Shown here: positions 1-46,305 of the stretch, in pieces | How positions within the stretch are numbered: position 1 is the stretch's first letter | How the letters are laid out: each line of letters begins with the position of its first letter | UHGV virus genome: UHGV-1364013 | Length of the DNA: 46,305 bases | DNA from: a virus | Strand: one strand, 5' to 3' | The notes under the pieces: generated by a model | Seen by the model: only the letters and a program-made list of their open reading frames with translations | The model's database searches: none | Told to the model about the DNA's origin: nothing | Program-made: the position numbers and the translations under genes

Positions 1-1
1 G

Positions 2-541
2 GCAGCGTCCGCCAAGGCCGTAAAGACGGCCTATGATCTGGCGAACAGCAAAGCAAACCTTGGTTTTACGCCCGTGCAGCAGGGCGGCGGAACGGGGCAA
101 AACAACACCAAAATTTATATAGGATCCGCTGGTGTGTCAGGTTTAAAAGCTCAGCAGGGCACAACGGACTTAGGCAATATAGTAACAACCACAGCCGGAA
201 CGACTAGAGCTCCTTCAGCTACTAAAGTTTACGTTGAGAAATTTGGAGAGATGTCTTGGATCTACACTCAGTATGCTAACAGTCCGGCCAACGTATGGTG
301 CCTTCCCGCAAATAGCGACTACGCGCATTTGTGTTCGCCGAGTGTACTTTCTGTTGGTGCATCGCAACTTACCATTACTTCTCCTAACACCCGTATATTC
401 CAAACTAACGGAAGTTTGCCTGCAGGAGGAAGTTGGGTAGTTATAGTTTCCAGAAATGGAAACGGTGTTGTTGCACAACTAGCAGGTGGATCTTCGGTGG
501 ATACTTCTGGTGGAGTCGCCCTAGCAATCAGGGTGCAGTAA
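2..541 (+). CDS. Tail fibre protein, C-terminal part (partial; the ORF is open to the window start)
   Basis: Frame open from nt 2 with no stop before 541. Gly/Thr/Ser-rich beta-type composition. It precedes a tail-fibre assembly gene, and the window ends with a tail-fibre N-terminus. Confidence 0.5.
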   Translation, partial: AASAKAVKTAYDLANSKANLGFTPVQQGGGTGQNNTKIYIGSAGVSGLKAQQGTTDLGNIVTTTAGTTRAPSATKVYVEKFGEMSWIYTQYANSPANVWCLPANSDYAHLCSPSVLSVGASQLTITSPNTRIFQTNGSLPAGGSWVVIVSRNGNGVVAQLAGGSSVDTSGGVALAIRVQ

Positions 542-551
542 AGGAGGACAA

Positions 552-1112
552 ATGAGCTACAACAAAATAGTCCATCGGACCGCTGACGATTCCTACGTCA
601 TCACGAAAAACGGAATGCCCTACCATGTCTATCCCTACTCTGCCGAATTCGCGGAAGAATGGGACGAGGCATTTGCCTATGCCGAGGCGCACCCTGAATG
701 CGTGACCGAAGAAAAGCCCTACGTCCCGCCCGTGCCCACGCTCGAGGAGGCGAAAGCCGCCAAGCTCGCGGAGATCAACGCAGCGGCTGATCAGGCTATG
801 GCCGTGCTCACAGCGACATACCCCGACCGCGAGATCGCCACTTTTGACAAGCAAGAATCTGAGGCTCGCGCCTACGCCGCTGATCCCACGACACCCACTC
901 CGCTCCTCTCCGCCCTGTCACAGGCTCGGGGCGTAGAGCTTCCCGAGCTTGTGCGGCGCGTCATCGCCAAGGCAGACGCTTTTGCCGTGGCCTCGGGCTC
1001 AATCATCGGGCAGAGGCAGGCGCTGGAAGATCGGCTTAATGCCTGCGCGACGCTGGAAGAAGTAGAGGCCCTCACCGTCGCCATCTCCATGCCGGGCGGG
1101 GGAGAAGCATGA
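552..1112 (+). CDS. Tail fibre assembly/chaperone protein
   Basis: SD aaggagga 6 nt upstream. Lies directly downstream of the tail fibre. N-terminus resembles phage tail fibre assembly proteins. Confidence 0.5.
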   Translation: MSYNKIVHRTADDSYVITKNGMPYHVYPYSAEFAEEWDEAFAYAEAHPECVTEEKPYVPPVPTLEEAKAAKLAEINAAADQAMAVLTATYPDREIATFDKQESEARAYAADPTTPTPLLSALSQARGVELPELVRRVIAKADAFAVASGSIIGQRQALEDRLNACATLEEVEALTVAISMPGGGEA

Positions 1113-1204
1113 CCTACGGAAAACGAACCCTGATCGCCATTGACCAGCTCCTCAATACGCTTCTCGGCGGCTGGCCGGACGAAATTTGCTATATTTTATC
1201 CTAG
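1109..1204 (+). pseudogene. 31-aa N-terminal orphan fragment of a small gene split by the HNH cassette (MTYGKRTLIAIDQLLNTLLGGWPDEI...)
   Basis: ATG overlaps the stop of the upstream gene (ATGA coupling). Residues 7-26 are paralogous to the start of the 1856..2095 ORF. Reading ends at a stop in AT-rich cassette DNA. Confidence 0.4.
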
Positions 1205-1244
1205 ATGATATAGTCGCCCATACCTAAACAAAAGGAGAAAAGGT

Positions 1245-1862
1245 ATGGGCACTATGTTAGGAATAGGATGGAATAGAAAATGCGAACATTGCGGGACTAC
1301 TTTCAGGGCATTTTCGCATAAACAGAAATTTTGCTCTGAGGAGTGCGCTTTCCTTGGAAGGCTCAAAAGGATTGACGTTTCTGGATGTATCGAATGGCAA
1401 GGTAACATCAATAATTCTGGATATGGTGTGATGAGCGTCATCCGTGAAGGGAAAAGGAAAATTGTAGGTGTGCATAGATACGCATGGGAGCGAGTACACG
1501 GTAAAATTCCTGATGGGATTTGTGTATGTCACAAATGCGACAACCCTAAGTGTGTCAATATCGACCACCTTTTTATAGGTACAAGGTACGACAATAACCA
1601 TGACCGTTCACTCAAAAATCGTAGCGGAAAGAGGGTTTTTACAGATGAAGAGCGCTATAGGTATTCGTGTATAAACAGTGGAGGAAAAAACAACTCTGCA
1701 AAGCTCACAGAAGAACAAGTCATACAGATAAAAAATCTACGCGGAAAATGTACTAGGAAAGAGATAGCAAAGAAATTCAATGTATCATTGGCTTGCATAA
1801 AAGACATTTTCGGAGGAAAGACGTGGAAATTCCTAGAGGACAATACATCAAAAACGTGCTGA
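1245..1862 (+). CDS. Free-standing HNH homing endonuclease (HNH_3-type) with a C-terminal HTH
   Basis: Motifs HRYAWERVHGKIP...CHKCDNPKCVNIDHLFIGT. N-terminal CxxCG..F..KFCSxxC zinc ribbon. AT-rich island in a GC-rich genome. SD aaaaggagaaaagg. Confidence 0.8.
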   Translation: MGTMLGIGWNRKCEHCGTTFRAFSHKQKFCSEECAFLGRLKRIDVSGCIEWQGNINNSGYGVMSVIREGKRKIVGVHRYAWERVHGKIPDGICVCHKCDNPKCVNIDHLFIGTRYDNNHDRSLKNRSGKRVFTDEERYRYSCINSGGKNNSAKLTEEQVIQIKNLRGKCTRKEIAKKFNVSLACIKDIFGGKTWKFLEDNTSKTC

Positions 1863-2095
1863 TTGCTATAGACCAGCTTTTCAACGCAGCCATAGGCGGA
1901 TATTGCGACGAAAGTCTGTCCTCCCGTGCATGGCGCTGGGCGCGGGACGGGGTGAGAGTATGGCCCCGGCGCGTGGTGGACGGGCTGTTCTTCTGGCAGA
2001 GGGAACACTGCAAAAGCAGTTATGAGAGCGAGAGGGAGGGGAGGCAGTCGCCGCCGGAGTTGCGGGTAAAAGTCCACTCCGTAACCAGTCGTTAG
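1856..2095 (+). CDS. Small hypothetical protein (intact downstream copy of the split gene; GTG start coupled to the HNH stop)
   Basis: GTG at 1856 overlaps the HNH TGA (GTGCTGA). N-terminus LIAIDQLFNAAIGGYCDES parallels the orphan fragment at 1109..1204. Confidence 0.4.
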   Translation: MLIAIDQLFNAAIGGYCDESLSSRAWRWARDGVRVWPRRVVDGLFFWQREHCKSSYESEREGRQSPPELRVKVHSVTSR

Positions 2096-2151
2096 ATATT
2101 GCCACTCGCGAGCCTATTCCATATCCTCCTTTCCAAAGAAGGAGAGACACC

Positions 2152-2382
2152 ATGCCGCTACCGATGCCCGAAGAAGAGGAAAACTTGCGTTGCCCGCACG
2201 GAGAACGTGTTCAAGCGTTGATGCTGTGCTCACTCGACTGTGCCGTGTCGGGTGCTCATCCCGCCCGGAAAGCAAAAGCTGATGGTCGGTTCATCATCAC
2301 GCCGTGGTGGTGCCTGCACAAATGCAGGTGGTTGCCAGAGCACCGGGATGAGATCCGATTCGTGGCGAAGAAGTCGGACTGA
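2152..2382 (+). CDS. Small cysteine-rich hypothetical protein
   Basis: Strong SD aaggagagacacc before the ATG. Followed by a hairpin terminator. Confidence 0.45.
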   Translation: MPLPMPEEEENLRCPHGERVQALMLCSLDCAVSGAHPARKAKADGRFIITPWWCLHKCRWLPEHRDEIRFVAKKSD

Positions 2383-2392
2383 AGACACAAAA

Positions 2393-2432
2393 AAATCCCC
2401 CTCCCGGCGCGAACCGAGAGGGGGATTTTCGC
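2393..2432 (+). terminator. Rho-independent terminator (atccccctc...gagggggat + T-rich tail)
   Basis: 9-bp GC stem followed by TTTTCGCATTC. Confidence 0.5.
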
Positions 2433-2491
2433 ATTCACACAGCATACCGATGCTCACTTTTTTGAGGCGTTGGGAAGACGCTTTTTGCCGT

Positions 2492-2524
2492 CTGCACCAA
2501 GCTGTTTGGTGCAGGATGTTTGTT
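2492..2524 (+). terminator. Hairpin (tgcaccaa/ttggtgca) with a T-rich tail; possible terminator
   Basis: 8-bp stem, then gatgtttgtt. Confidence 0.3.
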
Positions 2525-2536
2525 ACATGCTAAATT

Positions 2537-2578
2537 GACATCCTCCCCCGACTTCAGGCGGGGGAGGATGTCAACCTC
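2537..2578. repeat. Perfect 40-bp palindrome that copies the IS605 right-end hairpin (cccccgacttcaggcggggg core)
   Basis: The core is near-identical to the RE hairpin at 25472-25501 of the full IS. Flanked by ggatgtcaa arms. Confidence 0.6.
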
Positions 2579-2589
2579 CTACGCGGCCC

Positions 2590-2712
2590 GCCTTTTTCTG
2601 TATCTGTCGAGCATACCGGGGTTCTGAGCGAGCTCGCACCGGAATGCGGAAATCACGTCCACATGGTAGGCGTTGATACCTTCCGGGTATTCTGGGGTGG
2701 CGATTTTCTCTA
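2590..2712 (-). pseudogene. Remnant 3' end of an antirepressor (Ant/KilA-C) gene
   Basis: Translation NAYHVDVISAFRCELAQNPGMLDRYRKRRAA matches the C-terminus of the Ant protein at 32571..33374 (KAYHVDVIEAFRLSLKNDLNMLGKYRLRRAA). Bracketed by IS-derived hairpins. Confidence 0.4.
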
Positions 2713-3039
2713 TGGATTGACATCCTCCCCCGCCTGAAGTCGGGGGATTCCCAGCGGAGGCAATCTTGCGATTGCGTCCCTGAGCGGGTTCCTGCTTCAC
2801 CGAGACTGCCCAGAGGAACAAGGCTTGGTTTTCGCCGCAAACATTCCCACGTGGGGAATTTTACGGGTACGAACCAACCGCCTATTCCCCCAGGTCTCAC
2901 CATCTCTCCACAGGCTGACACGGCATGCCCTGCCGCCGTGTCACCTGTTAGCAAACAAAGGCAGGAAAGTCAAAATTCCAGTTAAGGTGCGCCTTATATC
3001 CTCCCCCTAAAGGGCGAGGCTTTACGGCGCTTTGGGTAA
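2711..3039 (-). mobile_element. IS200/IS605-derived MITE/PATE, inverted relative to the full IS; no tnpA or tnpB
   Basis: Reverse-complement RE hairpin at 2712-2747 and reverse-complement LE at 2975-3035, including the ccagcgcgccgtaaag-like end. Reverse-complement TTAC target (GTAA) at 3036-3039. Interior shares cgggttcctgcttca and aattccagttaaggtgcgcc with the full IS. Confidence 0.55.
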
Positions 3040-3113
3040 AACAATGGCTAGTTCAGTTTGTGTTATCCCCGTTGCTTTCATCCCATCGTGAATGGCTTTT
3101 TGTACTGTGGTGT

Positions 3114-3863
3114 TCATCTCCCTTCCTCCACGGCCTTGCGCCTTTTGATCATCTCATCGGCCTTTTTAATCCAGCACAGCTTTCTGAATACGATATCTTG
3201 ACAACGGTGCAGTCCTCTGAGATTACATCCTTCACACCCACCAGTGATGGCTAGCAATCTTGCCAATTCCCATATCCTTGCGGCATTTTTTTCATTGGAG
3301 TTCATCTGTTCTGACTGCCTCGCGAGCGGCTTCCCGCGTCCGAGTTCGTCCTCAAGAGCGTTGACCTTGCGGACGGCGACGGAGGCGGTCGCCATCGCGG
3401 TGGCTGTCTTTTTGTCGCTGATCCATGCTTTGGTGCGGATGGCCTCGTCCCGTTGGCGGCGGATAAGCTCATTCTCTTCAAGCATGTTGGCATATGCGCG
3501 TAATGCCTCTGGGAGAGAGGTTGGGGCGTTTGCTTGGAGGGCCTTTTCCATCTCGTTGAACCGGGCGATGTAGGCAACTTTGAAGGCCATAGCCTTTTCG
3601 CCTGTGTAGCCCATAGTCAAGAGCGTGAAGGCGTCCTTGCTGAGAAGGTAGGACTTGGCCATTCGTGTTCCGATACCCGTTTCAATGGGATACTCGTAGA
3701 GCTCAAAATTGAGCTTTACGAACTTTTCAGGTACTTGCGGCAAGATTGCTTCAATATCCCGCAGCACGTTTTTGTGTTCCTTCTCAAAGCTCTCCGCCAC
3801 CTGCAACGAGGTCACGGCGGGAACGTCCTTTCCGTTGATATTATTCAATGCGATTTCGATCAT
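3114..3863 (-). CDS. Rha-family phage regulatory protein with a C-terminal Cys4 zinc-ribbon module
   Basis: N-terminus LNNINGKDVPAVTSLQVAESFEKEHKNVLRDIEAI is the Phage_pRha signature. C-terminal CEGCNLRGLHRCQDIV...LCW module. Confidence 0.7.
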   Translation of the reverse strand: MIEIALNNINGKDVPAVTSLQVAESFEKEHKNVLRDIEAILPQVPEKFVKLNFELYEYPIETGIGTRMAKSYLLSKDAFTLLTMGYTGEKAMAFKVAYIARFNEMEKALQANAPTSLPEALRAYANMLEENELIRRQRDEAIRTKAWISDKKTATAMATASVAVRKVNALEDELGRGKPLARQSEQMNSNEKNAARIWELARLLAITGGCEGCNLRGLHRCQDIVFRKLCWIKKADEMIKRRKAVEEGR

Positions 3864-3894
3864 ATATGCCTCTTGTCGTTTGAGGTGTTTTCAT

Positions 3895-4389
3895 CTACGC
3901 GGCCCGCTCGTACACCCGCGTCCCGATCTCAGCGATCTGCGGGTCGACCTTTTCGAGCGCATTGCACAGCGTGGTCAGCGTCTTGAGCAGGTTGTGCCAG
4001 TGAAGGCCCCGGAAGTAGGCGGGGCAGGTGTTCCGGGCGTCTTCGAGAAAGGTCAGCCCGGCCCACACCCCAGCGGCCCATTGCGTCCAGCGGGTGGCAT
4101 CGGTGGCTGCCGTCTGAACATCCCCGACGTGCCCGGCAAGGATATGGAACCGGGCATCTAGATCCCGCTTGGCGCCAGCGGAGAGCTTGCGCTTCTGTGT
4201 GTCGTCTCCGCATCGGTCAAGCCAGCGGTTGACCTTCTCGATCTGTTTGCCAAGGTCGCCAAGCTGAGGAAGCGTTTCCGGCTTGAGGAGTGACAGCGCC
4301 ACGGTGATCATGGACAGGGCCAGAACGCAGCGGGTGTGCTGGATTGCTTCGTGCGGGTAGGGGATGATGGGGGTGGTGGGTCTTCGCAT
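3895..4389 (-). CDS. Hypothetical protein
   Basis: SD gaggagaagc before the ATG. Upstream hairpin terminator. Confidence 0.45.
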   Translation of the reverse strand: MRRPTTPIIPYPHEAIQHTRCVLALSMITVALSLLKPETLPQLGDLGKQIEKVNRWLDRCGDDTQKRKLSAGAKRDLDARFHILAGHVGDVQTAATDATRWTQWAAGVWAGLTFLEDARNTCPAYFRGLHWHNLLKTLTTLCNALEKVDPQIAEIGTRVYERAA

Positions 4390-4409
4390 GATGCTTCTCC
4401 TCTATTAAA

Positions 4410-4430
4410 AGAAAAGCCCCTGTTCGGGGC
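4410..4430 (-). terminator. Hairpin agcccctgttcggggct + T-run (minus strand)
   Basis: The reverse complement shows the hairpin followed by ttttctttt. Confidence 0.4.
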
Positions 4431-4738
4431 TACTTCGGTTCGCGGGGTTCGGGGATGGGTCCTGCCCATTCATCGTCTGGTTCTGCTTTCCACTTCACTG
4501 GCAGCGTGATCGACAATATCATTGGCTTGGCGTTTCCGTTTCTGAACCAGTACCAGCCCGGAACCTTCGGCTGCTCTGTCGTCCACGTCATGGCTCGGGG
4601 GAGGGCGTTCCACAATGCGGCGGCCTCTTCTCTGGAACCGCGCTCGCTTGTGGTCAAACATCCCCGCGTGCAGTACAGAATACGTAGGCTCTCGTATCTA
4701 CTCTCATGACCACATCGGAAGCCCCACACGCCGGGCAC
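4430..4738 (-). CDS. Hypothetical protein (GTG start; the N-terminal half looks weak)
   Basis: ORF only. The C-terminal half is protein-like. Confidence 0.3.
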   Translation of the reverse strand: MPGVWGFRCGHESRYESLRILYCTRGCLTTSERGSREEAAALWNALPRAMTWTTEQPKVPGWYWFRNGNAKPMILSITLPVKWKAEPDDEWAGPIPEPREPK

Positions 4739-4748
4739 GGTAGCAACG

Positions 4749-4967
4749 TCAGTTCTTCGGACATGATTCCTCCAGTATTTTTCTGATTGTCATAAGTGAA
4801 TCATCAACATAGAGAAGATCGTTGATAGCGCATTTGAGCAAGTCTTGATACCGTCGATGCTTTCCACATCGTTCCTTCATTTCTCTCAGATGTTCGACGA
4901 TTGCCCCGATTTCCCATTGCCGTTGCTCAAGTTCCGCATCAAGTCCGTTCAGCGCGTGCTCGTTCAT
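4749..4967 (-). CDS. Hypothetical coiled-coil protein (start MNEHALNGL...)
   Basis: ATGA overlap with the upstream zinc-ribbon gene. The upstream in-frame Arg-rich stretch is probably overlap artefact. Confidence 0.4.
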   Translation of the reverse strand: MNEHALNGLDAELEQRQWEIGAIVEHLREMKERCGKHRRYQDLLKCAINDLLYVDDSLMTIRKILEESCPKN

Positions 4968-5152
4968 TTTCCTTCCTCTCCCTTTCTCGGCATCTTGTCC
5001 CATGCATCTTTTGCCCGCTTCTTCGTACTGCGCCACGGGCCACGACATCGGCAATCGAGCGCGGAGCACTCGACGGCGTACCGCCCCGGAGCGACTTTTT
5101 CGCATTGATTCATGGTACATCCGCACGCAGGACATGCTTTCACTATCAGCAT
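4964..5152 (-). CDS. Small zinc-ribbon protein (CPACGC...C.C..C)
   Basis: Cys-rich and compact. Coupled to the next gene. Confidence 0.4.
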   Translation of the reverse strand: MLIVKACPACGCTMNQCEKVAPGRYAVECSALDCRCRGPWRSTKKRAKDAWDKMPRKGEEGK

Positions 5153-5385
5153 TGCGGCCTCCCTTCCTCCACGGCTTTACGCCTTTTAATCATCTCATCG
5201 GCCTTTTTGATCCAGCACAGTTTTCTGGATACGATATCCTGACAACTGTGCAGTCCCCTGAGATTACATCCTTCACATCCGCCAGAGATTGCAAGCAATT
5301 CTGCCAATGCCCATACCATTTCGGCATTTCTTTCATGTTTGGAGTTCATCTTTTCTAGCAGCCTCGCGAGCGGCTTCCCGTACAT
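5146..5385 (-). CDS. Stand-alone Cys4 zinc-ribbon module protein, paralogous to the Rha C-terminal domain
   Basis: About 85% nucleotide identity between 5150-5395 and 3108-3375. CEGCNLRGLHSCQDIVSRKLCWIKKADEMIKRRKAVEEGR. Confidence 0.5.
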   Translation of the reverse strand: MYGKPLARLLEKMNSKHERNAEMVWALAELLAISGGCEGCNLRGLHSCQDIVSRKLCWIKKADEMIKRRKAVEEGRPQC

Positions 5386-6196
5386 CTTCAGGCAACGGCG
5401 GATTCATAGCACCGGAATCGATCTCGGGCAGTAAATCGTCGATATATGCGTTTGCAAGCCAGATACTGAGGACATCCGCTTCCCGATCCAGCCGTTCCAG
5501 TTGAGCCTTGACCTGTTTGTCTACTTCATCGCAATCGTCGATGTGACCAGAACCGCCACACCAAGGGCAGTTATATCTTTCGGAAAAGTCTTCTTCGGTT
5601 ATGTGAGTATGACCGGGCAACGGTGACGGGATTTCCCCGCCCCACGCTGCGGCTGCTACTTCTGACATGGTGACGGCGTGTTTCCGCGATAGTTCCAGTT
5701 CCCGGCACAGCCTAAAAATGGTAGCTGCTGGTCCGAGTTTGTCGAGCTCCGTGGAGTCTCCGAGCATGTCGCCAATGGCGGCGGTTCGGATGTAGTCGAG
5801 TTCTTCGGGGGTGATCATTCTTTTCGGCTCCGTAGCTTGATATGCGTCTTGAAGGACTTCTTCCGACGTCCGCATAAACCATTCTCCGGGACCGCCAGCT
5901 TCCCCGCTTGCCTCTTCGGATAAGTATTTTATCATCTCAACCAGCATCGGCACGGCGTTGCACGCGGCGACGATGTATGCGGCGTTGGCGGTTTGCTCGC
6001 TTTGGAATGGTTCATCCATTCCGGCATTTGGACTACCTCGTTCGATTTTCGCAATGTCGATCATCCCTTCACGTTCTTCGGCAGTGATACATGCGTCATC
6101 TTCATCGAAGCCTTCACCTTCTTTGCATATCCACGGCCCCGGCGTCGCCGCCTTCCTCAGCCGTTCAAGCTCGTCAAGCCATTCCTGTGCGGTCAT
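5333..6196 (-). CDS. Ead/Ea22-like family protein
   Basis: N-terminus AATPGPWI...ACNAVPMLV is typical of Ead/Ea22-like proteins. Confidence 0.55.
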   Translation of the reverse strand: MTAQEWLDELERLRKAATPGPWICKEGEGFDEDDACITAEEREGMIDIAKIERGSPNAGMDEPFQSEQTANAAYIVAACNAVPMLVEMIKYLSEEASGEAGGPGEWFMRTSEEVLQDAYQATEPKRMITPEELDYIRTAAIGDMLGDSTELDKLGPAATIFRLCRELELSRKHAVTMSEVAAAAWGGEIPSPLPGHTHITEEDFSERYNCPWCGGSGHIDDCDEVDKQVKAQLERLDREADVLSIWLANAYIDDLLPEIDSGAMNPPLPEDVREAAREAARKDELQT

Positions 6197-6395
6197 CTTT
6201 CTTCTCCTGCGCGTTGTTCAACACTTCTTCCCAAGCTTGAGGCGTTACTCGTCCGCATGTTTTGCATTCTCTCACCCGACAATACGGGTCGGGACATTCC
6301 CCGATGGGTACTGTCACATAAGCCCTGCACATATACGCCCGCGCAATTGCCTCTTTCGAGCACTGCATGATGGATTCAAGCGTGGTTTCGTTCAT
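6174..6395 (-). CDS. Small cysteine-rich hypothetical protein
   Basis: ORF in the operon with short overlaps. Confidence 0.4.
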   Translation of the reverse strand: MNETTLESIMQCSKEAIARAYMCRAYVTVPIGECPDPYCRVRECKTCGRVTPQAWEEVLNNAQEKKDDRTGMA

Positions 6396-6735
6396 TGTTC
6401 ATCTCCTGCTCAGCTTGTAAATGTGCCATCCTCATCCTGCACCAGTCACCGCAACCTTTGCCCTTGAAATGCTTGGCAGGGCAAAACATCGTCATCCCGT
6501 GGGCGCAAGGTACGTCTTCAATGTCGATATGAAGTGCAATCACCTTCGCCCTCGCCTCGAACTCGGCGGCGTCGCGGTACGATTCAAACGTAACTGTCGT
6601 TTTGTCCCACAGCGGGAAGCCCGCCCTATAGCAGGCGTTCCGCTGGTCTTGGCTGCACCGGAACGGGACTTTGCCGCACCGGGCGCAAGCCTTTTTTCGA
6701 ACCGTGAGCCACTTCCTTTCCTGTTCCGTCAGCAT
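6376..6735 (-). CDS. Hypothetical Cys-rich protein
   Basis: ORF in the operon. Confidence 0.4.
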   Translation of the reverse strand: MLTEQERKWLTVRKKACARCGKVPFRCSQDQRNACYRAGFPLWDKTTVTFESYRDAAEFEARAKVIALHIDIEDVPCAHGMTMFCPAKHFKGKGCGDWCRMRMAHLQAEQEMNNERNHA

Positions 6736-6836
6736 ATTTCACCCCACGCGTTGTTCATGCAGCCGCGCCCCTGCACACCATCCAGACCACCCACACGAAG
6801 AAGGCGACCCACACCCACGTGAGCCGCCTTTCCCAT

Positions 6837-7157
6837 TTATTCCTCGTACAGGATTTCAAGCCCATACGCTTTTGCAGCCGCGTGCTCGATCGTGCATCCA
6901 CGGGCCCGTTCCCAACCTTTGCAGAAGAATGCGGCATGGCACAGACTCATGTTTTCGAGAGACTTCGCCAAAAAACACAGAGGGATTTGGACGACGCCTC
7001 GTTCTTTCATGGATTCTTGCGAATACCATTCATCCGTGAACAGGGTATTCACGATTTCATAGCCTTTGGCTTCAAGCACAGAGATAGCTCGTTCGCGTGC
7101 TTCCCTGATTTCCTCTTCCGTTTTTCCAGCCATAGGCTGTGATAACATTGCTCTCAT
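6837..7157 (-). CDS. DUF4406-like protein (nucleoside 2-deoxyribosyltransferase-like fold)
   Basis: LSQPMAGKTEEEIREARERAISVLEAKGYEIV...CKGWERARGCTIEHAAAKAYGLEI resembles the DUF4406 family. Start chosen at an internal ATG (MRAMLSQ). Confidence 0.45.
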   Translation of the reverse strand: MRAMLSQPMAGKTEEEIREARERAISVLEAKGYEIVNTLFTDEWYSQESMKERGVVQIPLCFLAKSLENMSLCHAAFFCKGWERARGCTIEHAAAKAYGLEILYEE

Positions 7158-7211
7158 GCGTTTATCCTTCCAGCGTGATTCGTATGCGCGGCCCACGGTT
7201 TGGGGTATGAA

Positions 7212-7240
7212 AAGCCCCGCCGGGGGAGGGCGGGGCGTGG
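7212..7240 (-). terminator. Hairpin gccccgcc...ggcggggc + T-run (minus strand)
   Basis: On the minus strand the hairpin is followed by ttttcatacc. Confidence 0.4.
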
Positions 7241-7244
7241 GGTG

Positions 7245-7487
7245 CTATCCTATTGCATCCTGTATCTGCATATCAGCGTTTTCAAGCGAGGAAAGAGCAT
7301 CGTCCATAGCACCGATTGCTGTTTGCATAGCTTCCCCGCGCTCACTGGAGTTTAGGGATTCAGGAAGATTTTCAAATGCCTCTAGCTCCTCGTCCCGAAG
7401 TTCCTCCAACTTTTCCATGATGTCAGAAATCTGATCGCTCAATTTCACGAGTTTATCACGTCTGTTCTTGTTCACATGACTCTCCAA
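7245..7487 (-). CDS. Hypothetical acidic coiled-coil protein
   Basis: ORF between two terminators. Confidence 0.4.
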   Translation of the reverse strand: MESHVNKNRRDKLVKLSDQISDIMEKLEELRDEELEAFENLPESLNSSERGEAMQTAIGAMDDALSSLENADMQIQDAIG

Positions 7488-7517
7488 GAAAAAGGCCCGG
7501 TTTGAGCCGGGCCGGGG
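7487..7517 (-). terminator. Hairpin ggcccgg...ccgggcc + TTTTT (minus strand)
   Basis: 7-bp GC stem followed on the minus strand by tttttctt. Confidence 0.5.
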
Positions 7518-7520
7518 TGG

Positions 7521-8177
7521 TTAGAAAGGCACATCATCATATTCGGACGGGCCTGTGGGGAAAGGCTGTCCGTAGGTATCGGCCTCTGGTGGGGTTTGAA
7601 CCTTCCCCTTTTCTTTTTCTCCAGTTACAGGGCCGTCAGTGATGATTTCCCTACCAGATTTGATCCGTGCGTATTCTTCTTTGTCCGGGGTGATGATAGA
7701 TGTGATGTAGTTATTCCAGTACTTTTTCCCATCCCTTTCGTAAGGCTCTTTACTGATGCCGAGTTTAGCAGGGAATTCCATGCCCTGCATGTCCGTCCAT
7801 TCGGTAAGTTGGCGTCCTCGTATCGCACGGTCGTCAGTGGCTTTGGGATTGATTCCTCTGTGGGCTTCAATGATGGCCCGTATCTGTGCCCCTGAACGAT
7901 TGCAGGTGGTTGTTTGGCCCTCGTTCAAGCGAATGTTTTGATACCCCGTGGGAAGCCATAGGGTATCGTACCATTCCACACCATCATAAAGGCCGCCTGC
8001 AACAGTAAATTTGCACCACAGCCCCAGAAGTCCCGACTTTGCCTGAGCCACGCACGGGGTATCTTGAAGCCCATATTTCGGCGTTTCTATGCTGATACGA
8101 ACCATGACCTTGCTCCCGGCGGGGACAGGCCCATAATTGCGATTCTTTTGTTCGGATTCCATATTGAGATCAAGCAT
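7521..8177 (-). CDS. DUF669-family protein (SSB-like partner of Sak4)
   Basis: NYGPVPAGSKVMVRISIETPKYG...GLYDGVEWYDTLWLP fits the DUF669 pattern. SD ggaggg before ATG 8177. Confidence 0.5.
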   Translation of the reverse strand: MLDLNMESEQKNRNYGPVPAGSKVMVRISIETPKYGLQDTPCVAQAKSGLLGLWCKFTVAGGLYDGVEWYDTLWLPTGYQNIRLNEGQTTTCNRSGAQIRAIIEAHRGINPKATDDRAIRGRQLTEWTDMQGMEFPAKLGISKEPYERDGKKYWNNYITSIITPDKEEYARIKSGREIITDGPVTGEKEKGKVQTPPEADTYGQPFPTGPSEYDDVPF

Positions 8178-9006
8178 GATAAGCGCCCTCCGTGGCGGTT
8201 GAGAGTTGTTCATGGAATGCGGCCCATGTCGGGTCGTTTCCGATAAAGATTTCCGGTTCCAGAGGCCAGCGGCTTTTAGCCTGATATGCCGGGCGCTCTG
8301 CCGTGTAGATAACGCGGTCGCCGCTTCCTGTAGCCTTGGCCTTCTCTCCATCCTTCTTTACGATACGGGCCTTGTAGTTCAGGAAAAGAATCATTTCTGC
8401 CCATTCCATCCACAAAGCGGCCCCGCGCTTGTGAAGTTTAAGGGAGTATCGCTGATACGGCTCCGAGTCCGGTGGGTCGATGGTTACAGGCACAGCATGG
8501 GCGATAGTAACGATGTTCATGCCGCGAAGGGTACGGAGTTTTTCGAGCTTGGCTTGAATTGCCCGCCACACGTCATCAACTTTGACGTATCCTTTCCCGT
8601 ATCCAAAATCCTCAATGTTTTCTTTACCTTCTTTTGTACAGACGTACTGCCATACGATTGGCTCCAGCCAATCGAGGGAGTCAATAATCAGTGTCTTGAA
8701 CTGGTGATCCCCGCGCAATGCGGCTATTGCCGCATCAAGGTCCTGAAGACTAGTAATGAGCTTTGGAAATGTGGGGATGTCCAACGCTGCGGCTCCGTTC
8801 TCTGTCCTGAGCAGAACAGGAGACGGGAACGTCCCGGCAAAGGTGGTTTTGCCGATACCGGGAACCCCGTAGAGGACAATTTTCATCGGCTGAAATCCCT
8901 TACTGCTCACAATGGCGGAAATGTCGAATGGGTTGGTCAGTTCGCTTGCCTCGCATCCCAAAATACTCGCTGCCTGCACCGCCTGTTCTTGGGCTGTCTG
9001 TGTCAT
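8170..9006 (-). CDS. Sak4-like RecA-core ATPase (phage recombination/annealing)
   Basis: Walker A VLYGVPGIGKTT. About 278 aa. SD ggag before ATG 9006. Paired with DUF669. Confidence 0.6.
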   Translation of the reverse strand: MTQTAQEQAVQAASILGCEASELTNPFDISAIVSSKGFQPMKIVLYGVPGIGKTTFAGTFPSPVLLRTENGAAALDIPTFPKLITSLQDLDAAIAALRGDHQFKTLIIDSLDWLEPIVWQYVCTKEGKENIEDFGYGKGYVKVDDVWRAIQAKLEKLRTLRGMNIVTIAHAVPVTIDPPDSEPYQRYSLKLHKRGAALWMEWAEMILFLNYKARIVKKDGEKAKATGSGDRVIYTAERPAYQAKSRWPLEPEIFIGNDPTWAAFHEQLSTATEGAYHA

Positions 9007-9281
9007 TGTGTTTCTCCGGTTAAATGAAGGCCCCGGATACTTCGGGGCCGTAGTATTCGGGTTCATCGGGAATCGTGCGGTCTACGCTTTCCCTCTCCGC
9101 GTCGTACATATCTGCTTCTGGTTTCATCGCATGGCCTCCATCCCGTACAAGATCTGTGGAAGAATGCAGATACCGAGCATGACCGACATAAAGATGATGA
9201 CCGCAGCAACTCTAGCCCGGTCAACCTTCTTTCTAGGCCGTTTCAGTGATACCTTGGCGTGCTTCATGTAAACGTTGGAAA

Positions 9282-9527
9282 TCATGCCGCCACCCCCACC
9301 TTTTCAAGAACAGCGTCGATTCCGCCAGCCTCATCGACAAGGAGGCAGTCCGTGATGGGCCATGTTGGGACAAGTTCGCCATTGTCCCATTCCGCCGCCC
9401 AGAGGTTCCAGCCGTCCCTTGTAGCCTTAAGGAACGACATCACGGCTGCGGGTGAATCGAAAAAGCGTCTGACCGTCCCGCCGTAGAGCGAGTTCCCGGT
9501 TTCGATGCAGAAGAATGTTTGAGCCAT
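9282..9527 (-). CDS. Hypothetical protein
   Basis: SD aggag before ATG 9527. Confidence 0.4.
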   Translation of the reverse strand: MAQTFFCIETGNSLYGGTVRRFFDSPAAVMSFLKATRDGWNLWAAEWDNGELVPTWPITDCLLVDEAGGIDAVLEKVGVAA

Positions 9528-9604
9528 AATCTTTCTCCTACGTTGAAGTTTGGATTGTCCCAATCCCGATCAAAAAGCCCCGATGAATCGGGGCTTCTAC
9601 GGGG

Positions 9605-9787
9605 CTAGGCAGGAATCTTAACCAGAGCGTGCATAAAACCGGGCTTGAAGCGGCTTTTACCGTTGCTTGCCCAACACCATCCAGATGGGCCTCCTGCGGA
9701 TTCGTTCCATACCCATCCATAGGGGAGTCTTTCGAGCTTCATGATTGAAGGGTTATCAAGCTGGCTTTTGCGCTTGCGTGTTTTCAT
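9605..9787 (-). CDS. Hypothetical small basic protein
   Basis: SD aaaggagacgat before the ATG. Confidence 0.4.
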   Translation of the reverse strand: MKTRKRKSQLDNPSIMKLERLPYGWVWNESAGGPSGWCWASNGKSRFKPGFMHALVKIPA

Positions 9788-9864
9788 ATCGTCTCCTTTG
9801 ATTTTCTTGTCTCAATAAAACCCCGGCCGGGGTTCAATGGATATAGACTATTAAATTCCTTCTT

Positions 9865-9966
9865 CTTTTCTCTGCCCAGGCTTGCTTTATCGGCCGGGGG
9901 CTCAAGCTTGCCGCTGGTGTCCAGCTTACGGGCCTTCATCGCGCTGCTTGTCAAAGAACCGTGCGT
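9865..9966. repeat. Copy 1 of the 101-bp direct repeat (contains TTGACA; on the minus strand it encodes MKARKLDTSGK...)
   Basis: Over 90% identical to 11037-11137. Confidence 0.7.
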
Positions 9967-9975
9967 CGCTATGAG

Positions 9976-10203
9976 CTACCAAGCCCTGCACAGCGTCGCC
10001 GGAAAGTCGATTCCGGGGCGCACGCCGAAATATGCGGGCGTCCATTCGGCATCGTCATCCCAAGGTTCAGCCTGAGCCTCTTCTTCGCCGGGAAAGTCGT
10101 TGATGTACTGGCGGGCATCTTCGAGGCAGTCGAGATGTTCGATTTCGATTGCTCCGGTTGATGTCGCGGTCAGAACCGTGCAGGGCGTAGAAAAAGCGGT
10201 CAT
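9976..10203 (-). CDS. Hypothetical acidic protein
   Basis: SD aaggag before ATG 10203. Confidence 0.4.
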   Translation of the reverse strand: MTAFSTPCTVLTATSTGAIEIEHLDCLEDARQYINDFPGEEEAQAEPWDDDAEWTPAYFGVRPGIDFPATLCRAW

Positions 10204-10280
10204 GGCTGTTCTCCTTTGATCTTTCGGGATTGAATCCCAATCCCGGTTGCTACCCCGAAGAATCGGGGCAGGGGCCGGGG

Positions 10281-10994
10281 CTAGGCTGCCTTGATTCCGA
10301 ACCTTCCAATGAGCCATTCCCTACCGAGTTGCGTCCATCTACGGTGGTAGACAACCTTGTCGTTCTCAAGCACTTCCTGCTTGATGTGGACGTATCCGAG
10401 TTCAGCATATTCTGCGTACAGGACATAGGTTCCGTTCTGCTTGTATTGGATGTGCTGTTCACAGAGGACCCGATTGAAGGCTACGGCACTGCGGAATCCG
10501 AGCTCCTTAGCGATTTCTGTTGTGGTGTACGTCTTGCGGACGTGAGAGAGGATAGCGACGCGCTTTTCAGCATTGACGCGTGCCTCGCGTTCTTCCTTGA
10601 GGGCGGTGAGGAGTTGGATACCGAATTCCGGGTTGTCCAGAATCTGATTGACGACATTCTCGGTGGCGTAGATGCCATGCTTGCGGATAGACGGTACGAC
10701 ATCACCAGCAAGCCACTTTTGGAACGGCAAGGCTGTGGGCTTATCCGATCTGGCAAGGAAAAAGTACAGACCGGGCTCGGAAATGATGAGCATTTCCTGT
10801 TCGCCGCCGGGGGTAGCAATCCGATTGCTACCCTTCCATTCATCCGGTACAGCCTGAAAAACGGTTGTCATGTTTGTGCTGGCATACCCCAACGCTACGG
10901 CCACATCCTTCGCCACAAACCACGGTTCGCCATTGTGTTCGACAACGCGAACCTGCCCAAACTCTTCTTTCTGAAACAACATCAGTTCGTTCAT
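10281..10994 (-). CDS. Bro-N/KilA-C antirepressor-like protein
   Basis: MNELMLFQKEEFGQVRVVEHNGEPWFVAKDVAVALGY is a Bro-N domain. The C-terminal ORF6C/KilAC-like region is present. Confidence 0.6.
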   Translation of the reverse strand: MNELMLFQKEEFGQVRVVEHNGEPWFVAKDVAVALGYASTNMTTVFQAVPDEWKGSNRIATPGGEQEMLIISEPGLYFFLARSDKPTALPFQKWLAGDVVPSIRKHGIYATENVVNQILDNPEFGIQLLTALKEEREARVNAEKRVAILSHVRKTYTTTEIAKELGFRSAVAFNRVLCEQHIQYKQNGTYVLYAEYAELGYVHIKQEVLENDKVVYHRRWTQLGREWLIGRFGIKAA

Positions 10995-11036
10995 GCTTGA
11001 TCCTTGGTTGAGGTTGACGTTCCAAAGTCCCTTTTC

Positions 11037-11137
11037 CTTTTCTCTACCCCGGCTTGCTTTATCCGCCGGGGGCTCAGGCTTGCCGCTGGTGTCCAGCTTA
11101 CGGGCCTTCATCGCGCTGCTTGTCAAAGAAACGTGCG
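11037..11137. repeat. Copy 2 of the 101-bp direct repeat
   Basis: See copy 1. On the minus strand it reads in-frame into the Bro-N ORF. Confidence 0.7.
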
Positions 11138-11155
11138 GGCATCCCGCGAAATTCG

Positions 11156-11395
11156 TTATCCGGCGTAAAGCCATTCTGCCTTTGATGCCCAACCGTCTAC
11201 TATCCAAGGCTTTTCGAGGTAGGCATCCTCATCCAGCGGGGCACGCCCGTCATCCTGCGGGCTGTAGTTCTCGGCCTTGACCACCTTGCCGCCATGCTCC
11301 TCCGCGAACTCGCGGGCCTCTTCGAGTGTGTCGCATTCGTCGACGCATTCAGTGCCGTTGATGAAGTTGATCACGAGGTAGGTGGGTGTGGTCAT
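11156..11395 (-). CDS. Hypothetical acidic protein (first gene of the leftward operon)
   Basis: SD aaaggagaat before the ATG. Confidence 0.45.
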   Translation of the reverse strand: MTTPTYLVINFINGTECVDECDTLEEAREFAEEHGGKVVKAENYSPQDDGRAPLDEDAYLEKPWIVDGWASKAEWLYAG

Positions 11396-11574
11396 GGCAT
11401 TCTCCTTTAGGCGTATTTCTCACCCCCTTCCCTGCCGTCGCGTGCTTTCCCGCTCCTGATGGCTTGCGGCTTGCCGTGCTCGGTACTTGTGGGGGATTCC
11501 TCGGAACGGGGCGTTATGGCTACTTTTCGGCTGGTGTGCCGGGTGTGTTCGCTTTCCCCGTTCGTTGTGAAGAC

Positions 11575-11603
11575 AATATATACGTATGCGAATTTTACGT
11601 CAA
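11575..11603 (-). promoter_or_regulatory. Candidate leftward early promoter (TTGACG-17-TATATT) overlapping operator palindrome ATACGTAT (11580-11587)
   Basis: Read on the minus strand. Confidence 0.4.
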
Positions 11604-11689
11604 TCAATAAATTTCATCGAGCCCAAGTTGCTGAGCTTTGACCCCTAAAGCGCGCGACAAGTTCGCCTGACTGACGCCACATTTTTTAC

Positions 11690-11718
11690 TTGCATATAGA
11701 TACGTATATGTATAAACT
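11690..11718 (+). promoter_or_regulatory. Candidate rightward early promoter (TTGCAT-17-TAAACT) with operator palindrome ATACGTAT (11700-11707) in the spacer
   Basis: The -10 ends 7 nt before ATG 11725, implying a leaderless transcript. Confidence 0.45.
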
Positions 11719-11724
11719 TACGCC

Positions 11725-11961
11725 ATGAACACCGAACTTTTCAGAACTCACTTGCGCGAAAGAATGCAGATTACCCGGGCAACCCAGATAGAAGTCGAAG
11801 AAAAGACTGGAGTTTCTCAGGCGTCGATTTCGCGTTTTTTGTCAGGGGCAAGGATTAATTCTGACAACTTGTTCAAGTTATGGGAGTTCGTTTACGAGGG
11901 GCAATTTCCATCCACCCCCAGCACTCCCACCGAACCCGAAGAGGTGAGCCGTGCTGAATAA
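11725..11961 (+). CDS. Small HTH (XRE/Cro-like) transcriptional regulator
   Basis: QIEVEEKTGVSQASISRFLSG is a helix-turn-helix. No SD upstream. Confidence 0.6.
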   Translation: MNTELFRTHLRERMQITRATQIEVEEKTGVSQASISRFLSGARINSDNLFKLWEFVYEGQFPSTPSTPTEPEEVSRAE

Positions 11962-12045
11962 CTTTTTCCTCGCCGTTGCCGTGGCCCTGATCATCGACCT
12001 GATGGAAACGGAGACGGCTGTGCAGCATGAGGGGAGGAAGGGAGA

Positions 12046-12483
12046 ATGCCGATCCTGATTTGCCAACAGTGCGGGCGGATGTTTGAGGTGGCTCCCAGCC
12101 GTGAGCATTCGGCAAGGTACTGCTCAAAGGAGTGCCAGCTTGCCGCCACCCAGAAAAAAGAGGCCAAGTGTGAATGCTGCGGAAAGGAGTTCAATCCCCT
12201 TAACCGCAAGACCCCGCGTTTTTGCTCCCGCATCTGTGCCAGCGCAGCGCAAAGCGGCTTGAGCCGGGAAGCGTATCTCGCAAAAAAAAGCGCGGACAAG
12301 GCAGACCCTCGCGAGGGCAAGCACCTGTGCGCGGGAGTTGCCGGAAAGAGCTGCGGGCGGTGGATCACCGACTACAGATGCCCTCAATGCTGGGAAAAGT
12401 TGCGTAAAGGATCCGACGCTGAGGGGCTTCCCTCATACGAATTTCACGGAAGAAGATCCGGGGGGATGGAATGGGACTGGTAG
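12046..12483 (+). CDS. Zinc-ribbon protein with two CxxCG..F..RFCSxxC repeats
   Basis: SD gaggggaggaaggg before the ATG. Confidence 0.5.
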   Translation: MPILICQQCGRMFEVAPSREHSARYCSKECQLAATQKKEAKCECCGKEFNPLNRKTPRFCSRICASAAQSGLSREAYLAKKSADKADPREGKHLCAGVAGKSCGRWITDYRCPQCWEKLRKGSDAEGLPSYEFHGRRSGGMEWDW

Positions 12484-12801
12484 GGCCGGGCCCCTGCCTT
12501 CACGGTCGGCTTCACCGTGATGGGCGCCGCGTCCTGTGCTTCGCAGATTGGTCGCAAGAATACGGAGTCCCAACGTGGACGGCTCGAAATGGGTTCATCA
12601 AAGACGTGAACTTTTGCCGCCTGTACTGCGAGAAGAGGCCGGACATTGTTGAAGTAGAACTTGAAGGTTTCAAGGCATAAGGCAAAAGAAAAGGCCCGAT
12701 GCGGGAACACCGGGCCAAGGGAAGATGAAACATGCGAATTCATCAGAATGATGGAATGAGTGTGCCAGATGCTAGGCGTTCCGTCAAGGGAAAGGTGTAA
12801 T

Positions 12802-13914
12802 ATGGAACGCGGTTTTTTCAAAATCTATCGAAAAATAGAGGACTCGAAGGCGTGGAGTCGGGGCGCACTGTATCGTGGGCTGATGATTACCCTTCTCCAG
12901 AAGGCGAACTGGAAGCAAGGGTACTTTCACGGGCAAAAAATCCTGCCGGGTCAGCTGGCGTTCAGCGGTGAGTGCCTTGCGGATGAACTCGACATACCCA
13001 GAACTTCGGTTGTTCGCATGTTGCGGAATCTTGAACTTGACGGCTTCCTGACGCGCTCAAACATGAACAACCGATATACGCTTGTAACTATAACAAATTG
13101 GCATAGTTATCAGTCTGTAGAAAACAACTGTGGTCAACCGATGGTCAACCACTGGTCAACCGATGGTCGACCAGTGGACACTATCAAAGAAGGTAAGAAA
13201 GAAAGAATAAATACACCCCCCTTACCCCCCACGGGGGGGAAAGTGTGTGCGGACGAGTACGAACTCAGTTGCGGAACCAGTGCCAACAGCATGGATACCA
13301 GGCCATGTGAGGCCAGTTTGGCCGCAGATGAAATCAAGGCTCAGAGCAGCCTTCAGGCGGGCGGCATGGAACCTAGGCCGTGCTGCCCCCCGAATGGCGA
13401 TGTTACGAACACGTCGGACACCGGTAGCCGCGCCAACAGCATGGACACCAGGCCATGTGAGGCGAAGGGCCGAAAAGCGAAGACACCGCGTATGCCGAAA
13501 GGGGCGGATCTTCCACCGTACACCGAGCAGTTCGAGCGAATTTGGGCCAAATACCCGCGCAAGGATGCCAAGGGGAAGGCTTACAAGGCCTACATGGAGC
13601 TTTTGAAAGCTGGCGCATTGCCGGAAACGGACGACCTCATCGAGCGCATAACGTATCGCAAGTTCGAGCCCGATTGGGAGCGAGAAAACGGGAAATACGT
13701 GCCCTATTTCTCGACATGGCTGCACAATCGTGGCTGGGAAGATGCGGGCTGTTTCAGCGATACGACGCCGGAACAGCGGGCGAGGAATGAAAGGGCTTCC
13801 GCGATTTATGCGAAGTACAACGGCGGGATGTGGAAACCGGGCCTGACTGTCGAGCAGGTGGAGGAGAACTGCGACCGCATGTATGCCGAGCTTGAGGCCG
13901 AGGGGTTGCTGTGA
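12802..13914 (+). CDS. Replication initiator/replisome organiser (O-like N-terminal domain)
   Basis: N-terminus MERGFFKIYRKIEDSKAW...LQKANW is a phage replisome-organiser type. Internal iterons present. SD gggaaagg before the ATG. Confidence 0.5.
   Translation: MERGFFKIYRKIEDSKAWSRGALYRGLMITLLQKANWKQGYFHGQKILPGQLAFSGECLADELDIPRTSVVRMLRNLELDGFLTRSNMNNRYTLVTITNWHSYQSVENNCGQPMVNHWSTDGRPVDTIKEGKKERINTPPLPPTGGKVCADEYELSCGTSANSMDTRPCEASLAADEIKAQSSLQAGGMEPRPCCPPNGDVTNTSDTGSRANSMDTRPCEAKGRKAKTPRMPKGADLPPYTEQFERIWAKYPRKDAKGKAYKAYMELLKAGALPETDDLIERITYRKFEPDWERENGKYVPYFSTWLHNRGWEDAGCFSDTTPEQRARNERASAIYAKYNGGMWKPGLTVEQVEENCDRMYAELEAEGLL
13131..13215. repeat. Four tandem 12-bp iteron-like repeats (GGTCAACCGATG-type) followed by an AT-rich stretch, inside the initiator gene
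   Basis: tggtcaaccgatggtcaaccactggtcaaccgatggtcgaccagtgg, then aagaaggtaagaaagaaagaataaata. Confidence 0.45.
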
Positions 13915-15701
13915 TGGCCGCCCGTTGTCTTGAATCCGCGCTCAGGTTGCAGGCGATGGGATGCAGCGTCATTCCGCTCGTTCCGCAGTCAAAGCGCCCA
14001 TTGGCAAAGGCTCTTCCCGGCGGAAAATGGGAAGAATTTCAGCATAGGATACCCACGCCTGAAGAAATCCGCGGCTGGTTTGAAATCGAGCCCAACGCAA
14101 ATATCGCACTGGTATGCGGCGAAGTTTCGGGCGTGGTGGCGATCGATGTCGACGGGCCGAAGGGTCAAGCGTGGTTCAAGTCTCATATGCCGCCCCCCAA
14201 CTGGTACCAAATGACTTCGGCAAAGGACAAGTTCCACGCGTTCTATCAGCATCCCGGCGGGGGAAGGCGTATTCCTCCGTCCGTCTCGCTGGTGAACGAT
14301 GAAATCGACGTGCGCGGGGATGGCTCCTATGTCGTGTTTGCTCCGTCGATACACCCTTCCGGGGCGGAGTATCGGGCGCATCAGCTTGATGGCTTTTCCG
14401 GCATAGATTCCCTTGTCCCCCTGCCGGATATCCAGCTGGTTCGAGTGGGTGAAGATAAATACGAGGTCAAAGAAGTCCAGGATGGTTCGGCGACGGATCA
14501 TGATGCTGACGTTCAAAAGGGCGGTAGAAATCAGGCGATTACCAGTCTTTGCGGGAGGATGTACGCCAGGGGGCTGCGGGGGGAAGAGGTTTTGCTGTAT
14601 GCGCAGGCATGGAACCGTGCGCACTGCAAACCACCGTTGCCGGACACGGAAGTGAACACGATTGTGCGGAGCATGGCTTCGACACACAGGAACAGAAACC
14701 CACAGAAGCTCAACGCAGGGGGGGTATCCCGCTGGGTTGCCATGTCTTCGGGCGAGTTTTGCATTGCAGATATTTACCGCGATCTTGGCATCCTGAAAGC
14801 CGAAGACAGGGAACTGTGCCAGCAGGAACTTCGGGAGCTTCTTTCTCGTGGGGAAATCGAGCCCTGCGGGAAACGCTCCGGATGGTATCGCAAGCGTGAA
14901 AGCGGATTGGAAGTCATAGACCTTGTACAAGAGGAAACCCCACCGTTGGATTTGTGGCTCCCCTTTGGACTTCACAGAATGTGCTTTGTCCAGCCCCGGA
15001 ATATCATCGTGATCGCTGGCGAAACAAACTCGGGGAAGACGGGCCTGCTTTTCAATTTTTGCTACATGAACAGGCACAAGCACAAGATCCGCTATCTCTC
15101 TTCTGAAATGACGCCGAATGAAATCAGGGGACGCATAGAACGTTTTGGGCTTGCGGTTGAAGAATGGTCGAAATTTACAACGTTTATTCAGCGTTCCAAT
15201 CATTTTCATGATGCCATAGACCCAAATGGCATCAATATTGTTGATTTCTTGGAAGTTTATGAAGATTTTTCGAAAATAGGGGGAGACATCAAAAAGATTT
15301 TTGATCGTCTTCAAAATGGAATCGCAATCATTACGATTCAGAAGAAGAAAGGGGAGATGTTCGGAAGAGGTGGGGAATTCACTCTCGAAAAAGCAAGACT
15401 CGGCATTTCTCTTTTCACGCACGGGCATCTCCCAAACGGCATAGTTGGAAGCATGAAGGTGACCAAATGCAAGAACTATAGATCAGGATTCAATCCTGAA
15501 GGAAGAGAACAGTTCTTTAGGCTGCTTGATGGTTATTTTTATGACTCCTCACCTATTCAGGAGATACCGGATTACAACCCACATTTGGTTTTTTGGGCTG
15601 AAAAAGACAGGAAACGCCTCATTGATTCAATCGGCGATTACTGCAAGCAGATTGCAGAGATTCAAAAGACGCAAGAAATAATAGATTTTTACGGAGAATG
15701 A
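13911..15701 (+). CDS. Bifunctional primase-polymerase (Prim-Pol + PriCT-1) fused to a RecA/DnaB-like P-loop helicase domain
   Basis: SVIPLVPQSKRP...ALVCGEVSGVVAIDVDG is Prim-Pol. AITSLCGRMYARG is PriCT. IIVIAGETNSGKTGLLF is Walker A. The start overlaps the upstream stop (GTGATGG). Confidence 0.65.
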   Translation: MMAARCLESALRLQAMGCSVIPLVPQSKRPLAKALPGGKWEEFQHRIPTPEEIRGWFEIEPNANIALVCGEVSGVVAIDVDGPKGQAWFKSHMPPPNWYQMTSAKDKFHAFYQHPGGGRRIPPSVSLVNDEIDVRGDGSYVVFAPSIHPSGAEYRAHQLDGFSGIDSLVPLPDIQLVRVGEDKYEVKEVQDGSATDHDADVQKGGRNQAITSLCGRMYARGLRGEEVLLYAQAWNRAHCKPPLPDTEVNTIVRSMASTHRNRNPQKLNAGGVSRWVAMSSGEFCIADIYRDLGILKAEDRELCQQELRELLSRGEIEPCGKRSGWYRKRESGLEVIDLVQEETPPLDLWLPFGLHRMCFVQPRNIIVIAGETNSGKTGLLFNFCYMNRHKHKIRYLSSEMTPNEIRGRIERFGLAVEEWSKFTTFIQRSNHFHDAIDPNGINIVDFLEVYEDFSKIGGDIKKIFDRLQNGIAIITIQKKKGEMFGRGGEFTLEKARLGISLFTHGHLPNGIVGSMKVTKCKNYRSGFNPEGREQFFRLLDGYFYDSSPIQEIPDYNPHLVFWAEKDRKRLIDSIGDYCKQIAEIQKTQEIIDFYGE

Positions 15702-15702
15702 T

Positions 15703-15990
15703 ATGTGTGAAGCAAAAACGTTCAAAGAGCTCATGGATGCTGTTTTTGACCTTTGTGAAGAAAGAATAGAGGTAAATAGGACGATCAATATCGTTGGCGA
15801 TCTCATCGTCATCGATAGGCCGAATGAATGGAAATATGAAATTCCCCTCAAGGATTGCGAGACAATCTGCGGCGCACTCAGTTGGATTTTCCATATGCAG
15901 GAAAAAACATGGGTCACACAGCCAATGGCTAAACGGATTGCAGCATTGATATGTGAGCATAACGGTCAAGAGTTTTGGGGAGGGAATTGA
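15703..15990 (+). CDS. Hypothetical protein (AT-rich island)
   Basis: SD ggagaatgat before the ATG. Confidence 0.4.
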   Translation: MCEAKTFKELMDAVFDLCEERIEVNRTINIVGDLIVIDRPNEWKYEIPLKDCETICGALSWIFHMQEKTWVTQPMAKRIAALICEHNGQEFWGGN

Positions 15991-16079
15991 TGCTCAGTAT
16001 CCGCTGGTTTTTGAAGGGCTGCATCGTATCCGCCGCATGTCATGGGGCTATCGGGCCAAAAACCGCGCATTGGCTTTTG

Positions 16080-16419
16080 TCTGTCCTTGGGCTGGTTCAT
16101 GTTTGAGTGCCCAAGGTATTGTGAAATCTTCGGCCCCGGTGCGTGTGTTGGGGTATTTGACAAAAAGGAGTGTGTGGTCAACAACCCCTGCCTAAAGGCA
16201 GAGGCTTGATAAAAGCCTTGGTTGACTAGCCTCAGACCGCCCAAAAGGCGGACTACGTTGGTTGGGAATGCATAGGCACCGCGGGATGACAATCCTAGTC
16301 CCGCGCTCTGCGGTTCGCGGTTAAAAGCTCTGAGAGGTAGGAGCGGTGCCGCGAACAGGTAAACCCCTTCCAACATTGGCGAAGGATTACAACCGGTCGC
16401 AAGACCGAGGAGACAAATC
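16080..16419 (+). ncRNA. Structured non-coding region (many G.U-compatible hairpins, nested long-range pairing); candidate ncRNA
   Basis: Stems: ccttgggc/gcccaagg; ctgcc-taaa-ggcag; aggctt-gata-aagcct; ccgcc-caaaa-ggcgg; cgcggga/tcccgcg nested inside ggcaccgc/gcggtgcc. No convincing ORF. Confidence 0.35.
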
Positions 16420-16902
16420 TTGAGAGTATTTGTTTTAAACAAACGAGGGCAACCGCTGATGCCGTGCTCACCGGCAAAAGCGATGAGCACATACAGGGAA
16501 GAATCGTTGTCGGAAACACTGCAAGACATGTCCGACCGTTTCGGAAAGCCCTTTGTCCGGCACATGATTGAACGCTTCGCGGGTATAACTCTTATTATTC
16601 CCGTCAAAAGCCGGAAGACGCGGCTAGCTCGGGAATTGTGCACCTTCTTGGGGCAGGATGCCCTTTCCGACTTTCTGCACACCTATGGCGGTACGAGAAT
16701 CTATATCCCCACTTTGCGCCGGGCGAAGATCCGCGCACGGGACATGGACATCAACGCCGAGCGGGACGAGTTGGCTCGCAAGGGGCTGAGTGAAAGAGCG
16801 CTTGTCGCCAGGCTCGCCACGCTGCACGGGCTTTCCGAACGGCAGGTGTGGCGCATTTTAAAACAGCCGAGAACCTCGGACAACAGGGAGGCGGCGTCAT
16901 GA
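16420..16902 (+). CDS. Mor/C-family late transcriptional activator with an N-terminal 20-aa RRXRR/PLMP-like segment (TTG start)
   Basis: C-terminus YGGTRIYIPTLRR...ELARKGLSERALVARLATLHGLSERQVWRILKQ is Mor-like. N-terminus (L)RVFVLNKRGQPLMPCSPAKA. SD gaggag 7 nt before the TTG. Confidence 0.5.
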   Translation: MRVFVLNKRGQPLMPCSPAKAMSTYREESLSETLQDMSDRFGKPFVRHMIERFAGITLIIPVKSRKTRLARELCTFLGQDALSDFLHTYGGTRIYIPTLRRAKIRARDMDINAERDELARKGLSERALVARLATLHGLSERQVWRILKQPRTSDNREAAS

Positions 16903-17330
16903 CGGTCTTACGCTTCACCTTGTCCTGCACGCCCACGGCACAGGCCCGAGTCCGCCACGCCGTCCGCTGCGGGCACAGCGTGGCCTACAAGTCTGCCGGG
17001 CAGAAGAGCGCGGAAGCCGTGCTTGATGATCTTCTTTCGAAGCGCGCCCCGGAAAAGCCGCTGGAAGGCCCTCTCGCGCTCGAATTTATCGCGGGGATGC
17101 CGATACCTGCGTCGACCCCGAAAAAACAACGAGAGGCCATGTTACGCGGCGAAATCGCCCATACGAAGAAGCCGGACCTCGACAACATGGCGAAGCAGCT
17201 CAAAGACGCCATGACGCGCGCGGGGTTCTGGGGGGATGATAAGCAGGTGGTGGCCCTACGCTGTTCAAAACGCTACGCCGCCGTCCCGCATTGGGAGGTA
17301 GCCGTGTACACACAGGAGGAAGCGCAATGA
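16896..17330 (+). CDS. rusA: RusA-family Holliday junction resolvase
   Basis: KKPDLDNMAKQLKDAMTRAGFWGDDKQVVAL...K is the RusA motif. SD gggagg before the ATG. Confidence 0.7.
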   Translation, partial: VMTVLRFTLSCTPTAQARVRHAVRCGHSVAYKSAGQKSAEAVLDDLLSKRAPEKPLEGPLALEFIAGMPIPASTPKKQREAMLRGEIAHTKKPDLDNMAKQLKDAMTRAGFWGDDKQVVALRCSKRYAAVPHWEVAVYTQEEAQ

Positions 17331-17509
17331 ATGAACGGAAATTGCTGCTCGGCTGGAAGCGCATTACGGAGTACACCGGAATTAGTCGCCTGCTCATGAT
17401 CCGCTACGCCTACCCCGTCCACGATTGCGATAGGGCAACTCATCTCGGGTACGGCGTATGCGCTTATACCGACGAGCTTGACGCGCACAGGGAGGCTATC
17501 AGTGCATAA
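17327..17509 (+). CDS. Small hypothetical (HTH-like) protein
   Basis: ATGAATG overlap with the rusA stop. Confidence 0.3.
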   Translation: MNERKLLLGWKRITEYTGISRLLMIRYAYPVHDCDRATHLGYGVCAYTDELDAHREAISA

Positions 17510-17762
17510 CATCGACATCACGATACTTGGTGAACAGGCTCTTGCGGCACTCATGCAGCGGCTGTCGGAAGCACGCGGGAAGCACCCTGTTTTCGCGGAG
17601 GGCAAATACCATGCGCTCGGCGTTATCGGGGGGGAGTACCGTGAGCTTGTACACGCCGTTGAGCACGAAACTCCGGAGCGTATCCGCGACGAAGCCCTCG
17701 ATGTAGCTGTGACCGCACTGCGGCTATGGCTTGGGGAACACAAGGTTGGTGCTCATGAGTGA
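17502..17762 (+). CDS. MazG-like nucleotide pyrophosphohydrolase (small)
   Basis: HPVFAEGKYHALGVIGGEYRELVHAVEHE...DEALDVAV is MazG-type. SD gggagg before the GTG. Confidence 0.4.
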   Translation: MHNIDITILGEQALAALMQRLSEARGKHPVFAEGKYHALGVIGGEYRELVHAVEHETPERIRDEALDVAVTALRLWLGEHKVGAHE

Positions 17763-18123
17763 CGTGTGGGTGAGCCAGTTCGAACTGTCAGAGGCCATCG
17801 GTGACGTGGGGGCGGTCATCCTCTGCGCACAGTGCGGTGGATGTTCATACTTTATCCCCCGGAAGCCCACAGGTTTTCTTCTGGAGTTGCTTGGTCGGCA
17901 GCGTATGGCGGCCCTCTGCACCGAATTTGGGGGGATGCAGATCGTCGTGCCCAACCTGCGCCGTGGTGAACCGTTCAAAGGACGTATCCTGTCCCGTCTG
18001 GAAGCAGGGGAGAAGCCGGACGCCATCGCCGAAGCCCTTGGCGTGACCACCAGGTACGTCCGTCGGCTCAAAAAGCAGCTTTGCGGGAACCCGGAACCAC
18101 AGCAGCAATATCGGCTGTTGTAG
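17755..18123 (+). CDS. Mor/C-family late transcriptional activator (second paralogue)
   Basis: EFGGMQIVVPNLRRGEPFKGRILSRLEAGEKPDAIAEALGVTTRYVRRLKKQL. Confidence 0.55.
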   Translation: MSDVWVSQFELSEAIGDVGAVILCAQCGGCSYFIPRKPTGFLLELLGRQRMAALCTEFGGMQIVVPNLRRGEPFKGRILSRLEAGEKPDAIAEALGVTTRYVRRLKKQLCGNPEPQQQYRLL

Positions 18124-18126
18124 AAT

Positions 18127-18139
18127 CTTGTTCACGGTG
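18127..18139 (+). promoter_or_regulatory. Conserved motif CTTGTTCACGGTG (copy 1), upstream of the lysis cassette; candidate late-promoter activator site
   Basis: Identical 13-mers occur at 25842-25854 and 33381-33393 (TTTGTTCACGGTG). Confidence 0.45.
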
Positions 18140-18188
18140 ATCCTCTCTTGTTCTCCTGTGAGAGAGTGGACGTAGGAGGATTTTCTTT

Positions 18189-18575
18189 ATGGCTGTTCTT
18201 CCCTTGCGTCACTTCTCCCCGGTCGAGTTCCGCTGCAAGTGCGGGTGCGGCGCGGGCATGGAGAAGATGGACGCCGACCTGCTCCAGATGCTCGACGAGG
18301 CCCGCGATCTGGCGGGCATCCCGTTCCCCCTTTCTTCCGCCTACCGCTGCCCGAAGCACAACAAGGCGGTCGGCGGTGTGCCCACCTCAGCGCACACTCG
18401 CGGCTATGCCGTGGATATCCGCTGTGTGGATTCCCATTCCCGTTTCGTCATGCTGCAAGCCCTGCTTGAGGCCGGATTCCGGCGCATCGAGCTGGCTCCG
18501 ACATGGATTCATGTGGACAACGACCCCGACAAGCCGCGCGACGTGGCCTTTTACCAGCATGGAGGCAAGTACTGA
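18189..18575 (+). CDS. Endolysin, peptidase M15 (L-Ala-D-Glu/D-Ala-D-Ala peptidase type)
   Basis: FSPVEFRCKCGCG...SAYRCPKHNKAVGGVPTSAHTRGYAVDI...HVD is the Peptidase_M15 zinc-site signature. Confidence 0.7.
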   Translation: MAVLPLRHFSPVEFRCKCGCGAGMEKMDADLLQMLDEARDLAGIPFPLSSAYRCPKHNKAVGGVPTSAHTRGYAVDIRCVDSHSRFVMLQALLEAGFRRIELAPTWIHVDNDPDKPRDVAFYQHGGKY

Positions 18576-18865
18576 TGGAAGCGACCGTGATTGATTTCAT
18601 CCTTTCGACCTTGATGAGCCTTTCCGCGCAGTATCCCGACGCGGCATGGATCATCACCGCCCTGAGTGTGCTCATGACTGTGTGCGGCCTATGCGCCGTG
18701 GCCACCGTATGGATGCCTGTCCCCAAGGAACCGGCGGGGCTGTATGCCGCCGTGTACCGCTGGGCCCACGCCCTTGCCGCACACTTCGGGCAGAACAAGG
18801 GCGCCGTGGCTGACGGCAAGGCCCCGGAAGTTCAGCAGGCCGTGAAGCAGGTCATGGGGAAGTGA
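18575..18865 (+). CDS. Holin-like small membrane protein
   Basis: Two hydrophobic segments. ATG overlaps the endolysin stop (TGATGG). Confidence 0.4.
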   Translation: MEATVIDFILSTLMSLSAQYPDAAWIITALSVLMTVCGLCAVATVWMPVPKEPAGLYAAVYRWAHALAAHFGQNKGAVADGKAPEVQQAVKQVMGK

Positions 18866-19149
18866 TGTGGACGCGTGGGCGGCTTTTCTCTCGGCTCTCT
18901 TGCAGCTGGGCCTGCGCCTGCTGGAAAAGGCGGACGCGGCCCGCGCTGCTGAGTTCCGCCGTAGTGTTGCTTCTGATGGTGCCGGGGTGCTCATATCTCA
19001 GCTCAACCCAGGAAGTGCCGGCGCTTCCAGTCCTGACAAGCCTGCAACGTCTGGAACTGAACGGGACGCCGGGCGTGTGGATGGACAGCAGTGACGCCGG
19101 ACGCCTTGCGCAGTGGATATACGATGTGACGGGGGAGGCAGGCCGATGA
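18862..19149 (+). CDS. Spanin-like lipoprotein candidate (KRRTRPALLSSAVVLLLMVPGC). It overlaps an alternative-frame ORF 18867..19094 whose N-terminus is hydrophobic and coiled.
   Basis: Lipobox-like VPGC. Overlapping-frame arrangement recalls Rz/Rz1. Confidence 0.3.
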   Translation: MMWTRGRLFSRLSCSWACACWKRRTRPALLSSAVVLLLMVPGCSYLSSTQEVPALPVLTSLQRLELNGTPGVWMDSSDAGRLAQWIYDVTGEAGR

Positions 19150-19613
19150 ATCAGGTAGGGAAGGAAGGCGCTGACCATGCCTCCGAATACATCGAAGCCG
19201 TGCGCGGGACGTGGCCGCTTATATCCCTCGCCGGGGCTATCGCACTGGCCTCTGCGCTGCATCAGCTCAAGCGTGGGTACAAACAGCGTACGCGGGCGCA
19301 GAAGGCCGTCACCGTGCTCCTGAACGCCGTTTTAACTACGTCCCTTGCCGTGGGTTGCGTTCTGCTGCTTCCGCTTGCCGTGCCCGACGTGACGCCGGAA
19401 ATGCAGATTGCCGGAGCCGTGGTGCTTGCCGGTCTCGGCGGGGAGACGGTCAAACAGTGGATTCTGAAGCGTCTCGGGTTGTCCGTGGTGGACCTCATGA
19501 ACCCGGACGACATCAACGACATCCGCAAGACCATGGACCCGGAGACGCGGAAGAAACATGCTGAACAATGCCCCTTCCGGGAAGACGAGTGTGCCCATCA
19601 TGAAGAGCGGTAA
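19146..19613 (+). CDS. Membrane protein (2-3 TM) in the lysis cassette
   Basis: ATGA overlap with the preceding ORF. Hydrophobic segments. Confidence 0.4.
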   Translation: MNQVGKEGADHASEYIEAVRGTWPLISLAGAIALASALHQLKRGYKQRTRAQKAVTVLLNAVLTTSLAVGCVLLLPLAVPDVTPEMQIAGAVVLAGLGGETVKQWILKRLGLSVVDLMNPDDINDIRKTMDPETRKKHAEQCPFREDECAHHEER

Positions 19614-19626
19614 TATTTTTCTTTAT

Positions 19627-19670
19627 CCAGCGCGCCGTAAAACCTCTCCCTTCAGGGGGAGGATATAAAG
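19627..19670. repeat. Solo IS605 left-end (LE) hairpin copy after TTAT: ccagcgcgccgtaaaacctctcccttcagggggaggatataaag
   Basis: About 85% identical to the LE of the full IS at 23742-23790. Its ggagga provides the SD for terS. Confidence 0.55.
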
Positions 19671-20224
19671 TGGGAGTTGTGAGCATGGCGTCAAGATTTG
19701 ATTGGGAATCCATCCGTGCCGAGTACGAAGTAGGGGCGAGCCAGTCCGATCTGTCCAAGCGTTACGGTGTGAGCCGGACAGCCATCCAAAAGCGCATCCG
19801 GGCCGAGGGCTGGGTGCAGGACATTTCCGGCACCGTGAACCGCATGGCGGAGGCCAAGGTTGTGGGCGTGGTTGCAGGCTGCAACCCTCAAAAAAAGGCC
19901 GAAGCCTTGGACCGCGCCGCCGAAGCCAAGGCCGCCGTCATCACCCGCCACCAACGGGAGTGGGATCGACATCAGGCCCTCATTGATGAGGCGTTGTCCC
20001 TGGGCAGCTTCGACAAGGCCAAGCTCGCCAAAATCACAGCCGAGACGATCAAGATCCGGCAGGAGGGCGAGCGCAAGGCGTGGGGCATCGTTGACAAAGC
20101 CGCGTTGGATCACACTTCATCCGACGGTTCGCTATCTCAGCGTCCGGTGGATCTCTCGCACCTCTCTCCGGACGAGCTGCTTCGCCTGACAAAGGAAGCC
20201 TTCAAAACGCCGGATCATGAGTAG
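19670..20224 (+). CDS. terS: Terminase small subunit (HTH-containing); alternative ATG start at 19685
   Basis: Lies directly upstream of terL. N-terminal HTH LSKRYGVSRTAIQKRIR. Stop overlaps the terL start. Confidence 0.5.
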   Translation: MGVVSMASRFDWESIRAEYEVGASQSDLSKRYGVSRTAIQKRIRAEGWVQDISGTVNRMAEAKVVGVVAGCNPQKKAEALDRAAEAKAAVITRHQREWDRHQALIDEALSLGSFDKAKLAKITAETIKIRQEGERKAWGIVDKAALDHTSSDGSLSQRPVDLSHLSPDELLRLTKEAFKTPDHE

Positions 20225-23200
20225 CCCCGCCATCCTTTCCGATATCCGGAAGGCGCTGGCCCGGAGCTGTCTCGCGGCCTTCGTGCGCTACACCATGCCC
20301 GGCTACCGCATGGGATGGGTGCATGAGGAAATCTGTTCCGAGCTGGACGCCTTCCTTGCCGATGTCGTAGCTGGACGTTCCCCGCGCCTCATGCTGACCA
20401 TGCCCCCGCGACATGGGAAACTGTGCGCTGATGATACTCCTGTTTTGACGGTTGATGGGTGGAAAACTCATGGTGCGCTTAAGGTTGGTGATTATGTATT
20501 TCACCCAAGTGGCAAACCTGTGAGGGTTGTTGCTGTGGGCGAGAAAAATTTTGCCACTCATTCTGTTGTTTTTACCAATGGCGACATAATAGATGTGCAC
20601 CTTGATCATGAGTGGCGGGTGTATGACAGGACTAAACCCGGATATAGAACAGTTGAGACACGATACTTTGTGGAGCCAAGCAAAAAAACTAAGGCGCTTA
20701 GGAAGCTGGATAGCGGTATCCCAGACACCAGAGGGCACAGGTATTTGTATCAGGTGGACACAGCTGATGCTCCCCAATGGCCTGCCGTAGAACACGTTAT
20801 CCCGCCATACGTTTTGGGCGTGTGGTTAGGTGATGGAACGTCAATCGCGCCCAGAATAAACATGGCTCCTGATGACGCTTGTGTCGTCAAAATGGAGTTT
20901 GAACGACTAGGTGTGCCAATAACTGGAACATGGGTGCATAGAGATACTGGAGTTGAAACTTTTTCATTTGCCAGCGGCGTGAAAAATAGAAGAAATATAT
21001 TTTCGCAGGCTCTAAAAGATGCTGATCTGCTAAAAAATAAACATATTCCTAATGAGTACAAGCATGATAGCCTAGAAAACAGGCTTGACTTGCTTGCTGG
21101 ACTTATTGATACGGATGGTCATTTTGATAGAAAGACAAACAGATATCGTTTTACAACATCCAATGAGCTGTTAGCGCATGATGTAGAAGAATTGGCCATG
21201 CTATGCGGGTTTGTAGCGCATACAAATATCCCAGCACTAGATAATCGGGAAAGAACGATTAAAAATAAGTCACAGGTTTATGTGGTGTCATTTTTCTTTT
21301 CCGGTGTAGTTGTCCCGTGCAGACTTGAACGGAAAAAAGTTAATAAAACGTTTTCTTCTCTGCGTCGGCGCGTATCCATCAAATGTGTACGAGCGCTAGA
21401 GTCGCCTAAAATGGGGAATTGTATTCAGGTGGATAGTCCAGATGGCTTATATTTAGTTGGCAAACACCTTACGATAACCCACAATAGCGAGCTGGCCTCC
21501 CGCCGCTTCCCGGCCTACGCCTTGGGCCGCTACCCCGATCTATCCGTCATTTCAACGAGCTACGCCGCCGACCTGTCCTCGCGCATGAACCGCGATGTTC
21601 AGCGTGTCATCGACAGCCCGGAATACCGGGAACTCTTCCCGGGAACAGCCCTTTACGGCAAGAATATCCGCACCGTCGGGAACGGCTCTTATCTCCGCAA
21701 CTCGGATATCTTCGAAATCGTGGGGCACGCTGGCTGCTACCGTTCCGCTGGCGTGGGCGGCGGCATCACGGGCATGGGTGGGCATATCGTCATCGTCGAC
21801 GACCCGTTCAAGGACCGGGCGTCCGCCGATTCCCCGACCATCCGCCAGAACGTCTGGGACTGGTACACGTCCACGTTGTACACGCGCCTCGCGCCCGGTG
21901 GAGGGGTGCTCATCATCAACACTCGCTGGCACATGGCTGACCTTTCCGGGCGGCTGCTTGAGGCCGCCGCACGGGGGGAGGGCGACCACTGGCGCGTGGT
22001 AAACTTCCCGGCCATCGCCACGGAGGATGAGCCGCACCGCAAGGCAGGTGAAGCCTTACACCCTGAACGCTACCCGTTGGAGCAGCTTCTTGCCATCAAG
22101 AAAGCCCTCGGCACACGCGACTGGGAGGCCCTGTACCAGCAGCGGCCTACGCCAGACGGCGGCGCCATCTTCAAATCCGAGTGGCTGCGGTTCTGGCTCC
22201 CCAAAGACCTGCCGGAGCAGTTCGACCAGCTCCTTATCTCGTGGGATATGACGTTCAAGGACGGCGACGATACCGACTTTGTTGTGGGGCAGGTGTGGGG
22301 CCGCAAGGGGGCAGACCGCTACCTCCTCGATCAGGTCCGGCGGCGCATGGGATTTACGGACACGGTCGCCGCGTTCCGGGAGCTCGCCGCCAAATGGCCC
22401 GGCGCAGCCCGCAAGCTGGTGGAAGACAAGGCCAACGGCCCGGCGGTCATCGACGCGCTGAAACACGCCGTGCCCGGTATCATCCCCGTGGAGCCGGACG
22501 GCAGCAAGACGGCTCGCGCCCATGCTGTGACCACGTTCTTCGAGGCCGGGAACGTCCTTATCCCGCACCCTGAGCATTGCCCGTGGGCGCGGGAGTACGT
22601 CGCGGAACTGACGCAGTTCCCCGGAGCGCCCCACGACGATCAATGTTTTGCTGCAGGCACTTTAGTTGCGACTTTGCGAGGGGGTATCCCAATTGAAAAA
22701 GTAAAGGAAGGTGATTTTGTTGTGACTCCTCAAGGGTTTAGGCGTGTGTTGTTCGCTGGAAAAACCGGAGAGTCTGTGTTATTGTATCGACATGGAATTT
22801 TTGCAACTGCGAATCATCCGTTCATGAAAACCAGTGGAGAAGTTTGCAAATTTGCAGAAATAGAAAAGTCTGAACTTGTTCACATGACTATAAGGGAGTT
22901 GCTAGTATGGATATTCCGAAAAGAGTTGAATTTAATGGCGTCACCTATGCCCTCATGGCAGGGGGGAAATACTATCTTAGTCAGTCAAAAACAAACGCAG
23001 GTGGGAAAAATCCGAAGGGGCTTCATGTCGCTATTTGGGAATACTACAGTGGCAAGAAAGTCCCTAAAGGGTATGAGATTCATCACAAAGATGGTAATAC
23101 ACATAACAACAATTTTGACAACCTTGAGTGTTTATCACGTTGTGAACACCGCAAAACGGTTAAGCAAAACAAAGAAAAATGCCGTAAGCACCTTGAAGAA

Positions 23201-23717
23201 GTACGCCCTCTTGCTACTGAGTGGCACAGGAGCGAAGAAGGCCGTGCATGGCATCGAGAGCAAAGCAGGAAGGCATACGCAAAAAGAGAGTATACTGAGC
23301 ATGTTTGTGAGTACTGCGGCAAGACGTATAAAACGCGCCATACGGGAAAAAACCGCTTCTGTTCCCATAATTGTGAAATCAAATGGCGATATCACAATGA
23401 ATACGAGCTTGCCGAGGGTGTGTGCCAATGGTGCGGCAAACCGTTCACATACAAGACCGGAACCTGCAGAAAAAACAAAGTACGTAAATTCTGCAGCAAG
23501 TCTTGCAGCACAAGCCACTTCAACGCCCAACGCCGTGCCAGTGTATAACCTCACCGTAGAGGGCGAGCACCTTTATTTTGCTAATGGGGTGCTCGTCCAC
23601 AATTGTGACGCCACCACGCAGGCCCTCCGCGACTTCGATACCAAGCGGCCCATGTGCATCGACACCCGGATACTGCGCCAGCCGCGCATGGAGTTGAGGC
23701 GCATTGGGGGGATTTGA
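20217..23717 (+). CDS. terL: Terminase large subunit precursor with two inteins (mature protein about 493 aa)
   Basis: Exteins carry the P-loop PRHGK(L|S), the ATPase motif VIVDDPFKD and the nuclease domain. Intein boundaries are C...THN|S and C...VLVHN|C. Confidence 0.8.
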   Translation: MSSPAILSDIRKALARSCLAAFVRYTMPGYRMGWVHEEICSELDAFLADVVAGRSPRLMLTMPPRHGKLCADDTPVLTVDGWKTHGALKVGDYVFHPSGKPVRVVAVGEKNFATHSVVFTNGDIIDVHLDHEWRVYDRTKPGYRTVETRYFVEPSKKTKALRKLDSGIPDTRGHRYLYQVDTADAPQWPAVEHVIPPYVLGVWLGDGTSIAPRINMAPDDACVVKMEFERLGVPITGTWVHRDTGVETFSFASGVKNRRNIFSQALKDADLLKNKHIPNEYKHDSLENRLDLLAGLIDTDGHFDRKTNRYRFTTSNELLAHDVEELAMLCGFVAHTNIPALDNRERTIKNKSQVYVVSFFFSGVVVPCRLERKKVNKTFSSLRRRVSIKCVRALESPKMGNCIQVDSPDGLYLVGKHLTITHNSELASRRFPAYALGRYPDLSVISTSYAADLSSRMNRDVQRVIDSPEYRELFPGTALYGKNIRTVGNGSYLRNSDIFEIVGHAGCYRSAGVGGGITGMGGHIVIVDDPFKDRASADSPTIRQNVWDWYTSTLYTRLAPGGGVLIINTRWHMADLSGRLLEAAARGEGDHWRVVNFPAIATEDEPHRKAGEALHPERYPLEQLLAIKKALGTRDWEALYQQRPTPDGGAIFKSEWLRFWLPKDLPEQFDQLLISWDMTFKDGDDTDFVVGQVWGRKGADRYLLDQVRRRMGFTDTVAAFRELAAKWPGAARKLVEDKANGPAVIDALKHAVPGIIPVEPDGSKTARAHAVTTFFEAGNVLIPHPEHCPWAREYVAELTQFPGAPHDDQCFAAGTLVATLRGGIPIEKVKEGDFVVTPQGFRRVLFAGKTGESVLLYRHGIFATANHPFMKTSGEVCKFAEIEKSELVHMTIRELLVWIFRKELNLMASPMPSWQGGNTILVSQKQTQVGKIRRGFMSLFGNTTVARKSLKGMRFITKMVIHITTILTTLSVYHVVNTAKRLSKTKKNAVSTLKKYALLLLSGTGAKKAVHGIESKAGRHTQKESILSMFVSTAARRIKRAIREKTASVPIIVKSNGDITMNTSLPRVCANGAANRSHTRPEPAEKTKYVNSAASLAAQATSTPNAVPVYNLTVEGEHLYFANGVLVHNCDATTQALRDFDTKRPMCIDTRILRQPRMELRRIGGI
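20424..21485 (+). mobile_element. Intein 1 (354 aa) with a LAGLIDADG homing-endonuclease domain, inserted in the terminase Walker-A loop
   Basis: Starts CADDTPVLTVDGW. Contains LDLLAGLIDTDGHF. Ends ITHN followed by +1 Ser. AT-rich relative to its flanks. Confidence 0.75.
22644..23603 (+). mobile_element. Intein 2 (320 aa) in the terminase nuclease domain
   Basis: Starts CFAAGTLVATLRGGIPIEKVKEGDFVVT. Ends GEHLYFANGVLVHN followed by +1 Cys. AT-rich. Confidence 0.7.
22907..23548 (+). CDS. HNH endonuclease ORF nested out-of-frame inside intein 2
   Basis: HHKDGNTHNNNFDNLECLSRCEHRKT is an HNH motif. C-terminal CxxCGK..RFCSxxC repeats. Frame offset +2 relative to terL. Confidence 0.65.
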   Translation: MDIPKRVEFNGVTYALMAGGKYYLSQSKTNAGGKNPKGLHVAIWEYYSGKKVPKGYEIHHKDGNTHNNNFDNLECLSRCEHRKTVKQNKEKCRKHLEEVRPLATEWHRSEEGRAWHREQSRKAYAKREYTEHVCEYCGKTYKTRHTGKNRFCSHNCEIKWRYHNEYELAEGVCQWCGKPFTYKTGTCRKNKVRKFCSKSCSTSHFNAQRRASV

Positions 23718-23810
23718 GGCTGCGTGGGACCCACGCGTTACCCAGCGCGCCGTAAAGCCTCGCCCTTCAGGGCGGGGATATAAGGCGCACCTTAACTGGA
23801 ATTTTTGCCT

Positions 23811-24227
23811 TTAATTGGGCGTTCGTTGAGCTTCGATATACTGCCGCAGGACAGAGATAGGCGCTCCTCCGCAGCTTCCAGCAAAATAACTTGGCGACCA
23901 GAGTGAACCGCCCCAGAGTTTTTTCTGGATCGAAGGATAGCCTTTCTTGCGAATCAGCCTGCTGGATACGCCTTTCAGGCTGTTGACCAAAGACGAAATG
24001 GCTACTTTTGGAGGATAGACGACAAGCAGATGAACATGATCGTCTTCCCCGTCAAATTCAATAAGTTCCGCCTCAAAATCACGGCAAACACTGGCAAATA
24101 TTTCCTTCAAGTCGTCAAGAATGACCTTTGTGAAGACGCCATAGCGATACTTTGTAACAAAGACCAAATGGGCATGAAGAAGGAATACGCAGTGTCTTCC
24201 AGTACGAATATCGTTGACTTTTTTCAT
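23811..24227 (-). CDS. tnpA: IS200/IS605 Y1 HUH transposase TnpA
   Basis: HUH motif HVHLLV and catalytic Tyr region SPSYF. 138 aa. Confidence 0.85.
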   Translation of the reverse strand: MKKVNDIRTGRHCVFLLHAHLVFVTKYRYGVFTKVILDDLKEIFASVCRDFEAELIEFDGEDDHVHLLVVYPPKVAISSLVNSLKGVSSRLIRKKGYPSIQKKLWGGSLWSPSYFAGSCGGAPISVLRQYIEAQRTPN

Positions 24228-24241
24228 AGGCCAACTATGAT

Positions 24242-25450
24242 TTGGCTATGGAAAGATTGCAAGCCTACAAGTTCCAGCTCCGCCCCAAAGCTGAGCAGGA
24301 AAGCCTCATGCGGCGTTTTGCCGGATGTTGTCGTTTCCTTTGGAACAAGGCGCTTGCATTGGAAAAAGAGACCTATGAAAAGGAAGGGAAGCGTCTGGGG
24401 TTTTCCTTGCTCTGCGAAGCCCTTCGGGACTGGAAGAAGGAAAACGACACATCTTTTCTTGCTGAAGCCCATTCTCAAATTCTGCAACAAGCGTTGAAAG
24501 ATCTCGATAGGGCCTACAAAAATTTCTTTGCCAGGCGTGCGGATTTTCCGCGTTTCAAGAGAAAGGGGGTTCATGACGCCTTTCGCTATCCGCAAGGTTT
24601 CAAGCTCGATGAAGGCAACAGTCGCATATTTCTACCTAAAATTGGGTGGGTACGCTACCGCAACAGTCGTAAAATAGAGGGAACACCGAAACAGGTGACA
24701 GTTTCTTTGTCCGCAGGGAAATGGTTTGTTTCTATTCAGACGGAACGAGAAATTCTTGAACCGGTGCATCCTTCGCAAAATATTGTTGGCATAGACATGG
24801 GAGTTGCGCGTTTTGCAACGCTCTCCGATGGTTCTTGCATCAAACCGCTGCACAGTTTCCGAAAGCATGAAAAGAAGCTGGCAAAGCTGCAACGCAAATT
24901 GGCAAAACGAGTGAAGTTTTCCGCCAGCTGGCAGAAGCTCAAAGCCAAAATACAGCGCCTGCACCGTACAATAGCCAATGTACGCAACGATTTTCTGCAC
25001 AAGACAACAACGATGATCAGCAAAAACCACGCTCTTGTCGTGATTGAAGATTTGAAAGTGCGGAATATGTCGCGTTCGGCTTCCGGTACGCTTGAAGTTC
25101 CGGGCAAAAATGTGCGCGCCAAGTCCGGCTTGAACAAGTCCATACTGGATCAGGGATGGTTCGAGTTTCGGCGGCAGCTTGAGTACAAGTTGAAATGGCT
25201 GGGTGGAAAGCTGGTTGTCATACCTCCGCAGTATACCAGTCAGACATGCAGTCATTGTGGATGCGTAGACAGAGCAAACAGACCAACGCAGGCGAAATTC
25301 AAATGTACGGCCTGCGGATTTGAATGTAACGCCGACCATAATGCGGCGTTGAACATTCTGGCGGCCGGGCAGGCCGTGACAGCCTGTGGAGCGGGAAGGG
25401 CTCAAGCGCCCGCATTGAAGCAGGAACCCGCCTATGGCGCGGCTCGTTAG
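24242..25450 (+). CDS. tnpB: TnpB (OrfB_IS605; RuvC-like RNA-guided nuclease with a Zn ribbon)
   Basis: RuvC motifs GIDMG, VIEDLKV and NADHNAALNI. Zn ribbon CSHCGC...CTACG. Confidence 0.85.
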   Translation: MAMERLQAYKFQLRPKAEQESLMRRFAGCCRFLWNKALALEKETYEKEGKRLGFSLLCEALRDWKKENDTSFLAEAHSQILQQALKDLDRAYKNFFARRADFPRFKRKGVHDAFRYPQGFKLDEGNSRIFLPKIGWVRYRNSRKIEGTPKQVTVSLSAGKWFVSIQTEREILEPVHPSQNIVGIDMGVARFATLSDGSCIKPLHSFRKHEKKLAKLQRKLAKRVKFSASWQKLKAKIQRLHRTIANVRNDFLHKTTTMISKNHALVVIEDLKVRNMSRSASGTLEVPGKNVRAKSGLNKSILDQGWFEFRRQLEYKLKWLGGKLVVIPPQYTSQTCSHCGCVDRANRPTQAKFKCTACGFECNADHNAALNILAAGQAVTACGAGRAQAPALKQEPAYGAAR

Positions 25451-25841
25451 AGCCGCTACCGATAGGAATCCCCCGACTTTAGGCGGGGGAGGATGTCAAC
25501 CCAGTACTATGTAGCCTGCTGTAATGGTAGACTATTTTTTTTGAAATCGTAACCCCTCCGTACCTTGACTTCTTCCAGCTTTTGTGCTGTTCTTTTTTCA
25601 CGGTGCTTCAAAACACCTTCGCTGGCGGTAGCCAACCCCGAAACGTGGCCTTTTTTGTGCCCTGTCAAGACTTGTATCCTCTTGGCTGTGGTGTATCCTA
25701 CGGACATTGACTCCGGGTGTGGGCTAATACAATACCGATTCGTCGGGAATATGCCCGCTGTCCAGCGACAGTTTTGAGCACCCGGAGTTTTGCTATTTTG
25801 GCGGCTCCAATGAAAGGTGTCCGACATCCATGCACCCGAAC

Positions 25842-25854
25842 CTTGTTCACGGTG
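25842..25854 (+). promoter_or_regulatory. Conserved motif CTTGTTCACGGTG (copy 2), 34 nt upstream of the portal start; TAGCAT -10-like 24 nt downstream
   Basis: See copy 1. Confidence 0.45.
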
Positions 25855-25887
25855 TGTTTTCTTCTTCGCTCATAGCATGATGCCCCC

Positions 25888-27432
25888 ATGAGCAAGAAGC
25901 GCACTTATCGACACGCCACCTCCATACCCCAAGTGCAACCGTCGCGTCGTCTGAATCTCTCCCCGGACGTGCGCGACGGCCTTGCTCAATCCTTGCCGCC
26001 TACGCCCGACGACATCAGCCGGTTGTACGGCCCTGCGAAGACGCTCGGCGCGCCCGAAGATGTGCAGCTTGCGATGGATGCGCGGCTTGCGGATTCCGGC
26101 GTCTATTCCCTGCTCCAGCACTCGCTTGAGCTTGGGGTCGGGATTGCGCCGCAATTCATGGGCTACGGCGTCCTCCAGAACCTTGCCCAGAACGGCCTGA
26201 TCCGTGCCTGCGTCGAGACGGTATCCGACGATATGACCCGAGCATGGATTGAGTTCAAGCGCGAAGGGGAGGGCGGCGACGAGTCATTGCTCACCGACCT
26301 TGCGCAGGCGTGCAATAGGTTCGCACTGCAACGCCTTTTCCATGAGGCGACCGAGCTTGTGGGGTACGAGGGCGGGGCCTTCCTTTTCATCGACACCGGG
26401 TCCGTCGGCCAAGAGCTGGAACGCCCGCTGAACGTCAGCCCGTATTCCGCCGAACTCAGGCCCGGCGGCGTGCTGCGCTTCGTCGTCATCGACCCCGTGA
26501 ACGTCTTCCCCGGCGACTACAACAGCCTTTCACCGCTTGAGCCGGACTACTTCCGCCCGCGCTGGTGGTGGGTGCTCGGGCAGCGGGTGCACGCCTCGCG
26601 CCTCATCCGATTGGTTGCAAACGAATGCCCGGTGCTGCTGCGGCCCGCCTACAATTTTTTGGGCATCCCGCAGGCGCAGATCCTCTGGGATTACGTCCTG
26701 CATTTTCAGGAATGCCGCGCCGCCGAAGCCCGGCTACTGACCAAGTTTTCGCTGACCGTCTTCAAGACGAAGATGGAAGATATCCTGTACGCGTCCGGGG
26801 GCACGGCACAGATCGATGCCCGCATCCGGTACATGATCCAGTCCATGACCAATGACGGCGTGCTTGCCGTCGACAAGGAATCGGAAGACGTGGTCAAGCT
26901 GGAAACCCCGCTTTCCGGCGTGACCGACATCGTGCGCCAGTCCCTTGAAATCCTCGCTGCCCTGAACCGAACCCCTGCGGTCAAGCTGCTTGGCATCAGC
27001 CCGTCAGGGTTCAATGCCACGGGCGAATCGGACATCCGCAACTACTATGACCATGTCAGGAGCCAGCAGGAGAAAGTCCTGCGCGACGGCATCAAGAAGG
27101 CGCTCGACTGTATCCAGCTCTACCTGCGCGGAACCATCGACCCGTCCGTGACGTTCGACTTCGCACCCCTTGGCGAAGAAGACAGAGCGGCCCTTGCGAC
27201 GCTCCAGAAGACCAAGGCAGACACCATCGCCGTCTACATGGATCGGGACATTATCTCTCAAGAAGAGGCCCGGCAGTCCCTTGCCAGTGACCCGGACAGC
27301 GGCTTCTCCGACATAGACCCGGCGGAAGTGCCGCAGGGCAACGGAATGCCCGACGCCCTGCCGGAAGCCGGGGAAGGGGGCTTGATGCCCGACATCGACG
27401 ACGTGGACAAGGCAGGGGCCGTCTATGGCTAA
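25888..27432 (+). CDS. Portal protein (Mu gp29/DUF935-like)
   Basis: 514 aa. Positioned between terL and the Mu-F-like gene. C-terminal acidic tail. Confidence 0.6.
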   Translation: MSKKRTYRHATSIPQVQPSRRLNLSPDVRDGLAQSLPPTPDDISRLYGPAKTLGAPEDVQLAMDARLADSGVYSLLQHSLELGVGIAPQFMGYGVLQNLAQNGLIRACVETVSDDMTRAWIEFKREGEGGDESLLTDLAQACNRFALQRLFHEATELVGYEGGAFLFIDTGSVGQELERPLNVSPYSAELRPGGVLRFVVIDPVNVFPGDYNSLSPLEPDYFRPRWWWVLGQRVHASRLIRLVANECPVLLRPAYNFLGIPQAQILWDYVLHFQECRAAEARLLTKFSLTVFKTKMEDILYASGGTAQIDARIRYMIQSMTNDGVLAVDKESEDVVKLETPLSGVTDIVRQSLEILAALNRTPAVKLLGISPSGFNATGESDIRNYYDHVRSQQEKVLRDGIKKALDCIQLYLRGTIDPSVTFDFAPLGEEDRAALATLQKTKADTIAVYMDRDIISQEEARQSLASDPDSGFSDIDPAEVPQGNGMPDALPEAGEGGLMPDIDDVDKAGAVYG

Positions 27433-28207
27433 GGTCATCCGCGCCATCAAGCCCAACGCGGGCATCCGGGCGAAATACCGGAAGCGGCTGGTGTCGCTTC
27501 TCGACGAGATGCAGCGTTCCGTCGTGTGGTGGCTGCGCGCCGAGTACAGGAAGCAGGAAACCCGCATAGCACAGGATGCGTCCCCGGCGAGTGACCTGCA
27601 AGACCGCCTCAAGAGCCTGTTCCGGTACTGGACGAAGCGGTGGAGGGAAAGCGCGGAGAGTTTTGCACGGGAGTTCGTGGGCAGTACGAGGCGGCGCACG
27701 GAAGCCAGCATGAGGCAGGCCCTCAAAGATGCGGGCTTCACTGTGAGGATGGAGGGAAGCAGGGCCATGAGCGACGTGGCGCGGGCCCTCTTTGAGGAAA
27801 ATGTCAACCTCATCAAGTCTATTCCGCAGCACTATTTTACGGAAGTGACGGGGCTTGTACAGCGATCCGCCAGCATGGGTCGGGACGTGGCCTTTCTTAC
27901 CGACGAACTGCACAAGCGGTACGAGATCACCCGGCGCCGGGCCGAATTTATCGCACGCGACCAGTCCAACAAGGCGACCGAGGCCCTTAAGCGGGTACAG
28001 GACAAGGAACTCGGCATCACCGAAGGCATCTGGGTACATGTGCCGGGAAAGAAAACGAGCCGCCATACCCACCAGCTCATGAATGGGAAAAAGTTCGTCA
28101 TCACGGAAGGTCTTTACGACTCTGACGTGAAGCGCAAAGTGCTTTGCGGTGAGCTTCCGGGGTGCCAATGCACGTACCGGGCCGTTATTCCTGAATTTGG
28201 AGACTAG
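27425..28207 (+). CDS. Head morphogenesis protein (Mu F/SPP1 gp7 family)
   Basis: C-terminus HTHQLMNGKKFV...PGCQCTY fits Phage_Mu_F. Confidence 0.65.
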   Translation: MAKVIRAIKPNAGIRAKYRKRLVSLLDEMQRSVVWWLRAEYRKQETRIAQDASPASDLQDRLKSLFRYWTKRWRESAESFAREFVGSTRRRTEASMRQALKDAGFTVRMEGSRAMSDVARALFEENVNLIKSIPQHYFTEVTGLVQRSASMGRDVAFLTDELHKRYEITRRRAEFIARDQSNKATEALKRVQDKELGITEGIWVHVPGKKTSRHTHQLMNGKKFVITEGLYDSDVKRKVLCGELPGCQCTYRAVIPEFGD

Positions 28208-29941
<1,734 letters not shown>

Positions 29942-29951
29942 GAGGCACACC

Positions 29952-30590
29952 ATGCCTTTGCAGTCCCAAGTCAATCTCTCCGTCGCTCCCGGCGTTGCGG
30001 GCGATAAAGCGACGCCCGACCAGAGCATCTACACCCCGCTCAACCCTCTGGCGGCGGTGGCCCTCCCTGTGGGGCGCTTCGTCTTCCCTGTCGTGGATTC
30101 CGGCGTGATCGACAACACGCAGGCCACCAACGTTGCGGGCACCGCCACAGCCGTGCTCGGCTTCGTGGAGCGCGTCATCAACTACGTGAACTATGAAATT
30201 TTTTCTGACGGCACCCTGACCGTCCCGGCAGGCTCGAACCTCACCGTGGCCGTGAAGGGCGACTATTGGGCCGTTTCCACGACCAAGGCCACGGTGGGGC
30301 AGGCCGTCCTTGCCTCCACCGCCGACGGTTCAATCAGCACCGGGACCCCCGACGCCACGCACCTCGATACGGGGTGGGTCGTCAAGACGCCCGGCGAAAT
30401 CGGGGAACCGATCATCATCAGCAATTGGGGACAGGCCGCAGCGGCGGGATCCGGCGGCGACACCTCGAACCTGATGCAGAAAGATTTCAGCAACGCCACC
30501 GGAGCGCTCGGCGTGGCCAACGGCGGAACTGGCGCAACCACTGCGGAACAGGCCCGCACCAACCTCGGCGCAGCCGCCGCCGGAGCGTAG
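29952..30590 (+). CDS. Head-module structural protein (decoration-like) with a C-terminal LGVANGGTGATTAEQARTNLG motif
   Basis: Strong SD aggaggcacacc before the ATG. Confidence 0.4.
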   Translation: MPLQSQVNLSVAPGVAGDKATPDQSIYTPLNPLAAVALPVGRFVFPVVDSGVIDNTQATNVAGTATAVLGFVERVINYVNYEIFSDGTLTVPAGSNLTVAVKGDYWAVSTTKATVGQAVLASTADGSISTGTPDATHLDTGWVVKTPGEIGEPIIISNWGQAAAAGSGGDTSNLMQKDFSNATGALGVANGGTGATTAEQARTNLGAAAAGA

Positions 30591-30600
30591 GAGGTACTAC

Positions 30601-31614
30601 ATGAATCCGACTTTTGAACAGGCCAAGCGCTACGGCTTTATCTTCCCGGGCGCCCGCATGTGGGTAACTCCGGAGAACCGCGCCCGCATTGCGCAGGACG
30701 CCGCGCTCATCACTACTCCGAACACGACCGTCCCCGCCGAGCTTCTGGCGTATATCGACCCGATGGTCATCGAAATCCTGACCGCGCCCCGGCGCGCCCG
30801 TGAAATCTTCGGTGAAGAGAAGAAGGGCGACTGGACGACCCCGTACATGAAGTGGCGCGTTGATGAAATGACCGGAAAGACCGAGCCATATTCCGACTAT
30901 GCCAACGGCACGACTTCGGGCGTGAACTCCGAATGGCAGACCCGCGTGCAGTACGTCTTCCAGACGTCCATCACTTACGGCGACTTTGAAGTGGACATGT
31001 CGAGCACGGCCAAGGTCAATCTCGCTGCCTCCAAGCAGCGCGCGGCCGCCAACGTCATCGACATCGACCAGAACCGTTTCTACCTGCTCGGCGTCGCCGG
31101 GAAGGAAATCTACGGTATCCTCAACGATCCGAACCTCCCTGCTGCGATCACCGCAGGGGCCACGGGCACGGGCGGCTCCACGAAATGGGCCGACAAGACC
31201 ACGGTGCAGATCTACAATGACGTCCTCGCCCTGTTCGCGCAGCTTTCCGAGCAGTCCAGCGGTCTCATTGACAAGGACACGCCCCTCAAGCTCTGCCTCT
31301 CCCCCGAACTGGCCGTTCGCCTCGGCGCGGCTACCGATTTCAACGTGTCCGTGCTGGATATGTTGAAGCGGTACTTCACCCGCATTGACATCGTGACCGT
31401 CCCCGAGCTGCACAGCATGACCGCCGGGGAAACCATGTTCCTCATCGCCCCCGAAGTGAACGGGCAGCGATCCGGCACGCTGGCCTTCGGAGAAAAGATG
31501 CGTGCTGGACGCGTCGTGCCCGACCTGTCCAGCTTCCGCCAGAAGTTCGTCGGCACCACCTACGGCGGCATCGTGCTCATGCCCTTTGCCTTTGCGCAGA
31601 TGACAGGCATGTAA
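30601..31614 (+). CDS. Major capsid protein
   Basis: 337 aa. Position and composition fit. Followed by a strong terminator. Confidence 0.55.
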   Translation: MNPTFEQAKRYGFIFPGARMWVTPENRARIAQDAALITTPNTTVPAELLAYIDPMVIEILTAPRRAREIFGEEKKGDWTTPYMKWRVDEMTGKTEPYSDYANGTTSGVNSEWQTRVQYVFQTSITYGDFEVDMSSTAKVNLAASKQRAAANVIDIDQNRFYLLGVAGKEIYGILNDPNLPAAITAGATGTGGSTKWADKTTVQIYNDVLALFAQLSEQSSGLIDKDTPLKLCLSPELAVRLGAATDFNVSVLDMLKRYFTRIDIVTVPELHSMTAGETMFLIAPEVNGQRSGTLAFGEKMRAGRVVPDLSSFRQKFVGTTYGGIVLMPFAFAQMTGM

Positions 31615-31637
31615 AGCTGCTGCCTTCCCCCCATGCG

Positions 31638-31685
31638 AAAGCCCCAACCGTTAAACAGGCGGTTGGGGCTTTCTTTACATCTTTG
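31638..31685 (+). terminator. Rho-independent terminator (gccccaaccg...cggttggggc + TTTCTTT)
   Basis: 10-bp GC stem plus a T-run after the capsid gene. Confidence 0.6.
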
Positions 31686-31768
31686 GGCTCTGCTCAGTAA
31701 TGATAACTTCTGTCCTCTACATGCAAAAAGTAAGCAGAAATGCGCCTCGGTGTTCTGATAGTCGTTCT

Positions 31769-31797
31769 TTGACAAGGGAATAGGGAAAGGATAGAAA
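31769..31797 (+). promoter_or_regulatory. Sigma-70-like promoter TTGACA-17-TAGAAA
   Basis: Perfect -35 and a 17-bp spacer. Confidence 0.4.
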
Positions 31798-31834
31798 ACC
31801 GCTGTGGGGCACTCTCCTGAAAGGAGGGTACTCC

Positions 31835-31921
31835 ATGCGACACTTCCTCCGGGACGTCGCTGTCCAAGTGATTGGCGGCGTCATTGTGGCTGTGGTGATT
31901 CGGTTCATGCTGAACCAATAA
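31835..31921 (+). CDS. 28-aa hydrophobic peptide (MRHFLRDVAVQVIGGVIVAVVIRFMLNQ)
   Basis: SD aaaggagggtactcc before the ATG. Single TM helix. Own promoter and terminator. Confidence 0.4.
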   Translation: MRHFLRDVAVQVIGGVIVAVVIRFMLNQ

Positions 31922-32000
31922 CGCAGTTGCCCCGGTAGGAGGTGCGAACTCCAACCGGGGCGCAAACTTGAGATGATCAATCTCGGGAGGGTGTCCCACG

Positions 32001-32041
32001 GGGCGGCAGGTGTGTCACCACTTGCCGCCCTTCCCTTTTTC
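32001..32041 (+). terminator. Rho-independent terminator (gggcggcagg...cttgccgccc + TTCCCTTTTT)
   Basis: Stem plus T-run. Confidence 0.5.
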
Positions 32042-32111
32042 AATAGCCATTCCCGTGCTCGGGGTCAAGGGCTATCCTAGCATCAACCTGTTTGCCGTCT
32101 TCGCGGCACGG

Positions 32112-32555
32112 ATGGCAAGACGCATATCATCAAGCAAGGAAGAATTTGGAAAGGTCCGTGTCGTCATGCAGGGCGAAAACCCGTGGTTTGTGGCGAGCGA
32201 CGTGGCGAAGGCTTTGGGTTATGAGCGCCCTAACGATGCTGTAAATGCGCATTGCAAAAAAGTCAGTAAATTCAGCTACGGTAATTCGCCGCAGGGGGCT
32301 ACGCCCTACAACATCATCCCCGAGTCCGACGTATACCGCCTCGTGATGCGGTCGAACCTTCCGAAGGCCGTGGAGTTTCAGGACTGGATTTGCGAAGAGG
32401 TCATCCCCTCCATCCGCAGGTCCGGCGCGTATGTGGCGAGCACGAAAGAAAGCCCCCGTTCCTTGACAGGTCCGGGGGCTCATGCTATCAGAAAGTTGCG
32501 AGCTCAACTGACAGCGTGTCAGCCGGGGCGTCGTATTTACGAAAACCTCAACTGA
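32112..32555 (+). CDS. Bro-N domain protein
   Basis: EEFGKVRVVMQGENPWFVASDVAKALGY is a Bro-N domain. Confidence 0.5.
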   Translation: MARRISSSKEEFGKVRVVMQGENPWFVASDVAKALGYERPNDAVNAHCKKVSKFSYGNSPQGATPYNIIPESDVYRLVMRSNLPKAVEFQDWICEEVIPSIRRSGAYVASTKESPRSLTGPGAHAIRKLRAQLTACQPGRRIYENLN

Positions 32556-32570
32556 CAAGGAGACAATACC

Positions 32571-33374
32571 ATGTCGCAGTCAAATGTCAAGCTTTTTGAG
32601 AAAGAAGAATTTGGTAAGTTGCGTGTTATTTTGTGCAACGGTGAGCCGTGGTTTGTGGCGCGGGATGTATGCGCCGTCCTCGGGACGGAGACGCGGGATC
32701 TGCCGGACATTCTGGAGCACGACGAGCAACGCCCTATTGTCGATATTATCCACACTCTTAATGATTCCACAGGATTGCGACGCGATAGCCGTATCATTTC
32801 AGAACCGGGCCTGTATTCCCTCATCCTGCGTTCCCGCAAGCCCGAAGCCAAGGCGTTCAAGCGGTGGGTGACGCATGAGGTCATCCCCTCCATCCGCAAG
32901 ACGGGCGGGTATCTGGCAACGAAACCCGACGATACCCCCGAAGCCATCCTTGCCCGCGCCGTGCTGGTCGCGCAGGACACCATCAGGCGCATCGAAGCCG
33001 AGCGCGACGAGGCGATCCGCACCAAGGCCGAAATCGGTTCACGCCGCGAGGCTACCGCGATGGCAACCGCCTCCGCCGCCGTGCGCAAGGCTGCGGCTCT
33101 TGAGAACGAACTTGGGCGGGGCAGGGACTACAAGTCCGTGAAGGGCATCCCGTGGTTCCTTGACGTCTTCGCAGATACGCCCGCCGCGTATTCCGTAGCA
33201 GGCCGCAAGCTTTCCGACATGTCCCGGCGCATGGGATACAACATCCGGGAAATCGAGGACAGCCGTTTCGGGAGCGTCAAGGCGTACCACGTCGACGTGA
33301 TCGAAGCCTTCCGGCTGTCCCTGAAAAACGACCTGAACATGCTGGGCAAGTACCGCCTTCGCCGTGCCGCATAG
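32571..33374 (+). CDS. Antirepressor (Bro-N + KilA-C/Ant C-terminal)
   Basis: EEFGKLRVILCNGEPWFVARDV. SD caaggagacaatacc before the ATG. The C-terminus is shared with the remnant at 2590-2712. Confidence 0.6.
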   Translation: MSQSNVKLFEKEEFGKLRVILCNGEPWFVARDVCAVLGTETRDLPDILEHDEQRPIVDIIHTLNDSTGLRRDSRIISEPGLYSLILRSRKPEAKAFKRWVTHEVIPSIRKTGGYLATKPDDTPEAILARAVLVAQDTIRRIEAERDEAIRTKAEIGSRREATAMATASAAVRKAAALENELGRGRDYKSVKGIPWFLDVFADTPAAYSVAGRKLSDMSRRMGYNIREIEDSRFGSVKAYHVDVIEAFRLSLKNDLNMLGKYRLRRAA

Positions 33375-33380
33375 CCGAAC

Positions 33381-33393
33381 TTTGTTCACGGTG
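33381..33393 (+). promoter_or_regulatory. Conserved motif TTTGTTCACGGTG (copy 3), upstream of the connector/tail block; TGTCAT -10-like 24 nt downstream
   Basis: See copy 1. Confidence 0.45.
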
Positions 33394-33448
33394 ATTTCGT
33401 CCCGGCTCTTTTGTCATGATGACCAAAACAACGGAGGGATACAGAGAT

Positions 33449-33862
33449 ATGGCCAGACCCAAAAAGAATACCGCCCCGGAAACAACGCAGGCGACGAAGA
33501 CGGATACCGTAATGGTCGCCTTGAACCGGACGACCGGGATCACGTTCCCCATGCCCGACGGACGCAAAGTGCTCATCGAAGGCAACGCCGCCAGCCTGCG
33601 CGGAAAGGAAAAGGGCGTGCTGCCCGTGGGCGCGTTCGGGCTGACGCGGGTAAACGCCGACGATTGGGCGTACATTGAAAAGACCTATGGCCCGTACATG
33701 GAAATCTTCAAGTCCGGGCTCATCTTCGCGCAGGCGCGCAAGGCCGACGCCGTGGACGAGGCCGACGAAAGGGCGGAACTGCGCAACGGGTTGGAGCCCG
33801 TGGATGTGGAGAACGACCCCAAGGCGCAGACCGAACCGCTCCAGAGCAAGGCGGGGTTCTAA
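33449..33862 (+). CDS. Hypothetical head/neck protein
   Basis: SD ggaggga before the ATG. Confidence 0.4.
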   Translation: MARPKKNTAPETTQATKTDTVMVALNRTTGITFPMPDGRKVLIEGNAASLRGKEKGVLPVGAFGLTRVNADDWAYIEKTYGPYMEIFKSGLIFAQARKADAVDEADERAELRNGLEPVDVENDPKAQTEPLQSKAGF

Positions 33863-33865
33863 ACC

Positions 33866-34297
33866 GTGGCTGTTGTTGTCTTTGACCCGCAGGAGTTCCG
33901 GGAGGCCTATCCGCGCTTCGTCGATCCGAAGACCGGGCAGCCCCTCCTGACCGATGCACAGCTTCGGCAGGCGTTCGACGTCGCCTGTCTGCTCTTGGAC
34001 AACACAAACTCATCCCCGGTTCCCTACGACCCGGCCCACGGCGTCATGATCCGCAAGACGCTGCTGTACCTCCTCGTCTGCCATCTGGCGACGCTGGCCT
34101 TGTGGCCGATGGGACAGGCCGGGCCGGTAGCTTCGGCGACGGAAGGAACTGTCAGCATCAGCTTCTCCGTGCCCACGGCGACGGGGAAGGCGTTCTACAA
34201 CCAGACACCGTGCGGACAGACGTTTTGGCAGGCCATCCAGCCCTATGCCGTAGGCGGGCGCTACTATGCCGCCCGGTATTGGCATCCGTGGGGGTAA
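33866..34297 (+). CDS. DUF4054-like head-tail connector protein
   Basis: FDPQEFREAYPRF...LLYLLVCHLATL resembles DUF4054. GTG start. Confidence 0.45.
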   Translation: MAVVVFDPQEFREAYPRFVDPKTGQPLLTDAQLRQAFDVACLLLDNTNSSPVPYDPAHGVMIRKTLLYLLVCHLATLALWPMGQAGPVASATEGTVSISFSVPTATGKAFYNQTPCGQTFWQAIQPYAVGGRYYAARYWHPWG

Positions 34298-34860
34298 TGG
34301 TGTCCGGAGAACTCGAAAAGCTGCTCAAGCGGTACATTACCCCCGATATCGTCGTGAAGGCCGGGGTGCTCGAAAATGCGACGCGGGGCGAAGGTGGTAC
34401 TCCCGTCGCAGAGTATGCGGCGTACAACGAATACGGCGCAACAATCGAAATCCCTGAGCGGACGCAAACCTTGTACTTCAAGCGGAAGCGTGACGGCAGC
34501 GTCGGGAATCGGTTCGTGAAGAAGGGCAAAAGCGATTTTGCGCAGGATGCGACGGTCAAAGCCCACACCGTCACCATCCCCTCCCGGCCTTTCCTGCGCT
34601 CAACGCTCGATGCCAAGGCGGATGCATGGTGCGATAACCTCGCGGAAGCGTTGGAAGCCGGACGGACGCCGAAAGAGGCGATGCGGCTTGTGGGACGCCG
34701 CATGGCAGACGACATTCAGGCGACGATTAAGAGCAATATGCCCCCGGACAACGCCGAATCCACCAAGCGCCGCAAGAACGCCAAGGGCGCGGGAAAGGGG
34801 ACGCTCATCGATTCCGGAAGCCTGCTCAAGTCCATCGATTACGAGGTAGTCAAAAGATGA
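34297..34860 (+). CDS. Putative virion morphogenesis/neck protein
   Basis: taATGg overlap. Position in the module. Confidence 0.35.
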   Translation: MVSGELEKLLKRYITPDIVVKAGVLENATRGEGGTPVAEYAAYNEYGATIEIPERTQTLYFKRKRDGSVGNRFVKKGKSDFAQDATVKAHTVTIPSRPFLRSTLDAKADAWCDNLAEALEAGRTPKEAMRLVGRRMADDIQATIKSNMPPDNAESTKRRKNAKGAGKGTLIDSGSLLKSIDYEVVKR

Positions 34861-35288
34861 ATCTCCATGAACTTGTGCGTCCGCTTATCGGCATCGTGAA
34901 CCCTTTTCAGTCGGTCGTGATTCTCGTCTCCACAGGCTTCACCGTAAACGCGCAGTATGAGCAGGTCCCGGCATGGGCCCCCGCCGTTGAAGTCATGGCG
35001 CAGCCGCAGCCTGTCTCCGACAAGACGCTGCAATTTCTCGTGCAGCAGCGCCAGAACACGATCTGGCACGACTTTTATCTTTCAGGGGACTGGTCGGCCC
35101 TTGATCGTCCGGCGGAGCAGGGCGGCGATCTTCTCTACTGGGATGGCGCCGAGTGGCAGGTAGATCAAGTTCTGGAGCGCTGGAATCCCACGGCGGGCTG
35201 GACGAAAATCCGGTGCGTGAAGCTCCGGGAAACCGCGCCGCCGGAAATCGGGGCCACGGAACCGCCCAAAGGGGGAGACGATGAGTGA
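34857..35288 (+). CDS. Hypothetical neck/tail completion protein
   Basis: Overlapping start. Position in the module. Confidence 0.35.
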   Translation: MNLHELVRPLIGIVNPFQSVVILVSTGFTVNAQYEQVPAWAPAVEVMAQPQPVSDKTLQFLVQQRQNTIWHDFYLSGDWSALDRPAEQGGDLLYWDGAEWQVDQVLERWNPTAGWTKIRCVKLRETAPPEIGATEPPKGGDDE

Positions 35289-35766
35289 CGGCATCCTCGT
35301 GCAGGCCCTCGGCGATTTTTGTAAGCGTTACCTCGGCGATTCCGCCGTTGTTGTACGCGGCTACGTCAACCGCGTGAGCAAGCCGAAGACGAAAAGCTAC
35401 GTGCTCATCACCCCGATGACCATGACGCGCCTCTCGACGAACCTGCACCAGACCGAGTGCGGCGGGGAGGCCATCGTGCAGCCGCAGCGCCGCCGTGTCC
35501 AGCTTGACGTCTACGGCCCGACCGCCGCCGACCGTGCCCAGACGCTCGCAACGCTCCTACGCGACGGCGTCGGGTGCCGCTTCCTCCGGACCTACGGGAT
35601 CGCCCCCCTGTACGTCGAAGACCCGCAGGATATGACACAGGCGGAAGGGGACGAGCAGTACAACCCCCGCTTCATGCTCAACGTGCTGGTTCAGGCAAAC
35701 CGCGTTGAACACGTTGAGATGGATACTTTTACCGACGCGGAACTTTCCGTGCATCCGCTGGCATAG
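35281..35766 (+). CDS. Hypothetical tail completion protein
   Basis: Overlapping start. Position in the module. Confidence 0.35.
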   Translation: MSDGILVQALGDFCKRYLGDSAVVVRGYVNRVSKPKTKSYVLITPMTMTRLSTNLHQTECGGEAIVQPQRRRVQLDVYGPTAADRAQTLATLLRDGVGCRFLRTYGIAPLYVEDPQDMTQAEGDEQYNPRFMLNVLVQANRVEHVEMDTFTDAELSVHPLA

Positions 35767-35784
35767 CAAACACAGGAGGGCGCA

Positions 35785-37290
35785 ATGAGCGTCAATGCCG
35801 ACAAACTGGTTCAAATCATCCCCCGCATCATCGAGGGCGGCACGCCGGGCCTGACCTTCGCCGGGCTCATCCTTTCGCAGTCCGAGCTTTTGCCCGCAGG
35901 CCGGGTCGTGCAGTTCGCCAGCGCGCAGGCTGTGGCGAATTACTTTGGATCGCTTTCGGAAGAGGCAAGCATGGCTTCCATGTACTTTTCCGGCTACGTG
36001 AATACGACGAGCCTCCCGGACAAGATTTTCTTTGCCCGGTACAACGGCGAGTCCGTGGGCGCATGGCTGCGCGGTGCGAAATATACGGGCAATCTCGCCG
36101 TGTTGCAGGCCGTCACCAACGGCGCGATGGTCATTTCCATCGACAACACGCCGCACACGCTTTCCTCCGTGGATTTGTCCGCTGCGACCAGCTTCTCGCA
36201 GGTTGCGGAGGCGATCCAGACCGCGCTCACGACGGCGGGCGCGACCGGGGCGAAGGTGACGTACTCCAGCCAGACTGGGGCGTTCCAGATCGACAGCCCG
36301 ACGACCGGGGCAAGTTCCGCCGTGGCCTTTCCGACGCCGCCGGAAGTCGGGACCGACCTCGGCGCACTGCTTCTGCTCACCGAACAGTCCGGTGCCGTCC
36401 AGTCCGTAGGCATGGCCGCGCAGACGCTCCCCGACTGCATGACCAACGTGCTCCTGTACGCCCGCGACTGGGTGACGTTCTCAACGGTATGGGAGCCCGA
36501 GCTTGACGATAAGATCGCGCTCGCACAATGGTGCGCCGGGTATGACACACGTTTCGCCTATGTGATGTGGGATACCGACAACGCCGCGCAGGTCGCGGGT
36601 TCCACGGCCTCGGCGGGGTATCAGATCGCCAAGGTGCTCGAACTCGACGGTACGGTTCCCGTGTTCAACACGCCTGAGCTCGCCGCGTGGGTCATGGGCA
36701 CGGCGGCCTCCATCAACTTTGAAGAGACGAACGGACGGCTCACCTTCGCCTTCAAGCATGGCGAAGGGCTTGCCGTAACCTGCGACAACGACGAGAACTA
36801 TGATGCGCTGATCGCCAACGCCTACAACTGCTATGCGGACTTCGCCACGGCCTCCAGCCAGTTCAAGTTTTTCCAGAATGGGCAGGTTTCCGGCAAATGG
36901 GGCTGGCTCGACACCTACCTTGACGCCATCGCCATCAAAGACGGCCTCCAGCTTAACCTCCTTGATCTGTTCAAGGCCGTAACGTGCATCCCCTACAACG
37001 AGAGCGGCTACGGCATGATCCGCACGGCATGTCTCGACACCATCACGCGGTTTCTCGACTTCGGGGCTATCCGCACGGGCGTGACCCTCTCGAACACCCA
37101 AAAGGTGCAGCTCCTCGCGGAAATCGGGCTGGACGTTTCCCAGACGCTTGAAACGCAGGGCTGGTACATGCAGGTCAAGGACCCCGGCGCGACCGTACGC
37201 GGACAGCGCCAGTCCCCCGAATGTAAATTCTACTACATGGACGGCGGCAGCGTGCAGCAAATCGTCATGCCCGCCACGGCCATTCAGTGA
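35785..37290 (+). CDS. Tail sheath protein (DUF3383-like)
   Basis: 501 aa. SD acaggagggcgca before the ATG. Precedes the tube gene. Confidence 0.55.
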   Translation: MSVNADKLVQIIPRIIEGGTPGLTFAGLILSQSELLPAGRVVQFASAQAVANYFGSLSEEASMASMYFSGYVNTTSLPDKIFFARYNGESVGAWLRGAKYTGNLAVLQAVTNGAMVISIDNTPHTLSSVDLSAATSFSQVAEAIQTALTTAGATGAKVTYSSQTGAFQIDSPTTGASSAVAFPTPPEVGTDLGALLLLTEQSGAVQSVGMAAQTLPDCMTNVLLYARDWVTFSTVWEPELDDKIALAQWCAGYDTRFAYVMWDTDNAAQVAGSTASAGYQIAKVLELDGTVPVFNTPELAAWVMGTAASINFEETNGRLTFAFKHGEGLAVTCDNDENYDALIANAYNCYADFATASSQFKFFQNGQVSGKWGWLDTYLDAIAIKDGLQLNLLDLFKAVTCIPYNESGYGMIRTACLDTITRFLDFGAIRTGVTLSNTQKVQLLAEIGLDVSQTLETQGWYMQVKDPGATVRGQRQSPECKFYYMDGGSVQQIVMPATAIQ

Positions 37291-37304
37291 TGATGAGGTA
37301 AAAC

Positions 37305-37754
37305 ATGGCTGACAACTTCGGCAACATGACGATTACAGCGGCAAATTGCACGCTTTTCCTGACGGTTCCCGGGCTCTACGACAGCCCCGTGCAGATCGAG
37401 GGGTTCAGCACCGACGCAATGGTCAGCGTGGCCACGAATACCCCCGTCGTCGCGGAAAAGGGCGTTGACGGGCATACCTCCTTCGGGTGGGTGCCGACCA
37501 ACAAGGAAGTCACAATCACTCTCGCGGCGGACAGTCCGAGCCGCCAGATCATGGAAGACTGGGCGACGTATCAGGAAACCGCCCGGGAAGTGATGCTCTG
37601 CAATGCCGAGTTCGCCATGCCGAGCATCAACCGGAAGATCACCGGGAAGCGGGGCGGCCTCACCTCCGTGCAGTCCAGCCCCAACGCCGCTCAGACCTTG
37701 CAGGCGAGTGCCTTCGTCATCACCTTTGACCAGTGGACCGCGAGTCCGCTTTAA
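37305..37754 (+). CDS. Tail tube protein
   Basis: 149 aa, lying between sheath and chaperone. Confidence 0.5.
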   Translation: MADNFGNMTITAANCTLFLTVPGLYDSPVQIEGFSTDAMVSVATNTPVVAEKGVDGHTSFGWVPTNKEVTITLAADSPSRQIMEDWATYQETAREVMLCNAEFAMPSINRKITGKRGGLTSVQSSPNAAQTLQASAFVITFDQWTASPL

Positions 37755-37769
37755 ACCGTGGAGGCCGTC

Positions 37770-38267
37770 ATGCTTAACGAAAAGATCATTGCCATCGACA
37801 AGGGCCGCGACGCCGGGAAGACCTTCAAGGTCAAGGAAATGCCCGTCACCAAGCTGGAAAAATGGGCCGCCCGTGCGCTGCTCGCCGTCTTCGGTTCCGA
37901 GATGCCCGCCGACATCCGGACGCTTTCAGCGTCTTCGAACACCGCCGCGCTGCTTTCCGCCGGGCTCCGGGGGCTCTCGGGGCTCCGGTGGGAACAGGCC
38001 GAACCGCTCTATGACGAGCTTCTCGGGCAAATCTACCGCGTCCCGAACCCCGGAAAGCCCGATGATGCTATCCGTCTCACTCCGCAAAACCTCGACGCCC
38101 ATGTCGAGGACGTGGGCACGATCTACCGCCTGCGTTGGGAGGCCATCGCCGTCTGTCTGGATTTTTTGCAGGGCGGCGAGGACTTGACCTCCCGCCTGTT
38201 GCAGATCCTCAACCCCTCGGGCTCCGGGACTACGCAAACCTCCCCGGATGCGTCGGCATCCCGGTAA
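37770..38267 (+). CDS. Tail assembly chaperone (G-like)
   Basis: SD ggagg before ATG 37770. The 3' end overlaps the -1 frame ORF. Confidence 0.5.
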   Translation: MLNEKIIAIDKGRDAGKTFKVKEMPVTKLEKWAARALLAVFGSEMPADIRTLSASSNTAALLSAGLRGLSGLRWEQAEPLYDELLGQIYRVPNPGKPDDAIRLTPQNLDAHVEDVGTIYRLRWEAIAVCLDFLQGGEDLTSRLLQILNPSGSGTTQTSPDASASR

Positions 38268-38398
38268 GCCGGAACCTCGCGACGCTGCACGAGATGCAGA
38301 CAGTATACGGCCTGTCCGATGCTTACGAGATGCTAGAAATCATCGCCGTGGACGGCCACAACCAACGCCTCTGGAGTAAATTCCATGAACGCAGGTGA
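38162..38398 (+). other. Predicted -1 programmed frameshift extension (GT-like product); slippery heptamer T_TTT_TTG at 38162-38168
   Basis: The ORF in frame -1 relative to G runs up to the tape-measure start. The heptamer is in the correct zero-frame phase (gaT TTT TTG). Confidence 0.4.
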
Positions 38399-40193
38399 AC
38401 TCGTCGTTTCCCTCATCCTCTCCGCAGGGGCTTTCAAAGCTCAAGTGCAGAACGCCCAAAAAGGACTGGACGGCGTGCAGGCCGCAGCCGTTGACGCGGG
38501 GCGCGCGACATATGACGCAGGCGTCAAGGGGGCCCAAGGGCTTGGTCAGTCTGCCGATGCCGCCTCTTCGTTGCAGGCCGCCTTTGAAGAAGCCGTGCAA
38601 AAAGGCCGCGAAATCAGCGAGGTGACGAAAGAGTATCAGCGGATGCGCGAGGAGCTTATCCGCACCGGAGCGTCTAAGACCCGTCTCGACGCACTCGATG
38701 ATGCGGCAAGGAAACTTGGCGTCTCGTTGAAAGAAACGGGGGATAAGGGCGCACTCAGCTTTGAGCGGCTCAAGGGAACACTCACGAAAGTTCTTGGGGT
38801 AATCGGTGGCGTTGCCTTTATCAAAAGTCAGCTCACGGAGTTTACCGACGCAGCCCTTGAAGTAGATACGGCGAGCAAGACTCTGGGGATGGACATCAAA
38901 GAGTTCCAAGGCTGGCAGAATGCAGCGGAAAAAGTCGGGCTTGAGACGCAAGATCTGGTTCAGCTTTTCGGTGACGTCAGCGACAGGATGTATGACGCTG
39001 TTCTCCATGACTCTGGTCCGTTCAAGGATGCCGTTGACGATATTGGAATCTCGCTCAAAGGCGTTAAGGAAGGGGCCACTTCATCCGCGGATATGCTTTT
39101 GCAATTTGCCAGAGCTGTAGAAAAGATGCCGAAAGACAAAGCGCACGGCCTTCTCACTCAGTACGGCTTCGATCCTGAAAGCATCAAACTCATCATGATG
39201 GGAGAAAAAGAGCTTGAAAAGCTGATCAAAACGGGAAAGGAGAAGGCCCGTTTTGACAAACGAGATATTGAGAACGCACAGAAGCTACGGGAAGCGCAAC
39301 AGCGTCTTAATGCAGCTTGGCGCACCATCTCAGCCCTTTTCGCCAGCACCGTCTCCCCTGCGATCACGTTTTTGACGAACCTGCTCGGCGATCTCCTCGG
39401 GTGGGTGAAAGAAAACAAGCAGTTCGTGATCGTCTTCTTTACGGCGTTAGCCGGGGTCATTACGACGCTCATGCTCCCGGCGTTGAGCGCGATGGCGACG
39501 GCGGCATGGGCTGCGATTGCGCCGTTTACGCCGCTGATCGCAATAGTAGGTGCGGTTGCGTTGGTTATCGACGATCTCATTACCTACATCAACGGCGGAG
39601 AATCCGCACTTTCCGCGCTCTGGTCGGTGTTTGGAACCGGCGACGAAATCGGGGCTCGTTTCAAGGCTATTTGGGAAGGCATCAAAAGTATCCTCGGGGG
39701 CGTCTGGGATGCGCTTTCAGGGGTCGCCAAGCTCTTCAACTCCGTCCTTACGCTGGACGGAAAAGGCGTTATTGAAGCCCTCAAAACGATCTGGGGAGGC
39801 ATCTCCAAAATCAACGATGTGCTTGTCGAAATGCTGAATTGGGTAGCCCAGAAGCTCTACAACTTGCTTCCCGACTGGATCAAGGATTGGCTCGGCGGCG
39901 ATGAGTCTTCGCGCCCGGAAGAAACGAAGGCCGAGGCCAAGCCCGGCGGCGTCGCCGATTCGATGCGGGTTGGTGATGTCCGCCCGTCTATTCTGCCGCC
40001 GCAGGTGCGCGCCGGGGATGCGCGTCCGGGAAACGTGAGCAACGTCAACAATTCTCGTCAGATGACGTCAACCACCAATGTGGGTGAGGTCAAGGTCTAC
40101 ACGCAGGCTACGGATGCGGAGGGGATGGCCGAAGGAGTGGTTCCGGCACTTCGTAATCAGACCGCGCAGGCAGACAGCGCATTCGGGTACTGA
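38385..40193 (+). CDS. Tape measure protein
   Basis: 602 aa. Ala/Gln-rich coiled N-terminus and a central hydrophobic block. Follows the G/GT pair. Confidence 0.7.
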   Translation: MNAGELVVSLILSAGAFKAQVQNAQKGLDGVQAAAVDAGRATYDAGVKGAQGLGQSADAASSLQAAFEEAVQKGREISEVTKEYQRMREELIRTGASKTRLDALDDAARKLGVSLKETGDKGALSFERLKGTLTKVLGVIGGVAFIKSQLTEFTDAALEVDTASKTLGMDIKEFQGWQNAAEKVGLETQDLVQLFGDVSDRMYDAVLHDSGPFKDAVDDIGISLKGVKEGATSSADMLLQFARAVEKMPKDKAHGLLTQYGFDPESIKLIMMGEKELEKLIKTGKEKARFDKRDIENAQKLREAQQRLNAAWRTISALFASTVSPAITFLTNLLGDLLGWVKENKQFVIVFFTALAGVITTLMLPALSAMATAAWAAIAPFTPLIAIVGAVALVIDDLITYINGGESALSALWSVFGTGDEIGARFKAIWEGIKSILGGVWDALSGVAKLFNSVLTLDGKGVIEALKTIWGGISKINDVLVEMLNWVAQKLYNLLPDWIKDWLGGDESSRPEETKAEAKPGGVADSMRVGDVRPSILPPQVRAGDARPGNVSNVNNSRQMTSTTNVGEVKVYTQATDAEGMAEGVVPALRNQTAQADSAFGY

Positions 40194-40194
40194 C

Positions 40195-40752
40195 ATGGCA
40201 TTCGGCGCGCTCCCGCCGGGACAGCCCGGCAACTGGTCGATTTTCGATAAAGACGGCGCCAAGGCCCTCGACTTCGACACGTTCTTTTCCTGCTCGATCA
40301 AGGCCGAGAACAAAATCGGTTCCAACCCCGTCGAGAAAGGGAGTTTCGCGGATTACAACAAGGTCGCTTCTCCCACGGCGGTGTCGGTCGTGCTGGGCCG
40401 CACTGGGAAGAGCGACGAGCTTGCGGCTTTTCTGGAGGCGCTGGACAAGCTGGCGGAAAGTACCGATCTCGTGAGCATCGTTACCCCGGAAAAGACGTTT
40501 CTCGACTACAACCTCGTCTCCTACGACTACGACCGCAAGGCTGAAAACGGCGTGGACAGGCTGCTTGTGGGGCTCATGCTGCAAGAGATCCGGCAGGTCG
40601 AGCCGCAGTACAGCAACGAAACGATAAAGCCAATCAGTAAAGCGCAGGCAAAGAATCCGACCGACGCAAGCACCACGGATGCCGGGAAACAACAGGGGCA
40701 GACGACGCAAAAAAGCACACTGAAAAAGCTAGGCGAGGGGATTTTCGGATGA
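40195..40752 (+). CDS. Hypothetical tail/baseplate protein
   Basis: TGAcATG. Position in the module. Confidence 0.35.
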   Translation: MAFGALPPGQPGNWSIFDKDGAKALDFDTFFSCSIKAENKIGSNPVEKGSFADYNKVASPTAVSVVLGRTGKSDELAAFLEALDKLAESTDLVSIVTPEKTFLDYNLVSYDYDRKAENGVDRLLVGLMLQEIRQVEPQYSNETIKPISKAQAKNPTDASTTDAGKQQGQTTQKSTLKKLGEGIFG

Positions 40753-41051
40753 TGACCGTACCGCTCCGACAGGAGCCGAACCAGAGCCTCCAGATTGTGC
40801 TTGGGGAACAGAACTGCACCCTCCGGTTCATCTCCCGAGGCGTGAACCTGTACTGCGACCTTGCTGTCGACCAGACGGTCATCTGGTCTGGGGTCATCTG
40901 CCGTAACCTCGTCGGCTTGAAGCTGTACGACTATCTCGCCTTCCGGGGGCAGCTCTACTTTGTCGATATGCAAGGCGAAGAGGATCCGCACTGGTCGGGC
41001 CTCGGCGACCGATTCCAGCTCGTTTATGTCGAAGAAGGGGAAACGCTGTGA
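40749..41051 (+). CDS. Hypothetical baseplate protein
   Basis: Overlapping start. Confidence 0.35.
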   Translation: MMTVPLRQEPNQSLQIVLGEQNCTLRFISRGVNLYCDLAVDQTVIWSGVICRNLVGLKLYDYLAFRGQLYFVDMQGEEDPHWSGLGDRFQLVYVEEGETL

Positions 41052-41950
41052 ACACGAGCTTCACCCAAAAGCTGCTTGAAGCGCACATCACGCTCGCCAA
41101 GGGCGGCTTCAACACGGTTACCGGGCAAGGTGCGAACACCAAGATCATCCGGCTCGGCATGGATGTGGACATCCAGAAGCCCGGCGGGAAAGAGAAGAAC
41201 AAGGCCAAGGTCAAAATTTTCAACATGCCCTTGGCGGATATGGAGACACTGACGACGCTGGCGTTCAAGCCGTTGCAGGCGTCGAAAAACCGTATCGCCG
41301 TGTATGCGGGCGATGAAGAGCACGGGATGTCTCTGGCGTTCTCCGGCGATATCGTAAGCGCCGTCCCGAACTTCAACGCGGCACCGGACCCCTCTTTCGA
41401 TATCGAGTGCATCACGGGATACGTCGCCAGCATCACGCCCGTGCCGCCGTTGACGGCGCAAGGCTCGCAGGACGTGGCCACGCTTATGCAGGGACTCGCA
41501 AAGCAGATGGAGCTTGCCTTCGTCAACCGCGGCGTCTCCGTCTCCCTGCGCAACGTGGCCCTCGTCGGCGGCCCGATGGAACAGGCGCAGCAGCTTGCCC
41601 ACGATGCCCGCATCGATCTTATCGTCGACGACGGCGAGATGGTCATCTCCCCGCTTGCGACGCTTCGCAGCGATGACGGCGGCTCGACGCCCGTCTGGTC
41701 CGCGAAAAGCGGCATGATTGGCTATCCGAGCTTCGACAACGAAGGCGTGACGGTGAAAGGCATCTACGAGCCGAAGCTCCAGATCGGCGGCCCGGTGCGT
41801 ATTGAGAGCATCGTCCCCCGCGCATCCGGCCTCTGGCAGATCGTAAGCCTGAGCCACAAATTGCAGGCAGGCTATCCCGGAGCAACGCAGTGGGTAAGCC
41901 AGATCAAGGCAAGCTATCCCGGCGCGAAGCCGAAGAAGGACAAGAAATAA
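41048..41950 (+). CDS. Putative baseplate hub protein
   Basis: Position before the gpV-like spike. Confidence 0.35.
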   Translation: MNTSFTQKLLEAHITLAKGGFNTVTGQGANTKIIRLGMDVDIQKPGGKEKNKAKVKIFNMPLADMETLTTLAFKPLQASKNRIAVYAGDEEHGMSLAFSGDIVSAVPNFNAAPDPSFDIECITGYVASITPVPPLTAQGSQDVATLMQGLAKQMELAFVNRGVSVSLRNVALVGGPMEQAQQLAHDARIDLIVDDGEMVISPLATLRSDDGGSTPVWSAKSGMIGYPSFDNEGVTVKGIYEPKLQIGGPVRIESIVPRASGLWQIVSLSHKLQAGYPGATQWVSQIKASYPGAKPKKDKK

Positions 41951-42672
41951 TGCAGGGACAACGCGGCCTCTCGACAAATTCCAGCGAGTACAACGCGCAG
42001 GACTTCATGATCAGCCAGATGCTCGGGCGCATCGCCACGGCTGAACCCGTGCGTGTGGTCGCCGTCTCCGGCTCGGGCGTCTCCCCGGTGGGCTTCGTCG
42101 ACGTGCAGCCTCTCGTCAACCTCGTGACGGGCGAACAGAAGGCGCAGGAGCAGAGCGTGCTCTTCAAGCTCCCGTACTTGCGTATCCAGGGCGGGAAAAA
42201 CGCCCTCGTCATCGACCCGCAGCCGGGCGACATCGGCCTCGCCGTCTACGCCATGCGCGACACGGAATCACTCAAAGAGAGCCGGGGAGCGGACGGGACC
42301 GTCAATCCTGGGTCAGCCCGTGCCATGAGCAAAGGCGACGGCTTCTATCTCGGAGGTTTCTTGAACGCCGCGCCTGAACGCTATGTGCTGGTCGACGACG
42401 AGGGCGTCACCATCGAAGGAGTGGCCAAACTGACGATGCACGGGGAAACTTCCGTCCTGACGGCGGAAAATGGACTCACCATCAACGCCGACGTGCGCAT
42501 CAACGGCTCTCTAACATGGACGGGCACGGCGCAGGGCGACGGCGGTCCGGCCCGGTTCTCCGGCGGCCTCACGAACGCGGGAGGGACGGTTGAGAGCAAC
42601 GGTAAGGTCTTGGAAACCCATGTTCATACCGGGGTCGAGTCCGGTTCCGGCATATCCGGACAACCACAGTAA
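41950..42672 (+). CDS. Baseplate spike protein (gpV-like)
   Basis: taATG overlap. VRVVAVSGSGVSPVGFVDVQP...GDIGLAVY fits the phage_base_V pattern. Confidence 0.5.
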   Translation: MQGQRGLSTNSSEYNAQDFMISQMLGRIATAEPVRVVAVSGSGVSPVGFVDVQPLVNLVTGEQKAQEQSVLFKLPYLRIQGGKNALVIDPQPGDIGLAVYAMRDTESLKESRGADGTVNPGSARAMSKGDGFYLGGFLNAAPERYVLVDDEGVTIEGVAKLTMHGETSVLTAENGLTINADVRINGSLTWTGTAQGDGGPARFSGGLTNAGGTVESNGKVLETHVHTGVESGSGISGQPQ

Positions 42673-42683
42673 CGGGGGGTGTT

Positions 42684-43457
42684 ATGCCTGATTTTCAGTA
42701 CCAGCCGCCTACAGGACCGCTGTCCGGCAGCGAATTCGAGCGACAAACCACACGGTTCTTTTGGCAAGTGCAGGGAGCCGCAGACGCAGCACAGTCTACC
42801 GCAATAGCTGCACAGATCACTGCAAACGAGGCGATCGAGCGAGCTCAAGCCTCAAACCTTGTCTACGGAAAGACCACGCAGGCCGACACGGGCGGCGTGA
42901 TCACCGTGAAAGATGTGGCGATTGGTGGGGATCTCGGGGATCTGGCGAGCGCGCGGGGACAGATTGGTAATTCCAAAGCACAGGGGTCGCACGATTTTTC
43001 ATCCGGGATGCTCAGTGAAAAACCGGGCATGTACACAGCAATGAACTTTGGTTCCACAAACGTTCCGTTCACTGGGCCTTTTGCAGAAATGATCTTGGGG
43101 ACGCCTACATACAGAGGGTCCCTTTTGATAACTTCTGGACGTCATAGTTTCCCCCGCGCCGCTATCAGTGCTATCGATATGGGAGAGGGGGGAGGATTCA
43201 GCGGATACACTCGCCTTATTACCGAACAGCAAATCGGCGACGGACTCACAAACACCAACGGGATCATCTCCGTGCCTGAGTATGACGGCGCGACGGCATC
43301 GACCGCCGGAACGTCTGGCCTCGTACCGCCCGCAGCCGCCGGGCAAGCCAACTACGTGCTCTGTGGCGATGGAGAATGGCGGGACATAGCGACGCTTGTC
43401 GCCGCTGCGCAGGCTCGGCTTGCCGAATCTGTAAAAGCGGAAGAAGGGGCTTTATGA
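42684..43457 (+). CDS. Hypothetical baseplate/tail protein
   Basis: ORF in the module. Confidence 0.35.
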   Translation: MPDFQYQPPTGPLSGSEFERQTTRFFWQVQGAADAAQSTAIAAQITANEAIERAQASNLVYGKTTQADTGGVITVKDVAIGGDLGDLASARGQIGNSKAQGSHDFSSGMLSEKPGMYTAMNFGSTNVPFTGPFAEMILGTPTYRGSLLITSGRHSFPRAAISAIDMGEGGGFSGYTRLITEQQIGDGLTNTNGIISVPEYDGATASTAGTSGLVPPAAAGQANYVLCGDGEWRDIATLVAAAQARLAESVKAEEGAL

Positions 43458-43888
43458 ATTTCCGAGCGGTTCTGAATATCCGCGCGCTGTCTAATATTCG
43501 TGATGAAGTGCAAGCAACTGCCGAAGTGGTAGATTCGGGGCTCCTATCATTACGTCTTAATGGACAGTGGGATTTGACGCTCTCCGTAGGGGGCAATCTT
43601 GCTTCGGCAGGGGGGACTATGCGCATCGTGCAGGATGTCGCATCGTATGTACACACATTCCAAGGAGAACCGTACTACGCGCAGCAAGACGGAATCCCGT
43701 ACTTCATGCGCGAGCTTGGTTCCCTCCCTCCCGCCGAGCTCGTGCGGGCGCGCTCGAATGCCCGTGCGCTTGAAGTCCCCGGCGTAGCGCAGGCTGATAC
43801 GCAGCTTTCTCGGCTTGAAAAACGCATCTTGAGCGGGACGATCCGCATCACCACGGAAACGGGGGAAACCGCAGATGTCGCAGTCTAG
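43454..43888 (+). CDS. Putative baseplate wedge protein (gp25/W-like)
   Basis: ATGA overlap. Sits just before the J-like gene. Confidence 0.3.
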   Translation: MNFRAVLNIRALSNIRDEVQATAEVVDSGLLSLRLNGQWDLTLSVGGNLASAGGTMRIVQDVASYVHTFQGEPYYAQQDGIPYFMRELGSLPPAELVRARSNARALEVPGVAQADTQLSRLEKRILSGTIRITTETGETADVAV

Positions 43889-45131
43889 CATCGATTTTAC
43901 CGAAAACGGCCCGGTCGTCCCCGATACCGCGACCGTTCGGGACACTGTCGAAACGAATTGGCAGGCGGCATTCGACAATCGGCTGAACCCGGATCCGGCT
44001 ACGCCGCAGGGACAGCTCATTGCCTCAGAAACGGCTATCGTGCAGGACAAGAACAGCCAACTTTTGTTCCTCGCGAATATGTTCAACCCCGAGACTGCGG
44101 AGGGTATCTATCAAGACGCGCTCGCCAAAATCTACTTCCTGACCAGGCAGCCTGCACGCTCCACAGTTGTTCCGTGTGTCTGTACGGGGCTTCCCGGTAC
44201 AGTCATTCCCGGCATCGGCAGCGACGCCCCGGCGCTCGCGAAAGATGCGGACGGGAATGTTTTGATCTGCCAGACAGGAGGCACGATCCCGCAGTCCGGC
44301 AGCATCGTTTTGGAGTTCGCCTGTCAGGTTCCGGGGCCGATTGAAATCCGGCAGGGAACCGTGACTACGATTGTACGTACCATCCCCGGGTGGGATACGA
44401 TCACAAACGCCGATGGGATCACCGGACAAAACGTCGAGAGCCGGGCCGCGTTCGAGTCCCGGCGCTACGCCAGCGTCGCGAAGAACGCCCGGAGCGTCGC
44501 CGCCGCCGTCTATGCCAACGTCGGCGATCTGGATGGCGTGCTTGATGTCTGTGTGCGCGAGAACAAAACCAGCGCGCCGCTTGAAGTGCAGGGCGTTACG
44601 CTCAAGCCGCACTCAATCTATGTGGCGGTCGTCGGCAGCGCGACGGATAGTGATATTGCTGAGGCCATTTACGCCCGTTGTTCAGCCGGATGTGATTACA
44701 ACGGCAACACCAGCGTCACTGTGACCGATCCGGTAACCGGAGCGGTCGAGACGGTACTCTTTGAGCGCCCGGAATCGCTCCCGGTGGGCATTCAGGTGGC
44801 TATCCGCAAAAATGCCTCAATGCCGAGCAACGTCGAAGAACTCATTAAAGCTGCCGTTGTCGCCGAATTCTACGGAGAAACCGCCGACGCCTGCGGAAAT
44901 ACGGGTCAGCGCGTTCATATCGGGGATACCGTGTATGCAAGCCGCTTTTATTCAGCCGTGCTCGGAACGGGTGTCACCGACTTGGTGAGTATCGAAATCG
45001 CGGCGCCCGTCGGCGAAGGCTCCCCACCAACATGGGGCGACTACATCACCATCAATATAGATGAAGCCCCCACGCTCGTCTCCGATAACGTCACTGTAAC
45101 TATCATCGAAACGAGGTCGGGCCGTGGATAA
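43875..45131 (+). CDS. Baseplate J-like protein
   Basis: 418 aa. N-terminus resembles the Baseplate_J family. Confidence 0.6.
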   Translation: MSQSSIDFTENGPVVPDTATVRDTVETNWQAAFDNRLNPDPATPQGQLIASETAIVQDKNSQLLFLANMFNPETAEGIYQDALAKIYFLTRQPARSTVVPCVCTGLPGTVIPGIGSDAPALAKDADGNVLICQTGGTIPQSGSIVLEFACQVPGPIEIRQGTVTTIVRTIPGWDTITNADGITGQNVESRAAFESRRYASVAKNARSVAAAVYANVGDLDGVLDVCVRENKTSAPLEVQGVTLKPHSIYVAVVGSATDSDIAEAIYARCSAGCDYNGNTSVTVTDPVTGAVETVLFERPESLPVGIQVAIRKNASMPSNVEELIKAAVVAEFYGETADACGNTGQRVHIGDTVYASRFYSAVLGTGVTDLVSIEIAAPVGEGSPPTWGDYITINIDEAPTLVSDNVTVTIIETRSGRG

Positions 45132-45789
45132 CTGGCGCGAAACGATACTTTCGCAGTACGACAACTCTGAACGGCTGCTGGCGCTCATCGAATCGATGAA
45201 TGCCGTCATTGAGCCCACGGCGGATATTGCGGCGTTCTATGAGTCCGTCTTTGACCCAGAAACGGCATTCGGATGGGGGCTTGACGTGTGGGGACGCATC
45301 GTCGCCATTCCGCGTACGCTTGAAGTAGAGGCGACGGACATCAAGCCGTTCGGTTTCTCCGGTTCAAACCTCAGCAACTTTGGGCACGGTCCTTTTGCAT
45401 ATGAGAGCAAATCGAACACGTTCATACTTCAAGATAACGCATATCATCTTTTGATCTGGATGAAAGCAGCTTCGAACATCACCGACGGCAGCCTCCTAGA
45501 TTTGAACAAGATCGTTCATTGGCTTTTCTCGGATCGCGGTCATATTGCCGTCGTGCATGTCGGAACGATGAAAATACGCTACGTTATCGGCTTCAAGCTC
45601 CAGCCATACGAGCGTGCGCTTCTCCTGCGCGATGACGTTCCCCCAAAGCCTGCGGGCGTCGGCTATGACGTCTATCAAGTCATCCCGAAACATACCTTCG
45701 GTTTCGCCGGATCCGGCGGTCAGAATTTCAACAACGGCGTTTTTCAGCCGTATGGAGGCCCTGTAGATGCCTATTCCCTCGACTCCTAG
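45124..45789 (+). CDS. Tail protein I-like (DUF2313)
   Basis: YDNSERLLALIESMN...ETAFGWGLDVWGRIVAIPR matches DUF2313. Confidence 0.5.
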   Translation: MDNWRETILSQYDNSERLLALIESMNAVIEPTADIAAFYESVFDPETAFGWGLDVWGRIVAIPRTLEVEATDIKPFGFSGSNLSNFGHGPFAYESKSNTFILQDNAYHLLIWMKAASNITDGSLLDLNKIVHWLFSDRGHIAVVHVGTMKIRYVIGFKLQPYERALLLRDDVPPKPAGVGYDVYQVIPKHTFGFAGSGGQNFNNGVFQPYGGPVDAYSLDS

Positions 45790-46305
45790 CATCATGCCCA
45801 ACGTCTTGGGATATGCAGCGGATACCGTGCAGATCCCTGAGACGACCCCGACAGGTCAAGGTATTCCTTCTTTCCGGGATCTCTTTCCGTTCATCACGCA
45901 GGTCGACCCGGACGCGGGCGGCGTCATGGTTGAAAGAGCGTGGATGAACGCGCTTTTCAACTTGCTTGGTCAACACGCCTTTTTCCAACAATCCGGATGC
46001 GTCTACCCGTGGCAAGCTACGCTGAACTATATCGCGGGCTCTCATGTCAAAGGAAGTGATGATGTCGAGTACATCGCGTTGCAACCTTCCGGGCCAGATG
46101 TATCGGGAACTGGAGCAAAAGACCCTGCACAGCAAGCAAACCGCGCGTACTGGGTTTCGCTTGAATCTTTTGTCTCCGGCGACTTTGTTCCAAATTCGCG
46201 GCGGGTCATCGCCGGAACGGGGCTCACTGGCGGCGGGCCGCTCTCCACTGACGTGACTCTCGCGGCGAAGCTCACGGACAGCGTGAGTCTGGCGGATTCG
46301 ACGAC
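45768..46305 (+). CDS. Tail fibre protein, N-terminal part (partial; open to the window end)
   Basis: No stop through 46305. RVIAGTGLTGGGPLSTDVTL is a fibre-type repeat. Confidence 0.5.

Follow-up and report, generated by a model that had tools for sequence, protein, structure and literature searches.

How can a single stretch of DNA encode a terminase intein in one reading frame and an intact endonuclease in another, and is such an arrangement an error, a relic or maintained by selection? We studied this question for the second intein (intein 2) of the large terminase subunit gene (terL) in the virus genome UHGV-1364013, whose whole analysed stretch of 46,305 nt is called the window in the following. 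With a probability of about 80%, we consider intein 2 to be a mini-intein that carries a nested HNH homing endonuclease gene of free-standing type, which targets terL and has its own start.

Layout of intein 2 within terL

The coordinates of all features are listed in Table 1. terL is one unbroken ORF, i.e., neither a fractured gene nor a split-intein arrangement, and its product matches the Pfam profiles Terminase_6N (6.8e-15) and Terminase_6C (4.3e-12). The spliced TerL is predicted to comprise 492 aa. Intein 2 interrupts the TerL nuclease motif at HDDQ/C-DATT (slashes mark insertion or splice points) and shows the features of a class-1 intein, namely Cys1 (TGT at 22644), the block B motif TANH (22806-22817) and VLVHN/C (23589-23606) with its terminal HN at 23598-23603. 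Cys1, block B and the HN/C residues are nearly invariant across the intein alignment. With regard to profile searches, Hint_2 scores 33.2 bits in the whole TerL protein (cut-off 28.4), and Intein_splicing reaches 23-25 bits on TerL, which is below its cut-off of 35.8. Given that TerL is essential and that the insertion lies inside the nuclease motif HDDQ/xDATT, intein 2 is predicted to splice. Intein-less alleles encode Val (GTG) at the +1 position, compared to Cys (TGT) here, and the GC content is 45% in intein 2 versus 64% in the exteins.

AlphaFold2 models a beta-rich N-terminal Hint lobe (residues 1-80, pLDDT 83-95) and a C-terminal lobe at residues 298-320 (pLDDT 73-93), with values of about 90 for the lobes as a whole. 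For the linker, the pLDDT drops below 50 at intein residues 96-177, 190-215 and 236-286, in agreement with the earlier note, made from the sequence alone, which had found the terL-frame translation of this region to look unstructured. The linker is predicted to be unstructured, and nothing but its stop-free state is conserved. Intein 1 of the same gene is separate from the dual-coding element and is listed for context only.

Table 1. Features of terL and its nested HNH gene (window coordinates).
Feature	Position	Strand	Basis
terL (large terminase subunit) precursor with two inteins	20217..23717	+	ORF, 1166 aa
Intein 1 of terL, 354 aa, conventional in-frame LAGLIDADG, Walker-A loop	20424..21485	+	Pfam LAGLIDADG_3, Hom_end
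Intein 2, 320 aa, class-1 type, terL frame	22644..23603	+	Cys1, TANH block B, VLVHN/C
Hint N-terminal lobe, intein residues 1 to ~88	22644..22906	+	AlphaFold2, conserved blocks
TGA stop in HNH frame, 11 codons 5' of ATG	22871..22873	+	Frame scan
Shine-Dalgarno-like AAGGGAG	22892..22898	+	Sequence; terL frame reads Arg-Glu there
HNH homing-endonuclease gene, 213 aa	22907..23548	+	ORF, Pfam HNH_3, AlphaFold2
Intein linker, residues ~89-297, terL-frame read-through of HNH gene	22908..23534	+	AlphaFold2
HNH catalytic core, residues 38-82; His59/His60, Asn72, His81	23018..23152	+	Pfam HNH_3
Two predicted zinc ribbons, C134/C137/C152/C156 and C173/C176/C196/C200	23306..23506	+	Conserved Cys
Hint C-terminal lobe, blocks F and G: PVYNLTVEGEHLYFANGVLVHN	23535..23603	+	AlphaFold2, nearly invariant residues
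+1 Cys codon TGT of C-extein	23604..23606	+	Empty-site comparison with L172-L179

The HNH gene and its product

The HNH ORF, which runs from the ATG at 22907 to the TAA at 23546-23548, is shifted by 2 nt from terL (i.e., -1 frame) and sits precisely between the splicing-domain halves. At both ends, HNH signals lie within intein codons: the last codons of the N-terminal Hint lobe also hold the HNH gene's ribosome-binding site, and the TAA stop arises out of the codons for Tyr-Asn in intein block F. An out-of-frame HNH ORF within an open intein frame had been reported in the earlier note, whose coordinates proved exact.

The encoded protein matches Pfam HNH_3 (PF13392) with E=1.3e-15 and 57.1 bits (cut-off 24.8). 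The residues H60, N72 and H81 are invariant among 68 HNH sequences, as in a beta-beta-alpha-metal HNH nuclease. The two zinc ribbons are of CxxC...CxxxC type with all eight Cys invariant in the 68 homologues, such that the description of a clean HNH protein of this length with zinc ribbons stands. AlphaFold2 yields a mean pLDDT of 92.5 for the protein and values above 90 for the zinc-ribbon region, which is likely a DNA-binding module. The top fold match in the PDB is I-HmuI (1u3e), a weak hit with probability 0.91, E=0.07 and a TM score of 0.25-0.30. HNH_3 is the only endonuclease type matched by the nested ORF, which is neither endonuclease VII-like nor LAGLIDADG; in the Pfam search, no Endonuclease_7 match is listed at E up to 0.1.

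Probable translation start of the HNH gene

The GGAG of the Shine-Dalgarno-like motif ends 8 nt upstream of the HNH ATG. For the window, this signal is moderate only (GGAG, or AAGGGAG with a bulge). Across nested HNH genes, 33% of the starts have a Shine-Dalgarno motif of 5 nt or longer, compared to 8% of control positions, and -10 motifs are likewise enriched. A search for an internal promoter in the window gave one weak match overlapping the HNH ATG, where 0.9 are expected by chance, and none that is convincing. Towards the N-terminal intein part, the HNH frame is closed by the upstream TGA, and most relatives have an HNH-frame stop 0-11 codons upstream of the ATG. Judged from these sequence signals, the HNH gene is probably translated independently from its own start.

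Selection on the two reading frames

Intein 2 contains no stop codon in the terL frame, six in the HNH frame (none of them inside the ORF) and 30 in the third frame. Two such overlapping frames had been called very unlikely by chance. This holds for raw composition, i.e., mononucleotide shuffles produce on average 12.3 terL-frame stops with P(0) of about 4.5e-6, but it is overstated insofar as this relative frame is the easiest to keep open. When the HNH protein is fixed and codons are drawn from context-free usage, 4.2-4.4 stops are expected (P(0) about 0.003), and shuffling the gene's own synonymous codons, which are already adapted, gives P=0.016. Taken alone, the open terL frame of the window is only moderately improbable given a fixed HNH protein.

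What is decisive is the comparison with homologous genes. All 89 distinct genes (of which 87 differ from that of the window), which lie inside ORFs of 700-1450 aa, have zero host-frame stops, where these loci share ancestry such that their counts are not statistically independent. The free-standing homologues (n=11) have 4-8 stops in the corresponding frame. Frame-0 stops in close relatives, named by the earlier note as counter-evidence, are absent from six further assemblies.

A terL-frame stop inside the HNH gene would be lethal, because TerL is essential, and this constraint would force a context-dependent choice of synonymous codons on the HNH gene. In nested genes, Leu/Ile/Val codons of NTA type account for 0% before codons starting with A or G and for 30% before those starting with C or T, while free-standing relatives show 29% and 28%, respectively. 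Similarly, an internal Met followed by an A-starting codon is found in 0/125 cases in nested genes versus 28/75 in non-nested ones. These codon patterns indicate that selection is keeping the host frame of nested HNH genes stop-free.

We further compared the window with L007, which has the same arrangement at 75% HNH identity, by codon position, as the earlier note had proposed. Differences amount to 0.18, 0.17 and 0.53 at the first, second and third HNH codon position, respectively, i.e., constraint is seen in the HNH frame, and amino-acid identity is 74% there versus 41% in frame 0. This pattern points to purifying selection at the protein level on the HNH frame and not on the intein linker.

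Related loci and linkage to terL

The six further assemblies (L003-L006, L008, L031) carry an HNH gene 99% identical to that of the window, again with frame 0 open, and the isolated phages phiCDHM19 and TJE1 share the arrangement. Around the nested HNH genes, block G is present in 86/89 and block B in 85/89 cases, and Cys1 is found in 80 of the 81 nested loci with complete upstream sequence. These genes come from phages and prophages whose hosts span many bacterial phyla and include some archaea; none of the phage records matching the window's HNH (n=22) is from Mycobacterium, Gordonia or Arthrobacter. In phiCD119, terL is annotated as three pieces and ORF3 switches frame.

All HNH family members examined lie in or directly beside terL, except for two in-frame copies in a Saccharibacteria NrdJ intein (27% identity), where the HNH is an ordinary intein domain. 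The free-standing homologues adjoin the terL 3' end in 11/11 cases, two of them on the opposite strand; their ratio to nested genes is biased, since the retrieval patterns were drawn mostly from nested members. Mini-inteins without the whole linker exist in six TerL relatives (P0126-P0129, P0133, P0135). A 'collaborative' intermediate was not found, because the three mini-intein terL loci examined had no free-standing HNH of the window's family alongside.

With regard to mobility, eight terL alleles (L172-L179) with 92-97% nucleotide identity read PHDDQ/VDATT and have neither intein nor HNH, i.e., presence is sporadic with empty alleles in close relatives, as known for homing endonucleases. 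When 3 kb around terL are considered, 10/80 TerL relatives have an HNH homologue, and these are exactly the ones whose terL is interrupted.

Proposed element and alternative explanations

According to our preferred reading, intein 2 would be a composite selfish element in which two genes share DNA in two frames. The mini-intein would be translated within TerL, its two Hint lobes folding round a linker of ~200 residues, and would splice itself out to restore the nuclease motif with Cys replacing Val at +1. The HNH_3 endonuclease would be made separately from its own Shine-Dalgarno and ATG within the terL mRNA. It would then cut intein-less terL alleles in related phages, either co-infecting or resident, at the junction of CACGACGACCAA and GTGGACGCC or close to it, and the allele that was cut would receive the intein, the HNH gene and the +1 Cys codon by recombinational repair. 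What is observed are the two open frames with their conservation and selection signatures, the modelled folds, the polymorphism in presence and the linkage to terL, while splicing, internal initiation, cleavage specificity and homing are predicted. One point speaks against invasion by a free-standing gene: such genes carry the 4-8 host-frame stops given above, and the target gene is essential.

An in-frame HNH domain that was put out of frame by two compensating sequencing or assembly indels would produce a similar picture, and both the in-frame NrdJ homologues and phiCD119, which has the look of such errors, could be cited for it. We regard this as practically out of the question. The identical out-of-frame layout in six assemblies and 87 further distinct genes refutes the paired indels considered by the earlier note, the HNH gene has its own start codon with a stop 11 codons upstream, and the codon-context bias arises solely by selection on real sequence. 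The NrdJ copies, which by the earlier note's reasoning would imply indels, are another state of the HNH family rather than a sign of errors. Expression by -1 programmed frameshifting, i.e., a fusion of N-extein, N-intein and HNH made without internal initiation, would fit the -1 frame of the HNH gene, the use of such frameshifting by phages and the fact that ribosomes already pass through the region. However, the TGA leaves just 33 nt before the ATG, in which no X XXY YYZ slippery heptamer was seen by eye, and many relatives have the HNH-frame stop 0-4 codons upstream. Since, in addition, the HNH start is enriched for Shine-Dalgarno or TGnTATAAT-N6-ATG signals and free-standing relatives start at the homologous Met, we consider frameshifting very improbable. 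Thus, among the options left by the earlier note, frameshift expression is disfavoured, while invasion by a free-standing HNH with frame 0 kept open and independent initiation are both supported, because of the HNH gene's own Shine-Dalgarno and ATG, the upstream stop, the insert-free mini-inteins, the terL-adjacent free-standing relatives and the codon-context signature.

HNH proteins adjoining terminase genes are known packaging components, and the location of the family in or beside terL would suit a domesticated factor that works with the terminase like HK97 gp74-type proteins instead of acting as a homing enzyme. On the other hand, 70/80 TerL relatives, including the 92-97% identical alleles, lack an HNH homologue within 3 kb, because of which the window's TerL type is taken to package without HNH. 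That is, the HNH is not consistently alongside the terminase, as would be expected for the HK97 gp74 type; its occurrence matches that of the intein one to one, it is of the HNH_3 or I-HmuI-like homing type, and two free-standing copies lie on the opposite strand, which makes a packaging role quite unlikely. Slightly more credible, though still unlikely, is a decaying relic, i.e., an unexpressed or inactive HNH whose ORF stays open by inertia while the terL frame alone is selected. Once a homing endonuclease is fixed, its decay is expected from homing-cycle theory, HNH ORFs are truncated or disrupted at a few loci (L094, L039, L100, L104), and we infer rather than observe HNH expression. Yet 89 distinct genes with identity down to ~28% retain an intact ORF, the catalytic His/Asn/His and the eight Cys are invariant, substitutions cluster at HNH codon position 3, the start signals are conserved, and closely related empty alleles imply a recent gain or loss.

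A broader reading, for which we see even odds, is that TerL mini-intein and HNH_3 gene form an old, very widespread and undescribed two-frame family across bacterial and archaeal viruses, with the HNH family caught in every proposed evolutionary state. These states would comprise free-standing genes adjoining terL at its 3' end, genes nested in one frame, genes nested independently in the other, and the in-frame fusion in an NrdJ intein. Lineages appear to differ in expression, using either a Shine-Dalgarno in the intein coding sequence or a TGnTATAAT-N6-ATG leaderless promoter in the Hint 'GDII' codons.

Comparison with known systems

The two-frame layout of intein and endonuclease has already been reported in preprints from 2025-2026 for other endonuclease types; we found no description of an HNH_3/TerL two-frame family in the literature. 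The window shows this non-canonical layout with a same-strand HNH gene that lies between the splicing blocks in another frame while the host frame stays open. In actinobacteriophage inteins, some of them in terL, a same-strand endonuclease ORF in 'frame 3' lies between the splicing blocks; the host-frame translation has no recognisable structure, and the authors propose that a free-standing endonuclease gene invaded the intein (Gosselin, Arsenault and Gogarten, bioRxiv 10.1101/2025.01.02.630785). While layout, terL host and structureless host-frame translation are alike, their same-strand case is endonuclease VII-like (IPR004211) and described as rare (bioRxiv 10.1101/2025.01.02.630785), whereas we find Pfam HNH_3 with two zinc ribbons in many bacterial phyla and archaea. 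A dnaX intein has an overlapping '+2 ORF' encoding a LAGLIDADG endonuclease, with purifying selection on its frame and relaxed selection on the intein frame; mini-intein and empty alleles coexist, and the authors suggest that a mini-intein was invaded secondarily. Our case differs in endonuclease type (HNH) and in host, i.e., a phage terminase instead of cellular dnaX.

In the ShiLan domain of phage DNA methylases, an HNH endonuclease is likewise hidden in another frame of an insertion whose host frame has no stops, and the HNH stop falls within the final bases of the inserted sequence; how translation is initiated is an open question there (Arsenault et al. 2025, PMC11855218). ShiLan lacks splicing domains and the insert stays, whereas the insert studied here lies in a complete intein and is predicted to be spliced out. 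In fractured genes of phage type, including terminase, a free-standing homing endonuclease gene (GIY-YIG or Vsr-like) occupies the intein's endonuclease insertion point, with slightly overlapping coding regions and two host ORFs joined by trans-splicing (Dassa et al. 2009, PMC2677866). In intein 2, by contrast, the host frame runs uninterrupted across the entire endonuclease gene. I-HmuI, the best fold match, shares the catalytic family HNH_3, but its gene lies within a group I intron. Canonical HNH inteins contain the nuclease in their own polypeptide chain, in contrast to the separate polypeptide from an overlapping frame predicted here.

Relevance and annotation

The origin of intein endonucleases is a long-standing question. 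In the HNH_3/TerL family, one endonuclease lineage is available in many natural intermediates, and selection on the overlapping frame leaves a clean, measurable signature. The invasion model therefore becomes testable by comparison and simple experiments. If true, the widespread-family reading would directly support an origin of mobile inteins in which the splicing domain comes first and the endonuclease invades later. Both inteins tolerating an unstructured insert of ~200 residues and the compact zinc-ribbon HNH nucleases may be of use in protein and genome engineering.

Phage genomes with the element are easily mis-annotated, i.e., with a truncated or split terL and a separate 'HNH endonuclease'. 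Gene callers pick the HNH ORF and spurious antisense ORFs over the long terL, because of which terminases with a two-frame intein are largely missing from protein databases. When the 320 aa intein was used as query, only 18 matches were obtained there.

Layout of terL and its inteins

The features of the window are compiled in the table below. Intein 2 splits the TerL nuclease motif (...PHDDQ/CDATT...; slashes mark junctions), and its DNA has a GC content of 45% compared to 64% for the exteins. The HNH gene occupies exactly the place where endonucleases insert into the Hint fold, and its TAA stop is made from the Tyr-Asn codons of block F (VYNLTVE). The out-of-frame HNH ORF described in the earlier note is thus present with exact coordinates, i.e., no stop is found in the terL frame within intein 2 (third frame: 30) and the protein matches Pfam HNH_3 (E=1.3e-15). 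The earlier note had also mentioned a motif and zinc ribbons; H60, N72 and H81 of the HNH motif and both CxxC...CxxxC zinc ribbons are invariant across 68 homologues. The AlphaFold2 model of the HNH protein has a mean pLDDT of 92.5. The weakness (E=0.07) of its top PDB match in Foldseek, the HNH homing endonuclease I-HmuI, stems from the extended, multi-module nature of the model; the match served solely to back the Pfam assignment. L007, a different phage, has a related terL of 824 aa without intein 1. That is, the two terL inteins are independently distributed.

Features in and around the terL region of the window (+/-, strand)
Feature	Position	Strand	Remarks
HEARO match (Rfam; IscB-associated omega-RNA family)	16177-16393	+	141 bits (gathering score 83)
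ORF following HEARO	16420-16902		21-residue RRXRR-like N-terminus joined to Mor-family transcription activator
terL, large terminase (1166 aa)	20217-23717	+	ORF; Terminase_6N and Terminase_6C profile matches; two inteins within
Intein 1	20424-21485	+	In-frame LAGLIDADG, conventional type; in Walker-A loop; junctions PPRHGKL/C...HN/SE
Intein 2 (320 aa)	22644-23603	+	Cys1 (TGT) at 22644; block B TANH; terminal VLVHN; Cys at +1
Shine-Dalgarno-like AAGGGAG	22892-22898	+	Within last codons of N-terminal Hint lobe
HNH gene (213 aa)	22907-23548	+	ATG 22907 to TAA 23548; offset 2 nt from terL, i.e., -1 frame
IS200/IS605 element	23811-25795		Between terL and portal gene
tnpA	23811-24227	-	Part of IS200/IS605 element
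tnpB	24242-25450	+	Part of IS200/IS605 element
sRNA-Xcc1 match (Rfam)	25711-25795		Just 3' of tnpB

Chance, sequencing error and recurrence

Given composition alone, 12.3 terL-frame stops are expected over the 213 codons (P(0) ~4.5e-6). When the HNH protein is fixed and context-free codon usage is applied, the expectation drops to 4.2-4.4 stops (P(0) ~0.003), because host-frame stops arise only at NTA/A, NTA/G or NTG/A codon junctions, i.e., in the relative frame of the window only after Leu, Ile, Val or Met of the HNH protein. The former judgement that two such frames are very unlikely by chance therefore holds for the composition null and is considerably softened for the fixed-protein null. 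Synonymous shuffling of the window's own HNH codons was discarded as a weak null, since this codon set is already adapted, and was replaced by context-free usage and by free-standing relatives, i.e., HNH genes outside terL. In the same relative frame, these (n=11) show 4-8 stops each. We consider such comparative sequence evidence decisive for the reality of the dual-frame layout.

A 99%-identical HNH gene, again with open host frame, is found in six other assemblies (L003-L006, L008, L031), and L007 has a 75% identical one at the same position. Intein, TerL site and out-of-frame HNH are all shared by the isolated Clostridium phage phiCDHM19. Among relatives collected from IMG/VR and GTDB genomes, 89/104 distinct HNH genes show zero host-frame stops and are located inside ORFs of 700-1450 aa; these are termed nested in the following. 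Since the layout recurs in other assemblies, an isolated phage and many distinct relatives, sequencing error is excluded, and with it the paired indels considered in the earlier note. The nested loci carry intein marks (block B in 85/89, block G, i.e., ...N followed by C or S, in 86/89, and Cys1 in 80 of the 81 with complete upstream sequence) at a median intein length of 319 aa. Hosts named in the records include Sutterella, Nostoc, Oscillospiraceae, Planctomycetales, Selenomonadaceae, Prevotella, Bacteroides, Nitrospiraceae, Corynebacterium and Patescibacteria as well as the archaeal Methanomethylophilaceae and Nitrosotalea.

Clostridium phage phiCD119 (NC_007917, 201-2595) was set aside as evidence. 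Its terL is annotated as three CDS (ter1, ter2, ORF3), where ORF3 runs from the HNH frame into that of terL. The deposited sequence probably carries frameshift errors, given that terL of its sister phage phiCDHM19 is continuous (799 aa). A protein-database search with the 320-aa frame-0 intein gave only 18 matches, among them mini-intein relatives, because of the rapid divergence of the linker between the Hint lobes and because such terL ORFs are overlooked by gene callers. For L003 (3344-6808) and similar metagenome records, the public calls comprise the HNH ORF and spurious minus-strand ORFs rather than the long terL, such that element-bearing terminases are largely absent from protein databases.

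Selection on the two frames

Codon context makes the avoidance of host-frame stops directly visible. For nested genes, 0% of the 1149 Leu/Ile/Val codons before A/G-starting codons end in TA, compared to 30% of the 1162 before C/T-starting codons, while non-nested relatives show 29% and 28%, respectively. A-starting codons follow an internal Met in 0/125 nested vs. 28/75 non-nested cases. When the window is compared with L007, the nucleotide differences per HNH codon position (1/2/3) amount to 0.18/0.17/0.53, and amino-acid identity is 74% in the HNH frame vs. 41% in the terL frame. This HNH-frame-conserved pattern is kept in all identity bins and argues that purifying selection at the protein level acts on the HNH frame. 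The codon-position and codon-context comparisons across relatives thus find the HNH frame conserved, the terL frame relaxed and stops avoided; this signature supports the main interpretation of the earlier note, namely that a free-standing HNH gene invaded the intein with frame 0 kept open.

The terL-frame translation over the HNH gene had also been described as unstructured, which agrees with the AlphaFold2 model of the 320-aa intein: pLDDT is 83-95 for residues 1-80 and 73-93 for residues 290-320, but below 50 for most of residues 96-290. TerL mini-inteins (P0126-P0129, P0133, P0135) pass from the N lobe straight to ...VYNLTV... without a linker. Being disordered in the model and missing from the mini-inteins, the terL-frame reading of the HNH gene is a tolerated tether, predicted to be unstructured, whose sole constraint is to contain no stop codon.

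Expression of the HNH gene

Independent initiation is the route best supported by the start regions. In the window, a TGA located 11 codons upstream of the ATG shuts the HNH frame, and the GGAG of the Shine-Dalgarno-like motif ends 8 nt before this ATG. Production by a -1 frameshift from the intein frame is very improbable, as no slippery heptamer was seen on reading the 33-nt stretch where such a shift could join the frames. Most family members have the HNH frame shut 0-11 codons ahead of their start. Shine-Dalgarno motifs of 5 nt or more precede 29/88 HNH starts vs. 8% of controls, i.e., random positions within the same host ORFs. A second subset (18/88 vs. 3.4% of controls) shows a -10 hexamer ending 3-12 nt upstream. 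The extended form TGnTATAAT is found for 9/88 starts vs. 1/1600 controls, almost always exactly 6 nt from the ATG; loci with such motifs include L038, L040, L042, L043, L051, L072, L073, L074, L102 and L115. In the frame of terL, the extended form reads as the Hint motif ...RYGDII.... The TGnTATAAT-N6-ATG geometry would fit a leaderless HNH mRNA, with promoters possibly written into Hint codons. The window's own start belongs to the Shine-Dalgarno group. Scanning the window for promoters gave one weak match overlapping the ATG, no better than chance, and we do not claim an internal promoter here.

Mobility and origin

We searched for empty alleles using the spliced C-terminal TerL as query. 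Intein-less terL alleles (L172-L179) with 92-97% nucleotide identity to that of the window read ...CACGACGACCAA/GTGGACGCC... (PHDDQ/VDATT), i.e., with Val rather than Cys at +1; the empty-site sequence of L172 or L175 is CCCCACGACGACCAAGTGGACGCCACA. Among 80 TerL relatives (52-99% identity), only the 10 interrupted at the intein 2 site have an HNH homologue within 3 kb. These 10 split into two identity classes, 99% and 59-61%, between which empty alleles are found. Such a patchy, strictly intein-coupled distribution is what a homing element would give, and it makes a packaging role of the HNH protein less likely.

All 11 free-standing homologues are located directly at the terL 3' end, two of them convergent. 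Examples are the annotated 'HNH endonuclease' genes of Pseudomonas phage PAE1, Lactobacillus phage CL2 and Salmonella phage Shemara. As just 37 codons separate the intein 2 site from the terL stop, the 3' region of terL seems to be the target of the entire family. The TerL inteins of L087 (3968-4486) and L110 (2334-2855) hold the HNH gene in the other relative frame, with 0 host-frame stops where other members average ~20. Their best BLASTP neighbours are free-standing genes, which suggests an independent invasion; those of the free-standing L095 and L036 are nested, and these cross-state neighbours point to several transitions between states. An in-frame relative is found in the Saccharibacteria class II ribonucleotide reductase NrdJ (L121, 2567-6049, 1160 aa; L123), where the endonuclease domain of a canonical intein is a member (27% identical) of the HNH family.

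The mechanism well supported by these sequence comparisons is that the mini-intein would splice itself out of TerL, the separately translated HNH protein would drive homing, and the essential host frame would force stop avoidance in the HNH gene. A split-intein intermediate, known as a 'fractured gene' arrangement (Dassa et al. 2009), is one speculative way in which the first insertion into an essential gene could have succeeded despite 4-8 host-frame stops. A 'collaborative homing' intermediate, i.e., a terL mini-intein with an adjoining free-standing HNH gene of this family, was found in none of three loci.

Two unrelated NUMOD4/HNH_3 genes split the terL of L252 (652-4107) into three ORFs, and a mini-intein additionally occupies the same position in its nuclease motif. 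As this locus shows, terL is a hotspot for homing elements of several unrelated kinds.

Comparison with published systems

The dual-frame architecture itself is already known with other endonuclease types. In actinobacteriophages, Gosselin, Arsenault and Gogarten (bioRxiv 10.1101/2025.01.02.630785) describe inteins, in some cases within terL, that hold an endonuclease VII-like gene in 'frame 3'; antisense LAGLIDADG or VSR-like genes are reported too. They propose free-standing endonuclease genes as invaders. Phillips et al. (bioRxiv 10.64898/2026.09.14.751524) describe +2-ORF LAGLIDADG genes in cyanobacterial dnaX inteins, whose two-frame selection pattern is the same as that of the window's element. 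In Arsenault et al. 2025 (PMC11855218), the out-of-frame HNH is part of a methylase insert that does not splice. The window's element shares the layout of these cases and differs from them in its nuclease family, which is HNH_3 with two zinc ribbons. A Pfam profile search gave no Endonuclease_7 match up to E=0.1 in its HNH protein, and the 22 phage records matching it include no PhagesDB-type actinophage. The literature searched, with incomplete coverage, contained the architecture but no description of an HNH_3/TerL-intein family. The comparative picture may thus be new, i.e., the size and breadth of the family, its codon-context signature, the exclusive terL linkage, the two nesting frames next to free-standing and in-frame states, and the possible leaderless promoters.

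Other elements in the window

The HEARO match is not followed by an IscB gene; only the N-terminus of the subsequent ORF is RRXRR-like. The RNA resembles an orphan guide RNA, or a remnant of one, situated within the late-control region of a Mu-like phage. The sRNA-Xcc1 match may represent the guide-RNA or right-end region of the tnpB element. In the 99%-identical phage contig L003, a P22_AR_N gene occupies the position of the IS200/IS605 element, which indicates that its insertion is recent.

Follow-up and report, generated by a model that had tools for sequence, protein, structure and literature searches.

A complete, intact IS200/IS605 insertion sequence (IS), with an IS605-style divergent tnpA/tnpB pair and IS608-style ends, lies 24 nt downstream of terL (stop codon 23715-23717) in the window, the whole 46,305-nt stretch of virus DNA analysed here. 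We consider it very likely that this is a recently active Desulfovibrio element that transposed into an accessory spacer downstream of terL. The element is 1,758 bp long (23742..25499), begins directly 3' of a TTAC (23738..23741) and has TCAA as its last bases. These boundaries are fixed exactly by 1758/1758-identical copies sitting in other contexts: of ten loci in metagenomes, nine lie outside the window's own scaffold, and all ten read TTAC/CCAGCG...GGATGTCAA/, with slashes marking the boundaries. The extent given in the original prediction, 23738..25501, holds for the element itself but also takes in the 4-nt target at the left and, at the right, two flank bases. GC content is 0.46-0.54 within the element, lower than in the phage genes on either side, where it is about 0.61-0.65. 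The termini, CCAGCG… and …GATGTCAA, do not form inverted repeats; the left end (LE) and right end (RE) carry different subterminal imperfect palindromes. There is no sign of target duplication at the element, and the left and right flanks of the ten identical copies share no repeat. The element is of a known kind and a clean but ordinary example, a well-documented natural case.

Both genes encode proteins with their catalytic residues intact. tnpA (23811..24227, minus strand) encodes a Y1 HUH single-strand DNA transposase of 138 aa that matches Pfam Y1_Tnp over its full length (4.4e-43) and NCBIfam NF033573 (IS200/IS605 transposase) with 146 bits (cutoff 55). Searches with phmmer matched it to the TnpA proteins of ISDra2 (2XM3, 5.8e-23) and IS608 (2A6M, 9e-20), and its HUH motif HVH (DHVHLL) and C-terminal tyrosine (QYIE, QYIEAQ) align to ISDra2 TnpA. 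tnpB (24248..25450, plus strand) encodes an RNA-guided RuvC nuclease, which is 400 aa long when read from ATG 24248 and 402 aa when read from TTG 24242. It matches OrfB_IS605, Cas12f1-like_TNB and HTH_OrfB_IS605 in Pfam and NCBIfam NF040570 (RNA-guided TnpB; 1.3e-114, 383 bits, cutoff 100), and scores higher with the IS200-type TnpB model (317 bits) than with the IS607-type model (186 bits). Similarity to ISDra2 TnpB is strong (8H1J, 1.1e-53; 8BF8 likewise about 1e-53), and the D/E/D triad (GIDMG, IEDL, NADHNAALN) and zinc ribbon align to its catalytic positions. The family matches and aligned residues bear out the complete IS605-family element with divergent HUH TnpA and RuvC TnpB that had been proposed. 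The two genes diverge with about 20 nt between their starts, and a candidate tnpB promoter (24214..24241, plus strand), a consensus match to sigma-70 (TTGACT-16-TATGAT, 10/12), lies within the 5' end of tnpA.

The ends carry the signals of IS608 in full. LE (23742..23810, plus strand) contains the guide tetranucleotide GL (AAAG, 23754-23757) and an imperfect palindrome, IPL, with its core at 23758-23777 and an extended form at 23747-23788. On the right (25466..25499, plus strand) are GR (GAAT, 25466-25469), IPR (25470-25489) and the cleavage site CR (TCAA, 25496-25499). AAAG and GAAT are thus placed immediately 5' of IPL and IPR, with TTAC and TCAA at the cleavage sites. The left cleavage site CL, TTAC (plus strand), is kept on the flank and is also the predicted TnpB target-adjacent motif (TAM). 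On the right, identity with other copies breaks off exactly after TCAA, which places the predicted cleavage after 25499. The same four tetranucleotides, CL TTAC, GL AAAG, GR GAAT and CR TCAA, are those of IS608 (PMC5934647), a recognition code also confirmed from PMC3201880. Subterminal hairpins had been anticipated at both ends, and DNA folds agree, with -21.7 kcal/mol (z -2.79) for the LE hairpin at 23747-23788 and -15.7 kcal/mol (z -2.46) for the RE hairpin at 25469-25490. The proposed abutment of LE on an IS608-type TTAC also stands, every identical copy being preceded by TTAC. We had considered whether TTAC is element-borne rather than target-derived and rejected this, since empty sites contain it. 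Among family members, the last base of the target covaries with the last base of the internal guide: AAAG goes with TTAC in 6/6 lineages and AAAA with TTAT in 12/14, together 18/20 with two exceptions (one-sided Fisher p about 2e-4, for lineages that are not independent).

Covariation indicates that the last ~140 nt of the element, comprising the 3' end of tnpB and RE, encode a structured RNA. The predicted ωRNA (reRNA) scaffold runs from 25359 to 25499 on the plus strand, its 5' limit being uncertain. It comprises P1 (25362-25376), a CCUG/CAGG helix (25383-25386 with 25421-25424) enclosing a hairpin at 25391-25413, a hairpin domain at 25431-25466, the terminal hairpin at 25469-25490 and a tail to TCAA. 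This structure is based on RNAalifold, covariation counts and hairpin swaps, in which non-homologous hairpins replace one another at the same two positions. Variable hairpins fall out of register in the MAFFT alignment, and anchor-delimited segments were therefore folded separately with no full consensus being forced. Paired cells amount to 95.8%, against 42-53% in slid controls, and double-change cells number 47 against 6-19. None of 500 shuffles reached the observed percentage paired, double-change cells, further pair types or covariation score, and 2/500 had at least as many pairs with changes on both sides.

Mini-elements without ORFs keep an ωRNA-type scaffold, and so the right end is probably ωRNA/reRNA-capable, as had been suggested from its sequence; their LEs are 97-99% identical to that of the element. 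At Rfam gathering thresholds no ωRNA family was found on the right end. Sub-threshold matches to RAGATH-18 (31.9 bits, gathering threshold 44.9) and HgcC (RF00062; 19.8 against 50) are best read as resemblance, not family membership. The ωRNA ends, guide length and TAM are predictions.

The predicted guide is the right flank, CCCAGTACTATGTAGCCTGC (25500..25519, plus strand), whose first 16 nt occur once within the window. In the occupied locus this flank is preceded by TCAA, not TTAC, and hence should present no TAM and not be self-targeted. IS-free alleles (L020/L081 and L180) have TTAC followed by the identical 20 nt, a 20/20 match to the predicted guide, such that the putative TnpB target in the IS-free locus is TTAC-CCCAGTACTATGTAGC. 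Their flanks are 100% and 99.7% identical to those of the window and read ...CGCGTTACCCTTCCGTTAC/CCCAGTACTATG... Empty-site alleles joining TTAC directly to the right flank were looked for in relatives. The closest IS-free allele does join TTAC to this flank, yet is longer by 11 nt (CCTTCCGTTAC), with a GTTACCC direct repeat on either side of them. It therefore differs from the exact predicted empty site, so that one has to assume either a further event or a progenitor that was not sampled. The exact empty site (…CGCGTTAC/CCCAGTAC…) was not found; the allele without the 11 nt would read …CACGCGTTAC/CCCAGTAC… A 28-mer of the right flank was present in a single contig from IMG/VR and a single contig from metagenomes, both with the +11-nt allele. 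For the excised circle, the RE-LE junction is predicted to read …GGATGTCAA/CCAGCGCG…

Sequence identity across many sites points to recent mobility. The flanks of the 1758/1758-identical copies comprise at least 7 distinct left and 6 distinct right sequences, a count of lower confidence since some contigs pair one left flank with different right flanks, possibly through mis-assembly across the repeat. The exact TnpB protein is present in 655 blocks of a public-assembly index and the exact TnpA on at least 996 contigs, a near-identical protein being annotated in Desulfovibrio piger. Genomes of Desulfovibrio, Mailhella and Lawsonia contain family members, of which one in Desulfovibrio sp. Dsv1 matches best over the full length (90.6%). 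The element is common in gut Desulfovibrio and very likely native there, probably to D. piger. Against PLSDB, megablast of the IS matched nothing beyond 37-41 nt of the right end, which follow TnpB-only genes in two Pseudomonas paraeruginosa plasmids.

Relatives of the element also occur within this phage group. The window contains a PATE-like, ORF-less mini-element of the same family (319 nt; 2717..3035, minus strand), with TTAC at 3039-3036, LE, an ωRNA-type scaffold and RE to TCAA. Motifs of 35 nt from RE and 25 nt from LE each have one further occurrence within the window, against 0 expected from shuffles. Sibling family elements are inserted in related phage contigs as well. One of these, in L016, is a 321-nt mini-element whose exact empty site (…CCTTTAC/TTTGATAC…) is present in the window at 28209-28234. 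The insertion studied here is known from one assembly only, whose source sample is SAMEA4545370 (ENA ERZ28580130); contig L172, initially a candidate for independent evidence of it from a second phage, matches the window at 100% identity along 9,203 nt and was rejected as the same scaffold. No related deposited phage came up when 19.5-28.5 kb was compared with GenBank phages by megablast; the sole match was 249 nt of tnpB at the edge of MT839117.

The phage is Mor-encoding (Mu-like), and its terL–portal junction is an accessory cargo hotspot rather than a constrained junction. In relatives the spacer ranges from 55 to 3,241 nt (55 nt in 6 of them), and in the window it is 412 nt long without the IS and contains an sRNA-Xcc1-family RNA. 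The idea of a tightly packed junction thus does not hold for this phage group. Neither did we find support for the late promoter that had been placed before portal: the gap has no plus-strand sigma-70-like site, in a scan whose scope does not extend to the promoter type of the Mor-type late activator that the phage encodes. A hairpin in the left phage flank (GCGTGGG-a-CCCACGC; 23722..23736, plus strand) lies outside the IS and is also present in the IS-free relatives L020, L023, L025 and L050. About 20 related phages have a readable terL-portal interval, and all are without the element; together with the identical copies in bacterial contexts, this speaks against the segment being native phage DNA. 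The region around terL is also crowded with homing elements, namely two terL inteins, HNH genes and a HEARO RNA.

A spacer that tolerates such a range of lengths could also hold a fixed, silent passenger, intact in sequence but no longer mobile and with no TnpB-ωRNA role in the phage. The abundance of IS-free relatives, which a highly efficient drive might not allow, is consistent with this. Nevertheless we think it improbable: the element matches copies at many other sites with 100% identity, which implies that it was active very recently; its two ends and every catalytic residue are undamaged; and the natural IS-free allele still has the predicted TAM and a perfect guide match.

Recent transposition of a Desulfovibrio element into the spacer, the reading that we prefer, suggests the following cycle. 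By the IS608/ISDra2 paradigm, TnpA would excise the top (+) strand as a single-stranded circle and insert this circle 3' of another TTAC where DNA is single-stranded, as at replication forks. As guide, the ωRNA would carry roughly 16-20 nt of the right flank. TnpB-ωRNA may then cut copies in which TTAC is joined directly to the guide flank, whether these no longer have the IS or belong to an IS-free sibling phage in a co-infection, and recombination with an IS-bearing genome would restore or spread the IS by homing. Late read-through could supply both tnpB mRNA and ωRNA and leave portal expression unblocked, since tnpB points the same way as terL and portal and the IS contains no terminator-like site on the plus strand.

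More tentatively, the phage-borne IS could act as an RNA-guided gene drive among co-infecting Desulfovibrio phages. ωRNAs would come from the full element and, in trans, from ORF-less mini-elements scattered through the genome that carries it, and IS-free siblings cut at TTAC-flank junctions would be converted, or their terL-portal region excluded. We regard this as possible, though on balance doubtful. If true, homing around terL, where inteins and HNH genes are already concentrated, would gain an RNA-guided component. One metagenomic data set here unites an autonomous IS at 100% identity in bacterial and phage contexts with ωRNA-bearing non-autonomous derivatives, exact empty and filled sites, and a natural switch in the IS608 target code between AAAG/TTAC and AAAA/TTAT. 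A concrete pair of phages between which TnpB homing could occur is provided as well, one with the IS and a co-circulating one that lacks it but has the predicted TAM and a perfect guide match.

That the phage itself benefits, TnpB-ωRNA serving as a weapon that cuts IS-free competitors at terL-portal during co-infection, akin to marker exclusion by phage homing endonucleases and going beyond selfish retention of the IS, seems to us quite unlikely. The predicted target (TTAC plus 20/20 nt) is indeed present in co-circulating IS-free relatives from human gut samples, tnpB runs in the late-gene direction and the same region is dense in inteins, HNH genes and a HEARO RNA. But the case is purely inferential and indistinguishable from ordinary TnpB homing, and the spacers of most relatives differ in sequence and would escape targeting. 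Least credible of all is an assembly artefact, a high-copy bacterial repeat threaded by the metagenome assembler into a phage contig: the IS is very abundant, other contigs combine flanks inconsistently (L170 versus L177; L171, L174, L179) and the only other contig with the phage junction belongs to the window's own scaffold, but both junctions enter the same phage locus, with flanks 11 nt apart in independent IS-free assemblies, whereas a chimera formed at a repeat would continue from phage into bacterial DNA and not return to the site it had left; moreover, both junctions obey the TTAC and TCAA cleavage rules, and sibling elements are inserted in related phage contigs, one with its exact empty site in the window.

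Among known systems, IS608 of Helicobacter pylori is the closest in its ends. The four recognition tetranucleotides are identical, insertion is 3' of TTAC without duplication, and both elements combine subterminal imperfect palindromes with a Y1 HUH TnpA and a TnpB. Right cleavage lies 9-10 nt 3' of the IPR foot here and 10 nt in IS608 (PMC3201880). The two differ in that tnpA and tnpB share one strand in IS608 but are divergent here, CL lies 16 nt from the IPL foot rather than 19 nt, TnpA similarity is remote (phmmer E 9e-20) and the host is Desulfovibrio and its phage. The gene layout instead resembles that of H. pylori IS605, in which divergently transcribed tnpA and tnpB lie between hairpin-bearing LE and RE; compared by description only, IS605 shares the divergent layout, whereas the target and ends of our element follow the code of IS608, not of IS605. 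ISDra2 of Deinococcus radiodurans provides the closest solved structures for both TnpA and TnpB, with aligned catalytic residues, and its ωRNA is likewise encoded by the tnpB 3' end and RE with a guide from the flank, as predicted here. Its TAM and target is TTGAT, in contrast to TTAC, and the ωRNA sequences have no detectable similarity.

The predicted ωRNA module CCUGUGGAG…GAUGAAGCAGGAA fits the consensus of RAGATH-18 (Rfam RF03064), from which reRNAs of IS607 TnpBs derive (PMC11061315), over the outer helix and internal loop. The score is, however, below threshold, the central part is much shorter in our element, and the partner is a Y1 TnpA, not the IS607 serine recombinase. Finally, cyanophage A-1(L) carries a tnpB that is identical to multiple host copies and absent from close relatives (bioRxiv 10.64898/2026.02.14.705889), which parallels the identity to host copies and absence from closely related phages seen here. 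Unlike that case, the present one comprises a full autonomous element, with tnpA, both ends and a predicted ωRNA, for which boundaries, target rule and a guide-matching IS-free allele are all defined.

The interval between terL (20217..23717; large terminase with Terminase_6N and 6C and two inteins) and the portal gene (25888..27432; Phage_portal_3) contains two divergent genes. The product of tnpA (23811..24227, minus strand; 138 aa) matches Pfam Y1_Tnp (4.4e-43) and the NCBIfam IS200/IS605 transposase. That of tnpB (24248..25450, plus strand; 400 aa from the ATG, 402 from a TTG at 24242) matches OrfB_IS605, Cas12f1-like TNB and HTH_OrfB_IS605 in Pfam and 'RNA-guided endonuclease TnpB' in NCBIfam (1.3e-114). 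The nearest solved structures are those of ISDra2 (2XM3, 5.8e-23) and IS608 (2A6M, 9e-20) for TnpA, and ISDra2 TnpB (8H1J, 1.1e-53) for TnpB. The HUH motif and C-terminal catalytic tyrosine of TnpA, and the RuvC D/E/D residues and zinc ribbon of TnpB, align with these structures, bearing out the original prediction of a complete IS605-family element. Its GC content is 0.46–0.54 compared with ~0.61–0.65 in adjoining phage genes. A 257-aa ORF antisense to tnpB (24632-25405, minus strand) is probably fortuitous; a recent preprint reports translation of a reverse-strand ORF in a cyanophage and host tnpB.

The boundaries were defined by comparing identical copies in ten places retrieved via the exact TnpB protein. 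All ten match the element over 1758/1758 nt, in at least seven distinct left contexts and six right ones, and all are bounded TTAC|CCAGCGCG…GGAGGATGTCAA|. This places the element at 23742..25499 and the TTAC (23738-23741) in the flank; the predicted location stands, with 4 nt trimmed from its left edge and 2 nt from its right. Subterminal hairpins are present at both ends (IPL core 23758-23777, extended 23747-23788; IPR 25469-25490), and TTAC precedes every copy, as anticipated for an IS608-type left end. In IS608, the cleavage sites TTAC (CL) and TCAA (CR) are read by guides AAAG (GL) and GAAT (GR) lying 5' of each hairpin foot (PMC3201880, PMC5934647). The layout is the same here, with AAAG (23754-23757) directly 5' of IPL and GAAT (25466-25469) directly 5' of IPR. 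TTAC lies 16 nt before IPL, against 19 nt in IS608, and TCAA ends 9–10 nt past IPR (10 nt in IS608). Across the family, all six AAAG lineages follow TTAC and 12 of 14 AAAA lineages follow TTAT, so that 18/20 lineages, which are not phylogenetically independent, obey the guide/target rule (one-sided Fisher p ~2e-4, our arithmetic). Target re-setting by this rule is known from engineered IS608; here it occurs naturally.

None of 78 related loci fetched through the portal protein, about 20 of them with a readable interval, carries the IS between terL and portal. The most informative IS-free relative, L020/L081 (IMG/VR), has terL exteins 99.8–100% identical to the window's, and is 100% identical over the 135 nt up to TTAC and 99.7% over the 316 nt past the IS; the allele also occurs in L180, an independent contig from the human gut. 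The segment is thus an insertion and not native phage DNA. The IS-free junction reads …CACGCGTTACCCTTCCGTTAC|CCCAGTACTATGTAGCC…, which puts TTAC immediately before the window's right flank. This much of the expected empty site was found, together with 11 additional nt (CCTTCCGTTAC) between TTAC and the window's left flank, with the 7-nt direct repeat GTTACCC on both sides. Slippage may have deleted the 11 nt, or the progenitor may have gone unsampled; either would account for the difference, whatever the order of events. An exact filled/empty pair is provided by a 321-nt ORF-less mini-element inserted at 9657..9337 of the relative phage L016. Its empty site is window 28209-28234 (minus strand; …GACGCCTTTAC|TTTGATACATAG…; GGTGACGCCTTTAC|TTTGATACATAG), in the first codons of a gene starting at 28211. 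The pair shows that TTAC is target-derived and that the family inserts seamlessly in this phage lineage.

The terL–portal junction had been described as normally tightly packed. This does not hold here, since the spacer from terL stop to portal start is 55 nt in six relatives and 886–3,241 nt in fourteen others, where it carries unrelated cargo; the junction is a cargo hotspot in this phage group. The window's spacer minus the IS is 412 nt, and between IS and portal it contains an sRNA-Xcc1-family RNA (25711-25795, 53.4 bits; gathering score 53). In L020 and L180 this RNA is immediately followed by two genes that the window lacks, a P22_AR_N antirepressor-like ORF and one for endonuclease I. 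In the literature, sRNA-Xcc1 RNAs stand in front of symE or ORF6N-type genes, so the one here may serve as a leader element in a moron cassette. Scanning the plus strand of the gap gave no sigma-70-like promoter, a result that says little about late promoters because the phage has a Mor-type activator. There is no plus-strand terminator-like site within the IS, and a promoter-like site (TTGACT-16-TATGAT) lies closely upstream of tnpB, compatible with late read-through into portal.

The right end was predicted to encode a TnpB guide RNA (reRNA or ωRNA). No Rfam family scores above threshold there; sub-threshold matches are RAGATH-18 (25383-25426, 31.9 bits), the reRNA family of IS607 TnpBs (PMC11061315), and HgcC (25396-25512, 19.8 bits). 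An alignment of 27 non-redundant right ends, from elements as little as ~64% identical, supports five helices (RNAalifold and explicit pair count). Cells are paired in 95.8% of cases versus 42–53% in slid controls, and 47 are changed on both sides versus 6–19. None of 500 shuffles matches the observed percentage paired, double-change cells, further pair types or covariation score, and two attain the number of both-side-changed pairs. Invariant anchors CCUGUGGAG…GAAGCAGGAACCC…GGAAUCCCCCG delimit two variable domains in which unrelated sequences form hairpins at the same position (for example GCGGCUC/GAGCCGC, CUCAUUCCGGC/GCCGGGGUGAG and GCAAUC/GAUUGC). Covariation and hairpin replacement thus uphold the right end as a predicted structured RNA. 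ORF-less mini-elements retain precisely the scaffold region and LE, as expected if selection acts on the RNA and not on the coding sequence. The right flank CCCAGTACTATGTAGC(CTGC) is the predicted guide. Its first 16 nt occur once in the window, preceded by TCAA, so that neither a TAM nor self-targeting would be expected there; in the IS-free alleles all 20 nt come directly after TTAC. We infer ωRNA expression and ends, the TAM and cleavage.

Other traces of the family occur in the window. On the minus strand at 2717-3035, preceded by TTAC at 3039-3036, lies a 319-nt ORF-less, PATE-like mini-element. Its LE is 93% identical to that of the IS, its RE ends in TCAA, and it has an ωRNA-type scaffold with expanded central hairpin and the predicted guide TCCATAGAGAAAATCG…; it could use the full element's TnpB in trans. 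A perfect 40-nt palindrome at 2535-2574 (TTGACATCCTCCCCCG-ACTTCAGG-CGGGGGAGGATGTCAA) is a right-end hairpin in which the complement of the 3' tail takes the place of the 5' side, so that either strand reads as an RE. Two further phage contigs have it, L016 (6615-6649, in that relative's terL–portal spacer) and L089 (11820-11854); it may be an RE–RE junction, a REP-like unit or a terminator. A solo degenerate left end (19623-19673; TTAT|CCAGC GCGCCGTAAAACCTCTCCC…, GL AAAA) lies directly upstream of a small-terminase-like gene, adjoining its start region; upstream of 19685 the window is unlike L020.

The exact TnpB is listed in 655 blocks of a public-assembly index and the exact TnpA is present on at least 996 contigs, with a near-identical TnpA annotated in Desulfovibrio piger. 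Among reference genomes, 75 stretches contain a 33-nt right-end motif. Most are from Desulfovibrio, Mailhella and Lawsonia; others are from Tepidimonas and Burkholderiales, where element identity is ~65%. The best full-length reference-genome match is 90.6% (Desulfovibrio sp. Dsv1). Thus the IS is a bacterial element of gut Desulfovibrionaceae, now inside a phage. One of the ten loci, L172 (ENA ERZ28580130, human gut), matches the window at 100% over 9.2 kb and was rejected as an independent sighting because it is the window's own scaffold. Among metagenome loci with identical copies, L170 and L177 share a left flank and have unlike right flanks; L171/L176, L174 and L179 have three left flanks and one right flank (Hydrolase_4 and AadA_C-domain gene). 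Such mixed flanks stem from recombination mediated by the IS or from chimeric assembly across the 1.76-kb repeat, which makes the tally of separate insertion sites less secure. MT839117.1, an unverified 'Bacteriophage sp.' scaffold from human faeces, opens with 249 nt (1-249) 100% identical to tnpB 24965-25213. Its remainder has no match to the window, and the scaffold may hold a truncated or rearranged copy or be a chimera.

The genome carries further selfish elements. terL intein 1 (20420-21483; LAGLIDADG_3) splits terL after PPRHGK. Intein 2 (22644-23603) contains an HNH_3 endonuclease ORF (22907-23548) outside the terL reading frame, which stays open across all 642 nt. The same overprinted layout occurs in the distant relative L071 (4602-6989, 6185-6853; portal 49% identical, DNA ~70%), where the HNH frame is 52% identical in protein and the still open intein frame 36%. 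The arrangement suggests that dual-frame coding of a homing endonuclease within a mini-intein has been conserved. The terL of L020, the closest IS-free relative, encodes 491 aa and is intein-free, and L003, L029, L036 and L050 have one or both inteins in varying combinations, indicating ongoing homing and recombination. A HEARO RNA (IscB-type ωRNA; 16177-16393, 141 bits, gathering score 83) is followed, in place of IscB, by a Mor-family activator gene (16420-16902) whose first 21 codons match the RRXRR/IscB N-terminus; mor is apparently fused here to what is left of IscB. At 1245-1862, within a patch of low GC, a free-standing gene resembling HNH_3 homing endonucleases adds to this high selfish-element load.

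The best explanation, which we consider likely, is an intact, recently active IS200/IS605 element that TnpA would have inserted 3' of TTAC; TnpB–ωRNA would add a second activity, retention and homing. A phage-beneficial exclusion weapon would be a speculative extension of homing. That the element is a silent passenger seems improbable. An assembly artefact is unlikely, as both junctions return into the same phage locus and conform to the end rules. Host-identical TnpB/IS elements are already on record for phage genomes, one case being cyanophage A-1(L) (bioRxiv 10.64898/2026.02.14.705889). The present element is not surprising; it is a tidy natural example and offers a testable phage–phage homing pair, its transposition code and ωRNA logic being textbook for IS608 and ISDra2.
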